Below are positions 1 to 63,134 of a stretch of DNA of 63,134 nucleotides, piece by piece; positions within the stretch are counted from its first letter, which is position 1; every line of letters begins with the position of its first letter. Source of the stretch: Atractiella rhizophila (Eukaryota); contig MU271361.1 in NCBI GenBank assembly GCA_021432655.1, positions 1 through 63,134 on the forward strand, read 5' to 3'. Under the pieces are notes generated by a model. That model was not told the origin of the DNA. It saw nothing but the letters and a program-made list of their open reading frames with translations, and searched no databases. The position numbers and the translations under genes were made by a program.

Positions 1-47
1 GCAAACATCGAACTGGGCCATTTCTGATATCCGGAAAGGAGAGAGAT

Positions 48-1427
48 ATGACTTCAGAAGGAAAGACGACACGTAGTATACTCCTATCCCATTGGCTCAT
101 TGTCCTCCTGGGCATCCCCATTTGGTATTTCACGACTTACGTTCCACGACACTCTCTTCCCTCAGAGCGCGTAGAAGCGTGGAACACTCGACGCGTGTGT
201 TTATTTCTTTGAGTTAGGGTGATACGCTAACGATTAGAGTAGCCTTGCTTCTTGAACGCTCTCGAGCGAAAAGACGGCGGCTGTGGTGCTGAAACGACGA
301 ATGGAGGCAATCCAGCGAAGGATCGCAGAGTTCTGCCTTATTCGAAGGATGTGGAACTCGTATTCAGTCTTTTGAACGAGGACTCATCTGTAGGAGGAGG
401 AATTATGGATTGGGACGTGAATTTGGCGCTTCGAGGTTCGTTTTCCTCATTTACGATAGAGAAAAGCTGAATATGTCGAATGGAGAACAGATCAGATTCT
501 TCCCGTCCTCTCTGCCCTGGAACCACTGCACAACTTCAGCATTGAGACTCAAATCTCGTACTATGCACCGCTTTCTATTCAGCCGATATTTGATCAGGAG
601 GAACAAAATTGGATGGTGGAAGAGGAGGACTTGAAGGCATTCGTCAATTCTGCAGAATGGAATCTAGGTACCTCTATCACCTTTTGCTTACTCTCGAAAT
701 GCTGATTAGGATGAGTTAAGCATCTACGAGTGCCACGAGTAAATTACATTTCATCCTCTTCGCTCCTTCTCCGCGTCATCGGCCGCTCACGATCAAAGGT
801 AGAAAAGGTGGGTTTCCCTTCTCCATGCTTTATTCAAGTACTGAAAGAAGCCATGCAGCCAGCAGTTTCATAACACCACAATGGGGTGGCGTAGCCCTCT
901 ACAATCCTCCCTCCTCTGCCACCTTGTCACCATCCGACCTAGCACACCCCTTCTCCTTGTTCGCCTCTCAACTTTCCATCCTCCTCGGCGTCCCCTCCCT
1001 CTCTTCATCAACAAGCATGTTCTCCTCAGTGCACCTCTCATCTCTCCTCCGCGACCGAACATACGAAAACATCGACTCTTCTCTTGTCGCTCTTCAAGGC
1101 GTACTAGATTTGACTCGGCGGATAACAAACATGCCAATCTCTATTGAAGTGCAGGCCGATTTCACGTCCGCCCTTGACGCCTTGGACAACGTGATGAAGG
1201 CAACAACGGAGAAAGAACAACTCAAGTTTAGTGCAGAAGCGAGGGAGGTGGCAAATCGTGCTTTCTTCAATCCCAAGATGGTCAGTATGCTTTACTTCCC
1301 AGACGAACATAAGTACGCTGTCATTACTCCTTTCTTGGGGCCATTGGCGACTTATCTCCTTGCCGCAACCTTCAAAGCGGTCAAGGCATGGAGGAAGGAG
1401 AAGAAGGAGAAGATAAAGATTGAGTGA
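48..1427 (+). CDS. GPI17: GPI transamidase component PIG-S/Gpi17 (multi-exon)
   Basis: ATG at 48 gives MTSEGKTTRSILLSHWLIVLLGIPIWYFTTYVPRHSLP, a PIG-S-like N-terminal TM. The last exon has SFITPQWGG and RAFFNPKMVSMLYFPDEHKYAVITPFLGP, the PIG-S C-terminal signature. Confidence 0.92.
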
Positions 1428-1508
1428 CGGATTGTTGGTGGTACATAGATTGCGACGAGGCACGGAATGCATCATAACTTATTTACATCGTGCATGTTCA
1501 CGGCACAA

Positions 1509-4500
1509 TCAGTCTTCTTCCTCGAACCTCCCATGCACATTACTTTGCCTCTTATACGCTTCTCCCAACTCTTCCGCGCTCATCGCTTGGAACACATCCT
1601 TGTCCTCCCTCTTGTTCAAAAATCTAGGGAAACGAAGTGATATCCCCCTACTCTCCGACACCTCTCCTATCCCTGCTTTGTAAACGGGGGAGAGAGTAAG
1701 ATCAGCAGCTTGGATCTCCCATACTTCCTTCGGTTTGAAATAGACGTCAGGGCGAATGGCTGTTCTCCGACATCATATCAATCTTATGTAAGAGCACAAG
1801 ATAAGGAAAAGAGAGAGAGACGGACGCGTGGAAACGTTGGGAAATATCGGCTGCCTCGACGCCATACCCTCGTCCTTGTCAGGATTGAACCGTTCAAAGA
1901 TTTCTTTGTACACCTTGTCTGAGAAACCAGACATGCATTTGCACACGGCGACGAAGGTGTCATTCTCTGCGTCGTAGACGGCAAGGAGGATTGGAGAGTA
2001 CCACGCATTCTTTCGTCCCATGCCATGAAAGCCCCCGACTAGACACCCTCTCAGGATTAGTTGGAAAAAGTGGAAACAAGAGAAAACAAACTTGGAACGA
2101 GGTCAAAAGTGTCCCCTGTCGCGCCGTAGTCTTTCTTGACCTTTAGCCAGCTGTCTGCTCGCTTGTCTATCAGGTGTTGCCAACTCAGATCATGTTCGCA
2201 ATAGAGTAGGAGTAACCCACCACACTCATACGAAGCAGGCAGCGCCTTCCTCCTCCCCCTCTTCTTCTTACCCCCTTCTTCTTCGTCTTCACTTTCCTCA
2301 CCTTCCCCACCATCGTCTTCTTCTTTCACACCTACATCTTCATCCAAAATCTTGACCATGATACCTTCACACCTCCCCTCCACCGCGTCTCTCATAAAGC
2401 TCTCCACCTCTTCTCCTTTCTCCATCGTGCCCTCCATATTCTTCACATGATCGAACCTCGCAATAAATGGATCGGGGGACTCGAACGGAGGAAAATGGGT
2501 GTGCAGAAGGGACCGACGAGTGCGAAATGGCGATTGGAGGAGGGAGGATCCGTTCAGGTACATGAGGTCGAAGGAGAAGATCCCAACTCGAATTTTGACA
2601 TCGCTGGCTTTCACATCCTTCCTACCCCGGGTGGAGAGCGTCTGGAAAGAAAGTAAGGAACGCGTTTCCTTGTCGATGGCACATATCTATCCGCGAGTCA
2701 GCCATGATAAACCTCACTCAGCAACGGACTTCAGCGTCAATGATGAATGACTGATCTTCGCCGGCAGGAAGGCGGGAAAGAAGATGCGGAGCGAGTGTGA
2801 CGATGTCAGGGTATTTGTCTGTCCTTTCATCACACACACTAGTCAATTTCGCTTCTAGACCAGATCCGGACGAACTTACATATCCTCCAGGTGTCTAGAG
2901 AATAGTCTCACATAGACCTCTCCATCATCCGTCCACTTCCCTCCCACCCCTTCCTTGGGAACTTCCCCCTCTCTTCTTCGCCTGGCATGCATCTGCACCC
3001 GTTGACCATCGTACTTCCACTCCGCCACGAACTGCCGTTTTCTCCCCAACCTTTCCTCTACCTCTTTGAGGTCCCGCGTGATTTGCCCAAGCATGAAGAG
3101 CACTGGCGTGCCAGGTTGGATACGAATTAGGGAAGGGAGGGCTGAGAGGCCGTGTTTTACGAGAGCAGGGACGATATGAGCGTAGGATGGATGGCGGACA
3201 TAGACTGCGCGCAACTTAATCACACTTCAGAATATGGACGACAAAGAAATCGCACCTTCGCGTATGGTTCTTTCTGCCTTCCCAAGCTGACGCATGACCT
3301 CTTCCCTCCCCGGAGCTTCCTTCTCCCTCTTTCCCTCTGGGATAACCTTCAGCCCTTTCCTCCTCTCCTCGCTGATGTAGAACTCGTCCTTCCCTTCGTT
3401 CCCATCTGCATCCGAGAAAGGAACGAGGCAGGCCGCTCTGGCGAGAGAATTGAGAACCGTCAACTTGACCGCTCCCACCCGGAGATTATTCGAGATAGTC
3501 CTAATGACCCATCGTACCTCCTCTCCCTTTGCTCTCAGAAGTACCTTCCTCAATTTATCCTTCTTCGATTTCATCGAATTCTTCCCCTCGATAGTGGGTA
3601 GTTCCCTCAACGTCTCATACAAAAATTCTATCGTCAGCTCCTTTTCCTGTCGAGCAAAGTTGAGGGTAGTTCGACCGCCAGTGGAAGATGAGAGGGCAGT
3701 AAACGCCACATCGCCCGGATCCCCAGACGTGTTCCAAAGCTCCCTCAATTTGGACTTTGAGCAACCGCTGAGCTCGGAGATCAGGTCGGACACCATCTTG
3801 CCTCCCACGCCGTACTCTTTACCCTCTTTCTCCCAAGGCGCTCCGAGGCCTTGTCCCATCATTAAGTAGAGTGCAGGGAGGAGGAGATGTGGTTGGAAGT
3901 GTAGAATGGTGCGAATGAGGTTTGTGAGGATGGAAGTAATAAGCAGACGTGATTTCGTGCTGCTGAGTAAGACGAAGGCAGAGGAGAGGATGGAATAAGG
4001 AAGCGGAGAGGTGGGAGACAATGGAAGAGAGGAGGGATCGAATAGGAACGGATCGAGAGAGAGTGGAATAGGAAATGCTGCAGAGGTCGAGGTCGAGGTC
4101 GATTCTGCAGGAGGCGTCTTGGAAGTCGAACCCTTTGAAGGTGTTGCCTGATGCTCCTCCAGTTCTCGAGCTTTCCTCTTCTTGCCATTCTTCTCAATCT
4201 TCGCATCTTCTAATGGCTTCTTTTGATCTTCCACCAGTTTACTTTCCTTATCCTCTCTCAGCCCATTCAACTCCATATCCAGCTTCCTCGCAAACTCCTC
4301 ATCAGCCTTTATGTCGTCCTTATCCCACTCAACGGCATCCAAAGTCCCCGTTGTAATCTCTGTACTATCTCCAATAGCGACTGAATCCTCGTCCTCTTCA
4401 ATGACAATTACTTCTTTGTCCTTTCCTTTCTCATTCGCCCTCTTCCTTGATGCAGAACCTAACCCAGAATTTACTCCAGATTTAGATGTAGAAGTTTGCG

Positions 4501-4621
4501 TTGAAGACTTGGACGGGGAGCCAGGAGCAGAGGCAAGCTTAGACTTGGAAGGAGAAGTGAAATAATTTAATAGCGTCACTCCCTCCGTCCGCGCCTTCTT
4601 CCTTGGTCGTTCGTTTGACAT
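1509..4621 (-). CDS. ATP-dependent DNA ligase, LIG1 family (second, fungal 'Lig3'-type paralog), multi-exon
   Basis: DNA-binding domain (GDPGDVAF, LRVGAVKLTVL), motif I EWKYDGQR, LFSRHLEDM/TDKYPD, FDLMYLNG, CEGIMVK, WLKVKKDY and OB-fold GRKNAWYSPILLAVYD. Stop TGA at 1509-1511. Confidence 0.93.
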
Positions 4622-4845
4622 ACGATTTCCAAGTGGCTAGATTGTCCAACGAGCCACAAGTGGACAGCTAGCGACAAGCTTAGAAGTATAGGAAGTGACG
4701 AAATGACTCGTTGGCTCGGTGCTTCGTGGCACACAATCCTAAGGAATCCTAAATTTTGATCGATTGCTTTGGGCATCTACAGTTATCATCGACTCACCTG
4801 TCCTTTATCATTTTGGCGCCTAGGTAACAGTGTAACCAGTAGTCT

Positions 4846-7328
4846 ATGGGGAAGAAAGATAAAAAATCGGTCGCCGCGAAAGCAGCGAAGAAAGCGAAAG
4901 CTGCCTCCAAGGCAGAGAAGAAGAATGTGAAAAGCATTAAGAAGGATAAGAAGGGCAAGAAGGAGGAGGTAGAAGATGAGGAGGACCTGATACAGACCTT
5001 GGAAGACTTTAGACGGTACTATCCTGTCTTTGGCTAGTTCCATGGTGTTCGCTAACTTGCATCATGGACAGGAAATGGGAAGAAGAGCATAAAATGACGC
5101 AAGAAATAGTAGAGGGGCCACCGACGAGAAGGGCTAATGCAACTCTCACCCCCTGTCCTCTTAGCGATCACCTATGGTTGTTTGGAGGCGAATACTTTGA
5201 TGGAGACAAGTGGTCAGTCTTACCTCTTCCACACAAACAATAATGCTTATTTGCCTATAAATGCATACGAAACAGCTACTTTTACAATGACTTGTATCGA
5301 TATGCTCCGGACAAGAACGAGTGGAAGAAGTTCACCTCACCTACCTGTCCTGGTCCCAGATCAGCAGTGTGTCCTATCCTGTTCACATTTCGAAGCGGTG
5401 GGTGCTGATGTGGTGGAACATAGCATCAAATAGTGCCGATGGCATCACAAGGCGGCAAACTCTGGCTCTTCGGTCTGTCCCTTCACATCCTCTCGTTGCT
5501 ACTGAATGTTCTTACCCTTCGGCTCTGGCATAGGAGGCGAATTTGCCTCCCTTAACCAAACATCTTTTCACCATTGGCGCGACCTCTGGTCCTTTGACAT
5601 CACCTCTCACGCCTGGGAGAGATATGAAACCAAGATCAGGCCGAGTGCGAGGAGTGGTCACAGGATGGCGGTTTGGAAGCAGTGGATCGTGCTCTACGGA
5701 GTGAGTGGGTGGTTCCCTCTGCCGTATCGTTCATACCTCACGACGCGAAATATGTAGGGCTTCCATGATGTTGGGATCCGTACGAACTATCTGCAGGATT
5801 TGTGGGTTTGGGATACGATGGAGTATAAGTGGCAGCAGGTGATGTTCAAGGAGACAGACCGGAGGCCGTCGTACGTCCCGATCTTTGCTTCCCATGTGGC
5901 CATCTTACTGAGAGCGGAATGAAAGGGCGAGGAGCGGTTTCTCCTTCCTCCCCTGTGCAGAAGGCGTCATCCTACATGGTGGGTGTCGTTCGTTTCTCAG
6001 CTGAACTCTGCTAATCCGAACGAAGGCGGGTACTGCAAAGAATACTCAGGCAAAAAGGCGACGGGTATAGCGCTGGACGATACCTGGCTGCTTCGGATGG
6101 ACGCTGACCTGACCCAAGTGAAATGGGAGAAACGTCGACGAGGGGGATACTCGCCTTGCAGGAGGAGTGGAAGCACGATGGCGTTGTGGGGATCGAAGGG
6201 GATGGGAATTATGTTTGGTGGAGTGGTAGATACGGAGGAGGATGAGGAAAGCTTGGAGAGCGTATTCTTTAACGATCTGTACTTTCTTTCCCACGAAAGG
6301 TAGAGAAGCGCACTCACGCTTTAGGTAGGCATGGATATCTAATGACTGGGAATGGGAAGTGGGTATCCATGAATCTGAAAAAGCCGAAGAAAAAGGGAGG
6401 AGGAGGGAGGAGGAAGAAAGTCATTGTTCCAGAGAAGGTAGACGAGGAGGATAGCTCTGATGACGGGGTAGAGAAGGAAGAGGGGACGGAGGTACAGGAA
6501 GAGCCTGAGCCAGACATGGAAGAGATCGATCCAGACGATCCGAATCGGACAGTGCCGCGTCCAAGATATAATACGCTACTTGCAGTACAGAAGAACACAC
6601 TTTACATGTCTGTCCTCATCATCCACCGCCAGTCACAATTGCAATCATACTGATGGTACTGAATAGATACGGGGGCATTCTTGAGACCCAGTCCCGAGAG
6701 TATACACTCGATGACTTCTACTTCGTTGCACTCGACAAGCTGGATAAGTACACTTGCCTCAAAGAGTGTAATATCGACGAAATCGAATGGAAGGAGTCGG
6801 AATCTGAAGATGATGATGACGAGGAGGAAGGTAGCGAGGAGGATAGTTCTTCCGAAGAGGAGGATGAGGGAGAAGGAGATAAACCTTCCACTCGTGCAGA
6901 ACAAGAGTCGGACGAAGAACCTGTAGTCTTCTTTGTGTTCCTCAGCGAAGACACGCTGACCCGAAAATAAGGAAAAGGAGCCGGAAAAACCTTCCTTGAG
7001 AGAACAAGCGACTGTCTTTATGGGTGTTTCCAAGGATTCCACACGAACAGCAGAAGATGTACTCTCTACTCCATTACCTGGAGAGACGGTCGCGAAGTTC
7101 TACGACCGTTCGAAGGAATATTGGGCCCAAAAGGCCCACCAAACGAGCGACAACCGGGGGAAGATGTTGAGACGAGACGGCTTTCAACTTGCACAAGAGA
7201 GATATAACGAGTACAAGCCGATACTGGAGGAGATCGAGAGGATAAGGGAGGAGGCGGAGGTGGAGAACGAACCGAGTGGTCCGTTGGGAAGCGGAGGGCT
7301 AGGACAGGCGAGCAGGAACCGGCGGTGA
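4846..7328 (+). CDS. KEL3: Kelch-repeat protein with C-terminal DUF4110 (Kel3/KLHDC4)
   Basis: Lys-rich N-terminus, kelch repeats ([20 protein letters not shown]), an acidic tract and C-terminal [20 protein letters not shown]...LRRDGF. Confidence 0.9.
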
Positions 7329-7562
7329 GCCTGCCTGTGAGGGAGTAGCATACTGTCTTTCATTGCATCGTGATAAACAGATATGTATGATAGAAGCCTT
7401 GCATTGAATTTACATTGTACGACAAACCAACTGAATTGAAGCCTTGATATGAATATTGACCGTTGAACTGAGTAAAGCGAGAGCTGTGGAGCCGGAGGGT
7501 CATTGTGAAGCAGGAGGGCGTAAATGAAGCAACAGCGATGGCATGAATGAAGAAGCGGAACA

Positions 7563-9435
7563 TTAGCGCAACTGAATCGAGTGGTCGAGCGTGTAGCCGG
7601 AGAGGTCTGGTGCGTCTTTAGTCTTTGGAAAGGCGGTCCAAAACCGTAAGGTCTCATCCCCTGCCCCAGTGACGATAGTCTACACGGCGATACCAACATA
7701 AGCATTAGGATCGGCGCGTCGAAGCTGCGTGAAAGGCGACGTACCTGTCCACAGGGACTCATAGCGAGATAGAGGACGCGGAAGGTGTGTCCCAGGAGAG
7801 AACCGACAAGTTGGCGAGAAGGGTACTTCCAGATGCAGATCTGATTCTGGTGGTTGCTGTTCGAGAATCCGTGGGTTGATACGAGTTCATTCGAGTTCTT
7901 GGACCACATGAGATTGCACACCTGACACACCACGTCAACACAAAACTCGTGGACAGGAGGAAACGGACCTGGGAACTCGTGTCTATTTCATCGTCTATTT
8001 CTCCCTTCACAGTATTCCAAAACTTGATCTTCTTATCCAGTGTTCCACCTCCGCTCGCGAGTATTCCATGAACGTGAGGACTCCAAGCGATAGCTTTGAC
8101 AGCAGCGACATGATCCGTGAACTTGAATAAAGGAGTGGTATGAAGCCCATCCCAAACATAGAGTTTATTATCATTCCCACCGCTCGCCAACAGATTGTCT
8201 GCGGTGTTCCACTTGAGTCCACACACCTCCTGCTTATGAGAGGTCAGCTTGGCCATATAGTGTCCCGCGGCCCTGACATCCCTATGAAGGATCGATCTAT
8301 CCCTAGATCCAGACGACAAGACGTTATTGTTCCACGCCAACGTGCCGACTCTTTGCGTGTGACCCTTCAGCGTACGGACGATAGAGAGCGTATGAGCGTC
8401 CCAAATTTGAACCTGTCCCTTCCCAGTCCCTACCGCGATCTGAGAGCCTTGGGTGACCCAATTGATGGAGGTGACACTATCCTCCGAGTCGTTCAAATCG
8501 CAAAGCTTCGTCACCTTGCTCGTCTGCGCGCTCCAGAGATAAACGCAAGTCGCAAGACCCACACCAAGCACGTTGGTCGACGACCAATCAACGAGGTTGA
8601 GATAGAAATCGTCCGCGAGTTCTGGTGCGTCGAGGACCTTGAATGGCACCTTCGCTATCTGCCTCGGCTCCTTGTTAGGGGATTCAAGCAGATTCGAACT
8701 CCGAGCCTTAATAGGAGATTTATTGTAGCGGGAATGGGTAGGCGAGTCGAGGGTGTGGATTCCGCCATGACTGAGACGAAAACCAGAGCTGGTGCCAGTG
8801 CGCTTGGATGGAGAGGTGTAACTGAGCGTTCTCGAGTGGGTAGGTGTCCGCGGCGGACCTGAGAGCATGCTTTGACGGGGAGGGCTGTCGTTATGAGAGA
8901 TGGGAGGAATGGGCATAGAGGCAGAGATGGAAGAAGAGGGAAAGGTGCCGTCGTCAAAGAGCTCATTCTTCAATACTATTCCAGGCATACTCGTTTTAGT
9001 ATGACTGTGCAGGTAGAGGTTTGGCGGCAATAAATGAACAAACCTGCCGTTACATCTCCATCCTTCCGTGGTGGCCGTTTGGGCATTCTTCGCCCTGCAG
9101 GTCCCTCTTGAAGGTTGTATTCAACGACAATGCTCGCTCCACCACGATCTGGCAAGAACCTTCACGTCACCTCTCAGCACCAGTCCTCCGTGACAATGCA
9201 AAAGCGAAACATACCGATCAGCGTTCGATCTAAACCTCTTGCTCGCCGGTGAATCTGCACTTGAGGAACCAAAAACGTCCGTATTCTCTGTCTCCATGTC
9301 TTCTCCATCCCCACCATTGCCACTCCAATGTCCTGAAGAGAAGGTGAGGTTGAAAGGCGTCCGCGGAGAGTTGCTGTGGCCAGACGAGTGCGTCCGCGTC
9401 CTAGAACGGTTACGTGCGCTGAATTCCCTATCCAT
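7563..9435 (-). CDS. CDH1: APC/C activator Cdh1/Fzr1 (WD40)
   Basis: The C-box DRFLPDR is restored by splicing at ~9217/9162. Also [26 protein letters not shown]40 repeats, [20 protein letters not shown] and a C-terminal ...IQLR* tail (IR-tail variant). Confidence 0.93.
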
Positions 9436-9765
9436 ATCTGTTATCTAATGAAGCGTCGGACACCTGTTCTTTCCTGGCTGACGAAAGGCAGCGGTTGTTT
9501 CAGCGCGTGGGATTGTGGCGAAACACGAGACAATGGGCGAGAAGTAGATAGTACCAGGAGCGTATGTGATACTGAAAGGCCCTGGATGGCTGTGAAAGGC
9601 GCTGAGGTCGCGCTGAGAGTCGTTTCAAGGGAAGCTGGTCGAAGTTTCGTCTTTTGTTGTCGTGGATGCTACACGTGACAAAGCGGAACCTAATGACTTG
9701 AAGGGCAAAGACCGCAAAGAGCAAGGCGAAGCAAGGTGAAAGGGTAAAAGGGTGAAAGGGTTCCT

Positions 9766-9782
9766 TGTTTATAGCTGTTTAC
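9766..9782 (-). promoter_or_regulatory. Paired forkhead-type sites upstream of CDH1
   Basis: TGTTTAT (9766-9772) and TGTTTAC (9776-9782) are RYAAAYA on the minus strand, ~340 bp upstream of the CDH1 ATG. Confidence 0.35.
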
Positions 9783-10249
9783 GTGCAGCCAACAGCTTTG
9801 TTTTGCGATTGGCGGAGCATTGTGATTCACAACCAGATGCACATCTCGGCACAATCTGCGAAAACATCCAGAGGCAGCTGAAGCCGGCTGGAACGTTGGT
9901 CATAATGTCGGGCTGAATGCCTAACATCAGACATGGCAGATGGTACTGCCAGGTACTGCCGTATCCATGTTCCTTCTTTGATGATCATGTGCCTTCCTAG
10001 GAACATAATTTGGATTATTCAAAAGTAAGCATTAATGCCGTGCCACAATCGCGGTGGACCTGGGAATAAAGAGGGTTATGATTGAAGTTTATATTTCTTG
10101 AAAGCGATTAAGACTATGCTTTGCTTTAGGAGTTATGCTTAGGAAAAAACGACACTTCTTCCCATCTGTAACCTCCAATCGGGCAGGATGTTACCGTAGG
10201 GCAGGGATACAACAATTCTAAATACTATTTATGTGTGTGAACATGTGGT

Positions 10250-11393
10250 CTAGCAATAATTGATTTTCTCATTAACAACCCATTCAATACCTCCCTCTGG
10301 CATATCTAAATACCAAGCAACTGAGGGCAAAGCACCGTCCCTGTCCTTCGACTCCCCCCTCAACCCCTCAGGCAACTCGCTCGCCCACTCCTCCTTGAAA
10401 TTCCAGATCTGAATCTTCCTCATTCCCTGGTCCCTCGCAACGCCCAACGCATGCTTCAAAATCGACGTGAAAGAGGCGGCAGAGTCGCATCTCAAGCGAT
10501 GAAAGACCAGTTCGGAAGCATAATAAGTCGGGAGGTAGAGAGCGAAAGCCCATCCTTCTTCTCCCCGTTTTCCCACTTCCACTCCCCATGTCGTAGGTAA
10601 ATTGGTCTTGCCAAGATGTCCAGCTATCAGGGACGCTTTCCCATTTTGCCATTCCACTTCTTGTCCCGTGGGCACCAGAGCAAAGACGGCCTGTTTGTCC
10701 TTCCTCGATTGCGTCGGCAGTTCTTGTTGGAGCAATCTGGCGTCATGCCGGCAGACATCGTAGATCTCCTCGGTCGTGGTAATGGACACAGGCTCGGGAG
10801 AGGAGGAGGGCAAAGAATCGAGCGCAGAGAGGACTTCGACCGTCCAATAAGTGGATCGAGGAGAGTGGGGATCCCATCCCTGCCCACATCGCGTATAAAA
10901 ATCGCCGACATCTGAAGTACGAAAGATTATTAACCACATCGATATCAACAAAAGGGCTGGAGAACGTGCCGGAGTATAGAATGGAAAGTACGACCTCATG
11001 ACCTGTCGCTTTTCCTTTCTCCTGCAACTTCAAATGAAGATCTGTCATCAACTTGCTCGCGTACCCCTTCCGCCTATGGTGGTCGGGCGTAAACACGGCT
11101 GATATCGCTTGACAATAACCGTTCTCGACCTGACCAGATTGCTTCGAGACGTAGACCGGACGGAGGTAGATCTCGCAAGAACAATAAAAGTTGAGAGTGG
11201 TTGGATCGGACGAAGGGACCAACACCCATCTTGTCATCCTGCCCTCGCTCGCAAATGGAAACGAGGATAGCTGTTGAGACGCCAATAAATAAGCTTCTTC
11301 GCTCAACCCTTTCCCCCAATGATGGTACGATTGCTTTCGGCTTTGCAGCCACTGCTCATGGGTTGCTTCCACCACGATCGGTTCTTCTGCCAT
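10250..11393 (-). CDS. GNAT-family acetyltransferase, LYC1-like (2 exons)
   Basis: HWGKGLSEEAYL, CSCE, the acetyl-CoA motif A ISAVFTPDHHRRKGYASKLM, and LYS|DVGDFYTRCG across the intron at ~10971-10914. Confidence 0.85.
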
Positions 11394-11798
11394 AACGAGC
11401 TGAAGTGTTCACTGTGTTGATCTCGGCTGGTCCGAAAGACGTTTATATTCACAGATATAATCTAGCCGACTTGCAGGAGTTCCAGCCTTATATGTGTTTG
11501 GGCCTGTCGCGCGAGCTACGCTGACGACCTCGGGATTTGAAACTATACACCCCACTTGGGGACGACTCATCGAACCGCACATCGTCGAGCCGGTCGTCCA
11601 AACGTCGGAGAATAGGTTATTTAGGTTTGGGCATGATAAGCAGCCAAACAATCAGATAACCTAGAGTGTCCCTATGGATGCCCAAGCAGAGTGCGCCACA
11701 AGCAATAGGGATGCAGCGAGGCATATAAACTAGGAGGAAGCAATCCAAACCTCCCCCGAGAGACTTGTCTGTGTTCCAACATTTTCTGAATCACCAGC

Positions 11799-13335
11799 AT
11801 GGCCCTCTATCAAGAAGCTACCATTGAACTTTCAACCCTCTTGACCCAATGGCTTGTCAAGTACAAGCAACTCATCGTGTTCGATGACTCTGGAGAAGGG
11901 AGGGTGAAAGAGTTTTGGGATCGTATTTATAAATGGTCCAATGGAATCGACGAACTCTCGTCGTTGTGGGAAAGAGCGTAAGCATTGAATGTTGTCCCAG
12001 TGAAATTTGACAGAACTGAGCTAGAGAACAGGACCAAAGAAAGAGAGAAGAAGTTGATTGAAGTAGACCTCGAGTCTATTGCCAGCCCTTACAGCGGCAA
12101 ACCCAAAATCTTCCACGGATCGTCCAGGCCAAAATCCTTTGCAATGTTACCGAAAGAAATCTTGAATCGCATTTTCAGCTATGTGGTGACAGACTGGGAC
12201 GATTATTCGAGGTCTTTATTGACTCTCTCAAAACGTCTTTACCCAGTCGTAGGTTCAGCCGTTGTTGTGGAAGCTGAAGAGACCTAAATCACATTGACAG
12301 ATTGTGAGCCAACGGTATCGGTATCCTCCCACAATCACGAAATCTACGGATCTTTGCAGAATAGTTGACCGGCTCAAGCGACTTCCTACGGCCCCAGTGC
12401 GACACTTGAAGCTGCACCTCGTAGGACCATCTTCGTTGACAGAGAGCACGCAGCTTTCTCGTCTCCTCGACGTTTGCCCCAACACTCACACTCTCACTTG
12501 CTACGGACCCATTGATGCCTTGAAATACAAGCACGTGCGACAATCGATCTCTCGTCTTTCCAACTTGTCATCCCTACGTATTGTGGATGATGGCTCGCCT
12601 TTCCTCGTCAAGATGCTCCTCCTCCTTCCAAATATCCGAGCCCTCGATATTCGCACGAGCCAATGGGACACAGCCGCCAAAGAAGTGCGCTGGATTTCGG
12701 AGCCAATAGTGAAGGAGAAATCAATTTCTATCGAACCAATGGACTGGGTGGCGGGAACTCCTATTCCACAGCTTCCCAAGCTCCGATCTGTTCGCTTCCC
12801 ACCTCGACACAAGATGCCGTACGCCTTCCAACGCACTCTGCTCGAAGGAATGGAAGTTCCTCCCCTCTCCCACCTTGAACTGCACACAGGTAAATTCAGG
12901 AAAGAAGTTCTCTTGTATCCCGCACTGGAGAAGCTCGCCCCTACAATCCAGACGTTGAAGCTGTCGCATTTCGGAAAATATCCCGTGGACACCAAATTTT
13001 ACAGCATTCTCGCGAAATGCAAACAGCTTCAAACACTCGAACTCCTCGGTTTCTCCCTTCCAAAATGGCGTCTGCCGACCACGGGTGCGTTCGTAGGACG
13101 ACTGAGAGAGCTGTTCCTCAACCAGTGCGGAGGCTCCGGAGTCGACCTCGAGCTCTGGATGGGGTCTATAAAACTTAACGACAGGAGACTCAAAGTCCTT
13201 GGGACTGATTTTCTGACATATCACAAGGCACACCGCAACTACTACTCCGCCGGTGCAGACGAATCCTTTTGGACCTCGTTCTGCTTCGAACAATCATTAA
13301 CTTTTCAATGCCAAAGGGCAGAAACTCTACTTTGA
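11799..13335 (+). CDS. F-box/LRR(RNI)-like protein (3 exons)
   Basis: F-box-like LPKEILNRIFSYV followed by LxxLxL repeats (LSNLSSLRI, LPNIRALDI, IQTLKL, LQTLELL). GT-AG introns bridge the three ORFs. Confidence 0.6.
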
Positions 13336-14861
13336 TTAACTCTTTTGAAGTTTTCAGAATCATCCATTCCCTCGTTATTCTCAACCTTCACATGCCTCGC
13401 ATTCCATCACCATCATCGCAGTTATCAGTACTTAAAAAGAGTGTTGTATAACAGTCTTTTCTGGCCGCAATTACCTGCACATGCTGTATGTACCATGACA
13501 CACCATGACATGTATGAGTACCGCAACCTTCGTTGCAATTCTCTGAGTAGCAACCAGACAATGCCGCATTAATGTGGTTTTCCTCTCCTGATTTCGTCCG
13601 CAGACAATCGGTTGGTCCTGGTTTGTCGCCAGGATACGACATTGAACAAAGCTACAAGGGTGCGATGTCACTCAGGACAAAGAATTCTGAGATTGTGCTA
13701 CAGGAAGAGGAAAAAAGCACAAGGGTCTAAGGAACAAAGGCATCTGAGTCGGATCCTGCTCCGTTGGATCGGAAATGTCTTAGCCATATATGTTTATAGC
13801 TACAAGGATAGAAAGGGGAGCTTTGCAGGGAAACACATAAAAGCCAAGTTGGGGGAGCCACTGAGCATTATACTGCCCCCAATCAGGCTCCAGGCGTCGA
13901 ACATCCTTAACAATGCCTTGGCTGAACTTACATCCATTATACTCAAGCCGAATCACAAAGTCGAAAAGATGGTTTGTTATTCATGCCTGATTGACTAAAA
14001 CTCACAATGCTCCTAGGATTGCCCCAAAACCACAAGTGGAGATGGACGACGGTCGGTGGCACGACCCGAATCAACATCCACATTACCATGCGAGCGATGC
14101 AAGATTGTATCCTTGGACCTCATCAACTTTTCCTCGTCCTCCTAACAGCCAGATCGACATAGCTCTACAGGAGAGGGTCCGCGATAAGCATCAACTTCAG
14201 TATCGCGATGGTCCCTCCGCCGGAAACAGATACGGTTTCAATGAGGGTGTGGAGCCAGTTTATGGGGCTGAGCGCCCGCGAAGTAACTTCCATCGTGAGA
14301 TATTTCGGTCGAAATAATCGAACCTCCACCAGTGAACATTACGTTTTACAGCAAGAAGAATTATACAGCGAAACATTCGGGCTTTCCCAAGGCTAGGACG
14401 ATGGGGTTAAATAAGATAACTTGTGGGATGATTTATAACGGTTAAAGTACGATACGTTAATACAAAGACTGAATGACATGGTGCGACTGGTTCTACGCCT
14501 TAATGAGTATTACTGCATGTTCTACATTAACCTGAAATGTGGAGGAATTATTAAACGTAACACAGTTTGCAGGAATTAAGTCGTGAACCTGAAATTTTGC
14601 GATCATTTTAATGCGATACCAGTTATCCACATTATAATAAGCTGTAATTCAGATACCTCTCGCGGTCCGATCGATCTGATCATTCCAATGTAGGATGAGT
14701 CACTCTTGCATCGTCGGAAATGCGCACTTGCTGCATTACGGCAACGCATCAGGGAAAGTATCATATTGCAATGGATCAATGCATACCCAAGTAGCAATGC
14801 TGTAGTTCACTTGCCATAAAACCTGCCACATCGGAGGCTAGAAAACCGTGATCGTTAGAGA

Positions 14862-16138
14862 CCATGATGCAAGGTTCCTACTATGTTTCTGAAGACTTCC
14901 ATATTTCCCCACCTTCCTCTGAAGATTGTGAAACTAAGGTGAGATGCCTCATTAGAGTTGATTTCAGGGCTGTACTGAGAGAAACTAGAATTATAGGCAT
15001 AAAGAGTGGATGAAAGAGCGGGCTAGTCCACACAAGCGTAAGGATACAGCACAAAATGTCGTCTCCACTGAAACGAATACAGGATTCACTTCTCGGAAAT
15101 CACACCAGGCTCGCAAGATCATTGTTGCTGCCGTATTTCCCGAGTTCTACACCATCGACGAGGTAGACCGACTCTATGACATTGTTGATGAACAGCGTGA
15201 CAGAAACTACCGCTGGGATGGTACTCCAAACAGGGAACCTCATTGTCACCGGGTGGGGTGGAAGTTGAGAGCAGGTCATTATGAGGCAATTCGATGGGCA
15301 GGATCTCAACTTTCAGATGCTTCAGACGTTAATCGACGTAAGGTTGGCGCCTGGTGTCTCATAGGCATTATTTCATCCCTCTTGAACGAATGGCCCGAAA
15401 ATTGTATGGACCATCTTATGCTGCGCTCAGTCGTCCATCTCGGGATAGATAAAGCCGTGGGCGTGTATAAATGACAAGCAATGCGAAATGAAGGGTTTAA
15501 ACCTCCATCTTCGACGACTGGCCCAGGCTTTCTCTTTTCTTCAATCTCTGCACCTTACGCATACTTCCTCACCTCCCTGTAGCCCATCGAATCGTTTCTC
15601 AAGATAGAGTCAGGACGTCGGACAGACACAACTATGGTGGAAGAACGGCTAAATAGGCACTTGTCGCACATTTGAGTGATGTAACCTTCGATTCGTCGAG
15701 ATGCAAGAATGGAAAGCCCAAATATGTACCGAACGCGAACGGGTACTTTTGAGGAGCTGAACATTCCGTTGCTATTTCGACGAGAGCAGACTTTATTTGG
15801 CACTGCTCAACCAGACACAGAATACAGTACTCGTGTCCTGGAGAAACAGCTTTAGGGCGAGTAAAGTTCGTGACGAAATAACAAGCCAGCTTTCCCCAAC
15901 TTGAGTGAGGCTTAGGACTTTAGGCTCTAGGTGTAAGGTGTCGACGATGGTCAGTCCTGCTTGTTCAGTTTCCTTGTTCTCAGAAAAGTCGAGAATCATT
16001 CAGAAAGGGCCTGCGGTAGCTCGTGATTGGATTTCCAAAAAAATCCTTGACAAATTTGGGAACATGGGGCTGAATCGAGGGGGTGGTCTGGAGAGTATTG
16101 GAAGGAGAGAGGACAGAAATTTATGGGTACAAAGCTAA
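14862..16138 (+). pseudogene. Degenerate hypothetical gene (ORF 15010-15474 plus frameshifted or stop-interrupted continuation)
   Basis: A possible short first exon and GT-AG intron precede the 154-aa ORF. Protein-like fragments continue in shifting frames (LNLHLRRLAQAFSFLQSLHL) into the duplicated segment. No family recognised. Confidence 0.25.
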
Positions 16139-16934
16139 CTACCTGTCATCCCTGCTGCTATTACTTCAATAATTACATCCTGAGAACCAGAAGCCTTGAC
16201 CGCTCAACAGGCAGTAAATCGAGTAAACCAAAGTAAAGCCAGGAATTGAATTGTATTTTTGAAGTGTTCCATTTAAAATGGTAGGGTTAGGGTGTTGTGG
16301 GTGACATCGGAAAGAAAGGACCAGAAATAGCACAAGTTAAGAACGTCCAAGTCCCATCCCAAGTTTTCTCTCCCAAAACTAGCAACCGCCAGTCAGCATC
16401 TCTCTACCCAAAGTCCCATACTGAGGGACTCTTACTCCCACGTTATCGATGAAGAAGCTGCGGTGGACATTGGGAACGACACTGCCTGTCATCGTGTCGA
16501 CTAAACCCATCGGATGGAAGGGGAAAGGGAGGGATTGGGATTGGGATATTCAGGAATTTTCAGGGGGAGATGTCATGAGGAAGAGGGACGTGGAGTTGGA
16601 GATAGACGCGAACTATTACAGTTCGGACTATGTGGATACTCTGGGTGAGAGCTCGTGAGTGTCCCTCACTCTCCTTTCTCCGAAGATCAACGGGTGTGAC
16701 CGTCCTCATTCCTTCTCCACCTACTCCTAGGTCCCACCAATACCTTAACCGCCGTGAAAATGGGAAGAATGTTCCAGTGTACTACGAGTATAACGCAACC
16801 ACCGGACAGTGGGAGGAGACCAACAGTTGGCACCTGAACGGGGTCCAAGGGGAAGATGTTCACAGTCTGGATTCAGATCAGCCAGACAACGGATTCCAGC
16901 AAGCCATTGATTCTGGACAAGGCAGCAGTTCTTC
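15499..16934 (+). repeat. Direct duplication copy 1 (~1.43 kb) of 17256-18687
   Basis: Starts aaacctccatcttcgacgactggcc and ends caaggcagcagttcttc. Colinear with copy 2, with scattered substitutions and small indels. Confidence 0.97.
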
Positions 16935-16965
16935 AAAAAAAAAAAAAAAAAAAAAAAGGTGTTGA
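16449..16965 (+). pseudogene. 3'-truncated duplicate of the 18203-20392 membrane-protein gene, reading through poly(A) to ...SSSKKKKKKKRC*
   Basis: Same first exon and intron (16655-16730) as the intact gene. The frame runs through the A23 tract to a TGA at 16963-16965. Confidence 0.8.
16935..16957 (+). repeat. Poly(A) tract (23 A) at the duplication junction
   Basis: Seen directly. It is absent at the homologous position 18688, which continues tgtcccg. Confidence 0.97.
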
Positions 16966-17007
16966 ATTGAGCGGGACAATGGAGTGCTCAATCAGTAGGG
17001 AACGATT

Positions 17008-17019
17008 GGGCTCATAACC
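17008..17019 (-). mobile_element. Primer-binding site GGTTATGAGCCC complementary to the tRNAiMet anticodon arm (half-tRNA priming, copia/Ty5 type)
   Basis: The minus strand reads ...TTTCAACA|GGTTATGAGCCC, so the PBS directly abuts the LTR end, as in Ty5 and copia. Confidence 0.85.
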
Positions 17020-17255
17020 TGTTGAAACTGAGGTTCATCAGAGTGACAGAACGAAGAAAAGATCAGCATTGCATGAACGTTGGTGAGGAGTCACCTACCT
17101 GAGGTTCATCAGAGTGACAGAACGAAGAAAAGATGAACCTCAGATAGCTGAAAAACAGACTAAACTACGGGAGCGGGCGGAACTGACACCAGATGCGATA
17201 GCCAGCTCAAAAGGGCAGAAAGAAAGTAAAAGTCAAAAACGTAATAACTTCAACA
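17020..17255 (-). mobile_element. Ty1/copia-type LTR (236 bp), 5' LTR remnant
   Basis: Terminal inverted repeats TGTTGAA (17020) and TTCAACA (17255), with an adjacent PBS. No gag/pol in the window. Confidence 0.82.
17028..17143. repeat. 36-bp direct repeat and 12-bp inverted repeat inside the LTR
   Basis: ctgaggttcatcagagtgacagaacgaagaaaagat occurs at 17028-17063 and 17099-17134. ctgaggttcatc (17099-17110) is the reverse complement of gatgaacctcag (17132-17143). Confidence 0.93.
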
Positions 17256-18687
17256 AAACCTCTATCTTCGACGACTGGCCAAGGCTTTCTCTCTTCTTTA
17301 ATCTCTGCACTTTACCCATACGTCCTCCTCCTCCCTGTAGCTCATCGAATCGTTTCCCGAGATAGGGTCAGGACGTCGGACAGACACAACTAGCGAGAAC
17401 GGCTAAATAGGCACTTGTCGCACATTTGAATGATGCAATCTTCGATTCGTCGAGATGCAAGAATGGAAAGCCCAAATATGTACCGAACGCGAACGGGCAC
17501 TTTTGCTGAGCTGAACATTCCGTTGCTATTTCGACGAGACCAGGCTTTATTTGGCACTGCTCAACCAGACACAGAATACAGTACTCGTGTCCTGGAGAAA
17601 CAGCTTTAGGACGAGTAAAGTTCGTGACGAAATAACTAGCCAGCTTTTGCGAACATGAGTGAGGCTTAGGACTTTAGGCTCCAGGTGTCAGGTGTCGACA
17701 ACGGTCAGTCCTGCTTGTTCAGTTTCCTTGTTCTCAGAAAAGTCGAGAATCATTCAGAAAGGGCTTGCGTTAGCTCGTGATTGGATTTCCAAAAAAAATC
17801 CTTGACAAATTTGGGAACAAGGGGCTGAATTGAAGAGGAGGTCAGGAGGTTTTGGAAGGAGGGAGGACAGAAATTTATGGGTACAAAGCTAACTACCTGT
17901 CATCCCTGCTGCTATTACTTCAATAATTACATCCTGAGAACCAGAAGCCTTGAACGCTCAACAGGCAGTAAATCGAGTAAACCAAAGTAAGGCCAGGAAT
18001 TGAATTGTATTTTTGAAGTGTTCCATTTAAAATGGTAGGGTTAGGGTGTTGTGGGTGACATCGGAAAGAAAGGACCAGAAATAGCACAAGTTAAGAACGT
18101 CCAAGTCCCATCCCAAGTTTTCTCTCCCAAAACTAGCAACCGCCAGTCAGCAACTCTCTACCCAAAGTCCCATACTGAGGGACTCTTACTCCCACGTTAT
18201 CGATGAAGAAGCTGCGGTGGACATTGGGAACGACACTGCCTGTCATCGTGTCGACTAAACCCATCGGATGGAAGGGGAAAGGGAGGGATTTGGGCTGGGA
18301 TATTCAGGAATTTTCAGGGGGAGATGTCATGAGGAAGAGGGACGTGGAGTTGGAGATAGACGCGAACTATTACAGTTCGGACTATGTGGATACTCTGGGT
18401 GAGAGCTCGTGAGTGTCCCTCACTCCCCTTTCTCCGAAGATCAATGGGTGTGACCGTCCTCATCTTTCTCCACCGACTCCTAGGTCCCACCAATACCTCA
18501 ACCGCCGTGAAAATGGGAAGAATGTTCCCGTGTACTACGAGTATAACGCAACCACCGGACAGTGGGAGGAGACCAACAGTTGGCACCTGAACGGGGTCCA
18601 AGGGGAAGATGTTCACAGTCTGGATTCAGATCAGCCAGACAACGGATTCCAGCAAGCCATTGATTCTGGACAAGGCAGCAGTTCTTC
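17256..18687 (+). repeat. Direct duplication copy 2 (~1.43 kb) of 15499-16934
   Basis: Begins on the base after the LTR terminal CA and continues into the intact gene. Confidence 0.97.
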
Positions 18688-20392
18688 TGTCCCGAATCTA
18701 CAAGGCGACAGTGTTATCTCCACAGACAATCCCACTCCCACCACTGTCTCTTCCGTTCCTACTACGACCACCTCCCCTACCACTAAAGCTACCTCAACCC
18801 ATACCTCGTCAAGCTTTAGCATCACAGTCCCGAATGGCTGGACACCGCCAAAACGAGGTTCCAACCTTTACGCTTCTCACATCATCAGCGGCGTATCCGT
18901 CGTCTTAGCAGTCATGATCGCAGGATTAATAATAGCTGTGGTGGGGTGGAGGAAAAAGTGGTCATTCGGTGTCGGAATGTGGGGAAAGAAAAAAGCGAAG
19001 GAGAAGAAGCTGGAAGCTGATGCTGAAGGCACTGACGGGAAGGGAGGCCGAGGAGGGAATGGGAAGAAACGGAAAAAGAGCGCAGCGGTGGATAAGTTCA
19101 GAGCCGCATTAAGGAGGAGGAAGAACGCTAAACGCGAAGTGGAGAGAAGGAACGCCAGCCGCGACAGCTTTGAGCCCGCCACAACCTCCACTCTCGCTCT
19201 CCGTCCCGTCATTGCTGTTTCTGAGGCATCAAGACCCGGTTCACGGCTGTCAACTCAGTCCGAGCTGCCTTGTCCTTCCGTGCAAGGAACTACCCTCCAT
19301 CCTCTATCGTCATCGCGCCCTTCTCTATCCCGTTCCTCATCACATACACATTCCCATCTTTCAAGTACCGGTTCCCGTCGAGGCCCAGATCACAACGACA
19401 TCTCGCCCGATTCATCACCTCTCCTCCCACCAGCGACCTTTCCCGCCAACCCTCCGGCCTACATCAACTCTTCACCCGCCTCCTCAAGTCTTATCGCCTC
19501 CAATCTTTCCAGCGAAAAATGCCGATATTCCTCCGAGGAGCAAAGCGGCAGCGGATCAACGTTTGATCGATCAACTCCATTTCCCCCGCCTACCATTGAC
19601 GTACCCAATCAGGATGAGGCACCTCCCCCTCCCGACCCCTCACCTTCGCATGCTGTAGGGATAACGGGCCACATCGCCACGGACGATAAGACGATCCTTA
19701 GCAGGATGTTCGCGTCTGGAAGTAGACCAGAGGACGAGGAAGAGTTGATCGGGACCAGTAGCACTCCTGTCGTGTCTGCTCCTAATCTGGAAGTAGATGA
19801 CGACGGATTTGAGATTGTGGTCACTTCTCCGGAGGCAAGTTCATCGATAGCCGCCAGTGCCGCAGCCTCCACGTCCAACGCTTTCCCCCTCCCGCCCGCG
19901 CCTTTCGCCATGCCAACCTACACTCTCTCCCACCCGCCACGCCCACATCCGCATTCAAGCTCTCTGACACACTTCGTTGCTCAAGGATTCCCATCTGCCC
20001 CGGAATATGATGGTCCCATGACTTCTCGTCGGGAGGAGAAGAGGCGGGCTCTAGAAGCAGAAGCGGAGCAGGATTGGAGGTTCCGCCCTTCCGCGCCTGA
20101 GGAGGAAGGGGATATTCTAGACGAGGAGGAAGCGGAGGTCATCCCTTCAGCTCCAGAGAGGGAATCGATGGAACCAGATCGCGGTTTCTTACCTATGTAC
20201 GAGCCATCAGCACCTTCAGCGCCGCCCATGGTGGAAGAGCAGCTAGAAGGTCCTACTGCTCCACCATGGAATGAATCTGATGGAGGAGAAGAGGAGGGAG
20301 CGGAGCGACCGAGATCATGGCATTCGACGAGCACTGATCACAGTTTGAGGAGAAGGGATGGGAGTTTGAGGGATGAGTGTGCGGATGTTTGA
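18203..20392 (+). CDS. Uncharacterised single-pass membrane protein (~704 aa; S/T-rich stalk, TM, basic linker, PY/PSAP-rich tail)
   Basis: The intron at 18409-18483 joins the ORFs in frame. Contains a Thr/Ser-rich stretch, TM IISGVSVVLAVMIAGLIIAVVGW, a KR-rich juxtamembrane region, PPAY and multiple PSAP motifs. Confidence 0.8.
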
Positions 20393-20990
20393 GCCCCTTT
20401 GTTTTTCATTTGAGTGTTCAATTGTCCCAGCAGTGTTCTAGTCAGTTCGATTTGTTTGGACCTTTGTGACGGTCTTGTTTTTGATGGATTCGCTCGATTC
20501 GATTCTTCATTCCATTTCGACTGTGTCAGAAGGTTTGCTGTGGTTGAACAGGTCCGCTTCACTTTTCAACGTAGCTCATTGGTTGCAAGAGATTAAGATT
20601 AAGTCCACAAGTGGATCCAGTTTGGATTGTGATTATGCATGTGTCTCCTTTGGATGGCAGACATGGTAATGGATGATATGGAAGATGTGTACTTATTTTG
20701 CCACATACCTCAACGACCAGATCCAAGGCAACGCTGTTCTTGAGGCTGAAAGCCTGAACATGGAGTTGGGTCGCTCTCACGTCGCTTCAGGTTTCCTTCA
20801 TCTTCAGATAACTTAACGGCGTCCAATGAAAGTCCCGAGACTTGACATCGACGAAGTGAATCCGAAAGACGACCGACTGCCACCACCAGAGAGCGCGTCA
20901 GAACAGTATAAAGAGAACAACAGTACAACAGCGTCGAGATATCCACTCAAGCGAAATACTGCAGACTGAACGATACTTGAGGGTTTGAAC

Positions 20991-22145
20991 ATGGCCGAGA
21001 GTGTGAGCCCATCTTCTCTAATTGATGAAGGTCCTGATCTTTCCTCACAGACTACTCAACAACCCGTGAGCAACTCGTGTGCGCCTTTGCACCTTCGTGA
21101 CAAGTTTGAGACAGACAATCTTCCGCGATCGGGTCGTGAGCTACATTCGTGACCTCCAGAACCGAATCGTCGAAGGCATCGAGGCGGTTGAAGGGGGAGA
21201 GAAGAAGTTCTTTCGAGATGCCTGGACGAGGCCTAATGGAGGAGGAGAAGGGATTTCATGCGTTCTTCAAGACGCAACGGTGTTTGAGAAAGCTGGATGC
21301 AACATCTCAATCATCCACTCAGAGCTCTCACCAGCTGCGGTCAAACAGATGAGAGCTGATCACGGTTCTCGCTTCGATTGGTACGATGGAGAGACTAGAT
21401 TGCCTTATTTCGTCGTCGGTCTCTCCATCGTCTTTCACCCTCGTAATCCAATGGCACCAACCGTTCATGCCAACTACCGCTATTTCGAAGTCACAGATCC
21501 TGGAGTAGCTCCAGCCGAGGATGGATCGAGACCTGTCAAGAGTTGGTGGTTTGGAGGAGGATCCGACTTGACACCGTCTTACCTCTTCGAAGAGGACGCC
21601 GTCCATTTCCACAAGACTTTAAAAGATGCATGCGACGCCCATGATCCTACCTATTACCCCACTTTCAAGGCCACTTGCGATAAATACTTCTACATCCCTC
21701 ATCGAGAAGAGTGCCGTGGGATCGGAGGAATCTTCTTTGACGATGTAGCGGATAAAGATCCAAGTGAGATCTTTGCCTTCATCCAGAGCGCAGGAAATGC
21801 ATTTCTGGAGTCATACGTTCCAATCGTCGAGAAGAGGAAAGATATGGCTTTCACGGAACGAAACAAGCAGTGGCAACAATTGCGAAGAGGCCGTTATGTC
21901 GAATTCAACTTGGTACACGACAGGGGCACAAAATGTGCGTATTTCTCCTCACCTTGGTAGTCGAAGTCGCGCTCACTCTTGGGACAGTCGGACTCCTTAC
22001 GCCTGGTGCTAGAATTGAGTCGATTTTGATGACGATGCCCCTAACAGCTCGATGGGAGTACATGGCAGAGCTAGGAACTGAAGAAGGGACGGAGGAAAAC
22101 AAGTTACTTTCTATTCTTCGTCAGCCCAAGGATTGGATAAATTAA
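20991..22145 (+). CDS. HEM13: Oxygen-dependent coproporphyrinogen III oxidase
   Basis: [65 protein letters not shown] and [18 protein letters not shown]. The 5' micro-exon structure is uncertain. Confidence 0.96.
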
Positions 22146-22278
22146 TAAACAAGATAACAAAACGTATATGTGCAAATTGTACAAACACTTATCAGATCAT
22201 ATGGTCAATGTTCGTTTTCCACTCAAAGTAAAAGTACGGTGCGATCGAGAATACGGGAACAAGGAGAAATTTCTACGG

Positions 22279-24303
22279 TTACTCTAAACCAAGAGGACGG
22301 CGCTCGCTCCTCTGACGCTTCGTCAAAATCACGATATCCTTATTCGGGAGACGAGCAGCCTGATGGCCCTTATACCTCCCTTTTGCGATTTTGAAGGTAT
22401 CATTGACTTCCACACCGTTAGCGACAAGTCGAGACGAATTCGAGCGATGGACCACCTCAAATTCGCATCCCAATCCCAGTCCCAACCCCATCAATGGGTT
22501 GGAGGCCGAGTTGAAAATCGGCGGACAGCCAGTTGCCTCACATTCCCGTCTCTGACCATGTTCATATGCATGAAATAACGGTCTCGTCCATACCCTCTGA
22601 AATATCGCATCGAAGCTACTTCTGACTCCCCTCGATCCAAAACCATCCGTTGCAATGGCTCGTTCGGAAGGGACGCGTAGGCTGTTCTTCCTGCCGAGAT
22701 TCGTATTGCGAAAGGACATCAGGCGGGAGGAAGAGAAGGAAGTGCGACGTTTGGGAGGAGAAGGAGGCGGCGTGAAAGTGTAGTTGCGACGAGGATGGAC
22801 ATGTTGGGAGACGTTGGAGGGAGCAGTCACGTGGATGGTCCGAGTCGAAGGAGGTGCGATGACCCCAGTCGTAGGGATTCCAGACGGCACAATGCTGGCG
22901 AGACCGACGTAGACGAGATCTTTGAACATCGATTTCCTCTCCTGCTTCTTCTCTTTACCCTCATCCTGATGTTTTTTTCTACGCGGATCATTCTCAAGGT
23001 CTTTTCCCTCATTAAGTTTCACCATCTCCTCAGTCTTATCAGGACGGAGAAGCAGCCTTGTTCTTTTCGAGACAGCATGAGCGAAACGTTGTGCATCCGA
23101 TCGATCCAGGTTGGGAGAACCATCGGCGCTGAGTTCATTGTCGTGGTTTAGGTTGGGAGAGCGATCAGCGGGATGACGAAAGACGGAGGGGAGGGATGGG
23201 TGACGGAGACGTGGATTATTTGTGGGTTGAGATGACGGTCGACGTTGGGAGTGGACGGTTTGGGCGCGACGAGAAGGAGGATGGAGCGGTCTGGGGGATG
23301 AGATCGAGATTGGCAGGTCGCGAACTTTGGGATTGTCTTTTGAGAACGGCTGTGCAGGTGGATGTGGATACATCTTCACGTTGTTGAACGCATTCGAGTC
23401 TGTTCATCGAGGGTTTCAATCCATCAATTCGACTGAAGAGGCGGGATGTGAGGAATGCACACCTGTCACAGAAGCTGATCGCTTCTCTTGCTCCTTTCGG
23501 GCTCGATCGACTCCAATCACCACTTGCTCGAACTCTCCTATGCTCAATCCCGCTCTTCGCTTCTTTATCGTGGCCATCTCCGTGTCGCTCTCCCCCTTTT
23601 GTTGCCACTCAACCTTTCTCTCAGTACCCTCGCCAGCCGCGGTTGCGCCAAATTCGACAGTATCACTGTTGTGAAAGTGAAGAGACATCATCGACCGCTT
23701 TGAGGCCATGGGCCAAGGGACAGTAAAAATATTGAAATTCGGAATACTCAAACTTCTGAGACTGAGGTTGCTGACGTTTCTTGGTCCTCTGAAGAAGGAG
23801 AGGGATGGAGACGCGGGGGAGTCCTCACTGTTGGTACCCGGTGTAGTACCGTTCGAGTTGGAGCGGGAGCTGACCGGTTTTCGATGCGGGGACGAACGAA
23901 GGATTTTAGATGGCTTTCGTAGTCGCCTTCGCGTTCCAACGGTGAGGCTTGGGAGCAAGGCGGGAGAAGAGTCGAGGGATGGAGATGAGTCGAAGGCGGA
24001 GAGGAGAGGGCAGGAGAAACTTGGCGGTAGCTGAGAAGGTAGATCAGAAGTAAGAGGGTCTGAAGCAGGTTCTTTCTGGGCCGAAATTGATAGCAAGTTT
24101 GAAGGAGAAGTTGATGCGTCTATGAAGGAAACGCGATTAATACGTGGCTTGAAAGGAAGCAAGGAACAACGGACCGTCGACAACATGCTGAAGCGCAAAT
24201 GGAGTCCCGCAGATAGGAACTGTGGCTGGAGTTGAGGAACAAGAGTGAAAGACGTCCAGTTCGCCACTTGCATCTGTCGAGGGAGAGAATGCTGCCGCTC
24301 CAT
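22279..24303 (-). CDS. Hypothetical Ser/Pro/Arg-rich disordered protein (probably 2 exons)
   Basis: Two long adjacent minus-strand ORFs (316 and 366 aa) separated by an intron-sized gap. No domain recognised. Confidence 0.55.
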
Positions 24304-24996
24304 CACCCTGAAGGCTGGCAACAACTTCAGCTCCGCGTGCAGACATCGTTGAGAATTTTCAAGCAAACTCTGAGGAGTGTCGAATAGACCTTTTAACCTG
24401 CCATTCAGAGGGACGAAGTGGTTTGAAAGGTACGAATGAGAATGCCGGGAAGTGTGGGAAAGGGGCTATCCCTCCCGAACCCATCTTACACAACGCGCCA
24501 ACTCGCAATTCATGAGAAGACACCCAATGATGCTCATCTATAACATTTTCCAGCATCTATACATTCCCCTATTCCTTCGTTCACCTGGCCAGTCAAGGCA
24601 CACAGCATAATCGGACTCTTGAACATGACGAATGACGTTTCCAATAGTCTTTGGATCTTGAGAAGTCTGGCGAAAGATGGCGAGCAAGTGTAGCCAAGAT
24701 TCGTAGTTGGATTGATGCTTGACAGTAATGCTGGGATTTACATTCCATGCAAGAAAACAGGAGAAAAACCAGGAAGAACAGTTGAACGCGTTGCAAAAGA
24801 TCTGTCACGTGAACAGACGCCAAACGTCACACCACCCTCTGCCATTTTTTAGTTCTGTTCCCGCCAACAGCTCCCCGTTTGGAGAGGTCTACTTCACGAA
24901 TTTGCAGCAGTCCTGCTCAGTATACCCTCTTTCCAGCGTCCACACTCCAAGTCATTCTGCCCAGAGCTTACCCTCCAACAGACTCCTTGAGTCGAC

Positions 24997-27900
24997 ATGA
25001 CCGATATCTACACCCACCACTATTCCACCGCCTTCCGCGGCCTGCTCACCTCTCTCGAAGTGTCCATCTGCGTCATCGCCCTCTGTTCCCTCGGCTGGGA
25101 GCTCTCGAAAAGGTCCAGGAGGAACCTGGAGGCAGAATCGCATCTCTGGCGCGTGAACAACGAGACGGAGCCAGAGGAGTTTCAGACGCAGAAGGGGAGG
25201 GGGAGGAAGCTGAGTCGAGCCAAGACTGAGGCGAATTTGCATTTGCAGGCGAGTCAGCAGCAGGTCGATCAGCCCAGGAGTTGGTGGAAGTGGTGGGGTG
25301 CTGGGGACGAGAGAGGGTTCGGATGGAGGAAGACAGAGAGCAATACGGTGAAGGAGAGGAGGTGGGGTTGGAGAGATATTTGGAAACATCCCCAGAGGTG
25401 GGGTGAGCGATTCCTTAGTCCTAAGGGAGAGAAGGTGGCGAGCAGCGAGGCGTATGCGATGTCCCACCTCTTTCAGATTCGTTGTCATATGTCATACCCT
25501 TGCATCCCTAGTCCACCGTATCCTAAATGGCCGGTGCTTTGGATGCTTCAAGTGTGGAAGTGGGACGAGACCTTTTTCAAAGAGCGATGTGGAGGAGACG
25601 TTACGACATACGTCAAGTTCCTCATGGGATGCTGTGCGTTCTTTCCTCCCGTCTTTTTATTTGAAAGAAGAAAGCTCAACTAAACTTCAGTGCTCTTCAC
25701 CCTCCTACAAACCGTCACAACCCTCCCCATCCTCCTCCCCATCCATCTCACAATCTCCGTGCCCGCCAACACCACCGATCCCGAAGACATAACACGCGCC
25801 TCACTCTCCAACCTCGTCTCGACCCACAAAGGGCGGTCCTACCTCCCCGTCCACGTCGTCCTCCTCTACTGGATAACCTTCACCTGGTTCTTGACGCTCC
25901 TCTGGATCGGAAAAGGGGTCGTCGATCGTCGACGGGAGGAGCTGAGGAAGCTCGTAGGCGAGGAAGCGGAGCTGTCTACTGGACATGCATCCGGAGAGGG
26001 CGACAGACAGATTGTGAGGTCGGAGAGGATCGATTTGCCCATCGAAACTAGATTGAAGGCGGACGAGAGGGAGATTCGCGGGTGGAGGTTCAGGACGATC
26101 ATGGTCACCAACATCCCCTTGGATATGCGCTCTACCCCCGTCCTCGCTCACTACTTCTCCCATTATCTCTCTAAACCTCCTCCTCCGGACTTTCAACCCA
26201 AGAGTTATAATTACAAGAACTATGTCCTGGACGAATTCTCGCAGAACCCTCTGAAGGGTGTATACCACTATTTCCTTCGAAAATTCAGTAGGAAGAATAC
26301 CAACGGACGACCACGGTTGGGATTGTTTGGGAGGCGGACTTCGAAGCAGAAGCGCGAGGACGAAGCGATGACACCTGACCTTTCGAACACTCCAGCTCTC
26401 GAGGACGAGAAAGGGCCGATAGTCACGAAGATAGTATGGGTGCGAAAGATTTCGGAACTACATCAACAAATGGCACGGCGGAATGCGATCCTGACCGACC
26501 TCGAAAGGGGACACATTGCGTTGGCGAAGAACGTGATGAGAGCGGTGGAGGAGAGAGTGAGGGAGGTGGAGAATGAAGGGAGGTTTGGGATCGTGGACGG
26601 AGTGGTCGAGATGGCGGGGAAGGGCGTGGATGTCGTGGGTGAGGTCGCTCATAAGGCCGGAGACGCGGTTGGTGAGTTTGCTGGGAAGGTGGGTGATGCG
26701 GCGGAGGAGGTGGTGGGACTTGTGAGGAAGGTCACAAAGAAACCGGGACGACGGTCAACTGACCAAAAGAAGCGAAGATCCCGAAATCAGAGCGTGGATG
26801 AGGATCAAGTGGAGCAGCCTGCGGTCGTAGTTCATGAAGAGGGTAGAGTGCCAAAGAGGAAGGAAGAGGTGGTCATGACCCCTGAAGAGGAAAGGGATCA
26901 GAGAGAAAACGAGAGATATTGGGGAATGAGCAAGACTGAACAGCTTGACCTTCTCGTTACTGCTTTAAAGGATTTCATCCCTCAACGCGACAACGCCGGT
27001 CGTATTACGTCTACCCCAGCCAAGGAGAAGAAAGAGGAGGCTTCCACATCTCACCCCGTGACACCTTCACCTTCATCTTCGCCATCGAAAACCATCTGGG
27101 AAGCGCTCGCCGATCTACCGAAAGCCCTGCTTGATCCATACCAGCCTCTCACACAGTTCAAATACATCTTCGCCGGCGATCCCGTCCCTCTGATCGACTA
27201 TTCCACCGCCAAATTGAACCTCATCACCGCCATAGTAGACGACCTACGTTCTCGTCCAGACGCGCATCAACCGACCGGTGTCGCCTTTGTCACCCTCCGT
27301 GAACCCGAGCTGGTATGGAGGGCAAAGAAGGAGCTGGATGGACACCCTAAAAGACGCGTCTTCGATTGTCGTGTTAAATATGCACCAGATGTCAGAGACC
27401 TTGACTGGGAGAAACTTGCAAAGGTATCACTTAGGACCGATGTGCTCAGAGCCGGGATCGTAGAAGCTGGAATGTGGGTTTTCACACTTTTTTGGATCAT
27501 TCCTGTTACTGCGATAGTCACTTTGGTATGTCCCCACCTGGTTGATTTGTATTGCATTCTGATGACAAGCCAGGTCTCCATCGAGAAATTGAGTGATCGT
27601 TGGGGCGCTCTGGCACGTTGGCTGAATGCTAACCCCAAGACTAAATCGCTGCTCTCTACTCTCGTTCCCATTTTTTTGACATCCATCCTGTCTCTATTGG
27701 CCCCTCAGATGATTCGCGTTCTCAGTCTCAAAGGACAGAAGATTGTTGTAAGGAGCAAGCTGTTTTACAAGCTGCTTTGTCGGTACGTCATTGACGAGGA
27801 ATCGTATTGCGTTCTGATATTGGCTCCAGCTATTGGAAATGGCTCTTCTTCAACATCTTGATCGCTTTCTGCGTTGGGACCGTCGCCATCCAATCTTTCT

Positions 27901-29895
27901 TGTTCACATTTCGAACTAAACTCGATCCAGTGGAGACAATCGCGTCTGCTTTCCCCAACGCTGCTGCCTTCTTCGTGGGGTGGTTCATCCTGCAAGCCGC
28001 ATTGCATTCAGCTGTTGAACAGCTCAACATTTTGGGTATAATTGATTGGTTTCTCGTCGTTCGCAAGGCGGATACCCCCCGCCGAAGAACAGAGAAGGCA
28101 ATACCACGAGCGTTCAACTACTATTATTGGCTTCCGAACCACCTACTTGTCGTCAGCATCGTCCTCATTTTCTCACTCCTCAATCCTCTGGTCATCCCCT
28201 TCGCTCTCCTTTACTTTCTGTTTGCCGTTGTTGTCTTCAAGAACCAGGTATGTGTGCTCCACATCGTCCCCTTCCTATGAACTTATGCTGTGATCAGTTT
28301 GGGAGAATCTATTATCGGCGCTGGTACGAAGGGAACGGTAAAATGATATATGTCAGACTCTTGAGATATTCCTTGGACGGACTGTTTTTTGCACAGTTGA
28401 TTATTGTCGCCTTGATGTTTTTCCTCAAATTAGGAAGGTATGGGGGTGCTTGCATACCCACCTTAGTCCTCACTGTGGCATTCAAGGTAAGTAACACCGC
28501 ATCCTCCCTCGTCAATTCTAACTCTCTACCTTGCAGCTCTCAGCTACAAGAGTCTTCAAGGCACACATGAAGTCTATCGATCGCGAAGAAGCCGATCTGT
28601 ACTGTGGCATCCACGACGAAATGATGAATAAGGCTAAAGAAGCTGAGAAAGATGACACCGATGGGAGGAAAGAGGTGGAGAACCCTCAGCGACCTCCGCT
28701 CACAAAGGAGATGACCGCTGTGTCCACTATTTCGCCCTTGAAACCAACAACCTCACTAGATGTGGTCCATTACCACACCGCTCCAGTTCGCTCGATCGAT
28801 TCGTTGGACGGTCACTCGGACTTCATCACAACGCCCGCCACAATCTCGGAGCCTCTCGTTCGCAGAGAATCGAGTCCTATTCTCAAACGAAGCAGTTCCT
28901 TCACTGATGAAGATTACTCTGGGTGGCGTAAAGGGAAGTCCCTACAAGAGCCATCACCTCCAGAACCTGAAGTTACGAAGCCTCTGTCACTTCCTAGCCT
29001 CGTCAAACCGTTTCCAAACCGCCGATGGGATGATCGAGCAAATCATTCCGCTCAGTATGACGATCCTGCATTCACAACCCAGATGAACTATCGTCTTTGG
29101 CTGCCGAAGGACCCTCTAAAAATCATCAATCTTGACGACACCATCGAATGGTGCGGTCACGCACTGGTTTCCACCAAAGGCGGAAATGGCAAGATTGGAG
29201 GCAGCGATTGGGAGCCGTTCTTAGAACAGCTAGGCGAGGAGCAACTGGTGGTCGAATCACCAGCTTCTGAAGGAGTCTTACCCTCCCTGCACGATCTTAC
29301 ACCTTTGCCTTCTCAACCTTTGCCACAATCAATGCCATCACCTCCGTTGGACCTGGAACCGGGTACAATTAATATCAACATGGCGCCTCTCAAAGAGGAT
29401 AAATTGAACCCTTCGACACCTCCCACCCATCGGAGATTGCAAGGAAAGGAACGCCTCAAGGTTGCAGAAGAAGTTGCCGCCCAGATCAAGCGGGAAGAAA
29501 GGCAGGCGGCAGCGAGACCAACTCGTTCTCAGACAATGCGATCAGACAGCTCTCATAGACCCCCCACCTTATCGTCGTCCACACGGCGTATCTCAGCACA
29601 CTCAGCGGCATCTATCCGACCAACAATGTCGAGGGATGTCTCGTCGCCAACGTCTCAGCGTCGGGCTGGACGTTATGATTCCTTGTTCCGTGAGCGTTCG
29701 CCGTCACTAGCTCTGAGTGAACGCGGTTCCATCACGCAGCAAGAGGCTTTAATAGAGGAAGTTCTAGAGGAAGAACGGAAGAACCAGTCAGTGTTGAAAC
29801 GAGAAGAAGAAGAGGAAACGGAGCAGGAAAACAAAGCGAACGCGACGACTTCCACATGGAAGAAGATATTCTATCAGCCTGGCACAGCAGAATGA
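24997..29895 (+). CDS. OSCA/TMEM63 (CSC1/Rsn1, DUF221) calcium-permeable stress-gated channel
   Basis: GGDVTTYVKFL, LPILLPIH, RTIMVTNIP, TGVAFVT, APDVRDLDW, FPNAAAFFVGW, FNYYYWLPNHLLV, LNPLVIPF and KNQ...YEGNG. Confidence 0.9.
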
Positions 29896-30416
29896 GCCTA
29901 ACGCCGTTAACGATTTCATAAATTCATGCTTGAAGCTCAAGCTGTTCATGTACAAAGCACTACATGTTCATAGCATTGCAATGGTTTCTCAGTTGGGTGT
30001 TGTAGGTTAACTTCCGTCCACAAGGGTTTTGGGGTGGAGATTATTGAACTATTTGGCTACTTATAATGAATTTTGTTGATGACTTAAACTCAGGCCAAGC
30101 TCTGGGAGTAGATCCAATTTAGGACTTAGCGCCAGGAAAGGAGGCTAAGGCAGCATTTTACAGAGAGTGAACACATTTCGATTTCTCAAAGGACTTGTCA
30201 TTTGACAACTTAGCTAGCACTCCACAATAAATCTACACTTCTTCGAATCGAAAACTACTATGTTCTCTCTCGAAACCATCCTGACAAAAGACCTCAAAAT
30301 GTTGCTATAGTACAAATTGCTGTTTCAGAGTTCAAACTGCGGAGGAGGGGTGATGGAGGGGCGGAGAGAAAATCGAACGAGTGGAAGGTGGATTGGGAAG
30401 CAAGGAGGGTGATGGT

Positions 30417-33400
30417 TTATTTAGTCGGTACACCGACGTTGTTATTGGATCGTTTGACCGACTCCAACAGTTTGGCCAGCTTGTTTTTTGGCTTCACCTC
30501 TGTCACGGTGGAGCTACTTGATCCCGGACGAGCGGTCGATTTGTTGTCAGAACGAAGAGATGAAGTCGATGTGGCCGCATCCCTCTTCTGGTAGAAGGAC
30601 ACTTCGTTGTTCTCGTTTACAGTGCCGAGAGGACGGAGTTTACTGCCAGCGATGGGCTTTTGTGCTTCAAGACCATTCGTACTGCGTTTAATCGGAGGTT
30701 GATAGACTTGAGTAGGGGGTTTACGGTCGATTGGTTTCGAAAGGTTCGATTTGGGCTCGTTCGAAGCGACACTAGAAAAGCTACTCAAAGGAGTATGCGA
30801 AGGTCGCGAAAATGAGGAATTGAGCGTCGTGGTGGAAGAATTAGTGCCATACCGAGTAGGCGGCTCTGTATCCTTCTTCCTCTGGTCAATCCTAGCCCGT
30901 CGATTGGTAGCTGACACCCAGTGTGCACCAGAGTTCCCACGAGGAGTTCCTTCTGGGTCACCATACGATCCCCAGGAGGTTGTGCCGTTAGAACCAAAGC
31001 TTGAGATTGCAGATTCTCCGCTGATTGCGGATCCCTTCTGCATCTTAGCCGGCGCACTGATGACTCCAAGCTGCATATTTTTCTCCTCCACCCTTGCTTT
31101 GAATGCTTGAAGATCCGGGTTGCCATCCTTGACCAAGTTCCGCCAAAATGAACTCTTCTGCTTGACAGCTTTAGGTCCGGCATTGGGAACTGGTAATGTA
31201 GGCGTGGGAGGTGGCTTAACTTGTGTGGGTGTCGGTGGAAGCTCATCTGTGTTGACTGAAAAAGCACGCAGCCGTTTCCCCTCGTGATCGTTGCCAGAAG
31301 GTGGTAGACCTGGCGATGTCTCTCCAGACATATCGCCTTCCCCTCGTCGGCTTCGACGAGCCCCGCGCTTCCGCCTCTTCTTTTCACCGTCGCTACTGAG
31401 AGAGACAGAAGATTTGCTTTTGGTGAGAATGCGACCACTGGGAGGGATCCGATCGTCCTCAGCGGGGAGAATGGTGGGACTAGGAGGGCGGATACCATGA
31501 AATTCAGCCTTGTAAACTGTGGGATGACTAGTTTGAGGAGTGATAGAAGTAGCAACAGTATTTCCAGCCTTGGCAAAATTGGGTCGTTGAATCGCAGGCG
31601 TGAGGGCGCTCATACCGAATCGAGCTTGGAAAACAGTTGAAAGCCTCAAATCATAGGCGATCGAGGGCCTCGAGACTGTGGATTGGAGGGGAACGGTGGC
31701 GACAGAGAAACTTCCTTTCTTCTTGCCTCCTCCAAAATGATCGACGAGATTCTCGGCCCAATGTCCGAACTCTGCAGCTGTTAATCGTTCATTTCCATAC
31801 TCGAGGACGCAGAAAACTTTATCAACTAGGAAGGTGGCCGTAGATCTCGGCATGCCCTCGAATCTGGTGGTCATGAATGTGACAGGCGCTTCGACGAATG
31901 TACGGTAATCACTATCAAGGTCTGTAGGATCGTGCCACGGTGAGCGGTGAAAGATCAAATTGATGAGGACGATGCCCAATGACCAAACATCCGCTTTCTT
32001 CGGGTCATAAGAAGTTCGATGAGGATCACGACATTCTAAACCGGGCTGAGGCTAAGGGAAAACCACGCTACGGTCACAAAGAACGCACCTGGTGCCATGT
32101 ATGGCTTGCTCCCCGTATCAAAGTCGGAACACATCTCCTCATTCGAACCCAACCCCCAATCCGTGAGCTTAGCGGACACCCGCAATAACGCAGCATCACT
32201 GGCCTCCTGATAGACGATGAAATTCTGTCAGGAATAAAATGTTAGACCACGTGTTGAAGTAAAGAGAAGACGAGCACGAACTTCTGGTTTGATATCTCGA
32301 TGGCTGATCCCAATTTTGTGACATGCTGCGACAGCGCTGCACATCTGACAGAACATGCGGCTGATCAACTTCAACCGAGACCGGCTGAGCATCTCTCCGT
32401 TCGCGAGGAGCGAAGGGGAAGGTGGGGTGTGAGGGGACCAATCTACTGAATCTTCTTGATTGAAGAAGCGACCATGCTCTTTCTTCTCCTTCTCAGCCTG
32501 AGCTCGCTCCTCCAGCCAGAAATAAAGATCTTGTCCTGGGGTATACTCCATCAATATAAATAACCAAGAAGCATTTTCGTAGGCCTAACGAATAAGACGT
32601 CAGCATGCTCTTCATTCCAAAGAAAGAAGCTTTACGCGAATGAGCTGCACAATGTGCGGGTGATTCGGCAGACTCTTGTGCAGGGTGACTTCGGAGCGTT
32701 GAACGAGTAAAAGCTCGGGACTCAGGTCCTTTTTCGAAAGGCACTTCAAAGCGTACTCGCGACCGTAGACGGTCTCTCCTTGAAAGTCTTCGTCATCGAA
32801 CAACAGGCCGTCATGATTCGGAGGGGGGTCGTAAAGTACTTCTCTAACCAGATAAACACTGTTTCCGAACGTCAATGCCAGCACGACGAAACAAACAGCG
32901 GTGACTTACACAGCGTAAGTTCCGGTACCCAACACCCTCACAATCTCAATCTCCTTTCCTTCCCCTTCTGCCTCGGCTTTCTCCCTCTGCGCCTTCTGAG
33001 CAGTTTCAAACTCCTTAAAGTCCACCACCATGCTACCATCAAGGAACCGCCCAACGGCCAATCGATCACCAGGAGAAAACGGAGCGACATCATCAGTAGG
33101 GGGAAGACCCCAACTTTCATTGATAGGATCAAGGAATGACTCCTGAGGAGAATAATCGAGCCTTCTCCACGGATCATTCTCATCGTAAGATTGATGCGGT
33201 GTAATCCCATCCAGCGTTGGGGGTCCGGTAAGTGTCTCGTCCCCGTCCATCTCCAGCTCCTCCTTCATTTCTCCCAGTTCTGAATTCATCACAGAGGGGC
33301 TCCCATAGAAGGCAGAAGCTACGGATAGTCGCTCTCGTTCCCGGCTCACGCTCTTATCGTCGTGAGAGTTCATGCGACTGGGAAAGCGATAACTGGTTGG

Positions 33401-34387
33401 TCTGGACGCGCTATCGACAAAACTTCTACCGCGAATGTACTGTGATGCAGCATCCCTCTCGACGGATGGACTGGGAGCGGGACTCGCAGACCTTGAGATA
33501 CCCCTTCCATCCTCCTCTGCCAATCCCCTCACCCTCGTATGATGTTCTACTCCCTCCAAGAACGCGTAGAGAGTAGCAGTGCTAGGGCGACGGCGGTGCT
33601 GTTGTCTCCCAGAAGCTGTGGAGCCAACTATCGAGGCTGGAGCGGGAGAGGGGGAGTTGGAAGTCCTTGAGGCAGGTCTCGGGAGCCCGGCATGGTTGAG
33701 CATCAGTCCTCCAGCGCTAGAGGAGTTAGAGACAGTGGAATAGCGGTCTCGCAAGCCTCTAGCAGACATCGCTGGACTCGTCAACTCTCCCACTGCAGCA
33801 GCGGCCGCTTGTGCGCTTGCGTTCATGGTCGAGAGATTACTGGACAATCGTCGACGGTGGTTTTGCATGTCAGGGGTCGGAGAATGAGATCGAGTTCCAG
33901 GGTAGGACATAAGAGAAGGGAGAGAAGGTTCTCGAGAGATCGCGTGACCGCTTGGAGAATCGTGCGTTGACAGGAACTGATAGGGGTAGGGGTGATGGTG
34001 GGGAGTCTGCGGGGTCGCACGAACAGAACCGTTCGCCTGTTGACGAGAAGGAGAGGGAGTATTTTGATGGACGATCATAGGAGGAAGGTGTGGCGACGCG
34101 GTCGGTGGTCCGCTAGATGTTCCAGGTGGTGTGCGAGACTTGACCTTGGGGCTTCCATCGTAGTTCGTTTCCCATATGTGGGGCCGAGCTCCCAATCCCA
34201 ATCCATTCATACCATGAGGTCCAGGGGAATCCGGCACGTAACCTCCCATGAGTTCTCCAGCGTTCTCGCTCGTCGAAGGACGCCGAGGAATCGGCTGTCG
34301 AGGACGAGGAGAGTTGGCGACAGAGCGTGGAGAGGGATAAGCTGCGGAGTAGTTGTGGGCATTCGAAGGTGTGCTAGGTGCTGCCAT
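30417..34387 (-). CDS. KSP1: Ser/Thr protein kinase, Ksp1/Ran1-like
   Basis: VLGTGTYAV, YALKCLSK, HPHIVQL, HRDIKPEN, and KLTDWGLG...DTGSKPYMAP (DWG in place of DFG, as in Ksp1). Long disordered N- and C-terminal regions. Confidence 0.85.
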
Positions 34388-36994
34388 AGTCTTTCTCTAA
34401 CGGAAGTAGAAGCAAAAGTTGGAAATAGAATGCCAGTAAAACCTGAACAAGAACCAGGACAGTCAGCAATTTGACCTCAAGAACACTATTTGCCTAGTCA
34501 CGCTCAACGTGTCAAGTGGAAGGTTCGCGAATAATGCAAATGAGGTGCAGTCGACAAGACAAATAAAGATAGCAAGTACAATCGCTCGGACGAAGCAAGG
34601 GCAAAGTAAATGATCGCCAGCTTGAACTCATGAGCGCAGTGTAGCGCGGTTGGCCCGAGCGACCGGTGCGGAGACACGAGAGCCACAGCAGGACGAGGTT
34701 CGAAGCCTCAGCAGGCTCAAAGAGCAGTTGAGAGAGAGCAAAAACACACCGTAGACACGCAAACTTTCGACTTACTAGCTGTCTCTGATATCTGCCTTGC
34801 TCCTCTTCTTCCTATTCCTATTTCGAGTCTCGAGCAGTCGAGATCGTTCCGATGAATGAATTGGGGGCGTGGATCCGCAGACTTCGACTATGAGCTTTGA
34901 TTGGAGGTGGTTTTCTCGATTGGGGTTGGTCGAGGATAGGTGTGCAGGTAGAAGGAGGAAAAATTGGAAGGTGAAAAGTAACCAAAGAGGTTGAACAGAA
35001 GAAGATATACGAGAATGGGGGTTTGATAAGGAAGACAGGTTGAAAGTGGAGAGTTTAAACACAAGGAACTATCGCAATTTGTGTATTCGAAGGAGACAGT
35101 TATAAAGAGTCTGGCTGTCTAGCCTTGGAGATCCGTGCTATTCACGATAAGCAGCAGGAGCAGCGATTGAGATGTCAATTGGTGGCAAAGAACCAAATGA
35201 CCTTCTGGGACGATTGAGAGAAGAGAAGAGAGTTTAAGAAAGGTAGAAATGCAATATTGAAGATTTAAAAGGCAGAGAGCTGCGGAGCCTCGTTGATGAT
35301 GATTCCTTGGGGGAATTCGACGTCGAGCGATGGTCTACTGAGAGAACCGCAGAGAGTAGGAATTGAACACCGATTTGAATCCCAAAGAGCTTCCCGCGTG
35401 GAAGAAACAGGTAAGATACTCGTTTCCCCAATTCCACCCCTGAAAGCGGGCCAACGTACCTTTCCTCGTTCTCGTGTGAGATGACCCAGTCTAATTTGGC
35501 CAATACTGGAGTATACTAGCCTTTTCAACGTTTTAGCAACAGCTGGACCTTCTTTATAGCGTCTAAGCTGCCACTGTGGGCGTCGAGGATGGGAAGTGTG
35601 GTGAGGCGGAAGGTGACAAGAAGAGAGGCGTGGTCACTTTTAAGGCGCGTGACATGTCGGAATTTACTGCGCATATTTCCACGTTCTCACGCCGACAAGG
35701 ACAAAACTACCGAGGCCACGACTTTCAGAAGCATTTTAGGATGGATTCCTTCATGAAGCACCATGCAGCAACGCGTTCATCCTCAAGAGCTCAATAATAT
35801 AAGCGGGTTGCACTTTTCTTGGTGTCAAACCGTCTAGAATTCGCGACTGTTGGCCCCTTTCATCCTCAAGGCACTTTTGGCTCTCCATCGCTTGCTCTTG
35901 ACTGGCTTGAAGGCTTGACCGTGCATGCAGGCTTATCTCTTTTTGCATTTGATCTATCAAAAGCAAAAGTATTGTACGGCACCAAACGAGACCGAGCAAT
36001 TTCCTCCTTTGCGGGGTATGGTGCGAAAATGGTGGCAGCAACAACTCATTCATCTTTGAATACGTTGTAATTCGGCTTGGTAGGGCAGACGATCCAGTTC
36101 TTCTTTTTGCTTCACCGAGTTGACCTCCTGAGATGCATCATGAAACCAGCGTCGAAGAGAGAGCGAGTTTGTCCCGTTGCTTTGCATCGTGTGAGATTGA
36201 GCTCCAACCTTCCAAAACATGCTCTCCCTCTCGTGCATGCAACCCTGCAACGCAACTCCTTTGATTCTGTTGCTTCGCCAAAAAACTCAAGCGATAGCGA
36301 TTAAGTTACACGGCAGGTTCGGCTCGGTTTGCATTCTTTGCTCTGCTTTCATCTCGGTGCAACACGATGGGATTCGGGTACTTCTTCGTTCCCATTCTTT
36401 GTTAGAATTCATCGAAGGAGGAAGGCATGGAGAGGAAAACCGTGACAGCTTCGCTCGTCCTCATTGAAAAAATCAAATCCGCTATCGCTCGTTCACCCGA
36501 GAACCATATGGTGGTTTGGGAACGACACATTTGAACTTTGAACCCCTTTCCTCCAACCACGGTCTTTGTGGTTTTGGCGCTGCCTCTGTTTACAACGGTT
36601 GCGCGCTTACATGGGAGTATTGCTATTACGAGAAAGGGCAGCAATCTCCTCCGTTGCAACCATGCTGCGCAAGCCGCGATGCAGTAAAGTTGCAAGGTCA
36701 TTCATTTTGTTAGACTGCGCCAGTTCGCTAATATTCCCGAGCTTGACATCAGCAAAGAACGTGTATTCTGGAGATGAGGTTTGGAGAGGAGTTCAGGGTT
36801 CAGGGCAGAGTTCAGCGACCGAGCAACTCTGACATGAGGGAGAGAGACAGAGTCCCCTGAAGCGCGTGAATTTTACCATGCGAAATTTTGTCTTCACTTT
36901 GATTTCACAGCGTAAAGGACGATGAGTACAGATCCCTTTCATTCATCTGCTTTCATGTGTTCACTTTCTCGGACCTCCCTGGCCCAAGCCTTCT

Positions 36995-38751
36995 TTACAA
37001 TTTGCTATCGTCATCCCGTTCTGAACCCATCGGAATAAAGTCTTCATTCTTCTGTCATGCTTTTCAGCGAGCTCCGAAGCACAATTCATGACTTACCTTT
37101 GTCTTTGCTTTTCGCCCACCAAAGCCCAATACGCCGAGAAAGAGAAGGGCAGCCATCGCGACACATACAACTGCTAGGGTGACCCCAGCTCCAATAAAAC
37201 CTGCACCGACAGGAGAGACAGCATAGTGTTTCCCCCCCGAAGAAATCGAGGGACTGTCATTCCCTTCTGAGGCACGCACTAAGTCACATCCTCGAGCTGA
37301 CGTCTGATTACAGACGGAACACCAGTCTGACAGCGACTCGAGTTTATATGGCTGGAGGATGCTTCAGCGAACCTTTGGCGACGGACTGTCAGGAACACTT
37401 GCGCTCAACTTCGAGACGAAGGTCTCGTAGTCTGTGTCCCCAGCGTCTCCAAACATGTTCAACTGAGCGAGATCTCCATCCGTTCCGTTCCTAAACATCA
37501 TCCTGACAGAATATTGTGCATCATTGCTTCTTCGCAGCTCAAAAACAAGTTGGCTCGCGTAATTGACAATGCCTAAACCTGAGAACTGCCAAGAAGGGTT
37601 TGCCGACGGACTGAGGGTCGCGGATGTCAAGTTGAAAAGGGATATGAACGGTTTATACGAGATTCCTTTGATTGAAACTCTGACTGGTTGGCTAGAGTTG
37701 GTAAAGGTGTTGAGATCCGATAGGATTGGAGCGAGAATTGTATGCCCTCCGACTAATACAAAGTGAGGGTAGTTTAGAACATCATATGAGGACTTACTAT
37801 TGCCGATGTCACTGAGATTCGGACTAGAGAATAAACTACCTTCGTGGTAATTCGCCAGAGCACGTAGCTGGGCAAGAGTGCTCCCAGTAACGTCACCATC
37901 GCGGGTGGCGATCAGGGAGGCGAAAGTGGAATTGTGAATGCTTTGGACGTTCGCATAGTCGAAAACATTATAGCCATTTTCGAGATCTGCTGGTCTCCCG
38001 TCTAATAAATCCCTAAGGCTGTTGTAAAACGCGGCAGAATCATTAGACATCTGCAAAAAGTTGGCAGAATCGTAGACGGCGTTAGTGTGCTTCGTAAATG
38101 CGGGACATGAAGTCCATCCTTCCAGTGAAATGACCTCTTCTGGTTCGACAGTAACGACGGATACGTATTGATAGCCGGAAAGAGGAGAAGTGATCGTTGT
38201 ACCATTAGCGAGGATGATCTGCGATGAGCCAGTGGGAGGCCACATTCCTGATCAACGAGAGATATTGACTCAGGGTTGTAGAAGCGTGTGCAACAGGGCA
38301 TACATGTACCTTGCATCCACGCTGATGTCGAATCGATTATTGTTGTCCCTTCACCTCCACCATCAGCCGAGACTTGAACTTGATCCTCATCGTAAAGGCC
38401 CGTACTGATGCCTAAAGAACTAGCATCAGTATCACTTCCTTAAATCAAAGCAGGAACCACCTTGAATGTAGCTTGGTGAGCTTGCATTGAGATAGACGGA
38501 GCGCATGTACTGTCCAACTGAGAAAAGTTGGTTCTCCCCGAGCTTGTCTTGGGCCGTCACTGCTGCCATCTTGTGGGCAATGAACAACTCACTGGGGTGA
38601 CCTCAGTATCGGCTGCAGTATAAGTCTCAGGATCTTGGTAAAATCCTTTCGAAGTCGTGTCAACAAGTCACTTCAAATATGTCATGAGTCTTGACATACC
38701 GCGACGATCACCATGTCTGGCCAGCATAACTGCTCCTACGACTTGTGACAT
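36995..38751 (-). CDS. Histidine phosphatase superfamily (branch 2, acid-phosphatase-like) protein with C-terminal TM
   Basis: MSQVVGAVMLARHGDRR catalytic motif, TPLG, LEGWTSCP, NVFDY, YASQLVFEL and TM VGAGFIGAGVTLAVVCVAMAALLFLGVL. Confidence 0.85.
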
Positions 38752-39263
38752 CTTCGCGATCTATCCTGCGACTTAGATGGCAGGTCGAAACGGGCCTGAC
38801 GGCGAGCCTTTTATATCTGGCCGTGATGTCTCTGATTCGAGGAAAAACAGGATCGGCGATCGCATTTGTAAAAAGCCACACCACCTAAAGAAAGGTTAGT
38901 GTTCGACTGGGTTCAACGTTCTCCGGTCAAAAGACAGTAAACTAGCAGTCTTACTCATGGTCGCTCACTGTTGGGTGATTTTCAGCCTTTGCACCTGCTG
39001 GACAGAACAGAACATGGTATGGAGCAGTTTCGGCGGTGAGGTAAGGCCGAGGAGTACGTTTGCACGTGAGACGAATATTGCTCCCATGTTTTGTTTCTCC
39101 AAAAATGTGAAAGTTATATAGAGTGTGATATCTATCTAGATTGTTACGTTGAGCAATTTTTGAGTCTCAAGTTCAGTTTATTTATCGCTCAAGCTAGTAC
39201 AGCTTCGATAAACAAGAAACTAGTCCCTCACCTCAAGAAAAAATCACCTTGAGGGCTCCGCTT

Positions 39264-39742
39264 ATGCAGACTGTTAATATAATTCTCATGATAGCGATAT
39301 ACGCAGGGATCATCCTTGGCGGCCCTGCGCTCCAGCTCTGGGCGAAGTTGATTACAGAAGAACAGGAACAAGCAGCAGAGGAAACCGAGTAGAACAACAT
39401 CAGCTATCTATTGAAGCCTTCGGACACTCTCGAAAGTTTAGAACTCAGCCTTTGACGACTGCCTCTGGAAGCTGGCTCATAAGATCTTCCTTGCACCACC
39501 ACCCTCGCTTCAGCACGATGAACGACGGCCAGTTCGAAGTGTTGGGATTCAACCAGGATATTTTACCCGAGTGCAGACAGTTCAACAGGATAGCCCCAGA
39601 AGACATAAAATTTCTTGATGACCGTGGTGAGTTCGCTGTGATTATATAGCTGACCTTAGTTGAGTTTGGTACAGGTATTCCACATCAAGGATTGAAGACG
39701 GCCTATGTGGGATGCCCGAAGTTAGGACGGTGGATGTTTTGA
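39264..39742 (+). CDS. Possible small secreted or membrane protein (3 exons)
   Basis: Hydrophobic N-terminus MQTVNIILMIAIYAGIILGG. Two GT-AG introns keep one frame to a TGA at 39740-39742. No homolog recognised. Confidence 0.3.
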
Positions 39743-39770
39743 CTACTCGTAAATATATGCGTACATCACA

Positions 39771-42354
<2,584 letters not shown>

Positions 42355-42977
42355 TTTGAATGATGAACCAGAACATCTCCTCTCTGTCTTTATATATGTA
42401 TTGGGTGACAGAGACGAGAGTCGAAATGCCACGTAGCAGTTTCTGAATGATCCCTCTCCACTCAGAAATGTCGACGTGTCGTCGGGATTTTGGGCGTGTC
42501 ACAAGGTGAGGTGACTTGCCTCGCATTGCTTCAGCAATTGTTAGACAACAAGCCCGGCTTGACAGGCTATGACATACAGGCGGAGAACGAGGGAGGTGAC
42601 TTCTCGCAATCTTGCCTTGTATACTTGTATAAATTGACAAGACTCACATCATATTCGATTCTATGCGAGAAAAACGCGTCCGCGGCAAATTTGGAAGCTC
42701 GACTCAAGATTGCAAACTTCACAAGAGGGTCGATTGTTTGGTGACATTCACCAGGCGACTGCGCATAAGGCACAGGGTGAGCAGAGCTGCTGAAAGTCGT
42801 GACACCTACTCTTGTTCTCGTTATATAAAGAGGTGTAGGAGAGCACAAAGGCAAGGAATCACATATCAATGTAGGAGTTAGGTCGCTTGTCCTTCGCCAC
42901 AACACCAAATTAGCACCCAAGCTCTAAGACAAAACTTCCAATAGTATTACAACAGACAGGTAAACGATACGCACATC

Positions 42978-43815
42978 TCAATCCCTCCAAACAACCTTCC
43001 CTTCAGCCATTCTCTCACTCCACATAACTCTCTTCCAATAAACCTTCCGGATCTCCCTATACTGCTTCACGAAGTCCTCTTCCGCTAGTTTACCTTCCAG
43101 AAATTCATTTGCTAATGACTCCGAAAGGTCGTCATGTTGCGTTGTGGCGTAGCGAAGACGCTGCAACTGGGAAGGGAGGGAGAAGCGCTAAAATGTTGAT
43201 TCAGATGAAATGCGTCAAGGAAGGAATAATAGGTACAGACCCGATACAATTCAGATTGCTCCTTCTCCAAAACCTCCCACCGAGAACGAAGATTGTTCGC
43301 TTCCGCGAAAACTTTGGACGTTTCTTCCCGCAAACTTTCGAGAGCAGGACGCAGCGCGTTGTTATGCTCTGCAATGGCAAGCGTCATAACGTCGTTCAAT
43401 ACTCAAGACATGATAAACATCATACCAGCAAGCTCGATTGTGCTCTTTAACGAGCTTTCCTGCTGCATCACGAGCGATTGAACTTGTGGAAGGGAGTGAA
43501 AGAGCGCATCAAAATACGCTGGATCCCGCAATGCATCTTCGAGATCATCGCGGCTGCCCAATCAAAGTCAAACCAATATCAGAGGCCATTCAGCGTGGCT
43601 TCTTCCTTCCCGAGTACGAAAGAAGGCAACGAGGGAATAGCACACCTCAGCTGAGCCAAGGAGGGAAAATGTTGAAACAATTGGTCATTTATCGCGTCTC
43701 CACCACCCATTTCTGTAGTATCATTCTGACTTGTGCTGGTCGACATGGACGGCGCTGGAGAGTTGATGGGGCCGGGGAAGGGCGATGGAGAGTATTGTGG
43801 CACTGGAACAGACAT
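42978..43815 (-). CDS. VPS37: ESCRT-I subunit Vps37 (Mod(r) domain)
   Basis: Coiled coil followed by HDDLSESLANEFLEG...FVKQYREIRKVYWKR, typical of the Mod_r C-terminus. Confidence 0.8.
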
Positions 43816-43987
43816 GGCGGTAGCAATTCGTTGGTTGGAAAAATGATTGGTAATGGTCGTCGAAGGGAGATTATGGCGGACTGTTGTAGATAAAACTGAA
43901 TCTGGCAGAAAGTTCAGACAAAGACCTTCGCAGCAAATCATGTTTATACGTGATAAAGTTTGTCGTGTGCAGCACACGAAAACGACC

Positions 43988-44586
43988 ATGCAATCACCTT
44001 TTCTGCTTTTCGTGCTGCTCGCAGTCGGTCATGCCTTCACTCTGCTGCCTCGATTACCCTTGACCAGCACAGAACCCACGTTATATTGGTGCAAATGCAT
44101 CTGCTTCAACAACTACCAGATTCTTCCTCTCTACCGACCTGAAGACGAGTCCAAGCCATGTTTAACGTGCACCAAGCAGTGGTGTCTTAGTCAGGGATTG
44201 GATATTTGTACAGACGCTAGTAATCCGGATGTGGACCCTGATACGGCCACTGGAGAGGAAGGGGATGTGAGGACCAAGTGTTTTCAGGTAGGCATCCTTG
44301 TCACTCGCTTCATTCTGGGATAGGTGTAGGTCTGAGGTGGAATATTAATCTGATTGGTTTGGTGTGGTAGAGAGACTCAGTTAGAGACCAAGTGATAATA
44401 TTCACATTCATCCTCGTCGCAGGCGGGATGCTGTGCATCGCTCTCCTCAAGCGGATTGGTGGTCTCGCGCCTCTTTCCCAGCAAATACAATCGTGGAGTG
44501 CCATCGCACGAGGTAGGCGGAGAGGCGAGATCGGTCTAGGCAGCTCTACAGCGAGGTATACGCCGATGTCGCAGACAGAACATTGA
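43988..44586 (+). CDS. Small Cys-rich type I membrane protein (signal peptide, CKCIC/CxxC, one TM)
   Basis: MQSPFLLFVLLAVGHA signal, WCKCICFNN, CLTCTKQWC, CFQ|RDSVRDQ across an intron, and TM VIIFTFILVAGGMLCIALL. Confidence 0.75.
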
Positions 44587-44603
44587 TGGAGTGAAATGGA
44601 TGT

Positions 44604-46663
44604 TCATTCTTCCCCTTCGTCCTCTTTCGATAACGATACCTCCTCCTCCTCCCCTTCGGATTGTAGCCCTGGCTCATTCACCCCGAATATTGAAGTCTTC
44701 CCATCCATTCTCGCTGCATCCGGTATCACACCTTCTCGATTGAAATATCTGGACGAACCTCTTACTTGGTGCTCAGGGAGAAGGAAACTAGACGTACAAA
44801 TATGCATCTCCCGTATAGGAATCGAGGAAGCTCGTCCATTTTGCAAATCTGTACAACGAATCAACACATCTTCTATCTGTCTAGGAATACATGAAACACA
44901 CGGAAACGACTCAGCCTCCTCCAACTGCATCCTCGGCAAAATCTCCATCCGCTTAAATTCTCCAATCCTATCATCTAATGACTCAAAAAGGAGTTCCTCT
45001 TTCTTCCCATCCTCTGCTTGCTGAGTTGAGAGCTTCCCCGCCTTCGCGTTCTTCTCTACTGTTTCATTCAAATTCCTCACACGTTTATTGTACCCACTGA
45101 AGTGCGGACGATCCAAGATTAAGCCTAATGCTGGAGCTTTGGGAATCGCGAGACGGGAGGGGAGAAATGTCTGGGCGATCAGAGAGGCCGGTGTGCAGGA
45201 ACGGCACAGGAGGATTATGAGTCCGACCATTTTTCGCTGGAAGAAGAACATTAGCGTGTCTTGTTGAATCAGACGGAGGAGTGGATGCTTGGAGAGGGAG
45301 GACCAACGATTTGGTGTAGCATGAATGATTGGCCGTGCACGTTTATCGTAATCCACTCTGTCCCATCTACGAGTACCGGATCTGTGACCTGTCTCCAAAT
45401 CTCCTTTCAGCATCAACGCAAAACTCAAGCCGAAGGACCGACAGTTAAGCTCCTCATTGTCCTCCGCGCGTTATTGTCTTTGAAAGTCTTGCCAATTGTG
45501 AAATTATGGAACTTATTCGTCCCCTCGTATTGCTTGACAGTTTCCCTTATCCTTTTCAACATTTGATCACTGATCCTCCACTTCCTCATCCGCTCCACCC
45601 TACTCCAGAAAGCTTCCGGCTCAACTTCTATCCATCCCTTCCCTCCCTCCGAAGCTGGTGGAGGTTCAATCGCTCCTTCCGCCAGCTCAGCTTCCGACAA
45701 TCCATCCCAAAAGGACACCTCCGGAGGATCTCCCGCTGAGCGTGGAGAAGAATGGAATCGCTTCCCAGCTGCCGAACAAGGATGGGGAGCAAGGAAAACG
45801 TAGGTAGGAAGGGAATATTCATACGACCGCGAGTCGCAAAGTATTCGCGGATTGAAGGAGTTCTGAACACGAACGTACCTCCATAGCCGGATGGCGGATG
45901 GGAGATAGCTGTTGAGATGCGATATGAGGAGATCGGGTTCTGGAGTTGGAGGCGCTGGGGTGGAAGGAGAGGGAGTGGTGGAGCGCGGACGCTTTTGAGG
46001 TACAACAGTACTGGAATCATCGATCGGTTCGGAAGTGGTTGTTTCTTCGTTCTGAACATTTTCTGGTAATAAATCAGCAGGAGTTAAAGGTGCGTCAACC
46101 TCAAGTGTCTTCGTAAGCGAAGATGGATTGAGGATCATCTTGAGACTGATGCAATTCAATGCCGCATGCACACCAGCATCAGTCCTCGCTGTACGATTCA
46201 AGGCAACCTGAGAAAAATGTGCGGGAACTCAACGATATTTCGGAAAACGGTTTAATGAAGAAAGACAGACTTTGGTAGGATTTACAGCATTGTCTTTCGA
46301 CACACAGCCAGCATCAACGAGCGCCTGAAAAATATCGCCCTCAATAGTCTTCGCATCAGGATTCCTGCATAAGGTATAAGTCAGAACTTTGATAATCCAC
46401 AAGCATATAAGAACTGCTCACACTTGACTGCCATTATATCCATGTCCAACATACCCAAAAAGCAATGCAACCTTTTTCTTGGGAAGCCTTCCACCTTCTT
46501 CAACATCCTCTCCCTCAGCCGCCACCCGTGCGCTGTTCATCTCCCGCCGCGTCCCGTGGCCTTTATATTTCGTTACCTTTTGACGTTTGGATGACATGCT
46601 GAATGTCCTGCGACTCAGCGGGAAGACAGCTTGAAGCGTGAGTCTGAGGGGTTGGTAGTGCAT
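44604..46663 (-). CDS. PUS1: tRNA pseudouridine synthase Pus1 (TruA family)
   Basis: PKKKVALLFGYVGHGYNGSQ, RTARTDAGVHA, CDSRSYEY, YEGTNKFHNFT, GQSFMLHQI|RKMVG and IPKAPALGLILDRPHF. Confidence 0.93.
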
Positions 46664-47040
46664 TGTCGGAATTGGACTTTTTCGGACTTTGCCGACACGC
46701 TGAACAAAAACAACGATGAGAGTCCCTCTGCCCTTGGTTTCTAGGTATGTGCATGTCATATTGGTATTACAATGAATGCTGAAACACTAGCAGGGTTGCA
46801 GACCCAATTATTGGCATTTTCTCGGGCCTTTTAGCCTATCATTCTTACGAACGAAATAATGTGAAGCCAGGGAAGACTTTCATGGAGCTATTGCAGAGGA
46901 AGTGGGATAGGTTGGGAGCGTAGAGCTGTGTGTGCACATCCCCTTTCTGCGATGGAAGTATCTTGATAGAAGAGTACAGGTCTTTGCATGTGCAATTGTA
47001 TTTTGGACATCGAACCAACCAAGTCTGTGTCTGTCGTGGT

Positions 47041-48614
47041 CTAAGACAAGCTAGCACCCACGAAGTTCGGGGCTTTGCAAACGCCTTTCTTTGATACTAT
47101 CCTGTGCACCTTTGTCTTGTCACTAGGATCAACCCAAGCGCAATCTTTGTTGTCTAGGGTAGTAAAACCTATCCAGCCCATCCATGAGTAACCCTTCATT
47201 GTCAGAAAGGGATGGCAACCAACCAGGTTGGATTATTTCCCATTGCTTTTTCTTCGGATTAAGTTGTTCCAGAGCCGTCTGCTCTTTCAAATCCTTCAAA
47301 AAAGACTCGGTCGCCAGGAACGGAACCCTCAGGAGGCGAGACGAGTTCAACACCTCCATCCTTTCCATCGGGTGATGTTGCCTATAATTTGATTCATCCT
47401 CACTCAGCTATTGTGATGGAAGAGGAAGGAAAGGGACGACAAACGCAGAGAACCATTGCGAAGGACTTGATCCCACGCATCGCTGCGGGTTTTAGATTGC
47501 AAACGCCCACCAGCAGTCGATTTTCCATCTCCTCAATGGGGACATATTTAACTAGCCCGCTAACAACCGTCCTCGGACCTTCAGGTTCTCCAAAATCCTT
47601 CAACGACGATCGAATTAGCGAATCGTGATGAGGAGGAAAAGAGAGCCTCACAATCTGCTCGACATAGAGAGAGTCCGCGTCTGGGTGCCGCTTCACCTCC
47701 ACGATCTTTCCAATCCTCAAATCGATCATATGAGGCATAGGTGGCCCCACATCTGCTGCTTTCCCAGCGCTTCCTCCTCCTCCGCTAGCTTTCGCAGGTT
47801 GCTCCTTCTTTTCCTTCTTGGGCTTCTCCTTCTTCTCTCCATTGTTCCCCTCCTTCTCCACCTTTACAGTTTCGGCTGCACCAGCTTTCTTCTCTGCTTC
47901 TTTCGCTGGCGCTGCCGCCGAAGAAGTGTCTGCTTTCTTGGGCTTCTTCTCTTTCACTTCTTTTGGACGCTCCACAACGGGCACATCATCGAGATCGATT
48001 GATACGGAAGAGGGATTGAAAAATTCTGTGAGGAGAGAGGAGAGCGAGGGCAGAGATTGGATGGTCACGAAGTGACGTGTGAGAGAAGAGTAGGAGAGGC
48101 GATCTGCGTGTGTTGCAGCTGACTGGAATAATTGTTGTTGGAGTCAGCACACGACTCAAACGACTCGACTTGGGGACAAAAGTGATAGAGAGGAACGCAC
48201 GATTTGAGGATGGGCGAGAGAAAACAGCAGATAATCAGCTATGGTGGGCTGCACGGTGTTTGAAATGTAAGTGCGAGAGAGAAGGTGGGTGTTAACATCC
48301 TAAATCCAACTATTTCGTTTCCAGCCCAATGCAAGAGATAAACTTCCGCACCTTCGTATCTAGTTTCCCATCCTTGAGCTTCCCGATCCACCTTTGTGTC
48401 TCTTTTTGCTGCACTTCGTCTTTTCCAAGCACAGATGCTTCCTTTCCCTTCAGAGAGGCAATGAGATCATTTACTCCATCTGCGAGCTGCACACCACAGA
48501 TGCGATTGATCAGATAGGTTTTTACGCCAACATAGAGCGTACCGACTTGCCCTTTGGTGCCTCGGACGAATAGATTGAAGCCAGGAAAGCGAGTGTAGTC
48601 TCATCGTTTGGCAT
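47041..48614 (-). CDS. ARC1: tRNA-aminoacylation cofactor Arc1 (GST-like N-terminus, Lys-rich linker, tRNA-binding OB fold)
   Basis: [53 protein letters not shown] and [13 protein letters not shown]. Stop at 47041-47043. Confidence 0.9.
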
Positions 48615-48709
48615 CGTGGTTGTTTGATCAGGTCTGGTTCCAGCAAAAGTTTGAACCGCAGCAAAAACGACGAAGATACTTCAATCCAAAAAGTCAACGA
48701 ACTGAACAA

Positions 48710-50671
<1,962 letters not shown>

Positions 50672-51126
50672 CGGACTTATGCTACTCACGCTTCTGTTTC
50701 CAGCTAGCTAGCTTTCGAATCTCATCTCCTATCTCCAACTACGATCTATCAGCACTTTACCTCCAGGTTCCCACGGCATGCAGCGACGGTTTCGGGGGCC
50801 TCAACGCCAAAGTGCTGATACTCACGTTTTCTTTTTACAGTTCAACCATCCTCTACGAGTTTGATCGTTATTGTCAGGAATATGTATGTGGACATGGAGT
50901 TCTGACTTACAGGTCCAACCCTGCTATCTATCTAGCGATGAAAATTCATACGTTCAACTTTGTTGCTCTGGTTGGTTCCATTTCACCAATCCGCCCTCCC
51001 GTCTTCCAGCGAAGAAGAATGTATGGATTACAACATGCTGGCAAGTCTATCCAGGTAGATACATGCGCCAATTAATACCCCAATTGAACTACGACCTAAA
51101 ATGCTCGAAATCTATGACAACGTCGT

Positions 51127-52029
51127 CTACCGAGTCATCCTCAAGAAAGCGAGAAGCAACGCGAGAGAACCAGTCAGCGTCCCTATCGTACGATCAGCGT
51201 CAGTGCTCAGTTCCAGGAAAGGTAGGGTCAAAGAATACGTACCCACGAGATACTGGACGATGTTGAGCTTGATCTGCTCCATGGCTGTCCTGAGCCCAGA
51301 AATTTCATTTTCAATCCTTGCATCTACTTCCCTAAGCTTCAAATCCCTCTGTGTCAACTCATCTCTTATCCGTCCCTTCTCGAGATTGAGGTCGAGGCGG
51401 ACCCCGCCTTGAGTTTTCATGATTTCCTATCGCGAGCCCAAGTAAGCGTGATGGCAAAGCAGAGAGTGTGGGAGAGGCCAACCTGGTTTAGGCGTCGCTT
51501 CAGGGATTCAATGTCGGCAAGCAAACGCTCATTCTCGCTTTTGAGTGCTTGATAGTCCGTATTGGAGTACAGGTGGAGCTCGCTCTTCAATTTGGCAAAG
51601 TCAACTTTTTGAGAGAACTGGTGCTACTTCCCACGACCAATACACTCAACATCTGCTCGTTCAGGTCCCAGAGGAGGGACAGACCTTCTCATGTGTTGTC
51701 CTAGATACCAGTCCTTCCATCATCCCCTTAACGCTTTCATCCACCGTCTCCTTCAGGATAACCATCAACCCCTCTGCCTGTCCCCTGGACAGTCCCCCTT
51801 GCTTCTGCAGCTTCTCCACAAACAGCGACGTATCAAACCGCACGGGCTGATGCTGGTTCAGGCGACGAGAAGATGAAAGCGGTCGCGTGAGGAGTAAGCG
51901 AGCTAATTGTGACTGCGTTGGCTGACGGAGCGGAGAGAACGGGGGAACAGCCCTCAGCTGCGACAGGAGAAGGGCGGATCTCGTGGAGGTGTGGAGGCTG
52001 ATTGGACTCGGTTTATAAAGTAGGGCCAT
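51127..52029 (-). CDS. FMP32: Mitochondrial DUF1640 protein (Fmp32/MCUR1/CCDC90-like)
   Basis: Arg/Ser-rich presequence, FDTSLFVEKLQ..GLSRGQAE, KVDFAKLKSEL, GGVRLDLNLEKGRIRDE and C-terminal TM GSLALLLAFLR. Confidence 0.88.
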
Positions 52030-52159
52030 AATTTCTGAGGTTTCTTGTAAACTTCGTCGTTTCTTCTAGCTTCTCCTTGCCAACCCAACCCAACGTCACA
52101 GACACAGACTGCCTTTGAGGAGTACGTACGATCTGATAAACTCTATTCTCAAAAGAAAG

Positions 52160-54132
52160 ATGGCAGAGGTCATACTCCCTCCAGACCTTCCTCAGGAGTC
52201 AATTTCCGCCCTCAAGGGTATCAACGTTCCAGTGGTTAGCTTGAAAGATGAGTGCGCGGGTTGTGACTGGCGGGAGACGTGCGATGACCACGATGTCGGC
52301 GAGAATGGGTATCCTAAAGGTGTTGAGGTCGATTTAGAAAGCGTCATGGTGCGTCTTTTCCCGTGAAACTGTCATCGAATGGGACAATGGATGGAACTCA
52401 ACTTGTTGGCGTTTTTGTGACTTTGTTTGCTGAATTTCAAAGGAGCTAGAGCTGCGTTAGACCATAAATTGAGATAGGTCGAGATTGTCTGAAAGTGTTT
52501 GCTGCCACATGCGGCAACCTACGTTGATTTTTCTACCAGCTACCTTTGGGCCATGAAATATGCTATTCAATATGCTACTGTTGCAAAGGCATGCATTATG
52601 AGATTGGGTCGGTCCACAATGCACTTCGGCAAAAATGTGCTTTTCATTCAGGTTGTCCAAAATTGTGCGGGATCCAACGGGCAGCCTGTCCAGCCGTTTG
52701 AATATACTCAATGGTCCTTGCTCGGGCATATTTAGAGTGGAATTCAAACGTATGCTTGATGATTATGACTCCACCAGGAATAACATTTCATTTCGGAGAA
52801 CATGAAAATGACTGTGATTGTGACTGTGACGAAATCGCGTCCAGATGGCACACATATTTCATTCTGCGTTGAGCAACTCATATGCGGCTCAAAGATGTCG
52901 AATATGCATATATCATAGACATCGTGCTTGAAATACTCTCAGTCTTTTGGACATGTGCAAAGAAGCTGATAATTTACTTAGTTCCCTTCCATGAAAGGTT
53001 TCCACCGCCTCGCACTCGTCTCCACCTCCGTTTCGGATTGGCCTAGAGATGTGACAGACGACAGCTCTTCATTAGCCGGTCTTTTGAGTTCTTCCTACTC
53101 ACATCACGCGCACAAATCGCCGATGAAGACGATCAAGCGCGCCTCCGGCTTCCTCGATATTGCAAGAGCGAAGATCACTGGTCACGTCGAAGGAAAGGGA
53201 GGGAGGGTGGTGGGCGTGTTTGATAAGAATTGGGACGGTGGACACCTCGTTGAAAACAAGTTGACGATTTTGAATGCGAGTTTTCATGAGACGGAAGATG
53301 ATGAATTAGAAAGGCATAAGTACGGAAGCGTCATGGTCTTCCCCGATTTTCGGCTCGTGACGCCGATAAAGATGGACAAGGAGTCAGTTGACGAGGCCGT
53401 TGAGCGGTTAGTCTCTTTCCTCGCTAGAAAATTTGATATCTTGATGTTTCCGGTTGGAATAGGTACATAGGAATGGATGTTGACCGATTGGGAACAGCCT
53501 CCCCTTCCTCACGACTCAAAAGCTACATCCTTCCCTACCGTGTCGTTGTTCTCTTATGTGAGTTTTGTGCATCCTGTTCTCGCTATAGATGTTTACCTGT
53601 TACTCCATACAGGTAGCCACAAACGGCGCGACAAGCGCTGTCATCTCACCGCTCCGTCTCTCATACGAGCTTTCAGTCAAGCCTTCGAAAATGAAGGATG
53701 GGAGGTAGATGAACGAGGCGACGAGTGGGTACACCATTCCGGAGAGACGGCAGAAGGGGAGGGAGAGGGAGAAGAGGCACTGATGAAAAGACTGAAAGAG
53801 GCAGCGGAGGGGAATATGACTGGGATTTTCAAGGTCTCGCATATTGGAGGTCACAAATATGCGTCAGTTTTCCTTTATGGATCTTTAGAATACTCCACTG
53901 ATGGCGCGTAGAGGGAATGTCATTCTCGCCTTTCCGAATGGAACGCAATTGTGGTATGGTCGGGTGACACCGTTCTTTGTACCGCTTATCGTAAGTTCCA
54001 CATTGTAGCCAGCTTGCATCATTGATCATGAATGAGGAACAGGTGCAAAAGACGATCAAAGAGGGAATGGTGATTCAAGAGCTTTTACGTGGCGGGATAG
54101 GCATGAAAGGAAACTGGAAACAGAGTTGGTGA
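52160..54132 (+). CDS. APD1: Apd1-like thioredoxin-like [2Fe-2S] ferredoxin (sucrase/ferredoxin-like family)
   Basis: VST..SDWPRDV, VFPDF, spliced LLC-SHKRRDKR-C (CX8C) and HIGGHKYA, WYGRVTP and a C-terminal Trp. Confidence 0.88.
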
Positions 54133-54222
54133 TAACCTCTACATGTCATAGATTCCTACAAGTACAGTTTACGTCGTTGCAATCGTTAGAGAACAGTATC
54201 ACAAGCTGGATTCATGGATGAC

Positions 54223-55715
54223 CTAGATTTCGAAGGATTTAGACCACGCCCAGCGGTGATTGTAAGGGTATTCGATCACCACTGCCCAATCGGGAAGCCA
54301 CTTTTCCTTCTCCCCATCTCCAATAAGTGGATAGCTTCCAAACCTTTCTTCCACCCAATCGCATCGAAAGAGTCCGCTAAAATTTTTCACTTTGTTCAAT
54401 ACCCACAATTTGCACCTCGAGCCCTTTATCCCATTCGTCGATTGGTGGCCACGAATACTCGATCTTCTTCCTGTAGTCTGATGGAGAAAGCGTGCAACGG
54501 GTAGGATTGATACCCTTCACTCGAAGCGTAACAGTGTTCGTGGTGCGTTTTACCAGCGATATCTGAACGCCAAAGTCCGTCGTCGGTCGATCCTTGAACT
54601 CCACATTTGTAGAAGTGCGCCACGTTCCAACCTTGAGATCATAATAAATCAAGGTTTTGCTCATATTGAAATTGGGGATGTCGCTTAAGATTGTCCTCAA
54701 ATATTGTTCGTACTGGGTTTCGACGTAAATATCGGACTGTACAAAATCTGAGCTGATGTTGACCGATTGTCTGAAGGATGTGAGTTTGAATGGGTGGTCG
54801 GGGGTGTAGGGCATTGACACAATGTTTGACACCAAGAGGATGATGGTGCTGATGAGCACGATGGCAGGGACGATTCGTGGGAGTCTGCGGGCAAAAACTG
54901 CAAAGGGTAGAGCAACAAGTTGGAAGAGTTGAACAGCCAGGAATGTTTCTGAACACCAGATGCAGCTTAGTCCCTGCGGATGAAGAGATTGGCAACTCGC
55001 TGTGGAGAGGAAAAGGAAGCGGTTCCTCCAGCCTCCAGCATGTGTACCAGATGAGAAATGGAACAACCAATAAAATCTGACAAAGTGTAGTAACAACCTC
55101 AGTGTCAGGAGACTGAAACTTATTCCGCATACGTCGCCATCGGGACCACCTGTTCTGATCACCTTCTGCAAGCAGAGGAGCGGTTTCGGTCGCCTGCTCT
55201 TGATTCACAACCTCCTCCTCGTCCGCCACGTTGGACTCCGTAATCGTCGTCTGTGCCAACGATGATCTCGAGGCGAGGACAAAGGTGAGAGTCTGTCCTA
55301 CTAGAGCCAAGAACGCGGATGGGTGATGTTCTCCTTCCTTCGTGAGAAGGGAGACGAATAGGTTCCAAAGGGACAAAACAGAAAAAGACAAAAAGAGCTG
55401 AGTCGTGAACTTAAAGCTTTGGAACGGTGTCGGAGGAAAGAGTTGTAGTGTTCCCAGCAAAAGAGAAAACGTGGCTCCGATAAGCAGGATGTAGGTGCGA
55501 GCGACCCAAAGCTCGAGCGTTGCTGGATTGAAATGCCAGAGGGAGAGCAGCGAAATGGTGGTACCAAAGAAAGAAACAAAGACTGCGAGAGGAAAGCGAC
55601 CCCAACCTCCAGAGAGATCAATTCCTGACCGCTTAACACGGTGTCTGAGAATTATCATTACCACCACTGATAAAGGTGCCAGAACAGTGTTAACAATGAT
55701 AGCTCCTGTGGACAT
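54223..55715 (-). CDS. Multi-pass membrane protein resembling the C-terminal half of the Pff1/ERMP1 M28 peptidase
   Basis: GWGRFPLA, HFNP, acidic loop ETAPLL, PYTPDHPFKL..FRQ and C-terminal LPDWAV. The 5' end is uncertain. Confidence 0.6.
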
Positions 55716-56709
55716 GTTATGATACTATTCGTTGCTGTTCTCTCCAAAGCTCACCAATGTGCCGAGCGGTGCTTGAGGGAACCATCGTTGATACAGTCAC
55801 CTTACTGGGCGGTCGTGGACGAGCGCAACGTTGCAGTTCGTTTTCTTAGACTCACAACCTTGGGATTGGGATGGCAGAGCTTCGGATTTATATGTGTACA
55901 GCGCCTATCGTGCTCCACGTCGTTTGCTACGTAGCTCGCTAAGAGCGCGGATACCCAAGTCATGGTTTGGTTTCTAGTAAATTTGCAGAAGCAAGGAAGA
56001 CATTCATCTAACACGTTCATCTGCAAAACCAAATTTATCTTTCCGTTCGAACTTGCTTTGAAGGAAAACAGTGTACCGTGACTTGGATTCAGTGAGGTGT
56101 TGGACAACCAAACCGCGCCCAAGCGGGTGCAATTGATGGAACGGCCAAAGGCTCGGATACTCAAAATGGGCCAATTACTGTCCAAAGCAACGCGTCATCC
56201 TGTCGTACAAAGAAATTGAAAATTAAAGGAAACAGGGATAAACAAGACAACAAATCGAGCCATGGATCCGAGGTTCATTTATGGGATTCCAACGCCACGC
56301 TACAAAACAACGAGGCCAGACTCACCGGAGAGAACCCCATATTCTGCAGTCGATTTGATCACACGATTTCAGCATCCAAACATCCAGCCAGACGCACCGA
56401 ATCTGACCTTGGTCTCCGTCGTTTTCGTCCTTCACGTGAATTGAAACGGTGCCCTAAAATTCCCATATTTGGCAATCGCCGACTTCAGCTTCTCGAACGT
56501 TGATTTTGTTGAATCTCTGTCAAAAAGGGTGCTCATCAGCGACGTCAACCACTTAAACGAGTGCAGCTGGAAGGTCAACTCTGGTCAAAGCGAAGGTCAA
56601 GCATCCATCAGACATAAAGAGTGAAATTGGGGTGTTTGAACCAGTAGTAAGCCTTTCATCGATCTCCTAAAAAGTTGCAACACTGCAGCACTCATCCAAA
56701 TCACGTCTC

Positions 56710-59700
56710 ATGATGGCTGACAACGATGCAGTGGGCAAGAAAGGTGCCAAGAAACAGGCCGGCGCGAAGGCACCTGAAGCGCAACCAGCGCCATCTGCCC
56801 CAGCCCCAGCGAAAAAGTCAGCGCTCGCCTCTCAACTTCAAGATATTACATTTCGGATTCAGTCTCCAGTCAACAGCCCAAAACCCCAGCCTCTGGATAG
56901 TCCGTCAATGGGAGTACTGGATGGTAAGAAGAAGATCGACATAAGCACTAAAACTTGGTCTCCCAAAGCTGCTCCACATCTAGGTTCTGGGCTGAATGGA
57001 ATCAATATGGGCAGTCCTCTTCTGAGGAGCAACCGTGGAACACCGACGTTTCAGGTTTGTGCACCTCCCTTCTCACCTTGGTTGAAAAGTTAGTGATTAT
57101 CATTTCAGCCCCTGGATTCAGGAGGAGGAGACCGGTTCGTTTTCTCCCGTCCTTGTTGAATATCACTCACCTGACACAATGCACTATCTAGGATGGGAGA
57201 GTTACGAAACGAGATGAAAACATTGGAAGCTGTTCTCTCTGCTGCTGTAGTCCAGCAAAACAGCCCTCGAGTTTCACCACCCCGTTCCTCATTCTCATCT
57301 CCCCTCTCCCCGCGCTCTCCAGCGGCACGTACCCCTCTTTTCTCTCCTCGTTCGCGGGCCGAAAGCGTTGTGGACGAGGACGAATCTGGTGCGAACGACA
57401 AAGGCTTGTTCGGGGATAACAATGGATGGGGTAAACAAGCTGGCGCTAGTGGTAGTGGAGTGAGGGTGGAAGATGATACGCGAGTGGAAGAGGAGGCAGC
57501 GAGGATCGTCGCAGAAGCAGAAGCAGCTAAAGCTGCGGCAGAAGCGGCAGCTGTTGAAGCTGCAAGAAGAGCGGAAGAGGAGGAGAGTCGCAGGAGAGCG
57601 GTAGAGGATGAGGAGAGGAAGTCGGAAGAAGAGAAGAGGAGGATAATGGAAGAGGAAGTTGAGAGGAAGAGATTGGAAGAGGAGAAAGAGGCGAAGCGGT
57701 TGCAGGAGGAGAAGAAGCGAGCGGCAGAAGAGGAAAAGAAGAGGTTGGAGGAGGAGAAGAAAAGAGCGGAAGAGGAGAAGAAGAGGTTGGAAGAGGAGAA
57801 GAAGAGACTCGCAGAGGAGAAGAAGAAATGGGAGGCAGAGGAGAAAAGGAAGAGGGAAGAGGAAGAGGAGAAGAGGAAGAAGGAGGAGGAGAAGAAAGAG
57901 AAGAAGCGTCAAGCAGAAGAGGCGGAAGCAAGGAAGAAAGCGGCTGAAGATGCAGTCGCAGCTATTCTCAAAGCTAAGGCTGTGGAGGAAGCGAAGAAAG
58001 ACGAGGAGCTCTTTCGACTCAAGGCTAAATTAGAGCAAGAAGAGAAGGAAAGGAAGGAGGCTGAGGAAAAGAAGAAGAAGGACGAAATTGCGAGGAAGAA
58101 AGAGGAGGAGCGGTTGGAGAAACAACGGAAGGAGGAAGAGGAGAGAAGGGAACGAGAACGCGAAGTTCGGCTGGAGAACGAAGTGAAGAGGAGGACGCAT
58201 GAAGGCATCAAGAAAGCGATGGACGAGGAGGCGATTAGGCAGAAAATAGAAGACGAGAAAAAGGCAGCAGAGAATGAGAAGAAGATGAAGGAGCTCATGG
58301 TACGTTCATGCCTTCTCAGACGTAGTTTATTTGACTTATAATGTGTGCAGGAGGAACAGCAGAAGAAGGCCAAAGAAATGGCGATTAAAGCCGCTGAGTT
58401 CGTCTTGTCTGATTCATGACGAAAACTGTTCTCACGCCTGCGGTCAGGGTGACACGTATTGAAGCAATGGCGAGACGTGCGGCGGAAGAGAAGGAACGGT
58501 CAGAAAAGGCCGCACGTCGACAGAAGGAGATTGATGCCCGAGATCGACGACACGCCATGGCCCTCCTCCGCACACCTACCACTGTCAACCTCGGGTCTCC
58601 TAACCTTGACTTAGACCTCGATGACTTTGACGTGGATTTCGATGACAGCGACAGTGATCGAACAGCTTCACCTGTGCTCGACCTTCTCGATGATAGGCTA
58701 GAACGCTCTATCGAGCCCATGATCCCCACCTCGAGCGCGAAGATCTGCCTGCCTCCACCCCAGCCATCGATTTCACCTTTGAAGCGTCCATTTTCTCCAG
58801 CTAAAGGTCCCGTGATGACATCCCCTCCTTTCTCCCCAGCTAAAGGTCCAGTGATGACCCCTGGCCATTTCTCTCCGATTACAGGCCCCGTCACCACAGC
58901 GGCTCCTCTAGCTTTCTCTCCTGCTTTTGGCTTTACCCCTCCAGATAAAAAAGCGTTGCTTCCCGGTCACCAATCTCCTTGGATAGGGAGTGACAGGAGG
59001 AGCAAAGGGGGTCTTAGTCCGAGTGAACTGCTCGCTGGAGTTTCTTCGCCAGGGTGGGAGCCGGATGACCATCCCGGATTCGGCATGAATAGAGCTTCTC
59101 CCCCTCTCATCTCAAATTCGTCTCCTAACGGTCTCCTCAGAGGAAAGGGAAGTAGTGCAGGTTCACCCCATCCGTCCATTTCCGCACCAACTCGCTCCAT
59201 TGAGTCCGTTCTTGCACCAGTGATGTTAACGACGTCACCGTACAAGTCTCCAGTTCCGCCTCAAAGGTCACCAAGCGCTCTTTTCACTCCTCCAGCAGCC
59301 AACAACTTCGGAATGGGGAGTCCAATGCCTAGTCCTAGCCAAATTGTCATCGTTTCCAGTCCGACGGGTAAGCTTTTCTGTTCGAACAAACCTTAGCTCA
59401 ACACTTCTTCATTGTAGTCCCTGGTTATCGCATAACGCATACACTGGGTCAGTGTTGGGGGACCGCATACATTCCCATCTCACCGGACGAGAATCTACCT
59501 GCATTACTAAATGGCATGGATGAACGAGCGCAACAGTTGACACAGGCAGGCAGAAGAGACGCTGTGAAAGGCTTGCTGAACGAAGCTGAAGCGATGCGTG
59601 CCATGGGTCTCATCAACTTGAGATTCAGCGCTCCAGTTCCGTCTGGCGTTTCGGAGGTGAGCTTCTTGTGTCTCCCTCGACATGGTGATTGACGACCGTT

Positions 59701-60289
59701 TAGGTGCAATTCAATGCTTCAGGTACAGGTACGCGAATTTCCTTGTCTAAATAATGAGTTAGTCTCATCGATTTTGCCTCCAATAGCTGTGATGCTAGAG
59801 CGGCTACCTGAAACGAAGGAAACCTTGCCGCCTGCCAATTACCTCACACCACGCCACAACCCTCTTCCTCCTTCCACAATCTCGGATACTCCAAGCCCGA
59901 GGAATTTTACCTTACCAGATTCATTCGATTCATTCTCTCCCCCGATGTCGTCCAAACGACCCTCACCCAGCGAATCCAATCTTATATCCCCCCTGACTGA
60001 TTCGCCGTTCTCTTCCCCCCCGACGACTTTGGCAAGTTTGACGGAACGTCTAAATCAAAAGCCATTGGACGCTTGGGCGCCAGCAAAGATGCTTATCAGA
60101 GATTCAGCCCTGCCCGAACTCCGGGTGGGAAAGGTGTTTATCTTCTTGACTAGATTATCCCTTTTTCAAACCTTGGATCATGACACCTTTCCGGGTATAC
60201 GAAGAACGATATGTTTCCTGCTTTACCTACTAGCCCCTTTTAAGTGCAGTTCGGTTGGTTTTTTGTTGTTGATCAAGTTAGTGCTTTAG
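56710..60289 (+). CDS. Large hypothetical protein with E/K/R-rich single-alpha-helix or coiled-coil region and SP-rich disordered flanks (multi-exon)
   Basis: Consecutive + strand ORFs (127, 382, 326 and 191 aa) linked by GT-AG introns. The 3' end is uncertain. Confidence 0.65.
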
Positions 60290-60712
60290 GATAATAGTCG
60301 TTTTTGCCACTTTTCTCTATGTTATGAGCTTGACGTCAACATTTCCCTTTCCTCTCCTGCTTCTTGGTTCCAAAGTTCACTCACTGCTGTTGCATCTTCA
60401 ATCCTCATTTCTCAGTCTTAGTTACGTTAACACCCGCACGAGAGTCCCTGCATGTGTCTTGCTTGCTTTGCGTGATAGATAATCTAGTGAACCCATGTAG
60501 AGGATATGACCCGTGTAGTGAGCTTTCATTGTAAATCAGTGCTACATTCAAGAGTAACATAAGACGTCACAAGAAATGAAGTATGGGACAACCTGCGGAC
60601 TCGGATGTCAAGAGGAAAATGTATCTGGCTGAGACAATGCTCAGTTTTGAGGGTAAAAGCACAAGGCATGTTGTACACCTGGAGACCAATGAGATGCAAG
60701 AAAATGGGCTGT

Positions 60713-61320
60713 TCATCCCTGTTGAGCCGCTAATTCAGCTTCTTGCTGTGCGGCATCTGTCCCGACGGCGGTCTGAGCCTTTATCCCACTGAAGTTAGAG
60801 AAGTGCTCACACTTAGCGGCTAATTTAGCCTCTGCTTGATGAATAGCCTCAAGTTCCCTGGCATATCGTTCTTGCCTTTGATAAATTTTGGTCAGATGCA
60901 GAAGGGTCAAGGACGACAGGACGAACATCATTCGCATCCTCATCCGCTCAGCATTAGATGCATTCCACGACTGGGTCCTCAACCCTTGGGTTCCGCCACG
61001 GTATTGAGCCATGTTGGGCTGCTCTACTGGAGCCATTTCTTCTGCAAGTCTTTCTTCCAGGATTTGGATCCTGTCGACACAGCAAGATCGATCAGCCATC
61101 CTTCTACGCATTGGAGTGATCACCGTACCGAGTGTTCAGCTCCTCGATATGGCGTTCTGACGATCCAGGGGCCCTTTGTTACACCAGGCGTCAGTACGAG
61201 CTTCATCAAGCGCTGAAAACGAGAAGGAACGGACCGCCATGTGTTTGCTGATACAGCAAACTTGTTGACCTTGGGCCGTGGTGGCGCTTCATCGTCAAAA
61301 TCGCTTGCTTTCCCACACAT
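60713..61320 (-). CDS. Small hypothetical protein (multi-exon, starts MCGK)
   Basis: ATG at 61320, short ORFs with splice-like junctions, and helical fragments ILEERLAEE and RELEAIHQAEAKL. Confidence 0.4.
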
Positions 61321-62138
61321 TTCGCACGGATATCTTGAGTAAATATTTTACAGGTGCTGTAGGTCACACTGGGATTCCCAATGTATAGATTAACAGTTCG
61401 AAATATTTTTGAATGCAAACCGGAGCGTACGAGCTTGCGCGTTCACCAAACAGATGACCAAAGTCCTAAACCCCCAAGTTTTTTGCCTGGACCTAACGAC
61501 TAACGATGGTGCTTCGTGAGTAGCTGCAAGCTGCAAGACCTCGGCGTAATGTTTGGACTGGGGTATTGGGCACAGATCTTGGAATGCAAACGGTGCGTTA
61601 ACCTCCGACGCTTGGAGCCAGGATCACGTGCTTGGGTAGTGTGGTACCCCTCAATGTCGAGCTCATCTTCAAGCCTCAAGCTTCAGGAACTTGAGTTGGC
61701 TGCTCGCTAGTGATTAAGTAGTTAGTGCAAATTGAACTCTAAGGTTTCCAATGATCAATGGTGCGTCCTCCAGCCCTCCTTCTGTAACGCGTCCCAGACC
61801 AGCAGGATCAAGAGATACAATCACAAATCCCGATATTCTATTAAAATCGTTTTTCGCCAGGAAACCATGTTCAACATTGCGAGACGCAAGCAAAGGAAAG
61901 CTTTTTGCTCTTGCCGAAGTTTATAGGCCTCATAAGAAAGTCTTCCCAGACACCAAGTGCTTGGATAAGAGTGAGATCGAGACACTCTGACAACGCAGTA
62001 TACCTTATGTAACCTTCAGCTGAACGCAGAAAAGGGACTGACAATAATTTTGAATAACCCTCAAAAAACTACTTTCCCCGAAGCGTTTCTGATCCTTGTT
62101 TCTCCTTTTATTTCTATATCTATCGACTTTACAGTTGT

Positions 62139-63134
62139 CATGGATAATAGAGTGAAAGCGTCAGATTCAGGGGTTGCCAATACGAAAACATCCGACGAAG
62201 GGGACCTCAATGAAAAAAGGCAAAAGCTTCTAGAGGTATTGTTGTCAGCTGTAGCGAATTATGCTAACAAGAACGTAGTCGCTCTATTCTCTATCAGAAC
62301 TCTCTTTATTCTATGATGCCGACGAAGGTCAGAATACTTTCAACTTGGAGCAAGAGACGCGAAGTTTAGTCTCTCGATTCAACGCCATAAATGTAGCACA
62401 ATCGACTCCAGCCCTTCCCGACCAACCTCCCTACGCCCTAACAAATCATTCTACACTTGAGGAGCAAGCGTTTCGACGATTGAAGGATACGATCGCGCAA
62501 TACGAAGCGCTGCATCTTGAGGACTTGAGGGCACAGTCCGAGCTTGAAAAGTCCCTACAGGATGCGGAAAACAACATTCTCGATGCTAAAGCCTTGGAGC
62601 AGGAACTGCGAAGGCGGATAGAGGAGACGCACACTCACACTCAGACGTCAGTTTTCATCCAGTTTGCATTCACATTGGTGATTGTCAATTCAGCCGAGAG
62701 GAGCTTCAGACTGAGATAGAAACGTTAGAATCGCGTATCTCGGACTTTGTGGACCGGATGAGCTTGAATGCTCTTGCTGAGCAAGGGAGAAAAAATACTC
62801 TGCCGGTTGGACTTCCCCTCTCGCTTGTTTCGCTAAGGCTGAGGTGAGAGGTCGCAATAGGGATTACAACGATACTTTGTGCAAGAAGGCACATCGACAG
62901 ATGCGGAGGCCCGAACTGCAGCCTCCGGAAAAGCAGAGGCAATGAAAAAGTTCCTTGAGGTCTGTACCAGATCATTTCCCAACATAAATGTTTAATTTGA
63001 AACAGCAAATTTTACACTGGTCAATACTCGACCCTGAAAAATGGATAGAAGAGACCGAAACCGAGCAAGGGTTGATAGCAGTTATGGAAAGTGCAGGGAT
63101 CGTCGAACGATTCCCAGATGAAAAGAAGTTTAGA
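62139..63134 (+). CDS. Hypothetical coiled-coil protein, probably continuing beyond the window
   Basis: ORFs 62050-62316 and 62345-62719 show a heptad-like pattern (LKDTIAQYE..LRAQSELEKSLQDAENN). Confidence 0.35.

Follow-up and report, generated by a model that had tools for sequence, protein, structure and literature searches.

Introduction

Ty1-dependent retrosequences and chimeric cDNAs of yeast were reportedly described by Derr in 1991, by Schacherer in 2004 and by Maxwell and Curcio in 2007. To our knowledge, reverse transcription by an LTR element is known as a route to gene duplication only from selected yeast experiments, which have a different geometry from the locus presented here. 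Ty1 reverse-transcribes cellular RNAs, and the resulting retrosequences become part of the genome, where they are found at the junctions of rearrangements (PMC7175516). Chimeric retrocopies mediated by LTR elements are common in animals (Tan et al. 2016, PMC5131818) and, as described there, have element sequence on both sides and are intronless and dispersed, with microsimilarity present at 25 of the 29 junctions. The primer of copia is a half-tRNA and that of Ty5 is an anticodon stem-loop (PMC5371799). Tandem copies also arise in assembly, and in some of these false heterotype duplications the two copies are linked by an unsupported fill and not by a gap (Ko et al. 2022, PMC9516828).

Here we describe a locus of Atractiella rhizophila at which two copies of the front part of a gene flank a run of adenines and a piece of an LTR element. 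The original prediction, made from the letters alone, was that an unspliced, polyadenylated transcript may have been captured by a copia element. We find that the idea of a captured transcript is unproven and that the layout may be an assembly join.

Results

All positions refer to the window, which is the whole stretch of DNA that was analysed (63,134 nt). Sequencing runs comprised one heterozygous DNA run (X1) and three RNA-like runs (X3, X4 and X5); the small-share runs X6–X23 were not used. The locus consists, in order, of copy A (15499–16934, forward strand), a run of 23 adenines (A23; 16935–16957, forward strand), 62 nt of element leader and primer site, an LTR of 236 bp (17020–17255, reverse strand) and copy A′ (17256–18687, forward strand). 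Sequence and alignment agree with every coordinate and with the order of parts in the original prediction, including the direct contact between the terminal CA of the LTR (17254–17255) and the first base of A′ (17256). Copy A has 1436 nt and A′ has 1432 nt, and their alignment spans both from end to end with 1376 matches, 54 mismatches and eight gap columns (96.2% identity; 95.7% across 1438 columns by BLAST). This pair is one of three self-matches in the window, the others lying within the LTR (a repeat of 36 bp) and at 57.6 kb (a weak one of 147 nt). There is no N between A and A′, which are bridged by real letters. A reversed-but-not-complemented block was looked for at the A/A′ locus and is absent, and an Rfam search over 15000–19200 gave one sub-threshold match only.

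The last coding stretch of the upstream gene is an ORF at 14989–15474 (forward strand; stop codon 15472–15474) for which a Pfam search found no family. The transcript of this gene extends into the start of A, as seen in an RNA-like contig (X3 record 8, covering 15083–15664) that skips a 45-nt GT..AG intron between 15037 and 15083. To the left of A stands this unique gene, with no element sequence on that side and no short duplication around the copy. Copy A, assigned to an insertion-free (alpha) type from sequence, alignment and contig comparison, contains the 3′ UTR of the upstream gene, the intergenic region with the promoter, exon 1 (16449–16654, from RNA contigs), a 76-nt intron (16655–16730, spliced in RNA contigs) and the first 204 nt of exon 2 (16731–16934), all on the forward strand. 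Its ATG lies at 16449, 950 nt downstream of the start of A, in keeping with the earlier claim that A retains the intron and about 950 bp upstream of the ATG. Copy A′, of the insertion-bearing (beta) type, begins with AAACC and continues unbroken into the remaining gene. The full gene (18203–20392, forward strand) has exon 1 at 18203–18408, an intron at 18409–18483 and exon 2 up to the stop codon; its product is Ser/Pro-rich, with no Pfam family above the cut-off. It had also been claimed that A stops mid-exon at an A-run absent from A′, and this holds, since A ends 204 nt into exon 2 and A′ reads on with tctgtccc past 18687.

The LTR lies 25 nt past the stop codon of the upstream gene. It has the termini TGTTGAA...TTCAACA, with TG..CA ends and 7-bp terminal inverted repeats, and contains a 12-bp hairpin and a 36-nt direct repeat (17099–17134 and 17028–17063) with GTAGGT after the first repeat copy. 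Its start pattern gave one match against none expected in 100 shuffles, which excludes chance. Immediately past the LTR end is the primer-binding-site core GGTTATGAGCCC (17008–17019, reverse strand), which presumably fits the anticodon stem-loop of an initiator tRNA; ARAGORN found no tRNA genes in the window. Downstream of the primer site come 50 nt of the element 5′ leader (16958–17007, reverse strand), which are common to other family copies in X1 from 16985 or 16995 rightwards, as judged from loose ends. The LTR, primer site and 50-nt leader are the only parts of the element in the window, which has no interior or coding part and no second copy of the LTR. The original description of an inverted PBS-LTR, antisense to the gene, is thereby upheld, with a multi-copy LTR on the reverse strand and, next to it, a primer site that is presumably of the half-tRNA type of copia and Ty5.

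The LTR family is multi-copy, with a summed contig depth of 60,000–73,000 in X1 against about 300 in the flanks, and there are many loose ends at 17018–17020 and 17255–17260 in X1, X3 and X5. Its depth is high in X3, an RNA-like run, as well (LTR bins 830–839). The family is probably active, because it is abundant, has high RNA-like depth in X3 and includes a polymorphic insertion. Exact-pattern searches for the parent element found no loci in metagenome contigs with either of two patterns, and none, one and two loci in viral contigs with three patterns; of these, L002 and L003 are unrelated chance matches in phage-like sequence. The one locus in prokaryote genomes belongs to a bacterial MAG of high GC content and matches over 21 nt by chance. 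Three other origins were considered and rejected for parts of the locus: a LINE-type insertion, because it would put the A-run on the opposite end of the element piece and because a target duplication is lacking; a SINE derived from a tRNA, because there is no tRNA-like fold; and a copy of the tRNA primer as the source of the 62 nt, because other family copies share these 62 nt.

We found that the LTR insertion is polymorphic in X1. One contig joins the unique upstream flank at 15499 to 17016 at a depth of 124.9; it reads as flank-AAACC-LTR when the left junction is placed by its exact 4-nt offset, no letters being given between the two sides of the joint. The flank contig has a depth of 278.3 and the continuation from the flank into A-type sequence a depth of 177.5. 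On the other side of the element, X1 record 6 (17229–17425) runs from the LTR into A′ with no differences from the window in 197 nt, at a depth of 143. The sequence AAACC stands at 15499–15503 and again at 17256–17260, so that its position after the LTR in the window and before the LTR in X1 forms a target-site duplication of 5 bp. Among the 16 sites in 15499–15671 that separate A from A′, X1 record 2 has the A state at 15 and record 6 has the A′ state at all 16. Behind a single-copy flank, X1 thus continues either into A-type or into LTR-plus-A′-type sequence. An ordinary insertion of a multi-copy copia/Ty5-like element, still polymorphic and with 5 bp of its target duplicated, accounts for the LTR, and A starts at AAACC because the resident LTR breaks collinearity there.

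Over the conserved part (16109–16690), records 4 and 5, which are long contigs of X1, have a depth of 309–333, against 269–278 for flank contigs. Three copies would be expected to give about 1.5 times the flank depth, and the conserved part lies below this; contig depth is no strict measure of copy number and the argument is soft. Type-specific contigs have depths of 120–178 against 269–346 for the flank, in a run that is possibly from another strain than the window. X1 and the window disagree at 15424 and at three positions within 15505–15515, and X1 has a third sequence type (record 3). It is probably not the strain behind the window, and its copy number is therefore not binding for the source strain. 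Bins of X1 without cover (17961–18101 and 18243–18383) carry no evidential weight.

Differences between A and A′ are unevenly distributed, with 51 in 686 nt (7.4%) of the far upstream region and intron and eight in 750 nt (1.1%) of the proximal promoter and exons; this contrast between unconstrained and constrained parts is significant (Fisher p = 3e-10). Free drift of A would predict about 28 differences in the constrained part against the eight observed (Poisson p = 1e-5). RIP was rejected as a cause of the differences, which have no transition bias. These differences track functional constraint and fit old allelic divergence, not decay after duplication. A and A′ look like two alleles of a single locus, alpha without the insertion and beta with it. 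As in false heterotype duplications, the copies have haplotype-specific variants and their divergence is allele-like. The scenario that had been named as refuting transcript capture, in which two haplotypes are represented by A and A′, finds partial support in the two alternatives at 177.5 and 124.9 of about 278 depth in X1 and in the allele-like divergence.

We then compare the character of A with that of a transcript. Its intron (16655–16730) is spliced in all three RNA-like runs compared (X3, X4 and X5), yet it is kept in A, which does not have the intron loss of a processed or LTR-mediated retrocopy. Copy A includes about 900 nt of apparently untranscribed promoter, with an X3 depth of 0 over 15705–16409 and RNA contigs starting near 16389–16478; it is not limited to the transcribed region, although rare read-through transcripts are possible. 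It has neither an element on both sides, as in the retrocopies of Tan et al. (2016), nor LINE-type target duplications around the copy. There is no AATAAA-like or A-rich element in the 40 nt of sequence preceding the end of A. No RNA end at 18687 is seen among the 16 of 28 loose ends listed, and RNA contigs of X4 (records 17 and 18) pass through this position. Given the kept intron, the promoter of about 900 nt, the absence of a poly(A) signal in these 40 nt and of an RNA end among the loose ends listed, A resembles DNA and not mRNA, and A23 alone argues for RNA.

A poly(A) tail, a T-run in the leader of the element or a faulty fill may account for A23. No other homopolymer in the window reaches 9 nt, and the run forms a poly(A)-type tract at the 3′ end of A that is missing from the parent gene. 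The contig comparison left out a masked stretch (16922–16966) that includes A23. The one diverged relative seen, at an X1 loose end (16985), has ...AGGGGAAG... where the window has ...AAAAAGGTG...; this relative is purine-rich on the window strand, with no A-run within the 30 letters shown. A reading frame across the junction of A and A23 would end ...SSSSKKKKKKKRC, and no homologues of it were found in the protein collection (queries of 65–209 and 33–105 aa), from which short ORFs at contig edges may be missing.

Discussion

The explanation that we prefer, and that we consider evenly poised, is that the insertion-free allele has been joined to the insertion-bearing allele inside the element with no RNA involved. 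In its favour are the insertion allele of X1, the X1 depth over the conserved part, the allele-like divergence and the DNA-like content of A. No transcript would have been captured, and A and A′ would be the alpha and beta versions of one locus. For its first 1.43 kb the record would follow the alpha allele, through flank, empty site and A. It would then jump to the beta allele within the element, where an A/T homopolymer lies 50 nt away from the primer site. After the jump it would read leader-PBS-LTR-A′-gene, the multi-copy body and far LTR of the element having been skipped. A join made by the assembly, as a false heterotype duplication closed without Ns, is a plausible if tentative form of this explanation; we infer that the A-run then belongs to the element or to a bad fill, with the join made in silico. 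There is no N and real letters stand at the join, and an assembler based on k-mers or overlaps would need reads across ...ttcttc/A23/ggtg...; only a faulty gap fill or chimeric reads could therefore make the join in silico. Alternatively, the join may be a real non-homologous exchange between two homologues, which we regard as improbable and less likely than an assembly join. Such an exchange needs both homologues in one nucleus. This explanation without RNA requires a long T-run in the element leader at the point of the join, which is unusual, and the exact position of A23 where the poly(A) tail of a gene-sense copy would be tells against it.

A real RNA-mediated event, installed by homologous recombination rather than by integrase, is possible but on balance doubtful. 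An unspliced, polyadenylated transcript of the alpha allele would have served as template for the extension of a DNA 3′ end of element plus-strand polarity (LTR-PBS-50 nt), which either belonged to nascent plus-strand cDNA inside a particle or was left by a break in a resident element. The resulting chimeric cDNA (gene sense-A23-leader-PBS-LTR) would recombine on the right with the resident LTR of the beta allele and on the left with the homologous gene or flank, as gene replacement or as a cDNA bridge between homologues, to leave a tandem copy carrying promoter, intron and poly(A) tail, antisense to the element. This would account for a pure A23 at the exact 3′ end of the gene-sense copy, absent from A′ and the only long homopolymer in the window, in a contiguous record without N; the seamless flank-A junction and the intact junction of LTR and target duplication are those expected from two homologous crossovers, and an alpha-type A beside a beta-type A′ fits a transcript of the other allele. 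The abundance, high RNA-like depth in X3 and polymorphic insertion of the family are likewise favourable, and there is precedent in the Ty1 retrosequences (PMC7175516) and animal LTR-mediated retrocopies (PMC5131818) described so far in these sources. However, the A-run is the only hallmark of mRNA in a copy that keeps its intron and about 900 nt upstream of the RNA-supported start, there is no poly(A) signal and no RNA end at 18687 among the 16 of 28 loose ends listed, and the element is on one side only, in an orientation opposite to that described for LTR-mediated retrocopies (PMC5131818). The lack of a K-tail protein from the junction in the protein collection is a weak point against it.

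Other ways of making a physical tandem are far less probable. The original prediction was of a free chimeric cDNA whose LTR end was joined by integrase and whose other end was joined by homologous recombination, to give a 1.43-kb pseudo-target-site duplication. While the LTR terminal CA does abut the first base of A′, and A does start at the same base, the flank-AAACC-LTR contig of X1 contradicts this mode of joining: with LTR-AAACC-A′ it makes a normal two-ended insertion with a 5-bp duplication at the same site, so that the LTR is an ordinary polymorphic insertion and not the integrase-joined end of a chimeric cDNA. A plain AAACC target duplication in X1 thus replaces the kb-scale one. To retain the model would need either a deletion between two AACC tetramers that recreated a perfect 5-bp duplication (a chance 4-nt match being about 1 in 256) or two independent insertions of one family that coincide in both base and orientation, which is unlikely, and we consider it very improbable. 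We give equally little credence to an older DNA-level tandem duplication whose copies diverged later, with LTR insertion or filler at the junction. It would explain why A has a promoter and an intron and why the copies are 3.8% apart, but constraint-shaped divergence is unexpected for a truncated dead copy, the start of A coincides exactly with the LTR target duplication, an allele with the flank directly beside the LTR exists, and A23 is left unexplained.

The two leading explanations differ in what they mean. A physical tandem with a poly(A) tail as its A-run would be a natural case of local duplication made by LTR-element reverse transcriptase, with promoter and intron, and installed by recombination. 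We know of no description of such a local copy, with promoter, intron and poly(A) and antisense to the element, in LTR-mediated retroposition. That the tandem is physically real and was made by reverse transcription, through a copia-like plus-strand end on an intron-retaining transcript of the other allele, seems to us a possibility that falls short of likely. If the layout is a haplotype join, it illustrates that heterozygous retrotransposon insertions can yield retro-looking tandem 'duplications' in this assembly, and it provides a record of a copia-type element that is young, polymorphic and inserted in a gene's 3′ UTR.

Comparison with the systems as described in the sources cited here places the locus between several of them. 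Like yeast Ty1 retrosequences, it has cellular sequence with an A-run end fused to LTR-element sequence, and entry would use homologous recombination with resident elements, with segmental duplication possible. Unlike these, copy A is unspliced, has a promoter and adjoins its source; it is joined to the element 5′ leader in the opposite sense, with the element on one side only, and RNA involvement is suggested by the A-run alone. Animal LTR-mediated retrocopies (PMC5131818) share with A host gene sequence in place of part of the LTR-element interior, but none of the features listed for them in that source is demonstrated for A, and two failed. The false heterotype duplications of Ko et al. (2022, PMC9516828) resemble the locus in having allele-like copies side by side on one scaffold with haplotype-specific variants; here, the two types are alternatives at about half depth in the heterozygous run X1, which is probably of another strain than the window, and the site has a heterozygous structural difference. 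They differ in that there is no N gap here, the bridge being A23 and a piece of the inserted element. Finally, while placement in the Ty1/copia group is made without proteins, from an LTR, primer site and 50-nt leader only, the element has a putative primer site right after the LTR with the presumed complement of a CAT anticodon loop (PMC5371799), and its TG..CA LTR, 5-bp target duplication, multi-copy family and presence/absence alleles are those of a polymorphic insertion of the copia/Ty5 type.

Results

Copies A (15499-16934, + strand) and A' (17256-18687, + strand) of one gene segment, the insertion-free and insertion-bearing types respectively, form direct repeats aligning at 96.2% identity (1376 matching positions, 54 mismatches and 8 gap columns). 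Between them lie a run of 23 A residues (A23, 16935-16957), a 62-nt segment (16958-17019) and a 236-bp long terminal repeat (LTR; 17020-17255, - strand) of a copia/Ty5-like element, with TGTTGAA...TTCAACA ends. On the minus strand the LTR is followed immediately by the primer-binding site (PBS) motif GGTTATGAGCCC, then by 50 nt, T23 and the antisense gene. The original prediction had described this anatomy accurately and had correctly named the element and its polarity (minus-strand LTR-PBS-leader, antisense to the gene). The motif GGTTATGAGCCC carries a sequence complementary to a CAT anticodon loop and presumably fits the initiator tRNA of this fungus, as is the general pattern. Copia is primed by a half-tRNA and Ty5 by an anticodon stem-loop (PMC5371799). 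The window contains no tRNA gene, no second LTR copy or other long repeat, zero N letters and, apart from A23, zero homopolymers of at least 9 nt; a weak direct repeat at 57567-57908 (~147 nt, 70% identity), within overlapping long ORFs, is its only other internal repeat.

The LTR family has many copies in the genome. Contig depth, which is not copy number, sums to 60,000-73,000 over the LTR in the DNA read run X1 against ~270-350 in the flanks, and contigs with other flanks stop at 17018-20 and 17255-60 in X1 and in the RNA-like runs X3 and X5. Exact-pattern scans of metagenome contigs, viral contigs and prokaryote genomes found no parent copy; on a GC-rich bacterial MAG contig, 21 nt of the PBS-LTR junction are matched exactly (locus L001, 3001-3021), but the surroundings are unrelated and the match was dismissed as chance. 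Within 17020-17160, on the minus strand, lie a 12-bp hairpin, CTGAGGTTCATC ... GATGAACCTCAG, and a 36-nt unit of the LTR (17134-17099) that terminates in the hairpin's right arm and is followed by GTAGGT; the unit recurs without change at 17063-17028, where it ends in CAG 8 nt short of the LTR end. The stretch from GTAGGT to CAG reads like a putative 71-nt intron whose end repeats the preceding exon. Its unspliced form is present in an RNA-like contig of X3 (record 11, 17034-17120), and no spliced joint occurs among the contig joints listed.

The gene model was fixed by RNA-like contigs from three runs (X3, X4 and X5). Exon 1 of copy A (+ strand) starts near 16390-16480, with its ATG at 16449; all three runs splice out a GT..AG intron (+ strand; 16655-16730 in A, 18409-18483 in A'), and exon 2 (+ strand) runs to a stop codon at 20392, as supported by the ORF and RNA-like contigs. 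The product is Ser/Pro-rich, with zero Pfam families above cut-off. The upstream gene terminates at 15474, with a transcript contig that extends to 15664 and so crosses the start of A. Copy A holds, in order, ~170 nt of that gene's 3' UTR, ~700 nt without X3 cover, the promoter, exon 1 and intron, and 204 nt of exon 2. A real and expressed copy A would yield a protein made up of the gene product's initial 137 residues and a KKKKKKKRC ending, the latter read through A-run and leader (16449-16965); no such protein turned up in the collection searched. Contigs of X3 and X5 skip a GT..AG intron of 45 nt in the upstream gene (15037-15083), very short even by fungal standards.

X1 is heterozygous at this locus. 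The single-copy flank contig, at depth 278.3, stops at 15494, where two branches take over; one of them (record 2, depth 177.5) is of the A type, agreeing with A at 15 of the 16 sites separating A from A' and having three private differences. The other (depth 124.9) links 15499 to 17016, passing from flank-AAACC into the LTR's first bases; the contig comparison does not give the letters between the ends, and the joint is taken as direct because the shared AACC accounts exactly for the offset of the two ends. Over 17229-17425, record 6 (depth 143) matches the window without a difference; it reads LTR-AAACC-A' and has the A' state at 16/16 sites. The A-run stretch (16922-16966) was masked in the read comparison. 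Together, these contigs amount to an ordinary insertion allele bearing a 5-bp target-site duplication (TSD), AAACC, its 15499/17016 joint inferred to be direct, beside an allele that lacks the LTR at that junction. The kb-scale pseudo-TSD and the integrase-joined end that had been proposed are both contradicted by this allele, and an integrase step becomes unnecessary. That A begins at the very base of A' which the LTR end adjoins is an outcome expected of any resident insertion: the chromosome resumes at the TSD to the right of the LTR, so a second copy of the region is collinear only from the TSD onwards. It is unlikely that the simple allele derives from the duplicated form through an AACC-AACC deletion rebuilding a perfect 5-bp TSD. 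In the interval 15472-15664, the polymorphic site AAACC (15499-15503) lies 25 nt past the upstream gene's stop codon, within its RNA-supported 3' UTR, so the insertion allele should alter that gene's 3' end.

Three copies over two haplotypes predict ~1.5 times the flank depth; records 4 and 5 of X1, covering the conserved part (16109-16690), have depths of 309-333 against 269-278 for flank contigs, and record 7 (depth 268.8) runs as one contig from 18530 through 18687 to 19031. X1 probably does not carry the duplication, a reading these data support softly. At 15424, 15505, 15506 and 15515 all X1 depth shows another base than the window; X1 is probably an isolate other than the window's source, and its copy number therefore says nothing on that of the source strain. 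A third sequence type in the divergent part (record 3, depth 122.9; 15723-15852 and 17689-17790) differs from A at 7 and from A' at 12 positions, with 71 letters that cannot be aligned lying between its two aligned parts. We take this type to be the insertion-free allele of X1, distinct from the window's A. The population thus has several deeply diverged alleles of the promoter-distal intergenic region. Within 18748-19147, X1, X3, X4 and X5 combine two base states in different mosaics, at 18748, 18821, 18904, 18919 and 18973 among other sites, as would be expected of two common haplotypes if the contig builder retains one state per site.

A and A' differ at 46 of 610 nt far upstream (15499-16108; 7.5%) and 5 of 76 nt in the intron (6.6%), against 3 of 340 nt in the proximal promoter (0.9%), 3 of 206 nt in exon 1 (1.5%) and 2 of 204 nt in the exon 2 part (1.0%), a separation of constrained from unconstrained parts at Fisher p = 3e-10. 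The constrained parts hold 8 differences where ~28 are expected for a drifting dead copy (Poisson p = 1e-5), the expectation being at least half neutral divergence on the assumption that A has been dead and truncated since duplication. There is no RIP-like bias among the differences. On the simplest reading of this pattern, they would have arisen while both copies were working alleles, in agreement with X1, where both types lie behind one flank. It follows that any duplication is young and unites two pre-existing haplotypes.

Discussion

The origin of A23 is the crux of the case. That it is the poly(A) tail of a transcript copy is unproven: it is pure A, stands at the 3' end of the gene-sense copy, is not in A' and is unique in 63 kb, but A retains, as DNA would, its intron and ~900 nt preceding the start that RNA supports. 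Moreover, the 40 nt before the end of A have no A-rich or AATAAA-like element, X4 RNA contigs pass through 18687, and no loose end falls there among the 16 listed of 28 loose ends. Alternatively, A23 may come from the element itself, as a T-tract in its leader. The one relative visible, a diverged X1 contig, breaks off at 16985 and has plus-strand AGGGGAAG where the window has AAAAAGGTG; read in the element's sense, its homologous position is a pyrimidine tract. The 30 letters given for this contig end at that point and are neutral as evidence for a T-tract.

The A/LTR-A' tandem may be an assembly artefact, a reading to which we give appreciable weight, short of an even chance. The record would then follow the insertion-free path (flank, empty site, A) up to the homopolymer and go on from there along whatever end of the insertion-bearing path could be resolved (leader-PBS-LTR-A'-gene). 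Against this, N letters are lacking in the window, and assembling the join would take reads that span it. Two haplotypes in tandem, the refuting scenario raised with the original prediction, is the better-supported half of the picture, favoured by the allele-like divergence and by both types lying behind one X1 flank. A real non-homologous exchange between homologues at a fragile T-run would give the same sequence and is unlikely. An RNA-mediated origin is tentative but tenable: a 3' DNA end with the polarity of the plus strand (LTR-PBS-50 nt) would be extended on the other allele's polyadenylated unspliced transcript, and the chimeric cDNA would then recombine homologously, at one end with the resident LTR and at the other with gene or flank sequence. 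A cDNA bridging both homologues would require no more than a normal-start, intron-retaining, prematurely polyadenylated mRNA. This most economical RNA model differs from that originally proposed, in which copia plus-strand synthesis switched onto such a transcript with one end joined by integrase and the other by recombination, and that exact model is very improbable. So is an old DNA duplication, where the divergence argues for a young one; a small remainder is left for causes outside these readings. Transcript capture is unproven, and the initial interpretation as a whole is partly supported.

The A-A23-leader-LTR-A' record has the shape of a linearised heterozygous bubble, and in this it resembles false heterotype duplication, pairs of which, according to passages of Ko et al. 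2022 (PMC9516828), are usually separated by gaps and sometimes bridged by unsupported filled sequence. Ty1-dependent retrosequences enter by recombination and are positioned at rearrangement junctions (sections of PMC7175516), and LTR-mediated retrocopies occur in animals (sections of PMC5131818). Both differ from A in that intron loss is their hallmark, whereas A keeps its intron; theirs are dispersed and have element sequence on both sides, neither of which holds for A, and the relative orientation at A is the opposite.
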